A DNA stretch of 64,000 bases from a virus (taxonomy: Duplodnaviria; Caudoviricetes). A model generated the notes under the pieces. The model was given only the letters and a program-made list of their open reading frames with translations. It did not search any database and was not told where the DNA came from. The stretch spans positions 96,001 to 160,000 of IMG/VR virus record IMGVR_UViG_3300049182_000044; one strand, given 5' to 3'. Within the stretch, counting starts at the first letter, position 1. Every line of letters begins with the position of its first letter. Both the position numbers and the translations under genes were made by a program. This document shows, piece after piece, positions 1 through 64,000 of the stretch.

Positions 1-9170: not shown

Positions 9171-9671
9171 ATGAACGATATTACCAAACAGATGATGGAC
9201 GATCAAAACCCGAATCGTCCGTATTTCCTTTCGACCAAGACCTACGGCAACGAGCGCGGCTACTCCGTGGCGTATCGCCAGTGGAGGGCAGACACTCATT
9301 GCAACCTGATCCACGGCTATGCCTTGGGCTTCCATTTCGAGTTCAAGTGCTATGATCTCGATGCTCGTAACTGGTGTGTTGACTTCGGTGGCCTTCGTAC
9401 TCTGAAGGAATGCATGGACGATTGGTTCGATCACACCTGTCTCGTTGCACAAGATGATCCTGAGTTCAAGACATTCGAGGACCTCCACAATCGCAAGATG
9501 ATCAAGATGACAGTGGTCGAACGTACTGGCTGCGAAGGTCTAGCCAAATGGCTTTCCGACTACATCAATGAAATCTGGATTCCGGAGAACGGCTACAAAG
9601 GACGCGTAACGCTTCATAAAGTCGAAGTGCGAGAGACTGGAGCTAACTCTGCTATGTATGTCATGCCCTAA
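9171..9671 (+). CDS. queD: 6-carboxytetrahydropterin synthase (QueD/PTPS family)
   Basis: YRQWRADTHCNLIHGY, WCVDFGGL, WFDHT and VEVRET..NSA; likely start ATG 9171. Confidence 0.88.
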   Translation: MNDITKQMMDDQNPNRPYFLSTKTYGNERGYSVAYRQWRADTHCNLIHGYALGFHFEFKCYDLDARNWCVDFGGLRTLKECMDDWFDHTCLVAQDDPEFKTFEDLHNRKMIKMTVVERTGCEGLAKWLSDYINEIWIPENGYKGRVTLHKVEVRETGANSAMYVMP

Positions 9672-9683
9672 TGGAGAATAATA

Positions 9684-10289
9684 ATGAATGCTACAGAAGC
9701 TCACCGAAAGCCCGTCAATCGTAGCTTTCCACCCAGTTCGGCCTACGATAACTTCGATCCCTCCCTTTTGTTCCCGAAACAGAAGGAAGTGGTCGCAGCT
9801 GTGCTGAGAGAGCTGACTGAGGATCAGCAAGGCTTTTCAATTCTCAAAATGGGGCAGCGTTCGGGTAAGAACATTATAGCAGCCATGGTCGCAAAGCATG
9901 GGCCGTTCAATAAAGCATTTATCTTCGATCTGCATCACGGAGGAATGGCCTCGGACTTCTCTATCCCGACGTACTGGTGCAGCAAGGTCTTCCCGCGCAC
10001 CTTGGTCGAAGGTGATGAAGAGCGCCCGCTGATTATCCTTAACGAAGCGTTTTGGCTAGATGATAGCTATGATATCTTCAATGAAGCACGTAACTATGCT
10101 CCAACACTGGTTGTAGGCAGCAATGGCCCGCAGTTCCGGGAGGACAAACGCTGGCAGCTGTTGAAAGGACATTCTTACGCGACCTGGGAGATCAACCCGA
10201 ACTACCCGACCCGCGAAGCACTCATTGCATCAATGGGTGACAGTGAACAGGACATGCAGAAGTTCGAGCGCGACTACGGAGCATTCTAA
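9684..10289 (+). CDS. stand-alone terminase-ATPase-like P-loop protein
   Basis: FPKQKEV (Q motif), GQRSGKN (Walker A-like), LIILNEA (Walker B with D to N), TWEINP and FERDYGAF; no nuclease domain. Confidence 0.55.
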   Translation: MNATEAHRKPVNRSFPPSSAYDNFDPSLLFPKQKEVVAAVLRELTEDQQGFSILKMGQRSGKNIIAAMVAKHGPFNKAFIFDLHHGGMASDFSIPTYWCSKVFPRTLVEGDEERPLIILNEAFWLDDSYDIFNEARNYAPTLVVGSNGPQFREDKRWQLLKGHSYATWEINPNYPTREALIASMGDSEQDMQKFERDYGAF

Positions 10290-10612
10290 TGGACGGCATT
10301 CTCATACCAACTTCCAATAACGCGGCACCTTCGCTGTTCACACCCGAAACGCAAAGGGCAGCTGCAAAGGAACTCAACACCATGTTGAGCGAGGCATTGC
10401 AGCCCTACATCGGTAAAGACTGCGACGAGCGGAATCTTCACAATATGCGGCTGGCGATCCAGACGACCTTGAAGACTTGGTTCAAAAAGCATCCGACGCT
10501 GACGAAGCTGAAGATCGACTTCGATCTGGACGTAGACAAGCAACAAGGCAAGATCACTATTAAACCATCCTTCGATTTCCAGAGGCTGATTGCAGGGATG
10601 ATACCGTATTAG
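10289..10612 (+). CDS. hypothetical protein
   Basis: TAATG overlap with the upstream gene. Confidence 0.65.
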   Translation: MDGILIPTSNNAAPSLFTPETQRAAAKELNTMLSEALQPYIGKDCDERNLHNMRLAIQTTLKTWFKKHPTLTKLKIDFDLDVDKQQGKITIKPSFDFQRLIAGMIPY

Positions 10613-10621
10613 GAGGCAGAT

Positions 10622-11032
10622 ATGGCAGCACCCGAAATCTTTCCGGGTATTCCGATTGATGAAAGCCACGAAAAATCTGAGGACGGCGAGTACTGGATCA
10701 TGCGTCCAGAGTTTCGTGAGAAATATCAGGCTTCGGTAAGGGCTCAACTCGATAGCTGGATAGCAGGAACTCCGGAGCACAATCATTTCGCAGGTGAATG
10801 CTGTCCTGACTTTTCGTGCTGTAGTCCTCAGAATATCTGGCCGTTGGAGCGGCGTCAGAAATTCGCAGATGGCGATGCGCAGACGAGAGAACGCATGTGC
10901 TTCGAGTCCATTGCTGAGTCCGTGGCTTCATTCACCGGAATCCCTGTTCTCATTATCGGTGAGTCTCCAGTTCCGGAACATCCTCCGCTGCTGACTGACG
11001 AACCTCCTCCACCTGGAACAATCCTTCACTAA
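10622..11032 (+). CDS. hypothetical protein with CCPDFSCC cluster
   Basis: RBS TAGGAGG; HNHFAGECCPDFSCC is a likely metal site. Confidence 0.65.
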   Translation: MAAPEIFPGIPIDESHEKSEDGEYWIMRPEFREKYQASVRAQLDSWIAGTPEHNHFAGECCPDFSCCSPQNIWPLERRQKFADGDAQTRERMCFESIAESVASFTGIPVLIIGESPVPEHPPLLTDEPPPPGTILH

Positions 11033-11033
11033 C

Positions 11034-11384
11034 ATGGCTACCAAGAAAAAGAAAGACGAAGACGTCCAGCTCTACGCCTATCAGGTTTCTACGATTCTGC
11101 AATATCAGGTTTTGGTCACTCGTTTTCAGATGGTTCGCTACACTGAAAAATCGGTTACTGTGCTGACTGCAACCGGCATCGAAAAGCGGTATGCTCGAAA
11201 ATCAGATCGGGACGAATGGTTCTTATCCTTCAATGCAGCTCAGAAACGAGCATTGGCGATCATCGACGATTACCGAGTAGAGCTAGCTAAGGTAATCAGT
11301 ACCCTGGACAACAACGAGAAGGAAATCCGTGCCCGGCGTATCAGGGAAACCAAGCCACTGAAAATCGGAAAGATTGTTCTGTGA
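11034..11384 (+). CDS. hypothetical basic protein
   Basis: Last ORF before a 200-nt intergenic gap. Confidence 0.65.
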   Translation: MATKKKKDEDVQLYAYQVSTILQYQVLVTRFQMVRYTEKSVTVLTATGIEKRYARKSDRDEWFLSFNAAQKRALAIIDDYRVELAKVISTLDNNEKEIRARRIRETKPLKIGKIVL

Positions 11385-11416
11385 ATACGTACTAAACCGC
11401 AAGAAATAGCACGTCC

Positions 11417-11441
11417 AAAGGGCTGAAATATGCCCTTTCCT
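11417..11441 (+). terminator. probable intrinsic terminator closing the accessory block
   Basis: AAAGGGC-TGAAATAT-GCCCTTT-CCT. Confidence 0.45.
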
Positions 11442-11586
11442 CACCTTCGCGCTTCCCAATTCCGCGCAATCCCTGTGTTCAAGAACGCGTTAAAATCATA
11501 ATTTTAACACAATACGCGAACGGCATTACTGCTCTCGCGTTATCTGAACTTCTAACATTTTTCATGGATAGCGGGAGATAGTCCTA

Positions 11587-13242
11587 ATGGGAACCAATGC
11601 ACATTCTTCAGCCGGCGTATATGTTCGCGAGCTTGACCTTTCGCAACGCGTCGCTGCTGCTTCAACTTCCATTGGCGCCATCGTCGGTGCTTCCGACAAA
11701 GGCCCAGTAATGGAACGTACGCTGATTACTAGCGTACGCCAATTTATCGAAACTTTCGGAAAGCCGAATCCGCGTACTTCCTACATGCATTACTGCGCCC
11801 TGGCGTTCCTCGAAGAATCCAGCCGCTTGTACGTTACCCGTGTTTTGAGCAACGCAAACGATGCTCTCACCGCAGGTGCGTTTTTGACCGTTGACGATCT
11901 GGCAGCTGAAACGCCTCTGCTTTCGCTGAACAACTTTGACAACGGCACGAATACTCCGCTGGGTCGTTTTGACCCGTTCAACACTACGGAGTTCGACCCG
12001 ACTACTCCAGGTATTGAAAACACGCTGTTCATGGTTTGCGCAATCAACCCAGGAACATGGAACAACGACTTGCACGTTCGCATTCGTCCTTCCAACAAGC
12101 GCGGCGTGGACACTCCTGATGACCCGTATGTGTTCTGGATCGAAGTGTTTGTCGATTACAAGAGCAATCGCCAAGCTCCGGTTGAAGCATTCCTCGTTAG
12201 CCGTGATTACAAGATCGACGGCTTCGGCAATCAGATGTTCATCGAGGAAGTTATCAACAACAAGTCGAAGTACATCCGTGTTCGCAACAACCCGTATGCA
12301 CCGGCAGTTAAGGTGTTGCGTATCGCAAGTGAATTCCTGGACGGCGGCACGAACGGTGGTCGTCCGAGCGATGCTCAGATCAACCAAGGCTGGGAACTGT
12401 ATCGCGATCCGGAACAGCTTGATGTGAACATCCTGATTAACGGCGGTTACGCTACGCCGGCGGTTCAGCTGAAGATGGATGACATCTGCCAAGACCGTAT
12501 GGATTGCATCGCCGTCCTGGACATGCCGTCCGGTGAGCAAGAGGTTAGCCGCGCTGTCAACTATCGCCGCAATACCTTAAACCTCGATTCCTCCCGTTCT
12601 GCGATTTACTCGTCGGACGTGAAGATTCTGGATACGTACAACGACCGCGAGATCTTCATCCCGCCTAGTGGCCATGCCGCAGCTGCATACGCCCGTACGG
12701 ACGAGGAAGCTGAAACGTGGTTCGCCCCGGCTGGTATGAATCGTGGACGTCTGGACATTCTCGAAGCTCGTGTGATCTACAATCAGGGTGATCGCGATGC
12801 TTTGACCGATGCTCAGATCAATTCGATTCGTTTGATCCCAGGCGCAGGCTATCGTATCTGGGGTGCAGACACATTGCAGTCGATGGCTTCGGCTCTGTCC
12901 AACGTCAACGTTCGCCGTCTGCTGAACTTCATCGAGAAGTCGGTTTCGATTGCGGCACTGTATTCTGTTTTCAATCCCAATGACTTTGTGCTTCGCGCAC
13001 AGTTGACGGAAATGACGAATCGTTTCCTCAACCCTATTAAGACCAGCCGTGGTTTGTATCACTTCCAGGTGGTCTGTGATGAAAGTAACAACCCGCCCGA
13101 ACTGGTTGGTAGCGGCGATACGATTCTTGATGTGTACCTCGATCCGGTCATTCCGGCGAAGCGTATTCACTTGAATGCAATCGTCACTAAGACCGGCGCA
13201 AACTTCAAGGAGGTAGCGCAGGCAAGATCGGGCGAACAATAA
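11587..13242 (+). CDS. contractile tail sheath protein (T4 gp18-like)
   Basis: AGVYVRELDLS, GASDKGP, FIETFGKP, WFAPAGMNRG, NVNVRRLL and VYLDPVIPAKRIHLN. Confidence 0.95.
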   Translation: MGTNAHSSAGVYVRELDLSQRVAAASTSIGAIVGASDKGPVMERTLITSVRQFIETFGKPNPRTSYMHYCALAFLEESSRLYVTRVLSNANDALTAGAFLTVDDLAAETPLLSLNNFDNGTNTPLGRFDPFNTTEFDPTTPGIENTLFMVCAINPGTWNNDLHVRIRPSNKRGVDTPDDPYVFWIEVFVDYKSNRQAPVEAFLVSRDYKIDGFGNQMFIEEVINNKSKYIRVRNNPYAPAVKVLRIASEFLDGGTNGGRPSDAQINQGWELYRDPEQLDVNILINGGYATPAVQLKMDDICQDRMDCIAVLDMPSGEQEVSRAVNYRRNTLNLDSSRSAIYSSDVKILDTYNDREIFIPPSGHAAAAYARTDEEAETWFAPAGMNRGRLDILEARVIYNQGDRDALTDAQINSIRLIPGAGYRIWGADTLQSMASALSNVNVRRLLNFIEKSVSIAALYSVFNPNDFVLRAQLTEMTNRFLNPIKTSRGLYHFQVVCDESNNPPELVGSGDTILDVYLDPVIPAKRIHLNAIVTKTGANFKEVAQARSGEQ

Positions 13243-13288
13243 ACAATCTACTCCTTAGAAAGGATTAGGCTTTTATGAGAGTACGCCT

Positions 13289-13843
13289 ATGTCAGCCACT
13301 AACGAGTTGGGCGCATCAAAAGATGAAACCGTTGCGGTCCTCAAAGTCAAGGTCGACATTCTGACCGAGACTATCGGTGAAATCAAAAATGCGCTCAAAC
13401 GCATCGAAGAAATAGTGGGTGTGATTCGCATTATTGAAGTCCAGTCGAAGCAACAATCGAAGGACTTCGATAATCTTACCGCCACTGTTCAAGCCTTGAG
13501 TAAGAGTGTTGAAGAGGTTGAGGTCGCAATCAACAACTCTATTCAAGAGGGCGACTACAATACCGCTGAAGCAGCGAAGCTTGCTTTGCAAGAGGTATCA
13601 AAGAAGTTGAAAGACGTGTCCGAGAAGCTGGACAATCTTGAAAAGGATTGGAAGGAGAAGTACAACTTCGGACGCGGCGTGTGGTGGGTGATCTCGCTTA
13701 TCGCAGGCACTGTGATTGCGGCTTTGATGTACGTCGCTAACAGTAACTACACGAAAATCGAAGAAGTACACAATTGGATGACGCGAGAACGGATTGTCAA
13801 AGAAGTTCAGCAAGAAAGCAAAGTCGCAGAGTCCAAGCGTTAA
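13289..13843 (+). CDS. coiled-coil protein with one C-proximal transmembrane helix
   Basis: About 120 aa of heptads, then GVWWVISLIAGTVIAALMYVA. Confidence 0.75.
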   Translation: MSATNELGASKDETVAVLKVKVDILTETIGEIKNALKRIEEIVGVIRIIEVQSKQQSKDFDNLTATVQALSKSVEEVEVAINNSIQEGDYNTAEAAKLALQEVSKKLKDVSEKLDNLEKDWKEKYNFGRGVWWVISLIAGTVIAALMYVANSNYTKIEEVHNWMTRERIVKEVQQESKVAESKR

Positions 13844-13869
13844 TCCTTTAACTCCGTCTACGGCATAGG

Positions 13870-13894
13870 TCAGGTGCTTAATTGCACCTGATCT
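13870..13894. promoter_or_regulatory. palindromic element, copy 1
   Basis: TCAGGTGC-TTAATT-GCACCTGA-TCT, 20 nt before the PAS gene start. Confidence 0.5.
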
Positions 13895-13913
13895 CTTTAT
13901 AAGATGAAGAGTC

Positions 13914-15080
13914 ATGTCAACCCCGTTCAACGAACACGATTTACGGTCGAAAGAGGCGAAGAGTCTCCTTGATGATCTTGAAGAGATCAGGCGTTCTGCC
14001 TCGTCCATCGTATCAACCCTTGAAAGAGAAGTAGTACACAATCAATCACTTTTGAAGACAGTTGCTCACTTGGTCGGCGATAGCGTGCTGGTCGTTAAAG
14101 ACAATGCTGTGCACCTTGCCAATAAACAAGCAAGCAAACTGCTGGGACTTTCGGAATCATGCCTTGAGGGCATTAAGATCAACGAACTGTTCCCAAACAT
14201 CCTTGACGCTTTGAAGTCAGGCGAACATGAGAAGGCCATGCAGTTCCAAGCTAGCACGCCTGAACGTCAGAAAGTTAATTTGACTCTGACGAAGATTTCT
14301 GCACCGACACACCACAGCTTCGTGATCGTAGCTCGTGAGGGCAACGTAGTACAAGAATGCGTGAACAAGGGTACCTGCCAGTTCCAGTCGAACATCATCG
14401 ACGCCGTGCCGACGCCGTTGTTTTACACGGACATTAACGGACACGCCATTCATGGTAGCTCCTCGTTCTACGAAATGTTTGGGCTGTCCAAGCAACAGAT
14501 GGAAAAGCATACAGTCACTTCTCTCTTTTCCGAAGTTGTTGGCAAGCTGTTCTCTCCGCGTGAGCAGTTCCACGCGACTCCCGAACGTCTTGAACTTCGA
14601 GTGCATTTGCCCTGGCGCAATCGCGATCTGCATATCGTATTGCTCAAGACTGTTTTCAGAAATTGTGAAGGTAAGCCGATTGGACACGTCGCTACTATCT
14701 TGGATGCTGCTACAGCTCCTCCCGCGCTACCGAAGACTTCGACTAACATAGTTAAGATCCTGAATGGTTCGGATCAGCCGATCGCTGTAACGGGATGGCC
14801 TAACACGCGCATCGTTATGGCGAACAAAGCATTCTTCGACTACTACGGATACAACGAGAAAGAAGTTCTCGGAAGACATGTTTGTGACTTCTGCCTCGAT
14901 GAAACTCCTAAAGTCGGAGTCATGGAAGAAGCTTTCCTACACGGCGAGGACTGGGTACAGCAAGTACAGAGCAAACGTAAAGATGGTTCTGTCTCGCTTG
15001 ATCTAATCAAAGTAGTTCCAATCATGAAGGATAACGTCGAAGGCCCAGCCTACTGTATGTTTATCAAGCAGGGTAGTTAA
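13914..15080 (+). CDS. triple-PAS-domain protein without an output domain
   Basis: Three PAS-like units: VGDSVLVV...LANKQASKLLG; IIDAVPTPLFYTDING...FYEMFG; QPIAVT...MANKAFFDYYGYNEKEVLGR...RKDGS. Confidence 0.85.
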   Translation: MSTPFNEHDLRSKEAKSLLDDLEEIRRSASSIVSTLEREVVHNQSLLKTVAHLVGDSVLVVKDNAVHLANKQASKLLGLSESCLEGIKINELFPNILDALKSGEHEKAMQFQASTPERQKVNLTLTKISAPTHHSFVIVAREGNVVQECVNKGTCQFQSNIIDAVPTPLFYTDINGHAIHGSSSFYEMFGLSKQQMEKHTVTSLFSEVVGKLFSPREQFHATPERLELRVHLPWRNRDLHIVLLKTVFRNCEGKPIGHVATILDAATAPPALPKTSTNIVKILNGSDQPIAVTGWPNTRIVMANKAFFDYYGYNEKEVLGRHVCDFCLDETPKVGVMEEAFLHGEDWVQQVQSKRKDGSVSLDLIKVVPIMKDNVEGPAYCMFIKQGS

Positions 15081-15623
15081 ATGAACATCGTAACCTATGA
15101 ACAGGCACGCAACCTTATTCAGGACGGCGATTTGGTCTTTGTAAAGAAGGGCAAGTCGATCTGGAGTAAGCTGACGCAACTGGTAACTAAATCGGATGTG
15201 TACCATTGTGGTATCGCATTTTGGGTGCGCGACCCAGTGTATAAGTCAAGGCTGTTTATTGTGGAAGCTTTTCGAGGTGGGAGACGGATTGTCTCCCTTT
15301 CTTCTTACGCTAAGCATCCGATAGACATTATTGGTTCGCCTATTTCATGGGAAAAGAATTGCGACGAAGTGTTAGATAATACTGGACTCGTCCCATACAG
15401 TATTCCTGAGTATGTCTGGATCGGACTTCGAGAGCTGTTGCGCATTAAGCGTGATGATGCCGATGATGACTACGGTGAAGTATGCTCCAAGATGGTCGCC
15501 AAGTATCTTGTGCGCGGTGGAGTCATGCTTGAAACAGACATTAGTCCAGGTAAGCTCGAAGAGAAGCTGCTGCAAATGCAATTTGACTTCCGTTTCCGGA
15601 TCACGAATGATACTGTAAAGTGA
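15081..15623 (+). CDS. permuted papain-like (YiiX/YaeF-type NlpC/P60) amidase
   Basis: IQDGDLVF...VYHCGI...IVEA early, with the catalytic-type CSKMV late (His before Cys). Confidence 0.75.
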   Translation: MNIVTYEQARNLIQDGDLVFVKKGKSIWSKLTQLVTKSDVYHCGIAFWVRDPVYKSRLFIVEAFRGGRRIVSLSSYAKHPIDIIGSPISWEKNCDEVLDNTGLVPYSIPEYVWIGLRELLRIKRDDADDDYGEVCSKMVAKYLVRGGVMLETDISPGKLEEKLLQMQFDFRFRITNDTVK

Positions 15624-15658
15624 AAACATCAAACTATATAGCTTAGAAAGGGTTTAAC

Positions 15659-16141
15659 ATGACTAACGCAGCTACCTCAACACAAGAACAGATTGCTCTT
15701 GCCGAGGCAGTGCATGACGTTAAAATCACCTCGATGGTGAAAACGTTGACTGCACAGAGAGAGAATGCGCAGAATGCACTTGTCAATGCACTGGGTGACA
15801 AAGCAGTAGCAGAGTACAAGCTGCAAGAAGCTCTCAAGAATATCTCGGCACTGAGTAACGCACTGGCGCAGAAGAATCAAGAGAATGCTGAGTTACGCAT
15901 CCTTGTTCTCAATCTGCAGCAACAAGTTTCGGAGTTGAAGAACCCTCGACCCGCGGAACTCACTGCGCCCGCAGAAACTCCTGTTGCACCAGAGGTCGCT
16001 GAAGTAGAAGCTCCTTACGAGGAGGCTTCGGTTAGTTCTGAAGGCCATCCCTTTCGTGAAGAACAAGCCGAAACGCAAGAAAAAGAAAAAGGCATGTTCA
16101 CGAAGGTAGGAGAGGTAATCAAGAGCGCCATCCATCGTTAA
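15659..16141 (+). CDS. coiled-coil protein with a Pro/Glu-rich tail
   Basis: Heptad N-half, PAELTAPAETPVAPE low-complexity C-half. Confidence 0.7.
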   Translation: MTNAATSTQEQIALAEAVHDVKITSMVKTLTAQRENAQNALVNALGDKAVAEYKLQEALKNISALSNALAQKNQENAELRILVLNLQQQVSELKNPRPAELTAPAETPVAPEVAEVEAPYEEASVSSEGHPFREEQAETQEKEKGMFTKVGEVIKSAIHR

Positions 16142-16191
16142 CCTTGAATGTATAGCAGAAAGGGTACATTCATCTTAACAAAGGACTGGTC

Positions 16192-16653
16192 ATGCCTATT
16201 CAAGTAGCTTCGTTTTTGATACCACGGAATAACAATACGTGGTACATACTTGAGGACAAGTACCTAAAAGGCGGTTTGCGTGTTTGCACCGACGTTGCAG
16301 AACGCACCGCCATTCACGCAGCATCGCTGAAGCTAGGTATGTTGGTGCTGCTTCTCTCAGACAATAAGATTTATCAGTTGAAGAATGTTTCAACTAAGCT
16401 GTGGGAACCCTACGTATCTTCTACTCCTCAAGTAAACCCGTTTCATACACATAAACAGGTCGCGCCATCTGATGTGTGGACAATTCAGCACAATAAAGCG
16501 AATAGGTATTTCCAACATACCCTTTTCGACGACTCTGGCAAATCGATCTTACCCGATGAAATCACCATCATCGACAATAACACGGTTCAGATCAAATTCA
16601 TCATGCCGATCATGGGACACTGTGTCCTGGCATTCGACTCGGCAGCGGTTTAA
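16192..16653 (+). CDS. fibre-associated protein (LED.YLKGG N-module plus W.I.HN C-module)
   Basis: N-terminus paralogous to 21273 and 23887; C-terminus WTIQHNK as in 16906, 18647 and 19259. Confidence 0.8.
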   Translation: MPIQVASFLIPRNNNTWYILEDKYLKGGLRVCTDVAERTAIHAASLKLGMLVLLLSDNKIYQLKNVSTKLWEPYVSSTPQVNPFHTHKQVAPSDVWTIQHNKANRYFQHTLFDDSGKSILPDEITIIDNNTVQIKFIMPIMGHCVLAFDSAAV

Positions 16654-16669
16654 CTACCTCCAAATTTAG

Positions 16670-16713
16670 TGGGCAAGCGATTGAAGAACTCAGTCGTTTG
16701 CCCATTTCCTTTT
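16670..16713 (+). terminator. intrinsic terminator
   Basis: 15-bp stem TGGGCAAGCGATTGA/TCAGTCGTTTGCCCA followed by TTTCCTTTT. Confidence 0.7.
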
Positions 16714-16740
16714 GTACCTTCACCATAGATTACACAACAT

Positions 16741-16765
16741 TCAGGCGCTTGATTGCGCCTGATCT
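16741..16765. promoter_or_regulatory. palindromic element, copy 2
   Basis: TCAGGCGC-TTGATT-GCGCCTGA-TCT; compensatory change relative to copy 1. Confidence 0.5.
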
Positions 16766-16905
16766 GCCCTTCAGATTGCTCTGGAAATCGTAATTTATGT
16801 GCAATCATTAGGGCTAATACCTTTTTGATAAAGAGCATTTGCGCTCTAGGTTGTGCAATCTAGACTGCTATTTGCAACTGAAGTTAACTTTGGAGAACTC
16901 CTAAA

Positions 16906-18573
16906 ATGCGTATTCTTGGTAATCTCGTATTCGCAGGCCTCGGCCAAGTTCAAAACCTCCGCGTTGAGAACGTCGCCACTGATCCTGTAACCCCGATGGT
17001 CGGCCAAGTCTGGTACAACACTGCTGAAGGCTTCTATAAAGGCTATGACGGCACCACCGTCATCACCTTCGCTTCCGGCGGTAACACCGACCTGATCCTC
17101 GAAGAAGTAGATCGCATCGAAACTGCTGCAGGCCTGTCCGAGACCGGCACGTATGCTCAGCACACCGACACGAACTACATTAACGGCGCCACCAACCTGA
17201 AAGCAGCTGACAAGTTGCTGGATGCACAGCTGAAGACGGCAACCGATGCAGCTGCTACGGCTCAAGGCGCAGCCGATGACGCTCAAGCAGAACTCGACCT
17301 GGTCGAAGCTGCTGCTGGTCTGAACACCGATGGTACGTACTCGGCTCACACCGACACGAACTACATCAACGGCGCTGGCAACCTGAAAGCTGCTGACAAG
17401 CTGCTCGACACGGCTGTTAAGAATGCTGCTGACGCTGCTTCCGGCGCACAGAGCACTGCTGATCTGAAGGTTTCCAAGTCCGGCGACAGCATGACTGGCA
17501 ACCTGGCGATGCAGAACAACAAGGTCATCGGCGTTGCTACTCCGACTGACGCTGGCGACGCTGTCAACAAAGCATACGTTGACGCAATCGCTTCGGGTCT
17601 GACCTGGGAAGCTCCGGTGGACGGCGTTGTTGCTGACCACACTGCAATCGGTACAGCTCTGGTTGCTGGCCAGCGCTTCGCAAACACCACTGACGACAAG
17701 ATCTACACGGTCACCGCAGATGGTGCTGATGGCGCTACCGCAGTCTGGAATGCTGGCGAACTGCTGGTTGACGGCGCTGCCTTCTTCGACAAGTCCGTCG
17801 AAGCTGGTTACGTGTTCAACGGTGCTGAAATCGTTCAGTTCTCCGGCCTCGGTCAAGTGACTGCTGGTATCGGTCTGGTTAAGACCGGTAACGTCATGGA
17901 CATCAACCTGGGTGCTGGTATCGGCCAACTCCCGAGCGATGAAGTCGGTATCGACATCCTCGCAGCTGGTGGTCTGTTCCTGACGGTTGACGGCACTGCT
18001 GCTTCGACTGACTCGGCAGCTCAACTGTCGGTCAAGATCGACGGCTCGACCCTGTCCCGTTCGGGCTCGGGTGTCAAGGTTGCCGATGCCGGTGTTACCG
18101 AAACCCAACTGGCAGCTTCGGTTGCTGGCGCAGGTTTGACTGGTGGCGCTGGTGCAGCTCTGGCTGTTGGCGCTGGCACGGGTATCGTTGTTGACGCTGA
18201 CACGGTTGCGCTCGACCTGACTTACGCTGATGGCCGTTACATCAACGTTGATGGCGACACGATGACCGGCTCGCTGACTCTGGCTGCCGATCCTACGACC
18301 GCTCTGATGGCTGCTACCAAGCAGTACGTTGATTCGGTTACCACCGCACTCGAAGGTTCGACCGTCGTGTACGATGGTTCGGTTGCTTCTGCTTCCCACG
18401 TTGTTACCCACAACATCGGCTCGCAGTTCTGCAACGTCACCGTGGTTGACTCTGCTAACAAGCAGATCATCCCGGACAGCGTCACGTTCGACAGCGCTAA
18501 CCAGCTGACCGTGGCATTCAGCTCCGCCATCACCTGCAAGATCGTGGTGACCGGCAAATACGTCGCTGCTTAA
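16906..18573 (+). CDS. tail/head fibre protein
   Basis: SKSGDSMTGNL and AVNKAYVD fibre motifs; 62-aa tandem duplication (HTDTNYINGA); about 170 aa clearly paralogous to 43103..46354. Confidence 0.85.
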   Translation: MRILGNLVFAGLGQVQNLRVENVATDPVTPMVGQVWYNTAEGFYKGYDGTTVITFASGGNTDLILEEVDRIETAAGLSETGTYAQHTDTNYINGATNLKAADKLLDAQLKTATDAAATAQGAADDAQAELDLVEAAAGLNTDGTYSAHTDTNYINGAGNLKAADKLLDTAVKNAADAASGAQSTADLKVSKSGDSMTGNLAMQNNKVIGVATPTDAGDAVNKAYVDAIASGLTWEAPVDGVVADHTAIGTALVAGQRFANTTDDKIYTVTADGADGATAVWNAGELLVDGAAFFDKSVEAGYVFNGAEIVQFSGLGQVTAGIGLVKTGNVMDINLGAGIGQLPSDEVGIDILAAGGLFLTVDGTAASTDSAAQLSVKIDGSTLSRSGSGVKVADAGVTETQLAASVAGAGLTGGAGAALAVGAGTGIVVDADTVALDLTYADGRYINVDGDTMTGSLTLAADPTTALMAATKQYVDSVTTALEGSTVVYDGSVASASHVVTHNIGSQFCNVTVVDSANKQIIPDSVTFDSANQLTVAFSSAITCKIVVTGKYVAA

Positions 18574-18593
18574 TCGTAGCGTCTAGCTGACTT

Positions 18594-18631
18594 GGGGACA
18601 CCTGAATTGTCGGGTGTCCCCTTCTCTTATT
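18594..18631 (+). terminator. probable terminator
   Basis: GGGGACACC.../...GGTGTCCCC then TTCTCTTATT. Confidence 0.55.
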
Positions 18632-18646
18632 AGCGGAGATACCAGA

Positions 18647-19246
18647 ATGGAATTTCATGGCAACATCAACCTGTTGGAGAATGACCTGATTGGTGCTGTG
18701 TTTGGCATCGAAACAAACTTTCCTCCAAATCCCCGTCCTGGCCGCTTCTGTTTCAAAGACAAGGTCCTTTACTTGTGCACTGAACTCGCAGGCGGTTTGC
18801 CGGTTTGGGTCCCCTTGACGCAGCAATTGACCATGCGTAAGCACACGCAGACGGTTGCGCAGATGGAGTGGACGATCAACCATGGCCTCAATACCTCTGA
18901 TGTGCTGGTTCAGGTTTACGATTCAGAAGGCAAGTGGGTCATCCCGGACACGATCAACACCTCGGTGTTCAATCAAGTTACAGTTTCTTTCAGCCTCCCG
19001 ATGACTGGCATCGTCATCATGCAGCGTGGCATCACCGAAGGCTCAGCGCCTCCGCTGCTGGCACATGAAGAAGAGTTCACTAATTCGGATACATGGGTTG
19101 TCAACCATGGTCTGGGTTACAATCCGATCATTCGCGTTATCGTGGGTGGTCAGGAAGTTCAGCCGTATAGCATCGTCCATAATTCGACAATGCAGACCAC
19201 GATCACATTTACTTCGCCGCAGACTGGTTCTGTTCGTTGCGTTTAA
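18647..19246 (+). CDS. fibre-associated protein with two W.INHGL modules
   Basis: ATG 18647 after GGAGA; WTINHGLN and WVVNHGLG repeats. Confidence 0.8.
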   Translation: MEFHGNINLLENDLIGAVFGIETNFPPNPRPGRFCFKDKVLYLCTELAGGLPVWVPLTQQLTMRKHTQTVAQMEWTINHGLNTSDVLVQVYDSEGKWVIPDTINTSVFNQVTVSFSLPMTGIVIMQRGITEGSAPPLLAHEEEFTNSDTWVVNHGLGYNPIIRVIVGGQEVQPYSIVHNSTMQTTITFTSPQTGSVRCV

Positions 19247-19258
19247 TCGGAGGTAGTA

Positions 19259-19471
19259 ATGGCTATCTTTGGGCACAATCATACGCAGAGTGAAGCAACG
19301 GACACTTGGGTCATCAACCACGCTTTGGGTGTTATGCCGGTTGTTGACGTTCAAGTCGTGCACGAAGGCGTATTGCAGAAAATGATTCCTCTGGCAGTTG
19401 AGTACCCCTCGAACAGCCAGGTCATCGTGCGTTTTACTAGTCCGCGTACAGGTACAGCTCGTCTCGCGTAA
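19259..19471 (+). CDS. single W.INH.LG module protein
   Basis: RBS GGAGG; TWVINHALG...VRFTSPRTG. Confidence 0.8.
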   Translation: MAIFGHNHTQSEATDTWVINHALGVMPVVDVQVVHEGVLQKMIPLAVEYPSNSQVIVRFTSPRTGTARLA

Positions 19472-19532
19472 TCGTCGAATCAACACGCAACACGTCCGAA
19501 GGCGTTTGTTGTTAAACTAAAAGGTGAAATAG

Positions 19533-21254
19533 ATGGAGCTCCGGCTACAAAAATTCATTGACAGTATGGGAACGCTTTCGGACATCCGAAACCTTGATCC
19601 ATACAATCCGGTCATCCTGCAGATGGAACATCCGGTAACGGCGATGCAGTATGTGATCGTCGTGGCCATAACGGAACCCAGCTACATGGGTATCCCGATC
19701 AATGCTATCTGGGTTGTGCAGAATCCCCAGAGCAACTACTACAAGAAGGCACTCAAGCTGAAAGCAGTTGCACCGAATGCTATTCCGGATGCGTTGCCTG
19801 GGCTGACTCAGACGTGGATTGAAATCTTCACGTATGACGAAATCTTCTCCGATCCCCAATGGTACGACAACGGCTCGGGCGGCGGTGTTCCCGGCCCGAT
19901 TGGTCCTCAAGGTCCGGTTGGACCTCAAGGTCCGATGGGTCCGACTGGTTTGCAAGGTCCAGTTGGTCCTCAAGGTCCTGCAGCAGTCGTTGATTACGAC
20001 TTCATTATCGCTGAAGTAGTGAAGCAGGTAGGCGACGGCGGTACTCCTCAGACAGCCACGCTGGCAATCATGGGTGCTAACACGGTCATGGAAGGTGGTA
20101 CTGCTCAATATGCGGTCGAACTCACCATTGGCACGAACGCTCCGATGGCTATTACTGCTCCGATTACTCTCACCGGTACTGGTGCGACGATCAATGCTAC
20201 CAATCTGGTGACCGCGGCCGGCAACCTGACTGGCGATCAAACGATTACTCTGTCTGCTAGCTATACCTACAACGGTACGGCGCTCACGGCGACTAAGAAC
20301 GTGGTGATCACCAATGCTGCGTTGGCCTCTATCGCAGTCACTGGCTTGGGTACTAACGTATTCGAGTCGAAAACTGCTCAACTGGTGGCGACCGCAACCT
20401 ACGGTAACGGCGCAACTTCGACTGTGACCACTCAGGCAACGTACACGGTGAATCCGGCTAGCGCGGGTACTGTGAGCGCTGCAGGTCTGTTCACTGCGGC
20501 TGCTGTAGCGAGCGACACACCGTTCTCGATCACGGCATCCTACACTGAGGCAGGCGTAACACGTACCACCACCGTCAACAGCACGAATAAGAATCTGATT
20601 GCTCAGTCTCTGGCTATCTCTAGCGGCGCAACTACGGTGAACGAAGGCGGCACGTTGCAGATGACGGCTACCGTGACCCGCAATGACACCACTACTGCCA
20701 ACGTATCCTCCCAAGCGACCTGGACGGTTAGCGATCCGGCTGCTGGTACGATTGATGCTAACGGTATGTTCACCGCATCCTTGGTTGCGGCCAACACACC
20801 GGTTACGATCAGCGCATCCTACCTTCAGGAAGGCATCACGGTTACTGCGACGCGTAACATCACCGTCAACAATGTGGCTGCGGTTATTTATCCGTACTAC
20901 GGTGCGGCGGCTAGCCCAGGTGTTGCAGGCAAGACTGGTGAGTGGATCAAGTCTACTCTGACGCAGCGCGGCCCTAACGGTGATCGTACTGCAACCAACA
21001 TCTCCATTGATGGCGGCAATGCTCCGGGCAACAAGTTCCTGTTCTACGCATACCCGAAATCCTACGGCCTCGCTCAGTTCTTCGATCTCGATTCGCAGAT
21101 GTTCGGCGGCTGGGATGGAGCTGATGACCAATTCGGTCAAGGCACTAACGGCCCGATGGAGGTCAATGTTACTATCGACGGTCAAGTGGTTGTGTTCTAC
21201 CTCTACCAGTCGGATATGTACAACCTCGGTCTGACTCGCTGGAACGTCAGCTAA
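19533..21254 (+). CDS. virion protein: N-module, short collagen, Ig-like repeats, C-module
   Basis: [11 protein letters not shown] shared with 57807; GPQ triplets; Thr-rich Ig-like repeats; C-terminal GGWDGA module shared with 23401. Confidence 0.85.
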   Translation: MELRLQKFIDSMGTLSDIRNLDPYNPVILQMEHPVTAMQYVIVVAITEPSYMGIPINAIWVVQNPQSNYYKKALKLKAVAPNAIPDALPGLTQTWIEIFTYDEIFSDPQWYDNGSGGGVPGPIGPQGPVGPQGPMGPTGLQGPVGPQGPAAVVDYDFIIAEVVKQVGDGGTPQTATLAIMGANTVMEGGTAQYAVELTIGTNAPMAITAPITLTGTGATINATNLVTAAGNLTGDQTITLSASYTYNGTALTATKNVVITNAALASIAVTGLGTNVFESKTAQLVATATYGNGATSTVTTQATYTVNPASAGTVSAAGLFTAAAVASDTPFSITASYTEAGVTRTTTVNSTNKNLIAQSLAISSGATTVNEGGTLQMTATVTRNDTTTANVSSQATWTVSDPAAGTIDANGMFTASLVAANTPVTISASYLQEGITVTATRNITVNNVAAVIYPYYGAAASPGVAGKTGEWIKSTLTQRGPNGDRTATNISIDGGNAPGNKFLFYAYPKSYGLAQFFDLDSQMFGGWDGADDQFGQGTNGPMEVNVTIDGQVVVFYLYQSDMYNLGLTRWNVS

Positions 21255-21272
21255 TAAACAAAGGAAATCGAA

Positions 21273-23390
21273 ATGGCTATTGATCTCGTATCATTCCTAC
21301 GGCCAAAGAACGGTAACACGTTCGCCCTTCTCGAAGATGTTTACTTGAAGGGCGGTTATCGTTCGGTCGCTAACGCAACAGAGCGCGATGCGATTGATCC
21401 GCTGTGCCGCAAGTCCGGTATGCTGGTGCTCACCCGAGACAACACCACGATCTGGAAACTGTCTGATGACCTTACTAGCTGGACTACGTTCGGCTTTGAA
21501 GGTCCTCAGGGTCCCCAAGGTGTTGCAGGTGTTGATGGCAAATCGGCTTATCAAGTATGGCTCGATGCTGGTAACGTAGGCACTGAAGTTGAGTTCCTCG
21601 CTTCGTTGCAGGGTCCCCAAGGTCCCCAAGGCATCCAGGGTGACCAAGGTCTTCAGGGTCCCGAAGGCCCTGCTGGCATCCAGGGCATCCAGGGCGATCA
21701 AGGTCCCCAAGGCATTCAAGGCCCTCAAGGCGAACAAGGTCCGGTTGGCCCTCAAGGCCCAGCAGGTGCGGATGGCGCTAACGGAGCAGATGGTCAATCG
21801 TTGGCTATCAGTGCTACTGGTACAACGCAAGACCGTGCCCTGTACGACACTGAGCTGAAAGGCTTCCTGTTCCTCGACACTGACACGTCACTCGTGTATG
21901 TCAAGAAGTCCGATGCATTCGCAGATTGGACTGCGGGTCAGCCGTTCGGCGTCGGTCCTCAAGGCGTGCAGGGTATCCAAGGTGAACAAGGTCTTCAAGG
22001 TCCTCAAGGCGTGCCTGGAGAACCCGGCCCCGCAGGTCCTCAGGGCCCCCAAGGTGAGGTTGGTATTTCGGTCATCACCAGTGAAGGCCCTCCGCTTGAT
22101 GAAGTAGGTCGTGAAGGCGAGTACTGCATCGACAAGACAAACTTCTACGTCTATGGGCCTAAGACGGCTGGCGTGTGGGGCATCGGCACAAGCATCATCG
22201 GGCCTGAAGGTCCTCAAGGTCCTGCTGGTGTCACAGGTCCGACCGCATACCAAGCATGGCTCGACGCAGGCAATGTCGGTACTGAAGCAGAGTTCATTAC
22301 TGCCATCACAGGTCCTCAGGGTCCCCAAGGTATTCAGGGTGAAGTTGGTCCTCAAGGTCCAGCAGGCCCCGCAGGTCCTTCTGCGTATCAAGCATGGCTA
22401 GACGCGGGTAACGTAGGCACTGAAGCAGAGTTCATTACTGCGATCACAGGCCCCGCAGGTCCTCAAGGTGAAGTTGGTCCTGCAGGTCCAGCTGGTCCTC
22501 AAGGCCCTTCTGCATACCAAGTGTGGCTCTCTGCTGGCAACGTAGGCACTGAATCAGACTTTATCCTTTCGATTACCGGCCCGATGGGTCCCCAAGGTAT
22601 TCAAGGTGAAGTTGGTCCTCAGGGCTTACAGGGTCCTTCCGGTCCTTCTGCTTACCAAGCGTGGCTTAATGCAGGTAACGTTGGTGACGAAGCTGCATTC
22701 ATCGCCGCGATCACAGGTCCCCAAGGTCCCCAAGGTATTCAGGGCCCCCAAGGTGAGCAAGGCTTGCAAGGCCCTCAGGGTATTCAAGGTCCCCAAGGTG
22801 AAGTTGGTCCTCAAGGTCCGGCAGGCACTGTTACGGGCGGTGCAATCGAAGGTAACGTCACTGTAAATGGTACGGTGCTTGCGAAGAACGTGTATGCTAC
22901 GTTGTCGGGCTTCCCCGATGCTAACACCTGCGAAGGTACGATTGTTATCGCTGAAGATAGCAACAAGCCGTATATCGCAAGTGATGGCACTTGGGTGGAA
23001 CTGCAGGTCGCACGTACTCTGGTTGCTCCTTATGATCTGGGCTTCTTCATTTCCGGCAACATGCCTACTACCAGCCAGGTGGTCGGCGTCAATCTCGTTG
23101 CTCGTAATGTGGCGATCACAGCCGGTTTCCCAGGTGCAGTCGCAAGGGCTAAGGTCGCTCCTACCACTCAAATCGTATTCAAGGTCGCAGTGAGCGGTGT
23201 CGATAAAGGCACGGTAACATTCAACATCGGTCAGACGAATGGCGTGTTTGCAATGGCTTCCAACTTGACGCTCCTTCCGGGTGACATGCTGGAGATCATC
23301 GCACCAGCTGGTGCCGACGCGACGATCAAGGATGTTGCAATCACCATCGTTGGACGTGCTGAAGCGCCTCACGGTAGTATGACGTTCTAA
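21273..23390 (+). CDS. collagen-like fibre protein
   Basis: Gly-X-Y runs interrupted by five (S/T)AYQxWLxAGNVG(T/D)E knobs; PYDL C-module shared with 43103. Confidence 0.85.
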
Positions 23391-23400
23391 GGAGTTTAGC

Positions 23401-23832
23401 ATGGGCTTAATGTCAATGATCTCGGTCTCGGTCTTCCGGACGAGTGAAGGTGTTACGTCTCCTGAGCCAACAAACATTCTACCGTACTACGGTGTATCAG
23501 CAGTAGTTGACCAAAGTGCTAAGACGGGTGATTTCATTCTAGCGTTACCACATCGTGGCCCGACGCCGGATCGTTTGAACCCGTCATTCATTTTGAATGC
23601 GCCCACTCCAGACCTTACCATGTACTACGCATATCCAGTTGCGTATGGTGAGGCAACGTTCTTGGATGTTCAAGCGAACTTCCAAGGTGGTTGGGATGGT
23701 GCGCATGGCGACTACGGCTCTACACTAGGTCCGCTGATTGTTCCGGTCACCATCGACGGTCATGTAGTTAACTTCTACTTGTACCAGACTGACTGGGAAG
23801 GCCTCGGTGAGATTGAATGGAGCGTAAGCTAA
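23401..23832 (+). CDS. stand-alone GGWDGA module protein
   Basis: PYYG...YAYP..YG...GGWDGA...TIDG...FYLYQ.D aligns with the C-terminus of 19533. Confidence 0.8.
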   Translation: MGLMSMISVSVFRTSEGVTSPEPTNILPYYGVSAVVDQSAKTGDFILALPHRGPTPDRLNPSFILNAPTPDLTMYYAYPVAYGEATFLDVQANFQGGWDGAHGDYGSTLGPLIVPVTIDGHVVNFYLYQTDWEGLGEIEWSVS

Positions 23833-23839
23833 TCGTCGC

Positions 23840-23863
23840 GGGTGCTGCTTAACGGCGGCACCC
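23840..23863 (+). other. intergenic hairpin
   Basis: GGGTGCTGC-TTAACG-GCGGCACCC, no U tract. Confidence 0.4.
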
Positions 23864-23886
23864 ACTTAACAAGAAGGTAGGTAGAC

Positions 23887-24498
23887 ATGGCTATTCAAGT
23901 CGCCTCGTTTATAGTCCCCAAGAACAACAACACTTGGTATGTACTCGAGGACAAATACTTAAAAGGTGGCCTTCGCGTCGTGGCAAATGTCACGGAGAGA
24001 AACAACATTGACTCGCTTTCCCGTAAGGCCGCAATGTTGGTCATCACCCAGGACGATAAGAAAGTTTGGCAGCTCAATGCTGATCTGTCAACCTGGACAG
24101 AGTTCAAAGTGGGTGGTGGCTCTGCTGTAAGGCAAACCGTTCAGCATTCGACAATTGAGCTTCAACCGGGTGCGTCGGATGTATTCGCCTTGAACTTAGG
24201 GCGATCTGTTCTGGTGTATCACTTTGAAGTAGATACGCCTTGTACCGTAGAAGCTCACGGTAGTGTGCTGAGGGATGACTCGAATCCGTATAAGTTCGTG
24301 GCTACTTCAGACCATCTTGTTGATGACGGCTCGTCATTGATGACGGATGGAACAATCCTGCGAGGCCGGCGATATGCTATTCTCGCAAATACCGAGCCTG
24401 GGAATTCTGGCGACATCTATTTTCAGTTGACAAACAACGATGTTGTTGCCAAGAATGTTAATTTAACATTGACGTTCCTTCCGTTGGAAACCGTATAA
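23887..24498 (+). CDS. fibre-associated protein (LED.YLKGG N-module)
   Basis: MAIQVASFIVPKNNNTWYVLEDKYLKGGLRV is near-identical to the start of 16192. Confidence 0.8.
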   Translation: MAIQVASFIVPKNNNTWYVLEDKYLKGGLRVVANVTERNNIDSLSRKAAMLVITQDDKKVWQLNADLSTWTEFKVGGGSAVRQTVQHSTIELQPGASDVFALNLGRSVLVYHFEVDTPCTVEAHGSVLRDDSNPYKFVATSDHLVDDGSSLMTDGTILRGRRYAILANTEPGNSGDIYFQLTNNDVVAKNVNLTLTFLPLETV

Positions 24499-24522
24499 AC
24501 CTTTAACTAAGGAGAAACAAAC

Positions 24523-25533
24523 ATGCCTGGATTTACCGTTCAACGTGCTGGCTTCACCCGCACACCTGAAATGCTGTACGCCATTGTGCAAGACCTGCTT
24601 GCAAACGGCTTCGTGCAAAAGTTCCCATCCGCTCCGCTGACAGCTCCGGTGGCTAACACCGACTATGCCAAGTTCAAGATCACCCTCGAAGCAGGCCCGA
24701 CCATTGATCCGCTGGCTGCAAGTCAACCGTGGCGTATGCATTTGAGCTGCGACCAGCACGAGCAAGTTCTCGACATCTACATGGGCTCGCCGCTGCAGTT
24801 GCAAAACGACGGCACAGTCGCGTTGATGGATAAGTCGGACGGTACAACCGACCTCTCGAAGCTGCCCGCAGGTATGCTGAACACCACTGGCATCATCCCG
24901 CAAGATCTGACCGCGGACAAGCCGGACACCTACTTCATCCATCGTAAGGCTCGCGTTGCCGACAAAGCAACCGCCGCCAACTACCCGCTGACGTATCGCC
25001 TGTCGATCACCGCCCACGGTGTCGCCCTAGCAGTATGGGAAGATGCTACTGATCACCAGGACATTCCGCGCTTCTCGTGGTTCGTTGCACAGCGTCCGGT
25101 TGACCACATCACTGGTTCTCCTCTGGTTACTGGCCACTGCCCGATGGTTTGCCTGTTCGGTATGGCGTCTAAGTGCTTCAAGTTCATTGTTCGTGAGAGC
25201 GACGTTCTGAAGCCTACCAAGCCGGTTGATGCAGCAGCAGACGTTGACGATAGCCACGCTATCATCAATGTAAAGCCGCAAGTGGCAATCACCGAGAACA
25301 ACCGTTACGTGATTACCTTCCCGAACGGCCTGAACACGCCTCGCTATATGTACACCGAAGAGCTGGACATGGTTGCATACACTTCTGCAGACGTGGTCGG
25401 TCAGTACAGTGACGTACCTATCACTGTGTACGGTGAAGCCACTGCTCGTACTTACAAAGCATTGCTGGCGAACGCGAAGAACAACACCGGTATGCGTATC
25501 CTGTTCCTCATTAAGGGCGCCGGTATTGCCTAA
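24523..25533 (+). CDS. probable virion structural protein
   Basis: Strong RBS, highly expressed codon pattern, followed by a terminator; no enzyme motif. Confidence 0.7.
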   Translation: MPGFTVQRAGFTRTPEMLYAIVQDLLANGFVQKFPSAPLTAPVANTDYAKFKITLEAGPTIDPLAASQPWRMHLSCDQHEQVLDIYMGSPLQLQNDGTVALMDKSDGTTDLSKLPAGMLNTTGIIPQDLTADKPDTYFIHRKARVADKATAANYPLTYRLSITAHGVALAVWEDATDHQDIPRFSWFVAQRPVDHITGSPLVTGHCPMVCLFGMASKCFKFIVRESDVLKPTKPVDAAADVDDSHAIINVKPQVAITENNRYVITFPNGLNTPRYMYTEELDMVAYTSADVVGQYSDVPITVYGEATARTYKALLANAKNNTGMRILFLIKGAGIA

Positions 25534-25550
25534 TTGAACAGGAAGTAATA

Positions 25551-25584
25551 ATGGGGATGCTTAGTCATCCCCATTTTTGTTTTT
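25551..25584 (+). terminator. intrinsic terminator
   Basis: ATGGGGATG-CTTAGT-CATCCCCAT-TTTTGTTTTT. Confidence 0.7.
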
Positions 25585-25599
25585 GCCTTGGGGATAACC

Positions 25600-28500
25600 A
25601 TGCGGAGTTTGTTTAATAAAGTTCAAAATGCTCAGCTAGGTGTAGGAGTTACTTCAGAGGAAGTTACACTCTCCGGACTGAGTGGAGCAGTTAGCCTCAC
25701 TATCAACCAGCCTGGCGTTATTCTATACCGCAACGGTGGTGAGACTAGCACTCCTACTACGGTTAGTAATGGCGACCGCATTCGCCTAGCTGTGACTGCA
25801 CCGGCGACGTATGCGACTACAAAGTTCGTCACAGTCAACATCGGTGGTGAACCAGCCTTATTCAGTGTTACGACAATCCAAGACCCTGCGAAATACAACT
25901 TCGCGGGGTTCTCTGACCTCACGCCACTGGAGCTAACCAAGTACCAATCGGGTCAGGATTATATCCCCAATCCTGTCGATAACGTTTTCTCCATCTATGG
26001 TACAGATGGGAACTTTATTAAATCAGTTCCAGCCAAAGCACCTGCAACAAATGGCACTACCGCGAACGACTTCGTAATCATCGCCGACTACTACAGCGAC
26101 AAGCTGTTGAAGATCGACGCGGTGACACATGAGGTTGTCCGTGCGATCACAGTCGGCGCACGTCCATACGGCCTGGCTCATACTCCGACCTCTGATACTA
26201 ACGCAGAGAGCTTGACCTGGGTCTCTGTTTCGGAAGAAGACAAAGTCCTCGTCTTAGACAAGAATCACAACGTCGTAGCCACCCATCGCACCGGTGAGAA
26301 GCCTTTGGGCATCGCCGTGACGATTGATGGACGCGATCTGTTTGTGGCGAACAATGCAGCGGGCACCGTCACTCATTTCACTTTGAATGGTGATGTGTGG
26401 TCGTCAGTGACCGTCAACGTTGGTGCGAAGCCGTTTGAAGTAGCAACGGACTTGCGTGGTAACGCTTGGGTGACTTGTACAGGCACCGATAAAGTGTACC
26501 GCATCACCCGTAATAACGTGGTCACTCCATTCATCGTCGGCGGTGGCCCACGTGGTGTATTGATCGACGGCGCAGGTATGGTGTGGGTGGCCTGTTCTCA
26601 GGATAACACCTTAGTCAAGCTCAACCCTGGTACTGGGGTAAAGACGTCGATCACTACTCGACAAGTGCCTGTCTCCCTCACAATGGGTAAGGACGGCACA
26701 ATCTACGTTGCGAACTTTGGTGATAGCACTGTTCAGAAAGTAGTGAACGGAGCAATTACTGCGACAACTGAAGTTGGCAAGTACCCGTATGGTCTAACTG
26801 TTGATGGCACGGGTAAGCTGTGGGTCGCAAGCCTGTATTCAAACACTCCGGCATACCTGTACGACTTCGATCAGACTCCTCTTGGATTCGCTATTCAAGA
26901 CCAGCTGTCTGTTCGTCCGAATACGCTTGTCACCACGAACACGATCACTGTTACTGAAATCAATACGCCTACTCCGGTTGCTGTACCGGACTTGTACGGT
27001 GCAACGATCATCAAGAACGGTGCTGATGCAGGATCAACTACCACGGTTGTTAGTGGAGATACACTCGCGTTCAAATTCACTACGCCGAATGTGTACGACA
27101 CTCAAATCGACATGCCGATCTTTGTCGGTACTCGATATGAAAGCTTCACTGCGAGCATTCCAGTTGAAGACCGTGTGCCGAATCCGTTCCTGCTGATTGA
27201 AAAGAACAACGCTGAGCCGGACACCTGGTACACATCGAACGAAATCACTGTAACAGGCATCGACTCGACTGCGACTATTCCGGTTGTCACTTCCTTCGGT
27301 ACGCTTGTGATCGACCGTATCGACACTGGTGCTACATCCGCTTCTGCTCGTTTGGGTACGAAGGTTGCGATCCGTGCAAAGTCTTCGATCACTGACAAAC
27401 AGACGTTGTTCATCGACCTCGATATAGGTACAGTGCGTGGAACATGGCGACTGACCACGAACATTATCGACACCAGCCGTTACATAAAGCCTGAGTTTAA
27501 GAACAATCGCCAGTACCATCCTGGGCTTGGTCATAATACGCCTCAAGTCGGCCCTGTTCGTCGCCTGACTCGCATCAAGCCGGATGATTTCACTTCGCAG
27601 ACTGCAGAGCTGATAAACAATGTCAACTTCGTTCCAGGCGCATACGACATCTATGTTGCGAACCCTTCCTCGGGCGAAGTATTTCAGTTCAATAAGGTAA
27701 CAGGTCTCACTAAGACTGCCCTGAAGCCGGATCCGAGCATCGCACAAAACAATGTGATGCCGTTCAAGACTATTGGTAATCGTTTCGTCTTGTGCGGGGC
27801 TAACAAATCAGTCTACGACATTCTTACTGGGAAGTTCACTCCCTTCGTCGGCCCAGGCGTCATAAAGATGCCGGAAGACGGAACGATGATTGGTCAAGCG
27901 CTGTATGTGACCACGTCTAACGGTGAAGTTCATACGGTTGTTGCAGGTGTAGGTGGTGAGTATTTCGTTCTGTCCTCGATCTCGGTAGGCGGTCCCGGTA
28001 CTGCTCACGCGATCTGTGCCGATCAGACTGGGGCACTGTGGGTAAGCGATATCGTCAATGATCGTATCTACAAGATCTTTCAGGACGAAGTTGTCGCGAC
28101 GATTGAGAATGCTGGAGCAGACATTTGGAGCATGAAGGCGAGTGCCACTCACTTGTGGACGGCCAACAGCTACGATAACACGGTCTCGAAGATCAACTTG
28201 TCTACGCTCGAAGTCGAAAAGAAGATTCGGGTTGCCTCTGTACCGAATAACATCGAGATCGACCAGTACGGCAAGATTTGGGTCAGCCATTACTACTCAA
28301 AGAACATCATCGTCCTCGATCCGAACACGGATCAGAAGGTGCAAGACATCGCTTTGAATTATGCCGCAGCGATGGAGATGCATCTTCTCGAAGGTGAGGT
28401 TTGGGTATCTGAGCTGTACTCGACCATTGATGACTTCTACAAGAAGACAAGTGGTCTGAACGGTGTTGGTCAGCTAGGCTTTGCCCAGTTGAACAACGTT

Positions 28501-30591
28501 AAGCTCGGTACGGTTGTTAGCACGGATACGAAGACGATTGCAGGGCTGGTTCGTCCTACAGTTTTATCTTTGCAGCCAAACTCCTTACACAAGTTGTACG
28601 TCAATGGTGTGCAGACAAACTCTGCCACTGTCGATAACGGCGATACAGTTCAGTTAGAATTTACGGCTCCTACAACTTACGATACAGCTTCGGTCGCAGT
28701 TCTTTCCGATCCTTATGGTAGTCAGTCCGTTTCATTAAGGACAGAGCCTGACATTTATCCTGAGCAAGTATTCTTCATCGCACAGTTTGATGCTATGTTG
28801 CGTCAGACTTTGTTGTCTAATACGGTTTCAATCTCGGGTGTCACACCAGGTGCAACGATCACGTTGAAGCCAAGTGATGCACGCTGGTCATTGGTAGTCA
28901 ACGGTGTTCTTAGAACTGCAGGTCAATCTGCATCGGTACTAAACGGTGACACAATTGCTTTGACTGGCCCTGCATTCGGTCAGTATGGGACGACGCAAGA
29001 GTACAAGCTGCTGCAAGCGTTTCCTGCGGCTGTTCCTGCAGAGCCTGATGCAGTACTCGGCACATTCGTCGTTACCAATAAAGAGCTTGATGGGCCTGTG
29101 CCGGCAGCTAGTAAGTTCTCTCGTTCCTTCGCTCCTGTATGGATCGAGAATCCTAGGACATTCGGTACTCAGGTTGATTTGCCTGAGGCAGTGCTTGGTG
29201 GGAACACCTGGTACGTTGCCGATAACGAGATCGCCACCAGCCTAGCAGCGTCTGTGTACCATCATGAGGTTGTGTCTGAGCCAGCTGTATTCGAGCGCAA
29301 TTCAAACTCCATTACCGTTGCAGACGTTGATAGGGTATTCGAGTCTATCGGTGCAGGGAATCTGCATGAAGTTGAGATCGAGTACATAAGCCAGCACAGG
29401 AAGTCAGTAAAGACAGTAGAGGCGGAGTACGCGCACCTGCCTGCAAACACGCTACGTACTGTCGAGTCGTCCTATACTAACATCCCTGCAAACACGCTAC
29501 GCACAGTCGAGACCGACTATGTGAAGCGTAGTGTTCGGACGTACCATTTGGGCGATGCGGTTCATGAAGAGCTAGAACTTGAGCCGATGCAGTTCAATCA
29601 TGCACCGTGGCACGCTTCACCAGAGTCTGAGTACGAGCAGCGTAAAGTGCCTCGAGGTAGGGTCGTTGAAGCAGAGTACGAGCTTCGAGCTCGTCGTCTA
29701 CAATCGGAAGTCGAGGCAGAGTACGAAGTTCGGACTAACGAGTCACGGCGTTTCGTAGAAGCTGACTACGTAAAGCATGCTTCCGATGGCTTGAAGATCA
29801 GCCCTCTGACTGAGCATGTCAAGAGCGTTAAAGCTCTCTACGAGGTAGAAGTCGAGTACATCAAGGTAGAGCGTAAGTCCTTGAAGTTGGCAGATCCTAT
29901 CCCGGTAGTGCGTAGGCTGTATAGCTTGAATCTTGGCCCTGAGATAGAATGGCAGAAAGATACTCGACTGTTCATTCACCCAGGTGACGTTGTCCGCATC
30001 CCACCAGCGGCGGTTATCACTCGTGAGCCTCGTGTTACCGAGCCGATGCCGTTTGCTATTCGAGTACGTCACCTCGGTGCTTCGGCAGGTGTGGAGTACG
30101 TTCGTCAAGTTCGCCATGTATCACCGACAGCTGAAGTAGAGTATGTCCGACAAGTGCGTCATGTGTCACCTGGTGCAGAAACGTTCTTTGACAAGCAAGT
30201 GAACCATGTATCACCGACGTTCGAGCCAATCTTGGGCGTTAAGCTGGTGCGTAGGCGTTCTGTTGAAGCACGTCCTGAACTGATCCTGCATAGTGCCATT
30301 CGTAAGAAACTGGTCACCATCGGTCGAGAGGAACTTCTCATAAGTCCTTACAAGGTGTATCCGTATAGCTTGGAAGACACTGCTACGATGCAGGGAGCTT
30401 ATGCAACGGCGAACGAGGCGATTGCAGCTGGGATCGAAGCGGGATGGCCATTTGCGTACGCGGTTCCGGTACAAGGTGGGGTGTATATCTGGGCAACGCA
30501 ACCGCCTAAGCCGACAGCTAGCTGCGGTGTTGATCCAAATGGGCCTGGGTTGTATCCGCGTCCTGAGAAATGGTATGTTCATGGAGGTTGA
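25600..30591 (+). CDS. giant virion protein: Ig-like repeats, two YVTN/NHL beta-propellers, VExEY repeat tail
   Basis: P.G.A...DG..WV blades (GARPYGLA, GEKPLGIA, GKYPYGLT); repeated TVSNGD..L..TAP..Y units; likely start ATG 25600. Confidence 0.85.
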   Translation: MRSLFNKVQNAQLGVGVTSEEVTLSGLSGAVSLTINQPGVILYRNGGETSTPTTVSNGDRIRLAVTAPATYATTKFVTVNIGGEPALFSVTTIQDPAKYNFAGFSDLTPLELTKYQSGQDYIPNPVDNVFSIYGTDGNFIKSVPAKAPATNGTTANDFVIIADYYSDKLLKIDAVTHEVVRAITVGARPYGLAHTPTSDTNAESLTWVSVSEEDKVLVLDKNHNVVATHRTGEKPLGIAVTIDGRDLFVANNAAGTVTHFTLNGDVWSSVTVNVGAKPFEVATDLRGNAWVTCTGTDKVYRITRNNVVTPFIVGGGPRGVLIDGAGMVWVACSQDNTLVKLNPGTGVKTSITTRQVPVSLTMGKDGTIYVANFGDSTVQKVVNGAITATTEVGKYPYGLTVDGTGKLWVASLYSNTPAYLYDFDQTPLGFAIQDQLSVRPNTLVTTNTITVTEINTPTPVAVPDLYGATIIKNGADAGSTTTVVSGDTLAFKFTTPNVYDTQIDMPIFVGTRYESFTASIPVEDRVPNPFLLIEKNNAEPDTWYTSNEITVTGIDSTATIPVVTSFGTLVIDRIDTGATSASARLGTKVAIRAKSSITDKQTLFIDLDIGTVRGTWRLTTNIIDTSRYIKPEFKNNRQYHPGLGHNTPQVGPVRRLTRIKPDDFTSQTAELINNVNFVPGAYDIYVANPSSGEVFQFNKVTGLTKTALKPDPSIAQNNVMPFKTIGNRFVLCGANKSVYDILTGKFTPFVGPGVIKMPEDGTMIGQALYVTTSNGEVHTVVAGVGGEYFVLSSISVGGPGTAHAICADQTGALWVSDIVNDRIYKIFQDEVVATIENAGADIWSMKASATHLWTANSYDNTVSKINLSTLEVEKKIRVASVPNNIEIDQYGKIWVSHYYSKNIIVLDPNTDQKVQDIALNYAAAMEMHLLEGEVWVSELYSTIDDFYKKTSGLNGVGQLGFAQLNNVKLGTVVSTDTKTIAGLVRPTVLSLQPNSLHKLYVNGVQTNSATVDNGDTVQLEFTAPTTYDTASVAVLSDPYGSQSVSLRTEPDIYPEQVFFIAQFDAMLRQTLLSNTVSISGVTPGATITLKPSDARWSLVVNGVLRTAGQSASVLNGDTIALTGPAFGQYGTTQEYKLLQAFPAAVPAEPDAVLGTFVVTNKELDGPVPAASKFSRSFAPVWIENPRTFGTQVDLPEAVLGGNTWYVADNEIATSLAASVYHHEVVSEPAVFERNSNSITVADVDRVFESIGAGNLHEVEIEYISQHRKSVKTVEAEYAHLPANTLRTVESSYTNIPANTLRTVETDYVKRSVRTYHLGDAVHEELELEPMQFNHAPWHASPESEYEQRKVPRGRVVEAEYELRARRLQSEVEAEYEVRTNESRRFVEADYVKHASDGLKISPLTEHVKSVKALYEVEVEYIKVERKSLKLADPIPVVRRLYSLNLGPEIEWQKDTRLFIHPGDVVRIPPAAVITREPRVTEPMPFAIRVRHLGASAGVEYVRQVRHVSPTAEVEYVRQVRHVSPGAETFFDKQVNHVSPTFEPILGVKLVRRRSVEARPELILHSAIRKKLVTIGREELLISPYKVYPYSLEDTATMQGAYATANEAIAAGIEAGWPFAYAVPVQGGVYIWATQPPKPTASCGVDPNGPGLYPRPEKWYVHGG
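29371..30225 (+). repeat. low-complexity VE(A/I/V)EY protein repeat region
   Basis: VEIEY, VEAEY (three times), VESSY, VETDY, VEADY, VEVEY (twice) at roughly 15-aa spacing; three RHVSP/NHVSP units. Confidence 0.75.
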
Positions 30592-30593
30592 TT

Positions 30594-31352
30594 ATGTCAG
30601 TTCACTCTAGGAAGATTGTCGCCCCTCGGTGGCGGCATTTCTTCCCGTACGCTCCGGAGATCGAAAGGGCGATCCCGTTCTATCGTGCGACCAGTGGCCC
30701 AGGCGGAACCACTGTGACAGAGAACTTTCGGCACGAGTATGTGTCTGACGGCTCTGATACAGTTCAACTACCTGCGCCTATCTATGCTGCTGATATTCAG
30801 TCGATCCTTATCTCGTACAATGGGAATCCTCAGAACAATCCCTGGGATACGGTTCGATACGAGTGGCAAGGCTCAGGATCGTTCCGGGAATTGGTTCCTG
30901 TATCTGGGTGGGTGCGTTTCGAGTATAACAGTACTGAGCGGTCTATTTGGTTCCGTTCGCTGATGAACGCCACCTACAATGTGGCTCCACCACCCGTGGG
31001 AACAAACGTCTTGATCGAGATCGAAAATGATCTGTCTGAGAATGCGTATGTTCCAATCTCAATGAAGCCGTATCTGATTCAAGGTGCGAATCCATTGGAA
31101 CCCTCGATCATTACTAATCCAGCGGCGAACTCTGTTGTCCCGCAGTTCCAGGGTGGGTATCGCTGTCACATCCGGTTGTTGACTCGTGCTCGTCATGGGC
31201 ATGTACGTATTGCAGACAACAAGTTAGGCTTTGAGTACCGTCCAGACATGGGCTACTACGGTGACGATTCGTTCTCGTACTGCCTAGTAAACTCGCTAGG
31301 GCAGCGTTCTGATGCGGCTTGTGTTCGACTCCGAGTCGGCACTGGTGTATGA
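30594..31352 (+). CDS. protein with a C-terminal Ig/cadherin-like (Big_9-like) domain
   Basis: HGHVRI...FEYRPDMGYYGDDSFSY; ATG 30594 after TGGAGG. Confidence 0.75.
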   Translation: MSVHSRKIVAPRWRHFFPYAPEIERAIPFYRATSGPGGTTVTENFRHEYVSDGSDTVQLPAPIYAADIQSILISYNGNPQNNPWDTVRYEWQGSGSFRELVPVSGWVRFEYNSTERSIWFRSLMNATYNVAPPPVGTNVLIEIENDLSENAYVPISMKPYLIQGANPLEPSIITNPAANSVVPQFQGGYRCHIRLLTRARHGHVRIADNKLGFEYRPDMGYYGDDSFSYCLVNSLGQRSDAACVRLRVGTGV

Positions 31353-31416
31353 TCGTTGTCCCTATTTATCGTAATTTAACAGAGCAACATAGACCGCATA
31401 GCTTGAGGAAATCATT

Positions 31417-32901
31417 ATGCTTATTGATGGAATTCAACTACCCCGTACCTCCGTTGTTAGCGGTATGGCGCTGGAACGTCTTACGACCTTTCCAGATAAT
31501 CCTGTTAAAGGTCAGTCATTCTTTCTGACCGAAACAGTCGGCGACTTCGACCCGGGCCAGTACACCTTCGGTGGTGTGGAATGGTCTGCAGGCTCTGGAG
31601 GCAATCCTTATTCCGACGCGAAAGAATCAGTACGCGTCGCAACAACTGAAAACATCACCCTTAATGGTCTCAAAACCATTGACGGTATCACCGTTGCCGA
31701 TAAAGATCGTGTACTGGTCAAGAACCAAACCGATCCTAAGCAGAACGGCATTTGGCAGGTAGTAGCATCTGGCAACTGGGTACGTGCGAAAGACGCATCC
31801 AATGCCAAAGGCTTGAACAGTGGTATGTACACCTTCGTAACTGAAGGTCAAGCAAACCAAGGTACAGGCTGGGTGTTGAATACTCCTGATCCGATCGTCC
31901 TCGATACCACTGGCCTGGCATTTCAGCAGTTTTCGGGTACAGGTAACATTTCGGCAGGTGCAGGTCTCCAGCGTGTAGGTAACTCCTTCTCGCTGTTGAG
32001 CATCATCGGCCTTACGCCGGGTACGTATCGTTCGGTCACGATTGACCAGTACGGACGTGTTACTGGCGGTACGAACCCTAGCACCCTCGCTGGTTATGGT
32101 ATCACGGATGGTCAGCAGATCATCACTGGTGCTGCAACGTCGATCACTACGAACAACCTGACTGCAAATCGCGTCATGGTTAGTGACGCTTCGGGTAAGG
32201 TCAGCCAAAGCACGATCACGACCAGTGAGCTGGCTACGATCAAGTCCAACAGTGATAATATGCAGGCTCTGCTTAACGGCAAGCAAGCAACGATTACTGG
32301 TGCTGCATCGACCGTTGTCTCTACAAACCTGAACCCTGACGTTCTGGTTGGTACTGACGCTAACGGCAAGATGATTAGCACGACTGCGCTGCTGTCTGAA
32401 GTCAACCAGCTGTCCGGTGTAACGAGTAACGTGCAGACTCAGATCAACACGAAGCTCAACAAGGCGGGGGATACGCTGACTGGACATCTGATCCAAGCGG
32501 CAGCGCCGACCGTGCAGGAACACCTGGTCAACAAGCAATACGTCGATCAGCAAGTGTCTTCGCTGGCTTCGCAACCGCGTTCGATCTTCGTGACCGTGCC
32601 TGGTGAGATCGTCCCGTTTGAAGGTACCCTGCGTTGGTATCCCCCGTTCCCGATCAGCGTATCGGCGTGCCGCATCTTCCAAGGTGTTGCGCCGACCATT
32701 ACGGATACAGTTGTTGACGTTCGCGTGAACGCTACGACTTCGGTGTTCACTGGTGCGAAGCCGACTATCACTACGAACAACCACGAAAGCACTCTCGTCA
32801 GCAGCAATGCACCGATGGGCGTGGATGACTTCCTGGTGATCGACGTAGATCAGGGTTCGGGTGAAGATCTTTCGATTCGTATTGACTACACCACTGAATA
32901 A
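31417..32901 (+). CDS. tail fibre protein
   Basis: SVRVATT..ITL.GL.TIDG...DRVLVKNQT...QNGIW module; KAGDTLTG and NKQYVD. Confidence 0.85.
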   Translation: MLIDGIQLPRTSVVSGMALERLTTFPDNPVKGQSFFLTETVGDFDPGQYTFGGVEWSAGSGGNPYSDAKESVRVATTENITLNGLKTIDGITVADKDRVLVKNQTDPKQNGIWQVVASGNWVRAKDASNAKGLNSGMYTFVTEGQANQGTGWVLNTPDPIVLDTTGLAFQQFSGTGNISAGAGLQRVGNSFSLLSIIGLTPGTYRSVTIDQYGRVTGGTNPSTLAGYGITDGQQIITGAATSITTNNLTANRVMVSDASGKVSQSTITTSELATIKSNSDNMQALLNGKQATITGAASTVVSTNLNPDVLVGTDANGKMISTTALLSEVNQLSGVTSNVQTQINTKLNKAGDTLTGHLIQAAAPTVQEHLVNKQYVDQQVSSLASQPRSIFVTVPGEIVPFEGTLRWYPPFPISVSACRIFQGVAPTITDTVVDVRVNATTSVFTGAKPTITTNNHESTLVSSNAPMGVDDFLVIDVDQGSGEDLSIRIDYTTE

Positions 32902-32911
32902 GGGGTAGATA

Positions 32912-33943
32912 ATGGCAGCTCGTTTAGACGAAATGGGGTTGAATAGCTGGAGTCTCGCATACCAGCCTTCAACCCCGGCTGCTGAGATTATGAGCAAGGT
33001 TCACGACGCCGTTACGGCGAAGGGTTGGGCCTTGTTTGACAGCCTCAGTAGCGCCTCAAAGGTGTACCGTTCGCTGATGCTCGATGGTGTGGCGTATAAG
33101 TTTGTTCACATCATGGTGACCAATACCCATATCAAGACCTTGGTGTATGAGAACTGGAACATCGTGAGTCACGCTGGATTCAATCTGGCATATCAAAGTG
33201 ACGCAGACATCTACTCCCAACGTATTGACCAAAGTTCCGGCGGCTACATCTTCATCTTCGTGCACCCACAATGGCTGATTCTGTTTGGCCGTACTGTCGA
33301 TCCTACTGGTAAGTTTATTTACGGATCTTCGACAGGTAGTGCTTGGAGCGGTTGCTTGGAAATCACTCGCAGCAATGCTGGTGAAACTCCTGGTGAGTAT
33401 CCTCGCTTCGCCTGGATGAATGGTTACTTGTTCTCTGGCTATGGTCAGTCTGCAGGTGCCCCTGATGTTACAGCGGAAGCAACTGCTGTGTACTATCACT
33501 ATGCCTTGCCTCGCACTCGTGCCGGCACTACAGGTGAAGCAGCGTCCAAGTACATGCTCGTGTCCAATGTGACTGTGCCGTTTGCAAATCGCGCAGCACG
33601 GAACCTTCTTGGATCGTGCACAGGCTATGAAGGCGTTGAGAAGTTCTTGAATCAAACTGAGAACGCTCTGGGCAGCGGTGCATTCCCGAACGGTGTAAGC
33701 CCGTTCACTCCTGCTGATGCAAAGCCACTGGTGATTACAGCTTACGCTTACGACTTGAAGAGCGGTGTGCGCGGTGCATTCTGTGGGTTGAAGCTCACTT
33801 CGTCAACGAACGGTATCATGATGGATATCGTTGACATCGAATGCGCAGGAGACTACTCGCCGTCAGTGTTCGGAGCAAACGTCCCACATGCGTTGCTAGG
33901 TATCACCGAAGCAACTCTTGATCGTGTGGCTATTCCACTTTAA
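32912..33943 (+). CDS. array paralog 1 (virion fibre family)
   Basis: GW.LFD, YKF, VYE.WN, CLEITR, PRFAW, RG.F.GLKL and AIPL shared with four downstream genes. Confidence 0.8.
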   Translation: MAARLDEMGLNSWSLAYQPSTPAAEIMSKVHDAVTAKGWALFDSLSSASKVYRSLMLDGVAYKFVHIMVTNTHIKTLVYENWNIVSHAGFNLAYQSDADIYSQRIDQSSGGYIFIFVHPQWLILFGRTVDPTGKFIYGSSTGSAWSGCLEITRSNAGETPGEYPRFAWMNGYLFSGYGQSAGAPDVTAEATAVYYHYALPRTRAGTTGEAASKYMLVSNVTVPFANRAARNLLGSCTGYEGVEKFLNQTENALGSGAFPNGVSPFTPADAKPLVITAYAYDLKSGVRGAFCGLKLTSSTNGIMMDIVDIECAGDYSPSVFGANVPHALLGITEATLDRVAIPL

Positions 33944-33957
33944 CTCGGATAAAGATT

Positions 33958-36951
33958 ATGACCGTAGCATTGAAAGTATTAGGTCGACACTCCTATGAGT
34001 TAGGAATCACGGCCAGCGACGGTGCCAATAACGTGCAGAAGGCAATTGCTGCTGCCGTGACAGGCATTTTCGACCCAGGTCCCTACACGTCTGTTGATGG
34101 GCAAGAGGTTTCGCAGTTCGATGGCGGCACTCTGGACAATTCCGCAGCATTAGTAGTGTCCGCTCTTGCAGGCACTGGCGCTATTGCTCTTGACCCGTCG
34201 CTTGAAGAGAAGGCTTTCCACTTCATCAATTCCAACGTCTCAGTTTCATTTGAGATGGTTGCCGGCGACATGACGCTTGAGTTTGAATACCTCCGGACGT
34301 CCACAGAGGATTGGCCCATCGGTCGGACTGCTGAGGTAAATCCAACTACAGCACAACCGTACATTCAACTGAACCTGGATGGAACAGCGACTCTGTCACT
34401 CGGCTCCGGCAGTTACACCGTAGGCTTCGGCAATCCTAGCATCGACGTGATGCACAAGTACGCTGTCGTTCTGCGCTCGAATGTGCTGACTGCTTACGTG
34501 GATGGAGTGGCTGACACTAGCATTGTTGTAGAACCCTCCACGGTCGGCTGGACTGGTTGGTCTGCCGGCATTAGCTCTTCCAATAATAACCGCACAATAC
34601 AGTCGAGCTCAAACCAGTGGGAACGAGCCGCAGCACTAGGCAAGGCCTCTGGTAAATGGTACTGGGAAGTCTATCTCGACGTAGGTAGCTCCTTGCTGCT
34701 GGGTATTGCAAACACTAGCTTTTCGACTTCCAGCCGTACCAACATGGGTGACGCTTACTCAATTGGCCTGTACCTAGGTAATAACGGGTGGTATCAAAGT
34801 GTATCAGGCATCTCTTTAGTCAACCCAGCTAGCGGCTACCCAAACAGTGCAGGCAATAGGTATATGTTTGCCCTGGACATGGACAATCGCTGCCTGTATG
34901 TGGGTCTGAATGGATCTTGGTTCAATGGCGGTAATCCTGCTTCTGGGGCTGCAAAGACTGGAGCATTGGTGACGAACATCCCTGCTGGAACCTGGGGACC
35001 CGCTATGTCGATGGTAAATGCAACTGTCACACTGCGTACAGCCAGCACCCAGCAATCCAATACGGCACCTTCTGGGTATCAGACGCTCGCTTCTGCGCCT
35101 ATGAATGCGGTTAGCACTTCGGGATCTTTACCTAACAGTACACTGGCACTTCAGCTAGGACGCATTTTACAAGCGCCCGCCAGCTCGAGCTTTCAGCCGA
35201 GTGCTTCTGATCCGACGTTCATCTTCTCCAACAACAACCGCACGTTCTACTCAAACAGTGGCTGGGCCAATGCTAGAGCTGCGCAAGGTAAGTCAAGCGG
35301 CAAATGGTACTGGGAGTTGCAGATTACGCAAGGTAGCAATCTCATGCTAGGCCTCGCGCTAAGCGGTATGGCTACTACTGGCAACTTCGGCTCTGCTTCT
35401 AATACAATCGGCCTGTACCTCAACGGTAATAACTGGTTCAATAACATCGGGGCAACTGTAACCCAACCGAGCGGTGCGTACCCCGCGACAGTTGGTGACG
35501 TGTATATGTTCGCCTTGGACATGGACAATCGTCGCCTGTACGTAGGTCGAAACGGTACCTGGTACAATGGTGGTAATCCTGCAACGGGTGCAACACCACT
35601 TGTGACAAACATTCCTTTCAACACCTGGTACCCAGCTATTAGCGTAGCACCAGGCGGTGTGACCTTCAGATCCACAAGTAATGAGTGTGCGTACAGCGTT
35701 CCATCTGGCTACACCGCATTTGCAGGTAATTCGACTGAAAAGTTCAGTGCTGGCTATATGCGTAATTTGCGCCTCACCAGCAAGGCTCGCTATTCTGCGA
35801 ACTACACACCAGCGTCTACGTTAGCGTATGCCAGCGCTGATGCAGATTGGGCGCAGGTCAAGCTGTATGCTGCCATGAATGACAGCGTAGGTGCAACGAC
35901 CTTCACTGCGTATAAATCAACGTCAACGCTCGCCGATGTCTATAATTTAGATGCAGGGACATTCGGTACAGAGCAGCGTACTTGGGAATTGTTTGATGCA
36001 GCTGCTGGGACTAATGCAGTCTGCTATCGCTCGAAAACCAAGGACAACACTTACAAGTATGTGGTGGTTGATCTGAACACCGCAGGTGTAGTACTAACCA
36101 AGGTGTACGAAAGCTGGGACGCGACGACGCACACTGGGACGAATCTCGCTGCAAGTAGCGATACGGCTAGCTATGCTCAGAAGGCCACTTCGGGTCAGAC
36201 CTTGCATGTGTTCGCAACCGACCGTTGGCTTGCACTCCACGGTCTAACCGCAACTGATGTAGGTTCGGCCTTGACTGGTTGCTTCGAGATCAGTCGCGAT
36301 GACGAAGCGGAACCGATTGGTGTTTACCCACGCTTTGCTTGGCTCAGTCAATATGGCCTGTATGGCTACGACATGCCTACTCAGGAATGGGGAACGCTGA
36401 AAGGTCAGACATACAACTGCTTCTCGTTACCTCGTACCATCAAAGGTGACACTGGGCAGAACGCACGTAAGTATCAGATGACTGGCTCGATTGCGAACCA
36501 CATCACTGCGACGAACACTCGCATGAACTATACGTGTACCTACGGCGGCGGCGGTTCGTACCAGCAGTGCGGATACGTATGGCATCCATGGTATGGAAAT
36601 CAGTACCAGTGTACCACGTACCAGAATGCGTACACACCGAGTGTTAGCATGCCTGCGTGGAAGCGTCTGCTTGAGGAAATGTTGCCAACAGGCACGAACC
36701 CTTGGGCAACCGGCACAGATAAGAACTACGTGTTCTCGCCGTATGCAGTAGACACCAATCCTAGCTCGTTCCACATTCGTGGCCGTTTCTACGGATTGAA
36801 GTTGCTTGCAAATAATGTCGGTGCCAGCGGCGATACCATCAACATCAAAATGGATCAAGATGGCTTGTACTCGCAAACTGGCAATGCACGTACGCACTTC
36901 GTGTCGAAGCTCGGTACAGGTGGCTGTGTCGCAATTCCATTAAGCTTATAG
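33958..36951 (+). CDS. array paralog 2 carrying an about 635-aa LamG/2xSPRY insertion
   Basis: Two GKWYWE...ALDMDNR SPRY units; GYMRNLRLTSKARY LamG end; core resumes at RTWELFDAAAG. Confidence 0.85.
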   Translation: MTVALKVLGRHSYELGITASDGANNVQKAIAAAVTGIFDPGPYTSVDGQEVSQFDGGTLDNSAALVVSALAGTGAIALDPSLEEKAFHFINSNVSVSFEMVAGDMTLEFEYLRTSTEDWPIGRTAEVNPTTAQPYIQLNLDGTATLSLGSGSYTVGFGNPSIDVMHKYAVVLRSNVLTAYVDGVADTSIVVEPSTVGWTGWSAGISSSNNNRTIQSSSNQWERAAALGKASGKWYWEVYLDVGSSLLLGIANTSFSTSSRTNMGDAYSIGLYLGNNGWYQSVSGISLVNPASGYPNSAGNRYMFALDMDNRCLYVGLNGSWFNGGNPASGAAKTGALVTNIPAGTWGPAMSMVNATVTLRTASTQQSNTAPSGYQTLASAPMNAVSTSGSLPNSTLALQLGRILQAPASSSFQPSASDPTFIFSNNNRTFYSNSGWANARAAQGKSSGKWYWELQITQGSNLMLGLALSGMATTGNFGSASNTIGLYLNGNNWFNNIGATVTQPSGAYPATVGDVYMFALDMDNRRLYVGRNGTWYNGGNPATGATPLVTNIPFNTWYPAISVAPGGVTFRSTSNECAYSVPSGYTAFAGNSTEKFSAGYMRNLRLTSKARYSANYTPASTLAYASADADWAQVKLYAAMNDSVGATTFTAYKSTSTLADVYNLDAGTFGTEQRTWELFDAAAGTNAVCYRSKTKDNTYKYVVVDLNTAGVVLTKVYESWDATTHTGTNLAASSDTASYAQKATSGQTLHVFATDRWLALHGLTATDVGSALTGCFEISRDDEAEPIGVYPRFAWLSQYGLYGYDMPTQEWGTLKGQTYNCFSLPRTIKGDTGQNARKYQMTGSIANHITATNTRMNYTCTYGGGGSYQQCGYVWHPWYGNQYQCTTYQNAYTPSVSMPAWKRLLEEMLPTGTNPWATGTDKNYVFSPYAVDTNPSSFHIRGRFYGLKLLANNVGASGDTINIKMDQDGLYSQTGNARTHFVSKLGTGGCVAIPLSL

Positions 36952-36960
36952 GAGATTTAA

Positions 36961-37170
36961 GTGGTCACACTCGAAAACCTTAAGGAGGTATTTGGCAACA
37001 GCAAGTACTACTTCCAAATCGACGTACCGAAAGGGGAACACCCGATCGAGTACGTCACGGCGAAAGCCAAAACTTCTGTGTTTGTTTCCGTCATTGGCGG
37101 TTCGGTGTTCGCGGCTTCCGACGAGCACAACGCATTTGACACCTCTATTATCCTTCAGGAGATTCAATAA
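36961..37170 (+). CDS. small hypothetical protein
   Basis: GTG with TAGGAG; TAATG overlap with the next gene. Confidence 0.65.
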   Translation: MVTLENLKEVFGNSKYYFQIDVPKGEHPIEYVTAKAKTSVFVSVIGGSVFAASDEHNAFDTSIILQEIQ

Positions 37171-38102
37171 TGGCAACTGCAACTACTTCCATCGGCGCTA
37201 ATTCCGTAGCTATCAACTACTCGGTCGGTGCAACTATCGCGGAGCTTCTGGATGCGATCCAGGCATTCATCACCACCAAGGGCTGGGATCTGTTCGATGC
37301 AGCTGCTGGCCCGAATGCTCGTTGCTACCGCGCACTGAACGCTGATGGCACCAGCTATAAGTACATGGTCATCGACGGCAACACCGCTAACCAACTATTC
37401 ACCAAAGTGTACGAATCGTGGAACGCAACGACCCACGTGGGTACGAACCTGGCGTTTAACAGTGACGTAGCTCAGTACTCTCAGCGTGTCTCGCTCGCTA
37501 CTTCTGGTTACATCTACGTGTTCGCCAATGTCCGCTGGTGTGCTCTGCTGTCCAAGATCAGCGACGGTTCCATCGGCTCCTCCACGGGTAGCTCGTTCTG
37601 CGGTTGCTTCGAGATCAGCAAGGACAATGCAGATGAAGTCGCAGGCCAGAACCCGATCTATGCATGGGCAAATGGCTACGGCATCACCGGTGGTATGTCG
37701 GATGGTACGTACCCACGCTGCTTCTCTCTGCCGAAGACCAAGTCTGCCGCGACTGGTGACAGCGCTTCCCGCACGATGACTGTTGTTACACTCGCCGGCC
37801 GCACCATCATCAGCACGTCCCCGCTGAAGTTGACTGACCAGCTGCCAAACATTACCAACCCCTGGAGTGCTACGAACAACAACTTCGTGTTCACGATGTT
37901 CGCAGTTGAATCCAAGGAATCGCAGTTCAACGTTCGCGGTCGCTTCTACGGTCTGAAGCTTCTGTCTAACAACCTCGGCACGCCGTTCGACCTTATCACG
38001 GTCAAGACGGATGCAGATGGCTTCTACGCGCCGACTGGCTCGGATCAGGATCACCACATCCTGACCAATACATACCAGAACCGTTTCGCGCTGCCGGTCT
38101 AA
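37170..38102 (+). CDS. array paralog 3
   Basis: GWDLFDAAAG...VRGRFYGLKLL...RFALPV. Confidence 0.85.
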   Translation: MATATTSIGANSVAINYSVGATIAELLDAIQAFITTKGWDLFDAAAGPNARCYRALNADGTSYKYMVIDGNTANQLFTKVYESWNATTHVGTNLAFNSDVAQYSQRVSLATSGYIYVFANVRWCALLSKISDGSIGSSTGSSFCGCFEISKDNADEVAGQNPIYAWANGYGITGGMSDGTYPRCFSLPKTKSAATGDSASRTMTVVTLAGRTIISTSPLKLTDQLPNITNPWSATNNNFVFTMFAVESKESQFNVRGRFYGLKLLSNNLGTPFDLITVKTDADGFYAPTGSDQDHHILTNTYQNRFALPV

Positions 38103-38121
38103 CATCGGAGGTAAATTCAGC

Positions 38122-38655
38122 ATGGCTCACTTAACAGGTGCAGATGCTGGATTCGAGGACGCCGTGGGTTTCACGGCGTTTTCTTCTTTCCAGTACAATG
38201 CAGAAGCATTCGGTAAGAACATCCCGTATATTGGAGAGGCTAACAAGGCTGAAACCCTGGCACTCGCTGCGTCGAATGCCGAGTTCAAAGCAAATCCGTA
38301 TGACAAGCAAGCTGAAAGTGACATCAATGCATCCGTGCGTGGCGATGAAATCAAGTCATTGTTCTCGAGCGGCATGCCTGATCTGGTGCCCAAAGCAAAT
38401 CCTTATGACAAGGATGCTGAGAGCGGCGTCAACGCTGATGTAAGGGGCTCTGGTGCGACCACAATCGAACCGAAGTTCCGTATTGAAGATACCTCGATGG
38501 CCACTAAGACGGCTACAGCTACGGGTGTCTCTGGTGAGCGTAAGAACGTCAAGCAGCTTGCAAACAATGGCAGTGATGCTGTTGTACGTCGTGCGAAGAA
38601 GCGTCCGTATGTTTGGGGCGCCCACAATGCTCAGACCTTGACAACCTCGTCCTAA
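38122..38655 (+). CDS. hypothetical protein with a 35-aa-period duplication
   Basis: KANPYDK.AES..NA.VRG occurs twice; RBS GGAGG. Confidence 0.75.
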   Translation: MAHLTGADAGFEDAVGFTAFSSFQYNAEAFGKNIPYIGEANKAETLALAASNAEFKANPYDKQAESDINASVRGDEIKSLFSSGMPDLVPKANPYDKDAESGVNADVRGSGATTIEPKFRIEDTSMATKTATATGVSGERKNVKQLANNGSDAVVRRAKKRPYVWGAHNAQTLTTSS

Positions 38656-38675
38656 TGTCTTGAATTGAGGTAAAT

Positions 38676-39635
38676 ATGACAACAAGTATCACAAAGCTTG
38701 GTGACAACGCTCAGCGTATCAGCTATACATCGAATACGAGTATCGCTGAAATGCAGACAGCGTTGGACACCGTGATGGTTGCGCAAGGCTGGGAGTTGTT
38801 TGACGCCGCAGCGGGCGCATCTGCTCGCTGCTATCGCGCTCCTATTGCTGATGGCAACATGGCGTTCAAGTACATGGTGCTTGACTTCGGAACAGCGAAC
38901 TACATGCTGTGCAAGGTGTACGAAGCGTGGAATGCAACGACCCACGTTGGCACCAATATGGCTGTAGTTGGAGATAACACGCAGTACAATCAGCAAGTGT
39001 CGCTCTCTGCAGGTGGCGTAATGTGGGTGTTTGCAAACGCTCGCTATGCAGCTTTCTTTTCACGCACTTCTACCTTAGTGTACGGCGACTCTCAGACTGG
39101 TTCCTTCACTGGCTGTTTTGAGATCAGTCGAGACAATCCTGAGGAAGTTCCAGGCTCGTACCCGGCATTCGCTTGGGTCAACGGCGGGCTGGCTATCGGC
39201 TACAATGCGTCGGGCACTCAGCTATGCTGCTTCTCGTTGCCGCGTACCGTGGCAGGTCAAGTAGGCAATAATGCATACTTGGGCAACAGTATCGCCACCC
39301 TTGTTGGCCGTACTACAACAGCTAATGGCACGGCAGCACCTCTGTGGCAGCAGATTCCTACCGCAGTAAATGTCCTCAGCACTTCCGGTGCATGGAACGC
39401 GTTCACGCCATATGCTGTTACAGCTCAGTACAGTGGGACCACTGCGAGTGCGCAAGTGCTGCGCGGTCGATTCTACGGCCTTAAGGTTTTGCCGCGTAAC
39501 ATCGGTTCCGGTCTGGATTCGATCAACCTCAAAGTTGACTCGAACCTGTTCCTCGATGACGCTCAGGTAGCCCCGAAGCAGCATCTGATTCTGCCTGAGA
39601 AGACAGTGCAATGCCGCTTTGCGTTGCCGCTTTAA
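38676..39635 (+). CDS. array paralog 4
   Basis: GWELFDAAAG...LRGRFYGLKVL...RFALPL. Confidence 0.85.
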   Translation: MTTSITKLGDNAQRISYTSNTSIAEMQTALDTVMVAQGWELFDAAAGASARCYRAPIADGNMAFKYMVLDFGTANYMLCKVYEAWNATTHVGTNMAVVGDNTQYNQQVSLSAGGVMWVFANARYAAFFSRTSTLVYGDSQTGSFTGCFEISRDNPEEVPGSYPAFAWVNGGLAIGYNASGTQLCCFSLPRTVAGQVGNNAYLGNSIATLVGRTTTANGTAAPLWQQIPTAVNVLSTSGAWNAFTPYAVTAQYSGTTASAQVLRGRFYGLKVLPRNIGSGLDSINLKVDSNLFLDDAQVAPKQHLILPEKTVQCRFALPL

Positions 39636-39651
39636 TCAATGAGAGGATAAC

Positions 39652-40614
39652 ATGACTACTAACATCTCGCGCCTTGGGCCGAACTCTCTGGCAATCAGCT
39701 ACACGCCTAGCTCCTCGGTCAGTGAATTGCTCACTGCTTTCGATACAGCTCTAGCCGCACAAGGCTGGGAGCTGTTCGACGCAGCAGCCGGTACGAACAC
39801 GCACTGCTATCGCGCTCCAATCGCTGACGGCACCATGGCGTATAAGTATTTCGTCTTGGACTTGTCGGCAGCTCCTTACATCACTTGCAAGGTATACGAG
39901 TCTTGGAATGCGGCTGCCCACACGGGTGCCAATCCAGCGCTCGGAAGCGAAGCGTCAGCGAATTCCCAGAGATACAGTCTCACTACGGGCGGAACAGTCT
40001 TCGTATTTGCAACCGCTCGGTACGCTCTCTTCTTGTCGCGCTTGGCAGACGGTACTTACGGCTCTCCAACGGGCAGTACGTTCTGCGGCATAGTTGAGTT
40101 CAGCCGGGACAACCCGAACGAAGTTCCAGGCGCTTCTCCGATCTTTGCGTGGATACACGGTTCATACATGCTTGGTGCAGGCCATACTGCCTCGACCTTG
40201 CGCTACCTGTCGATGCCGAAGACTCGCACGAATCAAACAGGTCAAGCCGCAATCGACTACCAGGCGATCTCTACGATCTATGGACGTCCCACTATCGACA
40301 ACTCGACGAACTATTTTACCCAATTGTACAAGATGATTCCGAATCAGGGTAATGTGTTCGACACGAACAACACGCTCGTGATTACGCCATGCGCGTTCGA
40401 TCAGATAGGTGCTGCTCTACCTCAAACCGGAGCGCACTTGCGTGGTCGTCTATACGGCATCAAGTTCCTGTCTAAAGGTATAGGTGCCGCGATGGATCGC
40501 CTGGATATTAAGGTCGACACGAACTTGTTCTATGATCCGAATGCTGTGGAGGCTGCGCCCCACATCGTTTTGTCTGAAATGTCTTACGGTGGTAGATTCG
40601 CCGTGCCGTTGTAG
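39652..40614 (+). CDS. array paralog 5
   Basis: GWELFDAAAG...LRGRLYGIKFL...RFAVPL. Confidence 0.85.
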   Translation: MTTNISRLGPNSLAISYTPSSSVSELLTAFDTALAAQGWELFDAAAGTNTHCYRAPIADGTMAYKYFVLDLSAAPYITCKVYESWNAAAHTGANPALGSEASANSQRYSLTTGGTVFVFATARYALFLSRLADGTYGSPTGSTFCGIVEFSRDNPNEVPGASPIFAWIHGSYMLGAGHTASTLRYLSMPKTRTNQTGQAAIDYQAISTIYGRPTIDNSTNYFTQLYKMIPNQGNVFDTNNTLVITPCAFDQIGAALPQTGAHLRGRLYGIKFLSKGIGAAMDRLDIKVDTNLFYDPNAVEAAPHIVLSEMSYGGRFAVPL

Positions 40615-40625
40615 CGGAGGGCCTC

Positions 40626-41528
40626 ATGTCACGTATCACGTACTCAACTCTCGATCCAACAAAGATCGTCCGTCCGAATGGGACGTTCGGTGGCGGAACT
40701 GTGGCTGGCAACCTGTTCGTGTCGAGTGAATCCGCAATCATTCACAATGATATGGCGGTACCTGCAGGTACTAGCTTTAGTTACGAAGCTAGTGTAGGTC
40801 CAGGTACTTCATCTGCTTCAAAGGTTGGATTGTGCACTTCCAATACCTCAGTTCTCAACACGAAAGAGATTTATCTCGAGGGCGGAACAAACATCATATA
40901 CAAGTTCGGCGTAGCAACGCCTTTCACGCTCACAACTTCTGTTGGTATGATCGTCCACTTCGATTACAATGCTACGACAGGTGATGTGACTATTCGCGCT
41001 GGAGCCAATTCGGTAACGGTACCGGTACCAGAACTCGTGGGTAACCCAGTATACGCTTTCGGCACTGCACCGAATAGCGCGGGTGGGTTAGTATTCAACT
41101 TTGGTGCCACGCCGTTCAGCCTTCCAGTGAAGGACGGTCATCAAGGAGGCATCTATCGCCTTGATGAACTCGACTACCTCGGTATGCAAGGCAAAGAGCA
41201 GCGGATGTTTGATTCGGTCTTCGGTAATTACTTCGATGCAGGTACTTACTTAGGCAATAGTGGAATAGTAGCAGCTCAAGCCATACCAGTGCAGAAGAGG
41301 GTCGATGTAGCCGATACCCAATTCGTCTATGTTCATGCTCATCATGGGCTAGGCAAGGCAGGCAAGGCTGACGGCTTCGGACTGAAGAATCACATCGGGC
41401 GCAACTCGAAACAGATTCGCATGACGCCTGTCGTGCGTTTCAATCAGACTGCTGCGATGAAGACGAACGGCTTCGAGCAAAATAAGCAGGAGCCGTTCAA
41501 GCCCCGTGAGTTTTGGGGCGACTACTAA
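40626..41528 (+). CDS. SPRY-like domain protein
   Basis: VFNFGATPF is a SPRY-type terminal motif; basic C-terminal extension. Confidence 0.65.
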   Translation: MSRITYSTLDPTKIVRPNGTFGGGTVAGNLFVSSESAIIHNDMAVPAGTSFSYEASVGPGTSSASKVGLCTSNTSVLNTKEIYLEGGTNIIYKFGVATPFTLTTSVGMIVHFDYNATTGDVTIRAGANSVTVPVPELVGNPVYAFGTAPNSAGGLVFNFGATPFSLPVKDGHQGGIYRLDELDYLGMQGKEQRMFDSVFGNYFDAGTYLGNSGIVAAQAIPVQKRVDVADTQFVYVHAHHGLGKAGKADGFGLKNHIGRNSKQIRMTPVVRFNQTAAMKTNGFEQNKQEPFKPREFWGDY

Positions 41529-41539
41529 GCGGTATAAAC

Positions 41540-41570
41540 GTGGGTGTGTTCGGGAGAGCGCACCCACTTT
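41540..41570 (+). terminator. probable terminator
   Basis: GTGGGTGTGTTC-GGGA-GAGCGCACCCAC-TTT. Confidence 0.5.
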
Positions 41571-41592
41571 CAGCTAATAAGAAAGGCACATC

Positions 41593-42006
41593 ATGTGGTC
41601 AACAGCAAAAATAGTTGCACTTCTTCTGAAGTTCGGGAAAACGTACTGGAAGGAAATTCTTCTAGCCCTATTAGTTCTTTTTGCGCTGAAGATGGTTCAC
41701 GATCACGGCTACAACAAGGCCGATGCCGAGTGGATCAAGTTTCACAACAAGCGCGTGGGTGAACTGAATGCAAAGATCGAAAAGATCGAGCAAGATTCTC
41801 GGACGGAAGCAGAGACGTTGAAGGCGGATGCTGAATCCTACAAGTGGGCATTGCTGACACTTGCCAAAGAGTTCAAGACAATCAAGCCGAAGGATAAGGA
41901 CGGGAAAGTACTCGTGTGCGACGGGAAGGAAGTTGATACTGTCTACTTGGGTCAGGACTTTACGGACGCTTGGAACAAACTGAACACCAAAGGAGAGAGC
42001 AAATGA
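41593..42006 (+). CDS. inner-membrane spanin (Rz-like)
   Basis: N-terminal TM (ILLALLVLFAL), periplasmic coiled coil, overlaps a lipoprotein gene. Confidence 0.7.
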   Translation: MWSTAKIVALLLKFGKTYWKEILLALLVLFALKMVHDHGYNKADAEWIKFHNKRVGELNAKIEKIEQDSRTEAETLKADAESYKWALLTLAKEFKTIKPKDKDGKVLVCDGKEVDTVYLGQDFTDAWNKLNTKGESK

Positions 42007-42320
42007 AACGAATCGCCATCATCGTTACCGCATTGCTGTTGGTCGGATGCGCCTGCAAACAGCCAGCGCTGCCCGGTACAAACACACAGACAGATAGCTC
42101 GCCCGCAACAGGCAAACCTATCGACAGGGTAAAGGAGAAGGTCGATATCGATCCTTACCTTCTCAAAGAGTGTGATTGGTTCCAGCCGATGACTGTGAAG
42201 AATCCTACGCCGAATCAGGTGTTGGAGCAAAAGGCTAGTGACGTGGCGACTTTACGTGAGTGTGCAAAGCGTCATAGTTCATTGGCAAAGATTGTGAAGG
42301 ACGCTTTCAATGTGAAGTAG
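42003..42320 (+). CDS. outer-membrane spanin lipoprotein (Rz1-like)
   Basis: MKRIAIIVTALLLVG-C lipobox; YLLKEC and LRECAKRH; ATGA overlap at 42003. Confidence 0.75.
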   Translation: MKRIAIIVTALLLVGCACKQPALPGTNTQTDSSPATGKPIDRVKEKVDIDPYLLKECDWFQPMTVKNPTPNQVLEQKASDVATLRECAKRHSSLAKIVKDAFNVK

Positions 42321-42339
42321 CTTTATGAGACTTTGAACC

Positions 42340-42780
42340 ATGAATCTCTTACAGATGTACGCACCAAGCCTGGAACGTATTTACGGTAACAGGCTAGTGC
42401 ATTTACGCGAGTCGTTCCACACGATTCTACTCGCGCTTGACAACATCCAGACCTTACTCGATATGCCTTGTCCTGAAGAGGATGACATTGAGTCAAAGTT
42501 TGCTATGTTGTTAGGTAGTACCTATAGGCACTTCGATAAAGAGGTGGCTTATATGTATCGTATCGACTACAAGTGCACTGAGTGTCACATCGACAAACAC
42601 TCCAAGTTCACTACGATGGTTGAGATGTTCAAAATCAACTTCGAGGGTAATACACGCGAAGAAAACTTGAAAGCATTCAGAGACTTACAACGCTGGGTGT
42701 CAGTACATCTGCTAATGGATGACGCGTACTTCGTTCAGGTAGCAACGGACAAGGTTAGCAACTCCTGCGACAAGTGCTAA
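42340..42780 (+). CDS. single-domain hemerythrin
   Basis: H27, HFDKE (H64/E68), HIDKH (H83/H87) and HLLMDD (H123/D128) give the seven canonical di-iron ligands. Confidence 0.75.
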   Translation: MNLLQMYAPSLERIYGNRLVHLRESFHTILLALDNIQTLLDMPCPEEDDIESKFAMLLGSTYRHFDKEVAYMYRIDYKCTECHIDKHSKFTTMVEMFKINFEGNTREENLKAFRDLQRWVSVHLLMDDAYFVQVATDKVSNSCDKC

Positions 42781-42787
42781 GACAAGG

Positions 42788-42829
42788 AAAGCCCGAGGAA
42801 CTTAATTGCTCCTCGGGCTTTTCTCTTTT
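42788..42829. terminator. bidirectional terminator at the convergence point
   Basis: AAAGCCCGAGGA-ACTTAATTGC-TCCTCGGGCTTT-TCTCTTTT between + and - gene blocks. Confidence 0.7.
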
Positions 42830-42832
42830 GGA

Positions 42833-43057
42833 TCAAAGACTACACTTGTCGCCACACCACACTCGTAGCATACATACGCCTCGATGTTCCAGTTCTGCCT
42901 TTATCAGACAGACTGGAATGTCTCTCAGCATACACTCGCCTTCCCAATTTTCCATCAACGTGGTCAGCATCTCCGTAGACATTAACCGAACACGCAATGT
43001 ACCGATGTACGTGTAGAAGACTAACTCTGCACGTTCAGCTTGACTTTTAGTAGCCAT
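42833..43057 (-). CDS. hypothetical protein
   Basis: Fills the gap between the fibre gene and the terminator. Confidence 0.5.
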   Translation of the reverse strand: MATKSQAERAELVFYTYIGTLRVRLMSTEMLTTLMENWEGECMLRDIPVCLIKAELEHRGVCMLRVWCGDKCSL

Positions 43058-43102
43058 AACTGGTCACCACTCAACTTAGAGGACTACAAGTGCTCCTTAG
43101 CG

Positions 43103-46100
43103 TTACACCAAGGATGCTGCGAATGTGAAGGCCACGTCTTCAAAGGCTGTATCGGTAGTGCCCGTAACAACTGCACTGAAGATATCACCGCGAGCGAACG
43201 TCGTCTCAGCTTCAGCTGTGAAGCCACCTGTATCAGAAGCTGCGGAGAAGATCAACGTACCAAACTCGACTCCGTTCTTACGCAGCGAGATTTGAACGCC
43301 CGCTGCAGCGGCAACACGCGACTTGGAGATGCTGTCGCCCATACCTACTGCGAACTTACAAGCACGTGCCATGACGATGCGAACCACTTCATCGTTTTGA
43401 GCAGGCTTACCCGAGAAGGACGAAGCGAGATCATAAGGAATTGCCGCAACCTTTTGATCGGTGTAGGTTCCTGCGGCTGTAGTAGCTGCTTGTTGAGCAG
43501 CCGCTTTAGCTGCATCAACGTACTGCTTTGGAGCTGCTTCGAGATCAGCTTCAGGATCAGCTGCAAGTACGAGCGGACCTGTCAGTGTGTCACCATCAAT
43601 GTTGATGTAACGTGCATCAGTGAAGGCTGTGTCGAGCGCAACGCCAGTAGCTGAAACCGAAATACCTGCGTCACCAACAACTGCGAGGGCTGCACCTGCA
43701 CCACCACTCAGGCCGTTACCTGCAACGGACGTAGCGAGTTCAACTTCAGACACGCCTGCCGACCCAACCTTCAGGCCATTCGCGCCTACTGCCAACGATG
43801 TGCCGTCGAGCTTGACTGCAAGTTGTGCATTAGTACCTGTCGAAGACGTAGAACCGTTTTCAGTCAGGAACAAGCCACCTGTTGCACGAACATCGATGCC
43901 AACTTCATCAGTCGGAAGCTGTGCAATACCAGCACCGAGATTCACATCGAACTGATTGCCAACCGTGACCAAGCCGATACCTGCGGTGATCGTCTGCGCG
44001 CCATTGAACTGAACAAACGTTACCGGCGTAGTACCCAGCACATCAGTTGTCTTGGCCGTGCAGGTGAATGCTTTGGAACCGTTTGTAGTACCATTGCGCA
44101 CATAGATCGCAGCCTTAGCGAGTTCTTCGATAGCGTCTGCGTCTTCAGTACGAACCCAAGTACCGTTAGAACCAGTACCGAGTACGTTCACCGTGTACAA
44201 GCCATTTTCAGAAGGAGTAACAGCGTCTTTCACGAGAACGCGATCAGCAACTTGCAAAGTCACGCCATCGACAACCTTCGGAGCGCCACCGTTCAAGGTC
44301 TTGCCGCCAGACAGTGCCGTCATTGCGTAGACTTTAGTAACGCCTGCGCCGTTGCCCTCAGCAGAAGCTGTAACCAGTGACGATGCGCCTACGTGAGCGT
44401 TCACTGCATCGCGCACTTGAGCCGCAGTCGAAGCGATATCTTCTTCAGCACCGCCAGTCAGGTTGATGAATGCCTGCGCAACAGCAACACCCGAACCGTC
44501 ACCTTCAACTGTTGCATCGACGAGAGCCGTAGCTGCGTTGACTGCATCCGCTACTTCTTGAGCTGTGGATACGATTGCGAAGACTGCACCACCAGACAGA
44601 TTTGACATGGACTGAGCCAGCACGTAGCCTTGACCGTCACCAGTAGCACTCGCATTCAGGAGAGCTGCAGCTGCACCATGCGCGTTCACAGCGATTGCAA
44701 CCGCACCTGCCGTCGAAGTGATAAGGAAGTTCTCACCGCCGTTACCGAGATTGGTGAAAGCCGCTACAGCAGCCGTACCAGTACCGTCACCACCTGCGGA
44801 GGCCGTGACCAGTGTCGAAGCATCTTCATCCAGGTTGACAGCATCTGCAACTGCTTGAGCAGTAGACGAAACCGTGAAGTTTGCACCGCCAGACAGATTA
44901 GTGAAGCCGGCCGCAACTGCAATGTCAGCACCCGTGCCTTCGTAGATAGCATTGACGAGCAGAGAAGCAGTAGGATCCGCTTCAACAGCGTTCGCAACGT
45001 CCAGTGCCGTTGAGGTAACATCGCCTGCAACGTCAGTGGCCAGCGTAACGGTAATGTCATTGCCATTCACACTGATGCTCAGTGCTGTCTCAGGGGCCGG
45101 TACAGCGTGCTCGATACGGATTGAATTACCTGCGAGGCCGCCATTGACTGCAGTGTAGGTCACGCCATCATTTTCAGCTACGCCGCCAAGTGTCAACGAT
45201 GCTGCCGTATTGTCAGTAGTCGCCAAGGTAACTGCAATGTCGTTGCCTGTAACAGCTACGTCCAGCACTTGATTCGGAGCCGCAGCGATTTGGGTCACGC
45301 GAATCGAATTGCCTGTAACGCCTTCAGTGTTTGCCGCATAGGACACAGCACTATTGCCTACACCGATATCCAGGTGAGCTGCGTCACCAGCGTCCGTTGC
45401 CAACGTAACAGTCACATCCGAGCCGGCCACGCTAACAGCCAACGTCTGATCCGGAGCATCAGCGATGTGAGCGACACGAATCGAATTGCCTTCAACACCA
45501 GCTACATCCGCTACATAGACAACTGCTTCGTTCGTAGCATCGTTACCGATAACCAGATCAGCTGCAACGTCAGTGCTTGTTTCGAGCGTAACCGTAATGT
45601 CGTTGCCCGACACGTTGACTGCCAACGCTTGTCCTTGCGTCGAGCCGTTATGTGCAACACGAATCGAATTGCCTGCGATGCCTTCAGCGGCTGCTGTATA
45701 GATGACACCATCGTTAGGTGCACCACCACCAACTGTGACTGCAGCTTGATCGCCAGCAGACAGGCCGAGTGCGACAGTAATGTCGTTGCCTGCGACCGAG
45801 ACAACCGGCTGTGCACCAACTGATCCCAGTACGTGTTCGACACGGATCGAATCGCCAGCAGGACCTACGGTCTTTGCCGAATAGGTAACGTCATCGTTTG
45901 CACCAATGCCACTGACATTCAGTTGCGAAGAAGAGCCGACAGGGCCAGTTGTAGCTGCCACTGCATCATTCTTCCACACCAGGCCGGTAGCTGCATTGTC
46001 AACGTAGTTCTTGTTGACTACGTCCGTCGGGAGGACAGGCGCATCGTTCAGTGTAATCTTTGTGCCGTTCGGCATCACCAGGTTGCCCTGCATTGCGTCA

Positions 46101-46354
46101 CCGGCGACGTTCACCGGAGTGAAACCGAGGGCTTCTTGCTTCGCAGTCCAGTCAGTGATTTGAGCATCGCTTACCGTGCGATGATCCACATCTTCTTTTG
46201 CGTTCTTCAGATGGTTCAGATGAACCACTTCACTGCCAGTGCTGAAGAACACATCTTTGTCAGCTGTGTTAATGGCGATTTCGCCATCCAGCATTTGCTC
46301 CAGAGTAGGTGTGACACCTGTTTGGTTGGACCTACGATGTTGTAGACGGTTCAT
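43103..46354 (-). CDS. 1083-aa fibre protein with a nested repeat block
   Basis: RRS...GEIAINTAD N-module; DRVLVKD...ENGLY module split by five N-half and five C-half repeats; PYDL C-module. Confidence 0.88.
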   Translation of the reverse strand: MNRLQHRRSNQTGVTPTLEQMLDGEIAINTADKDVFFSTGSEVVHLNHLKNAKEDVDHRTVSDAQITDWTAKQEALGFTPVNVAGDAMQGNLVMPNGTKITLNDAPVLPTDVVNKNYVDNAATGLVWKNDAVAATTGPVGSSSQLNVSGIGANDDVTYSAKTVGPAGDSIRVEHVLGSVGAQPVVSVAGNDITVALGLSAGDQAAVTVGGGAPNDGVIYTAAAEGIAGNSIRVAHNGSTQGQALAVNVSGNDITVTLETSTDVAADLVIGNDATNEAVVYVADVAGVEGNSIRVAHIADAPDQTLAVSVAGSDVTVTLATDAGDAAHLDIGVGNSAVSYAANTEGVTGNSIRVTQIAAAPNQVLDVAVTGNDIAVTLATTDNTAASLTLGGVAENDGVTYTAVNGGLAGNSIRIEHAVPAPETALSISVNGNDITVTLATDVAGDVTSTALDVANAVEADPTASLLVNAIYEGTGADIAVAAGFTNLSGGANFTVSSTAQAVADAVNLDEDASTLVTASAGGDGTGTAAVAAFTNLGNGGENFLITSTAGAVAIAVNAHGAAAALLNASATGDGQGYVLAQSMSNLSGGAVFAIVSTAQEVADAVNAATALVDATVEGDGSGVAVAQAFINLTGGAEEDIASTAAQVRDAVNAHVGASSLVTASAEGNGAGVTKVYAMTALSGGKTLNGGAPKVVDGVTLQVADRVLVKDAVTPSENGLYTVNVLGTGSNGTWVRTEDADAIEELAKAAIYVRNGTTNGSKAFTCTAKTTDVLGTTPVTFVQFNGAQTITAGIGLVTVGNQFDVNLGAGIAQLPTDEVGIDVRATGGLFLTENGSTSSTGTNAQLAVKLDGTSLAVGANGLKVGSAGVSEVELATSVAGNGLSGGAGAALAVVGDAGISVSATGVALDTAFTDARYINIDGDTLTGPLVLAADPEADLEAAPKQYVDAAKAAAQQAATTAAGTYTDQKVAAIPYDLASSFSGKPAQNDEVVRIVMARACKFAVGMGDSISKSRVAAAAGVQISLRKNGVEFGTLIFSAASDTGGFTAEAETTFARGDIFSAVVTGTTDTAFEDVAFTFAASLV
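44303..45905 (-). repeat. nested AAAAA-BBBBB protein repeat
   Basis: Five G(N/D)SIR...G(N/S)D(I/V).V.L units followed by five STA..V..AV...G.G....L.(N)GG units. Confidence 0.85.
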
Positions 46355-46370
46355 TTGATTCCTCGTGTGG

Positions 46371-47156
46371 TTAAACAGTGATCTTGCGATACAAGCCCAT
46401 TGAAATTACTGCCTTCAAGGTCTCGGTGCTACTTGCATTATGCACCGTTAGGCGGTGAATAAGCGGAGTTGGTAAAAAGCTCGGCTCGGGAGCAGCATGA
46501 GCTGTCGTGTTCGTCCCTAGCATGAGCAACTTATTGATGAAGCGAAGAAAAACAGTTTCTTCAGAATGAATGTGATACGCACCAGTATTCGTCGCGTTCG
46601 GCACCCACGTCCCATTCATCAGGTCGAAGTTACCGTTCATGAAGATCGCAGGATGCGGCACATTAGGAGGGGCAACTATCTCTACCGTGAGATAGCTTCC
46701 CATCTCAGCATTCTGATACGCTAGCGTTCCATCCTTCAGATAGATGTCATCAATGAACTGAATGTCCTTGACTATCGTTTCTCCAGGTGGCACCGCAAAC
46801 ATTAGATCTTCACCGTTACCCCTCGTCACGTCTACTAGATCATCTCCATAGCATGTGAAGTGCCTGTAATGATCTTTCGGACGATCAGAAGCGGTAATGA
46901 TACGCTTACCGTCTTTCGTCAACTGATCCACGTTGTCCATGAGAAGGTTGACTGCCTTTTCGTTGGTGTATAGTGAAACACCATCGTGTAGATGCAGGTA
47001 CCCATGGAACAAGTTGTGGACTAGGTCTTGCGATGCTTTGAAAGCGGTTATTCCGAATTGCAAACCATCGACAGTCTCTCCAGGGCCGATGGTCAGTCCG
47101 TTGAGATCAACTATCTCAACGGACACGCCAGATGGGTTTATGATGTTCCGAATCAT
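46371..47156 (-). CDS. hypothetical protein, paralog of the adjacent gene
   Basis: MIRN...GLTI..GETVDGL.FG, DQLT.DGKRI..SDRP.DHYR.FT; ATG 47156 chosen by alignment. Confidence 0.8.
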   Translation of the reverse strand: MIRNIINPSGVSVEIVDLNGLTIGPGETVDGLQFGITAFKASQDLVHNLFHGYLHLHDGVSLYTNEKAVNLLMDNVDQLTKDGKRIITASDRPKDHYRHFTCYGDDLVDVTRGNGEDLMFAVPPGETIVKDIQFIDDIYLKDGTLAYQNAEMGSYLTVEIVAPPNVPHPAIFMNGNFDLMNGTWVPNATNTGAYHIHSEETVFLRFINKLLMLGTNTTAHAAPEPSFLPTPLIHRLTVHNASSTETLKAVISMGLYRKITV

Positions 47157-47242
47157 GATGTGTACTACCACTCAGTGGTAGAGCCTCATAAAAGAATCTA
47201 CAAGAGAGCCGCGCTATTGTTTTTCCCGATCTTAACTACAAA

Positions 47243-48037
47243 TTAAAAAGTTATTTTTCGATACATGCCAAGCGTGACTGTCGCACGAATGGTTTCGGTC
47301 GAGCTTGCGTTATGAATACTCAATCGCACAATCCATCCTTTTGGGATGAAATTCGGTTCAGTGGTCTCAATGTTCTCTCGTTGTCGGCCCATCCCGAACA
47401 TAGCCATCTTGTTGATGAAGCGATGCACCAGGGTCTCTTGTGGCAAAATGAAATACTTACCTGTATTCGTAGCATTTGGCACCCAAGCGCCATCCACATA
47501 ATCGAAATTACCGTTTGCATTCTTTGCTGGGAAGGGCATGTTTGCAGGAACGAATAAATCGACGCGCAGCCACGACCCCATTTCAGCGTCGTAATATATC
47601 ATCGACCCATCTTTTAGATAGGTGTCGTCGATGAAGCGCACTTCAAGAGTCTGGTCCGAACTAGGAAGGACAGTGTACTGCAAGCACTGACCGTCGCCTC
47701 GAGTCTGCAAATCCCAATCGTCACCACAGGTGGTGAAGTACCTGTAGTGATCCTGAGGGCGATCGGATGTAGTGACGATACGCTTTCCGTCTCTCGTCAA
47801 CTGGTCGGGCGAGAAGCCCTTAACCAAATCGACTGCTCTTTGACCCGTGTAATCTTTAGTACCGTCATTGACTTTCAGATTTCCATCTACGATGGCGTTG
47901 ATTACATCCAGCGAGTTTTTCAGCGCCATTTCACCGAACATCAAACCATCGACGGTTTCACCCGCCTCTATGGTCAGCCCGTTAAAGTCCGTCAAGACTA
48001 ACTGTGCTTGACTTATGTTGGTTAAGTTGCGAATCAC
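47243..48037 (-). CDS. hypothetical protein, paralog of the adjacent gene
   Basis: GTG with GGAGG; colinear with 46371 down to GMYRKIT(F/V). Confidence 0.8.
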   Translation of the reverse strand: MIRNLTNISQAQLVLTDFNGLTIEAGETVDGLMFGEMALKNSLDVINAIVDGNLKVNDGTKDYTGQRAVDLVKGFSPDQLTRDGKRIVTTSDRPQDHYRYFTTCGDDWDLQTRGDGQCLQYTVLPSSDQTLEVRFIDDTYLKDGSMIYYDAEMGSWLRVDLFVPANMPFPAKNANGNFDYVDGAWVPNATNTGKYFILPQETLVHRFINKMAMFGMGRQRENIETTEPNFIPKGWIVRLSIHNASSTETIRATVTLGMYRKITF

Positions 48038-48038
48038 T

Positions 48039-50027
48039 TTAATTCCTCCAAGAGATTTCTAGGACTATTAGCGGATTTGCCACGTTAGATGACGCAGCTA
48101 GATACACTGAAAGAGCGTGGTGCATATCAAGAGGCACGCTAAGGTTTGGAATCTCCAAATGATTTAATCCTGCGTTTAACGTCAGAGTAAGGATCGTGCC
48201 TCCTACGTCTGTACGGAGCTGAAATTCAGCTGGATCGTTCAGTGCCTTTGAGGACTGGATCACCGCCCCACGAATCAAAGCATTGCGTGGCATGATAAAG
48301 CCAGTAGTGTTAGACGGAACGACACCAGCAGTATTTAAATACGCGTTACGTGTACCGTTGGTGCTCAATGCAAACACATACGTCCCGGACACGATCGAGG
48401 TCAACACGTTACCAACAGGCTCGTAGTACGCAGGCATACTGTTAGCCAACGTCAGTAATTGCCCAGGCAACATCTTACCGTCTGCTCCTAATGTTGCTAC
48501 ACCTCCATTCGCACCAAGGGTAGTTACCTGTACGAAATCCTCAGCACTCTTCCCATCTAGTTGGTCGGCATTGAAGCCTGAGACCTTTTGACCTTGTGCA
48601 TTCGGACCAAGTATGAGAGGCGCACCCGGTGAACTTGGGTTTAGGGTATGAACAGCGGTGATGCTCCGACTCTCGCTAACGTGCATGTACTGGGGATGTG
48701 CGTCATCGAGCAGGCCAGACAGTGTTCCATGGTCTGCAGTGGCAATAGCGGCGATGCTCACATGAGACACGCTGCGCAAGTCGGTCACATCGACTAGTCT
48801 GGCCTTTGCTAAGTTGGTGTAGGTCGAACTGGTCTCGAAGATAAGACGATACAGTGTTCGGAATTCCAAGAACGGCATGACACCGAAGTCCAAACTGCTG
48901 AAAGAGCAATTCGAGCGCGCTTCGTCAAGTGTATTGTCTTCCCGTTGTCCGGACATGAGAAGAATCGGACTGCGGAGATCGTTTGTAGCGATCACCCAGT
49001 ACGCGATGAACTTCCCATCAGCAGAAGCGTCGGTCATGCCCCAGTAGTTGCCACCGCCGTCCTTGCTGTTATACTTCAAGCGTGTTCCAACTACCAAGGG
49101 CTCCGCACTAGCTGGCATATCCTCCCACTCACTAAGCCCATATCTATGCAAGCAGCGCAGGCTGGCTACTGGGGAAAGGACTTGTTCAAATGGATTGACC
49201 GGACTAGCGGCATGAACTATGCTGTGATACAGGTCTTCATCCGCAATTCGACCATTCGAGATACTGAATCGGTAATCCGAATTGCTGTTGCCTGTTCCAG
49301 TCAACGTGAAATTACCTAGTGCCAGTCCATTGACATACTTACACCCTTGAGTGGTGTGCAGGTAGCTATGAGTGGCGGAATCCATCGAACATCCATGGCG
49401 TTCTTCACCAACGATGACCGCGCGCTGCAGTGTAGTGTTCCAAGTGATTTCACAGATCGGCACCTGCTTCGTTATGTTCCAAGCAGATTGGGTAGCGGTC
49501 AGTATTCCGGATTCATTGAAGTACACAAACCACTGGCCTGAAACGTCACCGATCTGAATTGACTCTGGAACAGTTCGCGTGTACTTCGTCCCTTTGAGGT
49601 AGAACGAATATTCAGTTGGGTTAGGAGCTATGGTTGCCGTTCGGGTTGCGTTATCAAACGAGATAGTACATTTCGTTCGGTCTACGAAACCCGTAGGTTC
49701 ATTCACATCGAGATTTATCTGAACAAGACGGCTAAGTTCCGCTTGATCTTCAGGGTTCAACTGAGCGATAGTTAGAATCCATCGCCCAGGAGACTCTGAC
49801 AAAAGCTCTGTAGGCTTTAGGTAGTCTTGCCCATCATGTGCTTGCGTCGATTGAGCGTCGAAGCGATAAAGTGCTCCAACATCTTCAACTAGGCGCATTT
49901 GCTTATCAATGACCTGATCTAAAGCTATAGCGATAAGATCGTTAAGTGTTTGAACGGGCATCCCAAAAGACGAGCTGTTTGCAGGTTCGAACCCTAGTGC
50001 ATCTAAAACCATCTTACTGGGTCGCAT
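48039..50027 (-). CDS. fibre/virion protein with DKQM module
   Basis: PVQTL.DL...DKQMRLVED.GA.YRFDAQS shared with 51744 and 53825; DDAHPQY shared with 50044. Confidence 0.8.
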   Translation of the reverse strand: MRPSKMVLDALGFEPANSSSFGMPVQTLNDLIAIALDQVIDKQMRLVEDVGALYRFDAQSTQAHDGQDYLKPTELLSESPGRWILTIAQLNPEDQAELSRLVQINLDVNEPTGFVDRTKCTISFDNATRTATIAPNPTEYSFYLKGTKYTRTVPESIQIGDVSGQWFVYFNESGILTATQSAWNITKQVPICEITWNTTLQRAVIVGEERHGCSMDSATHSYLHTTQGCKYVNGLALGNFTLTGTGNSNSDYRFSISNGRIADEDLYHSIVHAASPVNPFEQVLSPVASLRCLHRYGLSEWEDMPASAEPLVVGTRLKYNSKDGGGNYWGMTDASADGKFIAYWVIATNDLRSPILLMSGQREDNTLDEARSNCSFSSLDFGVMPFLEFRTLYRLIFETSSTYTNLAKARLVDVTDLRSVSHVSIAAIATADHGTLSGLLDDAHPQYMHVSESRSITAVHTLNPSSPGAPLILGPNAQGQKVSGFNADQLDGKSAEDFVQVTTLGANGGVATLGADGKMLPGQLLTLANSMPAYYEPVGNVLTSIVSGTYVFALSTNGTRNAYLNTAGVVPSNTTGFIMPRNALIRGAVIQSSKALNDPAEFQLRTDVGGTILTLTLNAGLNHLEIPNLSVPLDMHHALSVYLAASSNVANPLIVLEISWRN

Positions 50028-50043
50028 TTGCTGCTCCTACATA

Positions 50044-51669
50044 TCAATAGTACTGAGTGATCGACCAGCCAGAAGGATTGACTCCACCGAAGGTATTTGT
50101 TTGACCGCGGCCGAGGTACCACGTACCAGCCGTAGTGCCGACACGAATCGAGTACGTTACGGGACTTGTTGTATTAGGCTCGTCGATTATCTTCAACGAA
50201 AATGGCTGAAGCTGTCCAGCAGTCTTAAGAAAGACTGAACTCATGCCGATGAATGTCGTACCTCGGAACACAGCGATGTTGACTGTAGAGCCGTTTGACG
50301 AGCAATCGACGATTCCTGCGAACTCGATATCCAGCTTCGATGTGAGCGCCGAAGGTGTTAATGTCTGAGACACGACCTGCGTGCCCATGATCGTAGTCGG
50401 AGCAGTGGTGGAGACGTTCATCGTCGTGTTTCCACTCTGCTGAGCTACGCTACCTGCATATACTGCGGTCACAGCAGTCTGAGCTGTCGCAGGCAAATAC
50501 GTAGGGTCGATCTTGCCCGTAGCGTCGAGACCCGCGTAGCCATTTACTTGATTCTTGTTCGCAGCATTTTCAGGCGTGAAGCCAAGGGCCGCAGTCAAAG
50601 CGGTAGCTGACAGGTATAGAGCATCGATCTTTGCTGTTGCATCAAGACCAACGTAGCCATTAGCTGCGTTCTTGTTTGCAGCATTCTCAGGTGTGAACCC
50701 AAGAGCTGGCTGGGCAGTGAATCCAAGGGCAGGTTCTGGAGTGAAGCCGAGAGCAGTGGTCACGTTGGCACTGGTTATCTCACTGCGAATCGTGGCACTT
50801 GATTTGTTTTCCACGTTACCCAGGCCTACGTCTACGTTCGTCAGAGTGACCGCGCCTTGCCTGCCTGCAACTGAGACGACTGCATCGGTGAACGAGATAG
50901 TACCTGTCGAGCTGTTGTACGAGAGCGAGCCAGTCGCACTGATAGCTGCACGAGCACGAGCATTCGTGAAATACAGATTGGTGTTCTCAGCGATATTGGA
51001 CGTATCCAACGTCACAATACCTTGTTGTCCGTTGACCGAGGTAACCGCCGCGGTTGGGGAGATTAGCTCTTGCCAGTTAGCGAGGACTGTTGGGTCGTTC
51101 GCCTTCAAGATGTAGGACTTCGATTCATCTGTACGAATCGCAACTGAGCCGATGGTCGCACTGGAGAGCGCCAACATTTCAGTTTGAGACGCAACCACAT
51201 AGGTATCCGTTATCGCAATCGAAGGCACTTGGTCAGGATTGAGCTTACCATTTGCATCGAGCGTAGCGACGTTTGTGCCCAGTGTACTGGCGAGAACGAA
51301 GTCCGAGGAATTGTAGCCGTCAAGCAGATCGGAATTGAATCCAGTAACCTTCTGACCCACAGCGTTGGCGCCGAGGATGAAGGGCGCATTAAGCGCAGAC
51401 GGGTTGAAAGTGTGTTGAGCGGATACAGTACGAGAAATGTCCAGATGCACGTACTGCGTATGGTCATCGTTAGTCAGACCTTGCAGACCAGAGTGCGTAC
51501 TGATAGCAGTAAGCTCTGCGTGTTTGGCCACACGATGTACCGAATTGCCTGTACCGAAATAGAGAAGTTCATCAGCGGTATTTATCGCCAATTCACCAGC
51601 CACTACTTGAGCAGCGGTAGGAACCTTGCTCGGTACGTTGCTGCGTTTGAGTAACAACTTGTTCGACAT
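50044..51669 (-). CDS. fibre protein
   Basis: LKRS...GELAINTAD N-module; SVNGQQG.VTL; ALGFTPENAANKN repeats. Confidence 0.85.
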   Translation of the reverse strand: MSNKLLLKRSNVPSKVPTAAQVVAGELAINTADELLYFGTGNSVHRVAKHAELTAISTHSGLQGLTNDDHTQYVHLDISRTVSAQHTFNPSALNAPFILGANAVGQKVTGFNSDLLDGYNSSDFVLASTLGTNVATLDANGKLNPDQVPSIAITDTYVVASQTEMLALSSATIGSVAIRTDESKSYILKANDPTVLANWQELISPTAAVTSVNGQQGIVTLDTSNIAENTNLYFTNARARAAISATGSLSYNSSTGTISFTDAVVSVAGRQGAVTLTNVDVGLGNVENKSSATIRSEITSANVTTALGFTPEPALGFTAQPALGFTPENAANKNAANGYVGLDATAKIDALYLSATALTAALGFTPENAANKNQVNGYAGLDATGKIDPTYLPATAQTAVTAVYAGSVAQQSGNTTMNVSTTAPTTIMGTQVVSQTLTPSALTSKLDIEFAGIVDCSSNGSTVNIAVFRGTTFIGMSSVFLKTAGQLQPFSLKIIDEPNTTSPVTYSIRVGTTAGTWYLGRGQTNTFGGVNPSGWSITQYY

Positions 51670-51701
51670 ATCTATGTCCTTGTCTCATGTCAAATGTGAG
51701 G

Positions 51702-51730
51702 AAAGCGCTAGGACTATGAAGCCCTAGCGC
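51702..51730 (-). terminator. possible terminator
   Basis: GCGCTAGG/CCTAGCGC stem, followed by TTTCC on the minus strand. Confidence 0.4.
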
Positions 51731-51743
51731 AATTCAGTTCTTA

Positions 51744-52931
51744 TTAGAACGAGCCGCCGTCGATGACTGCGTTATCGACGTATGCCTTAGTTGCAGCGTG
51801 CAGATCAGCTGTAGGAGCGCCCGACAGGGTGAGTGCACCCGTCATCGTATCACCAGCGATGTTGACCGGGGTGTAACCCAGATCAGCTTGCTTGCCGTTC
51901 AACTGAGTCTGAATCGACGAAGTAACGCCGCTCAGGTAGTTGACTTCAGCCGACGTTGCGGTGATTGCGTCCAGCCAGGTGTTCTGGCCAGCTGTCAGGT
52001 GCAGCGCGGTGTCAGTCAGGTGCGTGTCGTAGCTGTTCTTCTCAGCGGTGGTCAAGTGGAGGTGATCGCCTTCAGCGCCGCCTTGCAGACCGTACAGCAC
52101 TTCGTGGTTCTGCGTTGCAGCAGATACCTTCAACCAACGACCAGTGATCGGAGCATCGTCAGGAGCGATAACACCAGCACCGTCAGCAGCAGCGGAGGAT
52201 TGAGCATCGAAGCGATAGATCGCACCGGTGTCTTCAACCAGACGCATTTGCTTGTCTTCGCGGCTTGCAGGAGCAACTGCAGACAGGTCGAGGAGGGTTT
52301 GTACCGGAGCTGCGTACTTACCGCTGATGTTGTTCACCGACAGGTCCACGTACTGCTTGGTAGCCGCGCCCAGGTTTTGTTCCGGATCAGCAGACAGAAC
52401 CAGCAAGCCAGTCATCGTATCGCCAGCCTTGTTGATCTTCAGTGCCAGACCGTCGTCAACGTACTTCTTGTTAGAAGCTTCGTTGTCGGCAGAAGGAGCA
52501 CCCGGGAGAACCAGTGCGCCGGACATGGTGTCACCAGCTTTGTTGACCGGGGCGTAACCCAGATCAGCTTGCTTACCGTTGAACGTTGCCCAGTCAGTTG
52601 CAGACAGAACACCGGTGTCGGTCGACGAAGCGGTCTTGAGACTGATAGTGCCATCAACAGCTACGTCGATGTTCGTACCGATCTTGACGTTACCGAGAAC
52701 GGAAGCACTAGCGGCTGCTTCGAGTTCCGCGAGCTTGGTGTCACTGAGGAAGCGGTGGCCAGCATCGGTCTTGATGTTTGCAGCATGGTTCAGGTGAAGA
52801 ACTTCGGCACCAGTCGAAATGAATAGGTCCTTGTCCGCTACGTTGACTGCCAATTCGCCAGTCAGCATCGACTCCAGGGTAGGGATATTACCCGGGGTAG
52901 AGCTGCGGCGCAGTTGAATCCTGTTGGTCAT
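51744..52931 (-). CDS. fibre protein
   Basis: IQLRRSS N-module; three KAGDTM.G.L.L...A..K.YVD units; ends VIDGGSF. Confidence 0.85.
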   Translation of the reverse strand: MTNRIQLRRSSTPGNIPTLESMLTGELAVNVADKDLFISTGAEVLHLNHAANIKTDAGHRFLSDTKLAELEAAASASVLGNVKIGTNIDVAVDGTISLKTASSTDTGVLSATDWATFNGKQADLGYAPVNKAGDTMSGALVLPGAPSADNEASNKKYVDDGLALKINKAGDTMTGLLVLSADPEQNLGAATKQYVDLSVNNISGKYAAPVQTLLDLSAVAPASREDKQMRLVEDTGAIYRFDAQSSAAADGAGVIAPDDAPITGRWLKVSAATQNHEVLYGLQGGAEGDHLHLTTAEKNSYDTHLTDTALHLTAGQNTWLDAITATSAEVNYLSGVTSSIQTQLNGKQADLGYTPVNIAGDTMTGALTLSGAPTADLHAATKAYVDNAVIDGGSF

Positions 52932-52948
52932 AATATTGATTCCTTATG

Positions 52949-53757
52949 TTAAGTGTATCGAGTTAAAGCAGCATTCCGATTACGCTCGGAACGTTTCCTT
53001 CTTTCATCCGAACTGAGATTCGCATGATAAGATTGCGTTGATCGCTGAATTTCAGCAACCTTCTTACGACGTTGCGCTTCAGACAACGATTGCCAATGCT
53101 TACGTCGCCCTTCGCTAATCTTCCTACGCCGTTCCGCACGCTGTTCGTCAGTTAATGACGCCCAGTATGAAGATGTTTTACTCGCGATTGCTTTCGCACG
53201 CTTACGCTCAACTTTTTCATCACGTTGAGCATGTGCAGCTCTCAGCTTCTTACTGAACAGTTTCTTTTCACGCTCGGACTTTGAGTTAAACGTCTTAGAT
53301 CGTTTTTCGGCTATTTCCTTTCTGCGGTCTTCGTTCATGTTCCAGTAATTGGCTGATTGTTGTTCAAGCTCTTCCTTAGACCTAATTCGGTTAGAAGGGC
53401 CGCCTAGCCCTCCGTCATTCAAATTAGTTAGGAAGCCTGTTTTCAAATCAAGTCGACCAATCTTCAAGACCAACTCACGCTCTAGTCGAAAAGCTTCTAG
53501 ATTCGTCAAGCCGGTCTTCTTAATGCTTACAATAGGCTCAAATTTTGCACGCCGTATTGATTTAATGGCTTTCTCTTTCTTTGGATTGTAATTACGCGCA
53601 TTTGCCTTCAAGTGGTCCCATGCTCTGCCTGCGGTTCCCTTTCCCACGTAGAAAGGACGATACTTAAATACGTAGCGCCCCCATATCGGAAATGTCCTGG
53701 AAATCTAGGATCGAGCAAGGCGTAGACATACGATTCTTGCTTTTCGCGTCCAGCCAT
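52949..53757 (-). pseudogene. free-standing GIY-YIG homing endonuclease split by a frameshift at a G5 run
   Basis: Frame A from ATG 53757 reads YVYALLDPRFPGHFRYG; frame B reads GRYVFKYRPFYVGKG...ERELV...LTNLNDGG plus NUMOD-like RRRKISE; shift at 53678-53682. Confidence 0.8.
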
Positions 53758-53824
53758 TTAAGACTCCTTTTACTTGATTAAACGCGCGTTTATTTAGCCA
53801 TGAGCTAAATCCTTTCTGTGGCGA

Positions 53825-54382
53825 TTAAAACTCGCCACCATCCAAATTACCAGGAGTGGTTGGGAACCAACGTCCGATTCCACCCGCCGGCGTTACCACG
53901 GTCTGCCCATTGTCATCATCTCCGATGCCTTGGAGATCATAGGCGTATACTCTGTTGAGTTCTTCCACGTAGATCATTTGCTTGTCCTTCACATTAGTCA
54001 TGTTCAGGTTGCGCAAGTCATTCACGGTGGCAATCGGCTGGGCGATGATCGCCTGCGACATGGAGACAGCTTGAGTCATCTTGCTATCAACATACTCTAC
54101 AGTGGCGAATACCTTCCCAGCTTCAAGTGGATCCTTTTCGTCTTCCGTATCGACCCAGGTTCCTGTAGCTACATTGTACTCGTAGAGCTCCCGATTCGTG
54201 GGATTGACCCAGATGAGCCCTTCGTATGGGCGTGCAGGAGAGGTGAACGAAACACAGACGTACTTCTTAGTCGCCACGCCTGCATCATCTGTCCACATCT
54301 CGATGTTGATGGGGTTTGTAGGCGTAAGACCTTTGGCATACGCTTCCGCGATCAAGCCAGCTGCCAGTTTGACTGCATCCAT
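53825..54382 (-). CDS. short fibre-family protein with DKQM module
   Basis: PIATVNDL...KDKQM; ends NLDGGEF; TAATG overlap with the upstream gene. Confidence 0.8.
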   Translation of the reverse strand: MDAVKLAAGLIAEAYAKGLTPTNPINIEMWTDDAGVATKKYVCVSFTSPARPYEGLIWVNPTNRELYEYNVATGTWVDTEDEKDPLEAGKVFATVEYVDSKMTQAVSMSQAIIAQPIATVNDLRNLNMTNVKDKQMIYVEELNRVYAYDLQGIGDDDNGQTVVTPAGGIGRWFPTTPGNLDGGEF

Positions 54383-55545
54383 TATTCTTTCTCCGCTTTT
54401 GCTTTGAGTTCTTTAGCGAGCTTCACTGGGTCTTGTTTAACAAGCCAGTTCTTCATGTCCATGACCAGGTTGTTCAAGTCTTCCTTGTCTTGTTCATCAA
54501 GCTCACGCTTCGATTTCTTTGAGTGCTTGTGCAGGTTGACGCCTGACTCAGATATATCCTTGGATTCAGAAGTGTCTCGTGCCATGAACTTGTCCATGTA
54601 ATGGCTACCCAAGTCCATTGCATACGGGCCAAGCGGCGTGAACAATGCAGTCGCCACCAGCGCACCTACGAGAATGCCACCTACAACTTTCGCTGTATTC
54701 TTCAGGCCTTCCTTCTGCTCGTCGGTCATGTTCTCGCCGCTCTTGAATGCACGAAGTCCTTCCATACCGTGGCGGAACTCCAAGCCCATCTTGAATGTGT
54801 GTTCATGAATCTTGTCCATGCTGGCTGCAACAAGGTTGTTGACCAAGCCTTTGTGCTTCTTCGCCTTGCGGCTGTTCGGATGCTTCTGCAAGTATTCGGC
54901 TTGCAGCTCTGGCGTTAAGGAGTCCCACCAATCATCACCAGTCTTTGGCTTCTTAGGCTTCTTTTCCTTCTTGTCGCCGTCATCATCCTTGTCAGTGTCA
55001 TCGCCATCATTCGGGCCATCACCACCACCGGACTTCTTGTCCTCAGACTCGTCACCGTCTTCAGCAGCTTTATCACCAGCTTCGTCGGCTGCGTCACCGT
55101 CATCCTTCTTCTTGTCTTCAGTCTTTTTGTTGTCAGCGTTGAGAGGATCTTTAGGGTCGCCTGGATTGTCACGAGCATTGAACTTCTGAGCAGTCTTGTG
55201 AACTTCGTGGAAGATGCTCTTCGGATGCCACTTCAGATAAGTCTCTTTTTGATCCGGTGTCATTTTGTCCCATACTGCATCAACAATCTGATCCGCATCC
55301 TCAACCTCTTCGACCGCCTCAGGATGTGCAAGCTGTTTAAGCATCTTGTCCTGAGCTTTCTTGTCCAGCTTGTGCCACATATCACCGAGGCGCGGTGCTT
55401 TGGACAAGCTGATAAGGTTAGCTGCGATAGCTGCCTTCTTCACTTCATGACTGCCGTCACCGTGATCGAATTGCTCACCCATAATGGCTTCAGCTCGATC
55501 CCAGATGCTTTTCAACTCTGGATTGAGGGTTATTTTGTTGGACAT
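54382..55545 (-). CDS. Asp/Lys-rich protein with repeated W..(M/L)T....YL..HP.S motif and one hydrophobic segment
   Basis: VWDKMTPDQKETYLKWHPKS and WWDSLTPELQAEYLQKHPNS; VVGGILVGALVATALF. Confidence 0.75.
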   Translation of the reverse strand: MSNKITLNPELKSIWDRAEAIMGEQFDHGDGSHEVKKAAIAANLISLSKAPRLGDMWHKLDKKAQDKMLKQLAHPEAVEEVEDADQIVDAVWDKMTPDQKETYLKWHPKSIFHEVHKTAQKFNARDNPGDPKDPLNADNKKTEDKKKDDGDAADEAGDKAAEDGDESEDKKSGGGDGPNDGDDTDKDDDGDKKEKKPKKPKTGDDWWDSLTPELQAEYLQKHPNSRKAKKHKGLVNNLVAASMDKIHEHTFKMGLEFRHGMEGLRAFKSGENMTDEQKEGLKNTAKVVGGILVGALVATALFTPLGPYAMDLGSHYMDKFMARDTSESKDISESGVNLHKHSKKSKRELDEQDKEDLNNLVMDMKNWLVKQDPVKLAKELKAKAEKE

Positions 55546-55606
55546 TTCTAGCCTTCCATTCTCGATTGCTATATCCTATAAATTAACATTCTGCGCAGGA
55601 CATAAA

Positions 55607-55643
55607 GTGAAGAGGTCGAGACCCAAAACGAGGATCTCGACCT
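55607..55643 (-). terminator. possible terminator after the endolysin
   Basis: AGGTCGAGA/TCTCGACCT stem, followed by CTTCACTTT on the minus strand. Confidence 0.45.
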
Positions 55644-55654
55644 AAAAGTGCGGG

Positions 55655-56407
55655 TTATTCAGCACCATCCAAGTACGGAATATACCGAGGACGCCTGACA
55701 ATCAAGATGTTGCGAGGGTACTCTGTGCGAATATCGTGGAATGATTTGCCATAACCGGGCTGCACGATCTTTGATTTCGTACTGTACTTTTCAACGTGTC
55801 CAAACCAGCGACTCGGATCGCACCCAGGCGTTTGAATGCAGATCTTTCGATCAGTGAGAACACTACCACTGTTGTACGTAGCTGCACCGAACGCAAGATG
55901 TTCGTAATCACTGGCAACCGGGAATCGAACTGCATGATAAGACATCTTGCTCTTGATTACGCCTGCTCTTATCTGAAGCTCTGCATCGAATCGGTTTTCC
56001 CATGTCCACTTCTGCTTCAAGACCGGATCGAGCTTCGTCAAGTCTTTCCACACGTTGAAACGTTCTGTCCCATCCTTGTTGTAGGCGATGGTTGTCTGCC
56101 CCAAGCCGAAGCCGTATTCACGGGATGTCTTCAACTCCGCCCGCGATGACCAGCATTTTTTATGCTTCAAGCTGATGCAGGTTTCTTGCTCGATCTTCGC
56201 TCCCATGAAGGAACGCAAAGGCAGGTCCGGCCACAGTTGGTCTAAGGTACGACGCAAGACCGGAATGAGTGGAACAGCGTTCGGAGGGAGCTCCGGGAGT
56301 TTTAAGCCAGGCGTGTTGATCTCCGGCTTTAGGTTGGCCTCTTGTCCATTCGCGACCAGCGCCATCGCAAATAGAAGAGCGCCTAGACTTACTCTAAGCG
56401 CTTTCAT
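55655..56407 (-). CDS. lytic transglycosylase (SLT-like) endolysin with an N-terminal signal
   Basis: IEQET (catalytic Glu), ELKTSREYGFGLGQ, AATYNSG and RWFGHVE; MKALRVSLGALLFAMALVANG leader. Confidence 0.8.
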   Translation of the reverse strand: MKALRVSLGALLFAMALVANGQEANLKPEINTPGLKLPELPPNAVPLIPVLRRTLDQLWPDLPLRSFMGAKIEQETCISLKHKKCWSSRAELKTSREYGFGLGQTTIAYNKDGTERFNVWKDLTKLDPVLKQKWTWENRFDAELQIRAGVIKSKMSYHAVRFPVASDYEHLAFGAATYNSGSVLTDRKICIQTPGCDPSRWFGHVEKYSTKSKIVQPGYGKSFHDIRTEYPRNILIVRRPRYIPYLDGAE

Positions 56408-56410
56408 GAC

Positions 56411-56764
56411 CTACCCCCGAACAAAGAACTGAGCTGCAACGACAATGCAAGTACAGATCACAACGGCGACGGCACAGAACACCATTGCAGCAGCCGTGTT
56501 GCGATGATCTTTCGCTTGCTCGTACAACTCTTTCATGTCGATGTAGTTGAACAGACAGTACTTGCGGGTGACGTGCGCGATCAAGGCAATTGCCAGGAAC
56601 ACACCCATCACATACATCATTGTCTGCAACGCACCGTAGTCAGGGCTGAACAACAGCGCGATCATGCCGACCATGAACGACAGACGAAACACCTCGTTCA
56701 GCGTGTAGAAGCGGCCGAGCAGAGCGGTGATTGGTGCGAACAGACGGTTGATAAACTTAATCAT
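56411..56764 (-). CDS. probable holin (three TM)
   Basis: Three hydrophobic helices; 3 nt upstream of the endolysin; RKYCLFNY resembles 2/3-TM holins. Confidence 0.65.
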   Translation of the reverse strand: MIKFINRLFAPITALLGRFYTLNEVFRLSFMVGMIALLFSPDYGALQTMMYVMGVFLAIALIAHVTRKYCLFNYIDMKELYEQAKDHRNTAAAMVFCAVAVVICTCIVVAAQFFVRG

Positions 56765-56783
56765 TTTGGAACTCCTTTTTCAG

Positions 56784-64000: not shown

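Follow-up and report, generated by a model that had tools for sequence, protein, structure and literature searches.

The Locus and Its Genomic Setting

The stretch of DNA analyzed here (the window, 64,000 nt) lies in an IMG/VR virus record of 281,566 bp, which represents an uncultured, distantly PaBG-like jumbo phage from soil. Between the tail sheath gene and the tail-fibre genes, whose presence confirms the phage context, three genes follow one another on the plus strand (Table 1): cc-TM, encoding a bitopic membrane protein; PAS3, encoding a soluble protein of three PAS domains; and C92, encoding a YaeF/YiiX-type permuted papain-like NlpC/P60 enzyme (PPNE). The ORF list confirms these three genes as delimited in a first-pass annotation, which had also described a single-pass coiled-coil membrane protein upstream, a 388-aa protein of three PAS units with no output domain, and a PAS stop codon abutting the next start. 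All of these descriptions were borne out. The sequence was also found in a single DNA run of a soil metagenome, which is probably the sample it came from.

Table 1. Features of the sheath-to-fibre region (window coordinates; residues refer to the respective protein).
Feature	Position	Strand	Basis or remark
Tail sheath gene, 551 aa	11587–13242	+	phrog_23, E 7.7e-102; Pfam Phage_sheath_1, Phage_sheath_1C
cc-TM, 184 aa, bitopic membrane protein	13289–13843	+	ORF list; TM scan
TM helix of cc-TM, residues 131–149	13679–13735	+	Kyte-Doolittle 2.12; sole hydrophobic helix
25-nt palindrome, copy 1, TCAGGTGCTTAATTGCACCTGATCT	13870–13894	+	20 nt before PAS3 start codon
PAS3, 388 aa, soluble	13914–15080	+	Pfam PAS in three stretches; AF2 model
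N-terminal helix of PAS3, residues 7–53	13932–14072	+	AF2 model
PAS-A, residues 57–142	14082–14339	+	AF2 model
PAS-B, residues 169–264	14418–14705	+	AF2 model
PAS-C, residues 290–386	14781–15071	+	AF2 model
C92, 180 aa, YaeF/YiiX-type PPNE	15081–15623	+	Profiles; fold
Proposed catalytic His42 of C92	15204–15206	+	
Proposed catalytic Cys135 of C92	15483–15485	+	
160-aa coiled-coil protein, acidic tail	15659–16141	+	Right of C92; no family assigned by Pfam/PHROG
153-aa protein	16192–16653	+	phrog_23630, phrog_21918
Terminator-like hairpin, 17-bp stem and T-rich tail	16668–16706	+	Consensus scan only
25-nt palindrome, copy 2, TCAGGCGCTTGATTGCGCCTGATCT	16741–16765	+	Upstream of 555-aa fibre gene

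In every related locus, a sheath gene is conserved to the left of the cassette, the window sheath sharing 64–87% identity with the sheaths of those loci and 49% with that of PaBG. To the right of C92, the 160-aa coiled-coil protein is a conserved neighbour in some relatives (54% identical to a 146-aa protein of the related locus L007, with weaker similarity in L017 and L029). The 153-aa protein, which has N- and C-terminal modules in common with the tail-fibre genes, marks where a variable slot ends on the right; nearly all related loci have it, with homologues of 38–63% identity in L007, L014, L017–L020, L029, L032, L033 and L035.

The genes are closely packed. The TAA of PAS3 runs directly into the ATG of C92, and the spacing between these genes is 0–4 nt in the window, L014, L020, L028 and L035, with a one-base overlap in L032. 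The gap between cc-TM and PAS3 measures 70 nt in the window, and it is 10 nt or less, or the ORFs overlap, in seven of twelve loci (L011, L012, L015, L019, L029, L032 and L033). The 25-nt palindrome occurs only twice in the genome (0 copies expected by chance), and two stem changes in the second copy preserve pairing; it is absent from related loci. The hairpin at 16668 is the first such signal past the sheath gene, so that 13289–16653 may be one late transcription unit, transcribed with or after the sheath gene. No site for the Lu11 middle/late promoter motif ACTGTAAATA was found near the cassette, and the counts of a sigma-70-type promoter scan were not above shuffled expectation.

A Triple-PAS Protein with No Output Domain

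No cytoplasmic sensor module is more common in bacteria than the PAS domain. To our knowledge, almost nothing is known about their use by phages, and a literature search for characterized phage PAS proteins found VqmA of phage VP882 as the only case.

Against PF00989, PAS3 scored 70.2 bits in three stretches (cut-off 22.6), and other PAS models agreed (PF13426, 62.4 bits; PF08448, 44.2 bits; TIGR00229, 66.6 bits). Scored singly in the genome scan, the units gave 34.9, 22.7 and 20.3 bits, the first unit of the array being the one just below the cut-off. From an alignment of 17 family sequences, AF2 gave a model (mean pLDDT 76.5) with strands and helices in PAS order in all three units, as expected of this fold, a five-stranded antiparallel sheet flanked by helices, and Foldseek matched it with probability 1.00 to PpsR, DosP, MmoS, FixL, NifL and LOV-PAS structures. 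The domain scan found nothing besides PAS in the 388 residues, so the protein has no output domain, and no TM helix was detected. PAS3 is also the sole PAS gene of the phage genome according to the genome scan, and the genome gave no match to HDOD or GGDEF. The two HATPase_c matches in the genome correspond to a GyrB-like protein and a GHKL ATPase lacking HisKA; therefore, no histidine kinase was found in the phage.

Among 1.84 billion protein-cluster representatives searched, the PAS3 family comprises 17 members of ~336–420 aa, and it was found in phages only across the 14 loci examined. Cellular matches number 2,319, nearly all of them multi-PAS sensor proteins, and PAS3 shares 22–33% identity with any cellular PAS protein, the family members being equally diverged among themselves. 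The family is old, and with identity this low PAS3 was not recently copied from a single host kinase. The three-PAS array is not kept in full everywhere, since PAS-C is deleted and frameshifted in L015/L031. One protein considered as a tail-anchored multi-PAS protein, P0083, proved to be an ordinary histidine kinase whose supposed TM helix is part of HATPase_c.

The residues that would mark a known cofactor were examined across the family. No alignment column carries His in at least half of the 17 members, whereas a heme-binding PAS of the FixL/DosP type would require a conserved proximal His in its core. PAS-C aligns to a phototropin LOV domain (E 7e-6) and was considered as a LOV photoreceptor, a candidate rejected on its sequence: it has GRHVCDFCL in place of GxNCRFLQ, the motif of the adduct-forming Cys and the flavin-contacting Asn and Gln, so that the Arg and Gln of LOV are replaced by Asp and Leu. 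The LOV-aligned stretch is not conserved across the family, and the only Cys present in at least half of the members, at position 381, lies outside the LOV motif. Because no classical PAS cofactor residue (LOV Cys, heme His) is conserved, this protein is only a putative sensor of ligands, redox state or light.

A Coiled-Coil Membrane Protein Upstream

The cc-TM protein consists of an N-terminal coiled coil of ~130 aa, the TM helix and a short, variable C-terminal tail. Its homologues (168–208 aa, 25–37% identity, E 1e-9 to 1e-30) conserve the N-terminal motifs and a juxtamembrane motif, WKEKYNxxRG. A single TM helix near the C-terminus was present in all nine homologues scanned. Lys and Arg are commoner before this helix than after it in the window protein and in eight of the nine homologues, the ninth having equal counts; from this modest charge bias, the coiled coil is predicted to face the cytoplasm.

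Profile searches with cc-TM returned weak matches of coiled-coil type only. Those to PHROG families annotated as virion structural protein and scaffolding protein map to the coiled coil, whose composition probably explains them, and the PADLOC matches (12–18 bits, in the same region) come from the large LmuB, JetC and Cas12c models. The cc-TM homologue of L019 scored 24.7 bits against DUF2730 (PF10805, the Mu releasin family; cut-off 24.9), over the TM helix and ~30 residues after it, a borderline match seen in this one homologue only. The window protein gave E 0.11 against the same model, and the C-terminal position of the TM helix across the family does not fit a releasin. In the ESM Atlas, generic coiled-coil look-alikes appeared together with a lead to DUF7201, a family that the Pfam scan did not list. 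A search for PAS3–cc-TM fusions found neither a cc-TM-like region nor a convincing TM helix among the 149 matches listed.

A Permuted Papain-Like Enzyme Downstream

Window C92 lies just under the gathering threshold of Peptidase_C92 (PF05708; 23.8 bits, GA 27) and matches the NCBIfam YiiX model with E 4e-4; on its homologues, PF05708 gave 28.5 bits in L007 (71% identical to the window protein) and 26.9 bits in L009. The structural model (pLDDT 91.5) resembles 3kw0 (TM 0.67, E 2e-8), E. coli YaeF (TM 0.63) and 2if6 (E 1e-4), with YiiX and YebB also among the fold matches; a match to DESI2 was weak (probability 0.13). All 21 homologues keep His42, Glu62, Tyr106 and Cys135, which follow the permuted order His, acidic, Tyr, Cys. 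His42 and Cys135 align to His49 and Cys154 of 3kw0, while Tyr was assigned by spacing only. With residue roles taken from published work on this enzyme type (PMC3142127), the predicted His-Glu-Tyr-Cys site is intact. The protein has neither a signal peptide nor a TM helix.

We know of no peptidoglycan hydrolase among permuted-type enzymes, nor of an established function in bacteria, or a substrate, for any member of the YaeF/YiiX family. The S1 pocket of this family is hydrophobic and was judged unsuitable for peptides, the YiiX crystal contained a bound fatty acid, and family members are often membrane-linked (PMC3142127). By analogy, C92 probably targets an acyl bond, in a lipid or a lipoprotein, and not peptidoglycan. 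The earlier description as a His/Cys amidase agrees with the permuted papain fold and the catalytic residues, while "amidase" itself is a family label for a predicted activity.

An Obligate Pair and a Separable Third Gene

Fourteen PAS3 loci were examined, those of the window phage and of 13 related phages, and all of them lie beside the tail genes of one jumbo-phage clade. In the 12 loci where upstream DNA is visible, cc-TM directly precedes PAS3 without exception. C92 follows PAS3 in eight of the 14 loci and is missing in six, and it occurs without the pair in at least six loci, including that of the closest relative of the window phage. The two upstream genes are also lost jointly, in L007, the P0005 contig and L009. 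Therefore, cc-TM and PAS3 form an obligate pair, to which C92 is a frequent, separable third gene; the trio is not obligate. The first-pass annotation had read the three genes as one sensor–adaptor–effector unit, a view that agrees with the recurrence of the order sheath, cc-TM, PAS3, C92 in seven distinct phages and fails on the separability of C92. This gene is probably ancestral and possibly translationally coupled, and it is dispensable.

The content of the slot varies among the related phages. In L007, whose sheath is 87% identical to that of the window, two small membrane proteins stand where the pair would be; in L011, an Acb1 anti-CBASS domain (43 bits, GA 27) comes right after PAS3; and in L012, an HDOD/HD signalling protein lies next to the sheath gene. 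The sheath tree groups 12 uncultured phages in one clade (support 100/99), with PaBG, Lu11 and NCTB outside, and the trio-bearing phages fall into three separately supported subclades. The cassette thus appears ancestral to the clade and broadly retained. The sheath-to-fibre interval of PaBG, Lu11 and NCTB contains none of the three genes, and these phages complete infection, which makes the cassette accessory.

Searches of 50,697 phage records by megablast and tblastn (with the region, PAS3 and C92) gave no match. A word-based homologue search with PAS3 and cc-TM matched each query only to itself, and the PAS3 protein searched alone against viral contigs retrieved no related locus. The cc-TM/PAS3(/C92) cassette has not been described before.

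Proposed Function and Alternative Explanations

The cassette is a clade-specific accessory element in the tail gene block of uncultured PaBG-related jumbo phages. Our preferred reading, held tentatively, is that its pair constitutes a PAS adaptor tethered to the inner membrane, where it would act late in infection. In this scheme, cc-TM would keep PAS3 on the cytoplasmic side of this membrane, presumably by direct binding, and the resulting complex would resemble a sensor kinase reduced to its input half, without catalytic output. Such a complex would act on a membrane-linked step late in infection by contacting other proteins; the leading candidate for this step is envelope breakdown, in its timing or its execution. 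A late context is suggested by the position of the cassette, which shares its strand with the flanking sheath and fibre genes, with no terminator-like site before 16668. The borderline DUF2730 match in L019 also favours an envelope-linked step, against which stand the absence of holin, spanin and recognised endolysin genes in the vicinity and the shortened PAS array of L015/L031. C92 is not the required effector, as it is missing after PAS3 in six of the 14 loci. A more specific and improbable version casts the pair as a checkpoint that reads the cytoplasmic state of the host and gates a late membrane event such as lysis timing or release, with C92 as a new lysis or envelope effector cutting acyl (lipoprotein or lipid) bonds and not peptidoglycan.

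The genes might instead form a dedicated lysis cassette, with cc-TM as a holin- or releasin-like protein, PAS3 as an antiholin-like cytoplasmic regulator and C92 as the envelope-degrading enzyme, an explanation we consider rather unlikely. The tight succession of a membrane protein, a cytoplasmic regulator and a signal-less hydrolase of the NlpC/P60 superfamily in a late operon would suit it, as would the borderline DUF2730 match of one cc-TM homologue. Profiles for SLT, Phage_lysozyme and VanY, together with the NCTB lysin, found no match in the 281-kb genome, in a search that covered few endolysin families and was not exhaustive; a Glyco_hydro_19 search without a match was uninformative, because no control genome matched either. 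PaBG reportedly lacks a classic holin (PMC3886941). However, C92 and the pair occur apart, and hence the parts are not mutually dependent; the hydrophobic S1 pocket described for YaeF/YiiX enzymes (PMC3142127) argues against peptide cleavage; the vicinity contains no spanin gene; and PaBG, Lu11 and NCTB lyse without these genes. A structural or assembly role in the tail or fibres, with PAS-like folds serving as modules, is highly improbable, even though the pair sits between sheath and fibre genes and cc-TM has the weak PHROG matches to virion structural and scaffolding families. Those matches probably stem from the composition of the coiled coil, tail proteins do not usually contain a TM helix, the PAS models that PAS3 matches are bona fide signalling ones, and related phages with the same tail genes lack the cassette in the same interval.

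Two further explanations look beyond the phage's own late program. One, which is unlikely, is that the sheath-to-fibre interval is an accessory-gene hot spot and that the pair, and separately C92, are counter-defence or exclusion cargo that neutralizes host immunity or excludes competing phages; in a speculative variant, C92 would free tail proteins of a lipid or a ubiquitin-like modifier, as permuted papain enzymes include PPPDE/DeSI isopeptidases (PMC3142127), to which the DESI2 fold match is weak. The slot varies among close relatives, as in the L007 swap; the genes are absent from the corresponding interval of PaBG, Lu11 and NCTB, with PAS3 and C92 tblastn searches of phage records empty; and the bona fide Acb1 domain behind PAS3 in L011 indicates that the slot also carries counter-defence cargo, which points to a role different from the one we propose. 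Conversely, PADLOC models yielded only coiled-coil noise, with no match for PAS3 or C92, neither the pair nor C92 matches a known anti-defence family, and the cassette looks clade-ancestral and retained rather than sporadically acquired. The other, also unlikely, is interference with host signalling, the decoy alternative of the first-pass annotation, in which membrane-held PAS3 would heterodimerize with PAS or coiled-coil segments of host membrane sensor kinases, chemoreceptors or c-di-GMP enzymes and jam or redirect them. PAS domains commonly dimerize, nearly all cellular relatives of PAS3 are multi-PAS sensors, and the lack of conserved cofactor residues fits a binding module more than a sensor; the absence of an output domain in PAS3, and of matches to HDOD and GGDEF and of a recognised histidine kinase in the phage genome, is consistent with this, as is the HDOD/HD protein beside the sheath gene in L012. 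Against it stand the age, phage-borne distribution and low cellular identity of the family, which copies no specific host kinase, and the location in a late structural operon, which would be unusual given that host-takeover genes are typically early.

The strict pairing with a dedicated membrane anchor and the lack of a catalytic output turn cc-TM and PAS3 into a well-defined unit of two proteins that is open to experiment. Should the two link a membrane event late in infection to host physiology, lytic phage development would gain a sensory layer, and the phage context of C92 could help to find the substrate of YaeF/YiiX-type enzymes. If the pair is only accessory cargo, it still delimits a variable sheath-to-fibre slot in jumbo phages, with Acb1 in one relative.

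Comparison with Known Systems

In architecture, PAS3 resembles the PpsR/CrtJ core (R. sphaeroides PpsR without its HTH, 4hh2), which has three PAS domains, helical linkers, a long N-terminal/linker helix and no enzymatic domain. This structure was the best Foldseek match (~385 columns, E 6e-16), with a TM-score of only 0.27 because the domain arrangements differ. Similarity in sequence is negligible (16 bits against TIGR02040, cut-off 275), and PpsR, a repressor that binds DNA through a C-terminal HTH, has no membrane partner, whereas PAS3 has no HTH.

A soluble regulator that binds the cytoplasmic part of a membrane protein and sets lysis timing is known from T4, with holin T and the antiholins RI and RIII. 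Holin T has a large periplasmic domain, in contrast to the large predicted cytoplasmic one of cc-TM, and no sequence or fold relation between T, RI or RIII and the cassette was found. The Mu releasin gp25 (DUF2730; PMC9239132) is, as predicted for cc-TM, a membrane-tethered, mostly cytoplasmic coiled-coil protein, and it acts late. However, releasin is ~100 aa long with an N-terminal TM helix (PMC9239132), whereas cc-TM proteins have 168–208 aa and a C-terminal one, and no SAR endolysin is known in the window phage.

The YaeF/YiiX enzymes (BcPPNE 3kw0, E. coli YiiX 2if6 and YaeF; MEROPS C92) share with C92 the fold and the permuted His, Glu, Tyr, Cys order, with only 17–23% identity, and C92 has no lipoprotein signal or membrane-targeting module. 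As a phage-encoded PAS protein, PAS3 is comparable to VqmA of vibriophage VP882, which reads a cue during infection (PMC8284805). VqmA fuses one PAS domain to a DNA-binding output in the lysis–lysogeny switch of a temperate phage (PMC8284805), whereas PAS3 has three such domains, lacks an output and is accompanied by a membrane anchor encoded as a protein of its own, in the putative late operon of a jumbo myophage.

Gene Order and Conservation of the Cassette

The window spans bases 96,001-160,000 of an IMG/VR virus record of 281,566 bp with a completeness rating of 100%, for which a soil metagenome is the only sequencing run listed. ORF calls reproduced exactly the positions that the first-pass annotation had assigned to a membrane coiled-coil protein (cc-TM), a three-PAS protein (PAS3) and a permuted papain-like enzyme (C92), with the PAS3 stop codon adjoining the C92 start codon.

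Coordinates of the cassette and its surroundings, in window numbering unless another locus is named
Feature	Position	Strand	Remark
Tail sheath gene	11587-13242		Left neighbour of cassette
cc-TM	13289-13843	+	184 aa
Palindrome, copy 1	13870-13894		20 nt ahead of PAS3 start
PAS3	13914-15080	+	388 aa
C92	15081-15623	+	180 aa
Module-sharing fibre-block genes	16192-16653, 16906-18573, 18614-19246, 23401-23832, 23887-24498		N-terminal phrog_23630 match; C-terminal phrog_21918 or phrog_16122 match
First terminator-like signal	16668
Palindrome, copy 2	16741-16765		Upstream of 555-aa fibre gene
573-aa fibre protein	19533-21254		N-terminal part matches PaBG gp272
Second place matching PaBG gp272	about 58458-58763	-
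GHKL-type ATPase	G000:C1:229424-231097		557 aa; whole-genome numbering, outside window
Two small membrane proteins	L007:4156-5048		In place of cc-TM and PAS3
Acb1 homologue	L011:2270-2773		Directly after PAS3
HDOD/HD-domain protein	L012:75-755		Just upstream of sheath
Shortened PAS3	L015:3998-5000		283 aa; likewise in L031

A full HMMER scan over 1.84 billion representatives yielded 2,319 PAS matches, comprising cellular multi-PAS sensors and a set of 336-420-aa proteins that align end to end with PAS3 at 21-28% identity. The genomic places of nine PAS3-family proteins were inspected and further loci were reached through C92-family searches, placing the PAS3 gene in 14 distinct phage loci. A cc-TM homologue stands directly upstream of PAS3 in all 12 loci with upstream DNA (E 1e-9 to 1e-30), the called ORFs overlapping or lying at most 10 nt apart in seven of them; cc-TM in turn directly follows the sheath gene, with L028 as the one exception, a 373-aa ORF lying between the two there. 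C92 lies directly 3' of PAS3 in 8 of the 14 loci, and in six of these eight (the window, L014, L020, L028, L032 and L035) PAS3 and C92 adjoin directly, share a single base or leave a gap of no more than 4 nt. It is not the next gene in L011, L012/13, L017, L018, L019 and L029. C92 also occurs without cc-TM and PAS3, one or two genes past the sheath, in L007/L008, the P0005 contig and L009/L010, and more distant homologues lie in unrelated contexts (L016, L034, L036). The proposed trio thus holds insofar as the same gene order recurs in other phages, but C92 is separable, and the unit is a cc-TM/PAS3 pair plus a facultative third gene.

The window sheath is 49% identical to that of the Pseudomonas jumbo phage PaBG, 47% to that of NCTB and 44% to that of Lu11. 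These cultured isolates have none of the three genes between sheath and fibre genes, neither PAS3 nor C92 had a tblastn match among the phage records searched, and no phage isolate searched shows nucleotide similarity to the cassette region. In a maximum-likelihood sheath tree, the 12 uncultured phages form a single clade (support 100/99), apart from PaBG, Lu11 and NCTB, with trio-bearing phages in three separately supported subclades. L007, the closest relative of the window (sheath identity 87%), has kept C92 and lost the pair. The simplest history starts from an ancestor that carried all four genes (sheath, cc-TM, PAS3, C92), followed by repeated loss of C92 and at least two losses of the pair, cc-TM never being parted from PAS3; as the deep branches of the sheath clade are not resolved, the number of losses is approximate only. 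In L015 and L031, PAS3 is shortened to PAS-A and PAS-B; PAS-C has lost an internal stretch and is frameshifted, its remnants being readable in another frame. This break is probably real decay, since it is present in two assemblies.

Genomic Setting of the Cassette

The cassette genes share their strand with the sheath and fibre genes, and a scan found no terminator-like signal ahead of position 16668, an arrangement that suggests possible late co-expression. Five fibre-block genes, small and large, have N- and C-terminal modules in common and may encode a pool of fibre or adaptor proteins that can stand in for one another. In PaBG, Lu11 and NCTB the gene following the sheath is that of PaBG gp272 (‘structural tail protein’). 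In the window phage, gp272 matches only part of the 573-aa fibre protein and a second place in the window, and about 6.3 kb of genes separate the sheath from its PaBG-type neighbour.

A 25-nt palindrome occurs in exactly two copies in the 281-kb genome, flanking PAS3, C92, a 160-aa gene and a 153-aa gene as a block. Two stem differences between the copies preserve pairing (T-A to C-G), and the palindrome was not found in any related locus retrieved. Possible readings are an operator, a hairpin formed in RNA and a scar left by recombination.

Architecture of the Encoded Proteins

Profile searches of cc-TM returned weak coiled-coil-type matches only. The protein has a single strongly hydrophobic helix (residues 131-149), with four K/R in the 15 residues preceding it versus one in the 15 following, and this excess on the N-terminal side points to a cytoplasmic location of the long N-terminal coiled coil. 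Two motifs are kept across the family: an N-terminal VGVIRIxExQxKQQ and a juxtamembrane WKEKYNxxRG ahead of the helix.

In PAS3, PAS models matched three stretches well above their cut-offs, and profile searches found no other domain. The AlphaFold2 model, built on a 17-member family alignment (mean pLDDT 76.5, pTM 0.36), is confident for the individual domains, not for their mutual arrangement, and places a helix at residues 7-53 ahead of PAS folds at 57-142, 169-264 and 290-386. Together with the PDB matches, which are led by the PpsR triple-PAS core (4hh2) and continue with DosP, MmoS, FixL, LOV-PAS and NifL, these results bear out three PAS folds without an output domain. Positions conserved family-wide are structural PAS motifs, densest in PAS-B (P166, G176, G181, S182, F185, G190, K245 and G257), and no His, Cys or Trp is conserved at any position. 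PAS-C is about equally similar to LOV domains and to the cofactor-free hERG PAS domain (E ~1e-5); it has no flavin-contacting residues, and the corresponding stretch is not conserved across the family. With no conserved cofactor residues, PAS3 is unlikely to be a classical sensor of the heme, flavin or PYP type; it may instead bind a small-molecule ligand or act purely through protein binding. The 281-kb genome has no second PAS gene, and searches of it gave neither a GGDEF or HDOD match nor a histidine kinase, so any output of PAS3 must go through protein contacts. Elsewhere in this genome, a GHKL-type ATPase (HATPase_c 30.6 bits) has a GyrB-like gene nearby and neither HisKA nor topoisomerase domains. 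In L012, an HDOD/HD-domain protein (HDOD 77.9 bits) represents another signalling-type domain in the clade.

C92 scores 23.8 bits against Peptidase_C92, just under the cut-off of 27, yet its fold is clear. Its model (pLDDT 91.5) matches BcPPNE (3kw0, TM 0.67), E. coli YaeF (TM 0.63) and YiiX, and His42, Glu62, Tyr106 and Cys135 are invariant across 21 homologues, in the permuted order described for the family (PMC3142127). C92 thus adds a new and divergent protein to the YaeF/YiiX family. The label ‘amidase’ proved too specific: the family is characterized by a hydrophobic S1 pocket and frequent membrane targeting, YiiX has a fatty acid bound, and cleavage of fatty-acyl-peptide bonds has been proposed (PMC3142127). 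LnsA, a staphylococcal relative, takes part in the N-acylation of lipoproteins (PMC7387801). ‘Amidase’ is therefore to be read as a family name, not as a peptidoglycan amidase.

Proposed Role and Alternative Explanations

The most economical reading is that cc-TM and PAS3 would form a physical complex: the two genes strictly co-occur, lie close together and encode proteins whose architectures complement each other, one a membrane anchor with a coiled coil and the other a soluble array of PAS domains headed by a long helix. The physiological role is the least secure point; tentatively, the pair may be regarded as a PAS adaptor that is tethered to the membrane and would act on a membrane-linked step late in infection. 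The sensor-adaptor-effector unit of the first-pass annotation survives in part, with sensing only putative and its effector now facultative and no longer specifically an amidase.

A dedicated lysis cassette is a rival reading: lysis control is called to mind by a membrane protein that would be made late, a partner resembling a cytoplasmic regulator and a hydrolase that has no signal peptide. One cc-TM homologue also scores 24.7 bits against DUF2730, the phage Mu releasin family (PMC9239132), but this lies just under the cut-off of 24.9 and the TM placement is opposite to that of cc-TM. No endolysin turned up in the window phage genome with Pfam SLT, Phage_lysozyme, VanY or the NCTB lysin as queries; Glyco_hydro_19 gave no match there, nor in any control genome, so that its result carries no weight. 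Against lysis stand the separability of C92 from the pair, the lack of a spanin or holin nearby, and the related isolates, which do without the cassette. Counter-defence is another rival, in line with the behaviour of the slot as a cargo site: L011 carries a homologue of the anti-CBASS phosphodiesterase Acb1 (43 bits, cut-off 27), so the sheath-to-fibre slot can carry counter-defence cargo, and in L007 two small membrane proteins take the place of the pair: a coiled-coil protein of 134 aa, with its TM helix at the C-terminus and weak cc-TM similarity (E 4e-4), and a protein of 162 aa whose TM helix is N-terminal, neither with a family match. Interference with host signalling and a structural role are further rivals to the membrane-tethered adaptor.

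Comparison with Known Systems

In the literature search, the only characterized phage PAS protein was VqmA of VP882, which has a DNA-binding output (PMC8284805). BFVD contains further, uncharacterized viral PAS proteins, among them one of 536 aa labelled ‘multi-sensor’ from the Agrobacterium jumbo phage Atu_ph07. In structure, PAS3 comes closest to the PpsR sensory core, but it has no HTH and is not a PpsR family member. The cassette is an undescribed variant assembled from domains of known type, and the clade that carries it is uncultured.

Follow-up and report, generated by a model that had tools for sequence, protein, structure and literature searches.

A sheath-type domain probably nested five deep within itself in a tail-fibre-like protein of a jumbo phage

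Introduction

How can a protein carry five copies of the first half of a domain in a row, followed by five copies of its second half? Such an order, AAAAABBBBB, is found in P0001, a 1083-aa tail-fibre-like virion protein whose gene lies in the 64,000-nucleotide stretch of DNA analysed here (the window; positions 96,001 to 160,000 of IMG/VR record IMGVR_UViG_3300049182_000044), part of a 281,566-bp genome (a 282-kb jumbo phage). Domain insertions seldom go beyond a single level. The preliminary description of this locus proposed that a single domain had been inserted into itself at one loop five times over. This proposal is largely supported by the order of profile matches along the protein, by mirrored pairing of the halves in an AlphaFold (AF2) model, by the bracket-like architectures of related proteins and by the split module that hosts the block, with the caveat that an alignment-poor AF2 model gives a solenoid-like A run. 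I conclude that the block is very probably a ~100-residue alpha/beta sheath-decorating domain recursively inserted in its own loop, and that it probably projects from the fibre as five beads along an out-and-back arm.

Results

The P0001 gene (Table 1) sits in the fibre-gene cluster of a myovirus whose sheath gene lies at 11587-13242. Over residues 662-1082 its product matches virion structural, fibre-like PHROG families, and the two families matched by its C-terminal domain also match the C-terminus of the protein encoded at 21273-23390, a second fibre gene of the same phage. Comparison of the gene by blastn with 50,697 phage records gave just one 109-base match, at chance level, and a scan of viral contigs for P0001 orthologues returned matches limited to a generic fibre motif (...KQYVDAAK...), with no orthologue of another nesting depth at the same host site.

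Table 1. Features of the P0001 gene and its paralogue, in window coordinates; residues are those of P0001, and partners are those predicted under mirrored pairing.
Feature	Residues	Position	Strand	Basis
Whole gene (P0001), 1083-aa tail-fibre-like virion protein		43103..46354	-	stop-free open frame; PHROG matches
Host-module N-terminal piece, ends ...VAATT ahead of insert	119-136	45947..46000	-	
Inserted block (549 residues), five units, probably nested	137-685	44300..45946	-	
A1, outermost N-half, predicted partner B5	152-199	45758..45901	-	half-match E 5e-10
A2, predicted partner B4	213-260	45575..45718	-	half-match E 7.7e-13
A3, predicted partner B3	274-321	45392..45535	-	half-match E 4.3e-15
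A4, predicted partner B2	333-380	45215..45358	-	half-match E 2.6e-12
A5, N-half of innermost, sole contiguous unit	394-441	45032..45175	-	full match E 3.7e-34
Pivot loop, A/B loop, putative insertion site at each level	442-446	45017..45031	-	
B1, innermost C-half	447-491	44882..45016	-	
B2, predicted partner A4	496-540	44735..44869	-	half-match E 5.4e-10
B3, predicted partner A3	546-590	44585..44719	-	half-match E 1.7e-10
B4, predicted partner A2	595-636	44447..44572	-	half-match E 1.6e-9
B5, predicted partner A1	641-685	44300..44434	-	half-match E 1.4e-12
Host-module remainder, TLNG..DGV..DRVLVK...	686-831	43862..44299	-	
C-terminal domain of P0001	937-1083	43106..43546	-	phrog_29809 + phrog_22757 matches
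Paralogous fibre gene P0033, 494 aa, host module uninterrupted		31417..32901	+	

The repeats had been noticed at 44303-45905, which corresponds to residues ~150-684 of P0001. Within this region a G[ND]SIR motif recurs at residues 167, 228, 289, 348 and 409 (period ~61) and an STA motif at residues 448, 497, 547, 596 and 642 (period ~49). Identity among the A copies is 38-56%, and among the B copies 46-58%; A1-A4 share 46-56% identity with A5, and B2-B5 likewise share 46-56% with B1. A profile of the contiguous AB unit, built from 61 units of which 60 come from proteins other than P0001, gives nine matches in the whole genome, all of them in the P0001 gene: one full-length match (profile positions 3-103, E 3.7e-34), which is A5+B1, four N-half matches (positions 3-56, E 4e-15 to 5e-10), which are A1-A4, and four C-half matches (positions 52-103, E 1e-12 to 2e-9), which are B2-B5. 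It follows from this pattern that the repeats are real, far above chance, and ordered AAAAABBBBB; it also bears out the earlier reading that five N-halves and then five C-halves are joined only at a pivot near 45030. The sole complete unit, of ~100 aa, occupies residues 394-491, and a row of N-halves followed by a row of C-halves, with a single contiguous unit where the two rows meet, is the order to be expected of recursive insertion. A search for tandem repeats at the DNA level across the gene found none, so the copies are old and diverged. Comparison of A-to-A with B-to-B identities within P0001 gave no signal of a mirrored genealogy, the mirrored order coming 69th of 120 permutations.

The block also interrupts another domain. 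It breaks a host fibre module at ATT/TLNG, with breakpoints at residues 136/137 and 685/686. Against the host-module HMM the remainder alone scores 103.7 bits, rising to 121.3 bits once residues 106-138 are joined to residues 685-835; in controls, non-overlapping pieces did not exceed 110.7 bits, and a single piece that overlapped the true N-terminal piece gave 111.8. The joined pieces align end to end with the HMM (profile positions 2-146), and 43 of 44 intact host modules yield a split alignment that passes from 136/137 to 686. With the insert omitted, P0001 thus contains a complete copy of a common tail-fibre module (...VRVATTxNITLSG..DG..GDRVLVK..., phrog_2647 / phrog_30390-like, 9nx3_A-like), which is matched by 1549 proteins at E<=1e-8 and is split by 549 residues here. 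The remainder shares 37% identity with residues 81-218 of P0033, whose intact module (residues 55-235) has a match in the capsid decoration protein of PDB 9nx3_A (E 3.5e-7). The joined score and the split alignments confirm the suggestion that the block lies inside a module left intact in the gene at 31417. Two relatives, P0029 and P0057, carry AB units elsewhere in the same host module.

A second AF2 model, from an alignment that held host-module rows only and no rows covering the repeats, gives the N-terminal piece a pLDDT of 87-89 and the remainder one of about 90-97. Chain 8gtc_S aligns over 27..685 of this model (Z 5.0, a single row); 9nx3_A is absent among the matches listed in both structural searches with it, in which solenoid-like rows predominate. 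The assignment of the N-terminal strand to the host fold rests on the sequence evidence plus the one row to 8gtc_S.

What, then, is the repeated domain? The best structural matches of the AB unit are all contractile-tail sheath proteins (phiCD508, Lin1278 and DSY3957, with Z values of 8.8, 8.6, 8.5, 8.4 and 7.9). Residues 96-205 of the phiCD508 sheath protein match at Z 8.6-8.8 and residues 93-181 of DSY3957 at Z 7.9, and the best VIA-align row outside contractile-sheath proteins reaches Z 2.7, so that the superposition stands clear of unrelated matches. One AB unit thus has the fold of the sheath peripheral domain (phiCD508 gp55 ~96-205, DSY3957/3hxl 93-181, Lin1278/3lml; PF17481 Phage_sheath_domII), in keeping with the resemblance to an accessory sheath domain that had been proposed for the pivot unit. 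Profile comparisons point weakly the same way: the AB unit matches sheath gp20 (8fop) at E 0.006, and 16 of the 61 AB units weakly match Pfam PF17481 (best E 1.4e-3), all below its gathering cut-off of 31.4 bits, with no match from P0001 and the best score (20.3 bits) from the relative P0034. A PDB sequence search with a single AB unit gave no match. The AB unit is also present inside genuine sheath proteins (P0023, P0018). The sheath peripheral domain sits in the sheath, whereas the P0001 copies sit in a fibre and are, on the present reading, five-fold self-nested. The T4 gp18, phiKZ and phi-kp24 sheath targets also align discontinuously and so host an insert as well, with one level seen. The outermost domain of the phiCD508 sheath is exposed on the surface and flexible (PMC11948020).

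Recursive nesting calls for equal numbers of the two halves, and this is what the relatives display. A balanced-bracket architecture, from AB to A8B8, was found in 141 of 172 related proteins. Besides 43 single-unit relatives there are pure nests (AABB in 28, AAABBB in nine, A4B4 in three, A5B5 in five and A8B8 in one, P0042) and mixed words such as AABABB, AABAABBB and AABABABABB. Exact balance holds for 56 of the 77 relatives that contain 'AA'. Among 59 pure A^nB^m proteins the A and B counts are equal as detected in 45, or in ~51 when unit-sized gaps are allowed, and the two copy numbers are correlated (Spearman rho 0.61, p 3e-7); most unbalanced relatives have gaps of ~50 aa or ~150 aa in which divergent B copies go undetected. 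Because the architectures are balanced-bracket words, A and B numbers vary together (2+2, 3+3, 4+4, 5+5, 8+8), as the preliminary description had anticipated, and the database search that it recommended recovered the five-plus-five architecture itself. Dozens of other proteins, mostly from phages, show nesting of this bracket-like kind, and standalone 2+2 proteins of ~250 aa exist. In five relatives the nest is balanced and a foreign insert sits precisely at its pivot; the pivot loop accommodates either inner AB units or foreign domains.

The pairing of the halves was read from a first AF2 model, of P0001 residues 140-700 (561 residues), made with a concentric 74-row alignment produced by MAFFT and not by hand (mean pLDDT 91.2, pTM 0.59). 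An unbiased VIA-align search of this model over 48,161 chains gave 34 rows with Z>=2; every one of them started in A_k and ended in B_(6-k), and none spanned a non-mirrored pair. That each A_k packs with its mirrored B_(6-k) into a compact domain is therefore largely supported by the model, as read from alignment ranges and not from a contact map. The distal pair, A5+B1, aligns with the phiCD508 sheath over 97-101 residues (rmsd 2.8-2.9, model 241..354). For A2+B4, the single sheath domain 9ezm_A aligns 93 residues over model 61..496, a 436-residue span (Z 6.9), and the phiKZ chains 3j0h_A and 9xps_x cover the same span. For A4+B2, model 183..401 and 184..402 match phi-kp24, KP1 and phiKZ sheaths (Z 2.9-3.1), the ~90-residue sheath domain 8au1_A being spread over the 219 residues of 183..401. 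The matches of A3+B3 (model 124..451 with FliD D2-D3 and FliC, Z 2.3-2.6) and A1+B5 (ranges 1..546 and 1..531, Z 2.1-2.7) are weak. At 46-56% identity, A1-A4 and B2-B5 should nevertheless take the fold of A5+B1. ESM Atlas models of relatives, which are alignment-free, can be superposed on the nested block over 125-261 residues (TM by hit 0.44-0.51). Compared by Foldseek with PDB and AFDB clusters, the 561-residue model matched just Lin1278 (probability 0.63), apart from a few hits to single units.

The series from A5-B1 to A1-B5 that AlphaFold had been expected to produce is thus seen in the confident model, and the low-confidence, alignment-poor second model lacks it. There the block has a pLDDT of 30-65, the A run is drawn as a beta-solenoid-like coil that matches SufD, PL6 alginate lyases, TPS secretion domains and tailspikes (Z 5-8), and the B run is without any fold. 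Since the run without repeat rows failed to reproduce nesting, the nested model is alignment-dependent; since the second alignment held host rows alone, the block in that model is unreliable. A3 (259-322) and B3 (543-596), modelled as separate chains without an alignment, both folded poorly. The coil is what would be expected if the two runs folded apart, A as a beta-solenoid or beta-sheet rod and B as an alpha/beta array, with A5 and B1 merely abutting. A solenoid-like A run (residues 140-445) appears in the alignment-poor model only, at a pLDDT of 40-65, and is absent from the confident model. I consider separate folding very unlikely: the model that shows the coil has low confidence over the block and leaves the B run unfolded, the confident model pairs the halves, and A1-A4 share 46-56% identity with A5, which in the same chain makes up a sheath-type domain together with B1. 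Separate folding would also leave unexplained both the equal A and B numbers of the pure A^nB^m proteins and mixed words such as AABAABBB.

A covariation potential derived from 193 contiguous AB pairs has some power on its own kind (379 of 564); applied to nested proteins, it favours the bracket partner only weakly, in 141 of 258 comparisons (p 0.048). It places the mirrored assignment first of 120 in two of four 5+5 proteins and not first in most proteins, a result that lends something to pairing within the chain of a kind that is not mirrored, whether parallel (A1-B1 ... A5-B5) or mixed. Such pairing is nonetheless extremely improbable given that the VIA-align rows are mirrored without exception and that words such as AABABB are sensible under nesting only; parallel pairing, moreover, would need long crossing connections, for which linkers of 4-12 residues are probably too short.

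Fibre proteins are usually trimers, and the halves might instead complement one another between chains, giving a domain-swapped lattice in an oligomeric (e.g. trimeric) fibre rather than a hairpin arm. Domain swapping would likewise predict equal copy numbers, but it is unlikely in view of the five-residue pivot loop, the monomeric contiguous AB of the 43 single-unit relatives, the standalone 2+2 proteins and the confidence of the monomer model. Because the pivot loop is short and the contiguous AB unit monomeric, at least A5-B1 should be intrachain, and the short B-to-B linkers suggest that B2 adjoins A4 of the same chain.

Discussion

Recursive insertion, the favoured reading, would take place at the loop that follows the final strand of the N-half (...ITVTLATD) and precedes the first helix of the C-half (TSTA...). 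The chain would run outward via A1-A5, turn at the five-residue loop and return via B1-B5, so that each bead would consist of A_k + B_(6-k) and the distal bead, A5+B1, would alone be contiguous. The product would be a string of five beads, two-stranded and with its ends side by side. As the two ends would adjoin, the arm could plug into a tight turn of the fibre with the host fold undisturbed, and as A1-A4 would be partnerless until the B halves are made, it would have to fold from the tip inwards. It may be a projecting stalk or decoration that keeps the distal domain far from the fibre axis, and could perhaps serve cell-surface contact. Of the 'out-and-back telescopic arm' first suggested, the out-and-back path is retained, on the strength of alignment ranges and chain connectivity, and 'telescopic' is dropped because nothing suggests extension or retraction; the arm as pictured here implies no movement.

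Recursive nesting of one fold already has a published precedent, SI3 of the cyanobacterial RNA polymerase. In Prochlorococcus rpoC2, SI3 comprises eight domains arranged as recursive insertions six levels deep, and a classification of 2.7 million domains uses it to illustrate complex nesting (PMC13114784). In SI3 of the beta' subunit (sandwich-barrel hybrid motif / HABAS domains) a fold is inserted into itself, as in P0001, which would also have six levels if the host module is counted. However, SI3 belongs to a polymerase and P0001 is a virion fibre, and fold, protein class and setting are all different. Unlike SI3, nesting of the P0001 type takes a clean A^nB^n form at one loop, with a depth of 1 to 8 in many unrelated host proteins, and this variable depth across unrelated hosts suggests that nesting is a property of the domain family and not of one protein. 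In flagellin, FlgE and FliD (D0-D1-D2-D3) the chain also runs out and back, and proximal domains are formed from N- and C-terminal segments, but the nested domains of flagellin have different folds whereas those of P0001 are copies of one domain. FlgE and FlgL homologues (P0003, P0013, P0014) contain the AB unit itself, in their outer region; the matches of the model to FliD D2-D3 and FliC are too weak for a claim of homology. In the literature on nested (matryoshka-type) domain insertion in phage, this architecture was not found described.

Taken beyond P0001, the evidence makes it reasonably likely that the sheath-type AB unit, which has no Pfam model, is an insertion module that nests in itself by the rules of a bracket grammar, and that its A/B loop takes another AB copy, a tandem pair of copies or a foreign domain and so yields out-and-back stalks of depth 1-8 that can be plugged into unrelated surface proteins. 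If so, this grammar would extend over phage fibres, tail-tube-associated proteins, flagellar hooks and the hook-associated FlgL, and P0042 (8+8) and P0001 (5+1 levels) would be at least as deep as the deepest nesting highlighted in the 2.7-million-domain survey. Deep nesting of one fold has so far been highlighted mainly for SI3 of RNA polymerase, and the AB unit would be a second such fold. This raises the questions of what lets a domain host itself, how self-nested proteins fold when the returning chain is needed first, and whether nesting is a general phage route to thin stalks that fit a single loop. A stalk whose ends meet would also be a natural scaffold on which to display cargo at a chosen distance, and some relatives already bear foreign domains at the stalk tip.

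Results and discussion

Arrangement of the repeats

In P0001, the 1083-residue fibre-like protein, the N-terminal (A) and C-terminal (B) halves of one unit stand in the order AAAAABBBBB. The virus is a myovirus whose record is complete (281,566 bp, the window being its bases 96001-160000), and the P0001 locus is surrounded by many fibre-like genes. Identity is 38-56% among the A copies and 46-58% among the B copies, and I found no repeat at the DNA level in the gene. A profile of 61 contiguous AB units, independent of the repeat definitions drawn up in this analysis, matched only this gene in the whole phage genome, with one full match at A5+B1 (E 3.7e-34), four matches of the first half alone and four of the second half alone. 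This bears out the order of halves proposed in the preliminary description.

Positions of genes, repeats and predicted unit pairs; model residue number equals P0001 residue number minus 139
Feature	Position	Strand	Size or period	Motif or structural match
Tail sheath gene	window 11587-13242
Fibre protein gene	window 21273-23390		705 residues
P0001 ORF	window 43103-46354	minus	1083 residues
P0001 C-terminal stretch	window 43106-43546		~145 residues	phrog_29809, phrog_22757
P0001 first codons	window 46295-46354		20 codons	RLQHRRS...
A repeats x5	residues 152-441		~48-residue core, period ~61	...Y.A...G..GNSIR...V.V.GNDITVTL
B repeats x5	residues 447-685		~45-residue core, period ~49	STA..V..AVN....LV.A...G.G......L.GG
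A5+B1	model 244..352			phiCD508 sheath Z 8.6; DSY3957 Z 7.9
A4+B2	model 183..401			phi-kp24, KP1, phiKZ sheaths, Z 2.9-3.1
A3+B3	model 124..451			FliD D2-D3, FliC, Z 2.3-2.6
A2+B4	model 61..496			H. borinquense sheath domain Z 6.9; also phiKZ
A1+B5	model 1..546 and similar			various chains, Z 2.1-2.7

The database copy of the protein (P0002, 1063 residues) begins 20 codons downstream of the longest-ORF start, and the stretch encoded by these codons resembles the usual fibre N-terminus. Both PHROG families matched by the C-terminal stretch, of unknown function, also match the C-terminus of the 705-residue fibre protein of the same phage; judging by sequence, the two proteins appear to have a common tip domain.

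The unit and its relatives

Database searches (1065 proteins at E<=1e-3) found A directly followed by B as a unit of ~100 residues, single or tandem, in phage proteins, sheath proteins, TadE-like proteins and M14 peptidases, and in the outer region of both flagellar hook proteins and FlgL, which is hook-associated. Pfam has no model for the unit; the nearest, PF17481 (sheath domain II), was weakly touched by 16 of the 61 units. An unexpected, non-surface host is P0015 (1051 residues), a protein with molybdopterin oxidoreductase Pfam domains; it contains one AB unit, which shares 51% identity with the pivot unit A5+B1.

I scanned 172 relatives with A and B profiles, writing A as an opening and B as a closing bracket, and 141 gave balanced words: AB (43 proteins), ABAB (20), AABB (28), AAABBB (9), A4B4 (3), A5B5 (5), A8B8 (1) and several mixed forms (AABABB, AABAABBB, AABABABABB, AABBAB). 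As detected, A and B were equal in number in 45 of 59 pure AnBm proteins (Spearman rho 0.61, p 3e-7), and six more, mostly giants with 6-7 copies, balance if gaps of ~50 or ~150 residues are missed divergent B copies. Of the other eight, four have B regions that have diverged beyond the reach of the profile, although phmmer aligned two of them, P0109 and P0161, across the B run of P0001; in the last four the numbers differ by one or two. Among the 172 relatives, departures from nesting were limited to proteins that open with an unpaired B or have an excess of one or two B copies; two of those that open with B start at residue 2-7 and are probably truncated. Thus, A and B copy numbers vary together, as the preliminary description had expected of relatives. 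The A8B8 protein, P0042, has 925 residues and would have eight nesting levels if its units pair as in P0001.

Five relatives with balanced 3+3 or 2+2 nests (P0011, P0055, P0115, P0124 and P0167) carry a foreign insert of 105-275 residues exactly at the pivot, the loop between the innermost A and B. Thus, the A|B loop acts as a site for insertions in general, and a nest can serve as a stalk carrying another domain at its tip. In P0013 (FlgE-like) and P0017 a second insertion site lies within the B half, after its helix, where by eye further complete AB units separate the helix from the last strands of one B.

Predicted structure of the block

Aligned unguided by MAFFT on P0001 residues 140-700, 73 relatives took up concentric positions, with single units at 391-494, 2+2 proteins at 324-545, 3+3 proteins at 269-595, and 4+4 and 5+5 proteins further out. 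The AF2 model of residues 140-700 made with this alignment has a mean pLDDT of 91.2 and a pTM of 0.59. I read the pairing of halves from the ranges of structural alignments: in a search of 48,161 PDB representatives, every one of the 34 rows that reach Z 2 runs from A_k to B_(6-k). The H. borinquense sheath domain aligns with A2+B4 through its residues 89-208 (93 aligned, rmsd 3.2), and since a compact domain of ~90 residues can span 436 residues only with its halves together, the pairing in the model is nested. The confident model thus predicts mirrored A_k-B_(6-k) pairs.

The fold class of the AB unit is sheath-type: re-examined Foldseek candidates were sheath proteins only (Z 8.8, 8.6, 8.5, 8.4, 7.9 and 7.2-7.6). 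Rows for phage 812 (model 154..406, rmsd 6-7) align two domains each and give no clean single unit. The ESM Atlas models of relatives, which use no alignments, can be superposed on the block over 125-261 residues, with TM 0.44-0.51 by hit. The phiCD508 sheath has three domains, the outermost flexible and exposed (PMC11948020), and its residues 96-205, matched here, are presumably that domain.

A second model, of residues 100-830 and made to test the host module, used an alignment of host-module homologues only and left the block without alignment depth. In the block, at pLDDT 30-65, it gives the A run a coiled, solenoid-like course and leaves the B run without structure. The block is poorly modelled without repeat rows, which makes the nested model dependent on the alignment; on modelling alone, a solenoid A run keeps some standing. 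The case for nested units instead comes mainly from the homology of the repeats to A5/B1 and from the bracket words and the A and B numbers of the relatives.

The split host module

Several results find the missing start of the fibre module, which the block (residues 137-685) splits at ATT|TLNG, in residues 119-136 (...WKNDAVAATT). In P0033, the paralogue encoded at 31417, this module is uninterrupted (...AKESVRVATTENITLNGLKTIDGITVADKDRVLVK...) and common to 1549 database proteins, with 9nx3_A as a solved relative (E 3.5e-7); P0001 686-827 is 37% identical to P0033 81-218. With residues 106-138 put before 685-835, the score against the module profile rose from 103.7 bits to 121.3 bits and the alignment ran end to end, whereas control pieces gave at most 110.7 bits when non-overlapping and 111.8 for one overlapping the true N piece. 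In the MAFFT alignment, 43 of the 44 intact modules break at P0001 136/137 and resume at 686. Together, the score gain and these splits uphold the earlier placement of the block within the module intact at 31417. The second model gives the short N piece a pLDDT of 87-89 and the remaining host module about 90-97, and one domain of a baseplate protein (8gtc_S, residues 32-111) matches positions 27..685 of this second model, a range that crosses the insert, at Z 5.0. The host module of P0001 is split and, with it included, nesting reaches six levels. In P0029 and P0057, AB units sit elsewhere in the same module, around profile position 60-70 against about 30.

Precedent and possible function

Nested insertion is a known category. 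In SI3 of cyanobacterial RNA polymerase, hybrid-motif domains are inserted recursively to a depth of six levels, and PMC13114784 uses this example to illustrate complex nesting in a set of 2.7 million classified domains, so the nesting principle has a precedent. The P0001 domain has a different fold but the same recursive behaviour. As far as the literature searched tells, what is new is a second fold with recursive nesting, its use in a phage fibre, and a family-wide bracket grammar with depths to eight.

The block may be a string of five beads that runs out and back, with outgoing linkers of ~12 and returning linkers of ~4 residues between them and both ends meeting at the ATT|TLNG turn. Folding would proceed inwards from the distal bead, and the block would be a stalk projecting from the fibre or a decoration of it. 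Nothing points to a ligand, an enzyme motif or movement, and the lack of any sign of movement leaves the "telescopic" arm of the preliminary description without support. Genes of relatives adjoin tail-tube and head genes, which, with the surface exposure of the domain in sheaths, agrees with a function on the virion exterior. The gene for P0066, a standalone 2+2 protein, immediately follows the major tail tube gene on a siphovirus-like contig, and that for P0034, a 5+5 protein, is found directly upstream of a portal gene on its contig.
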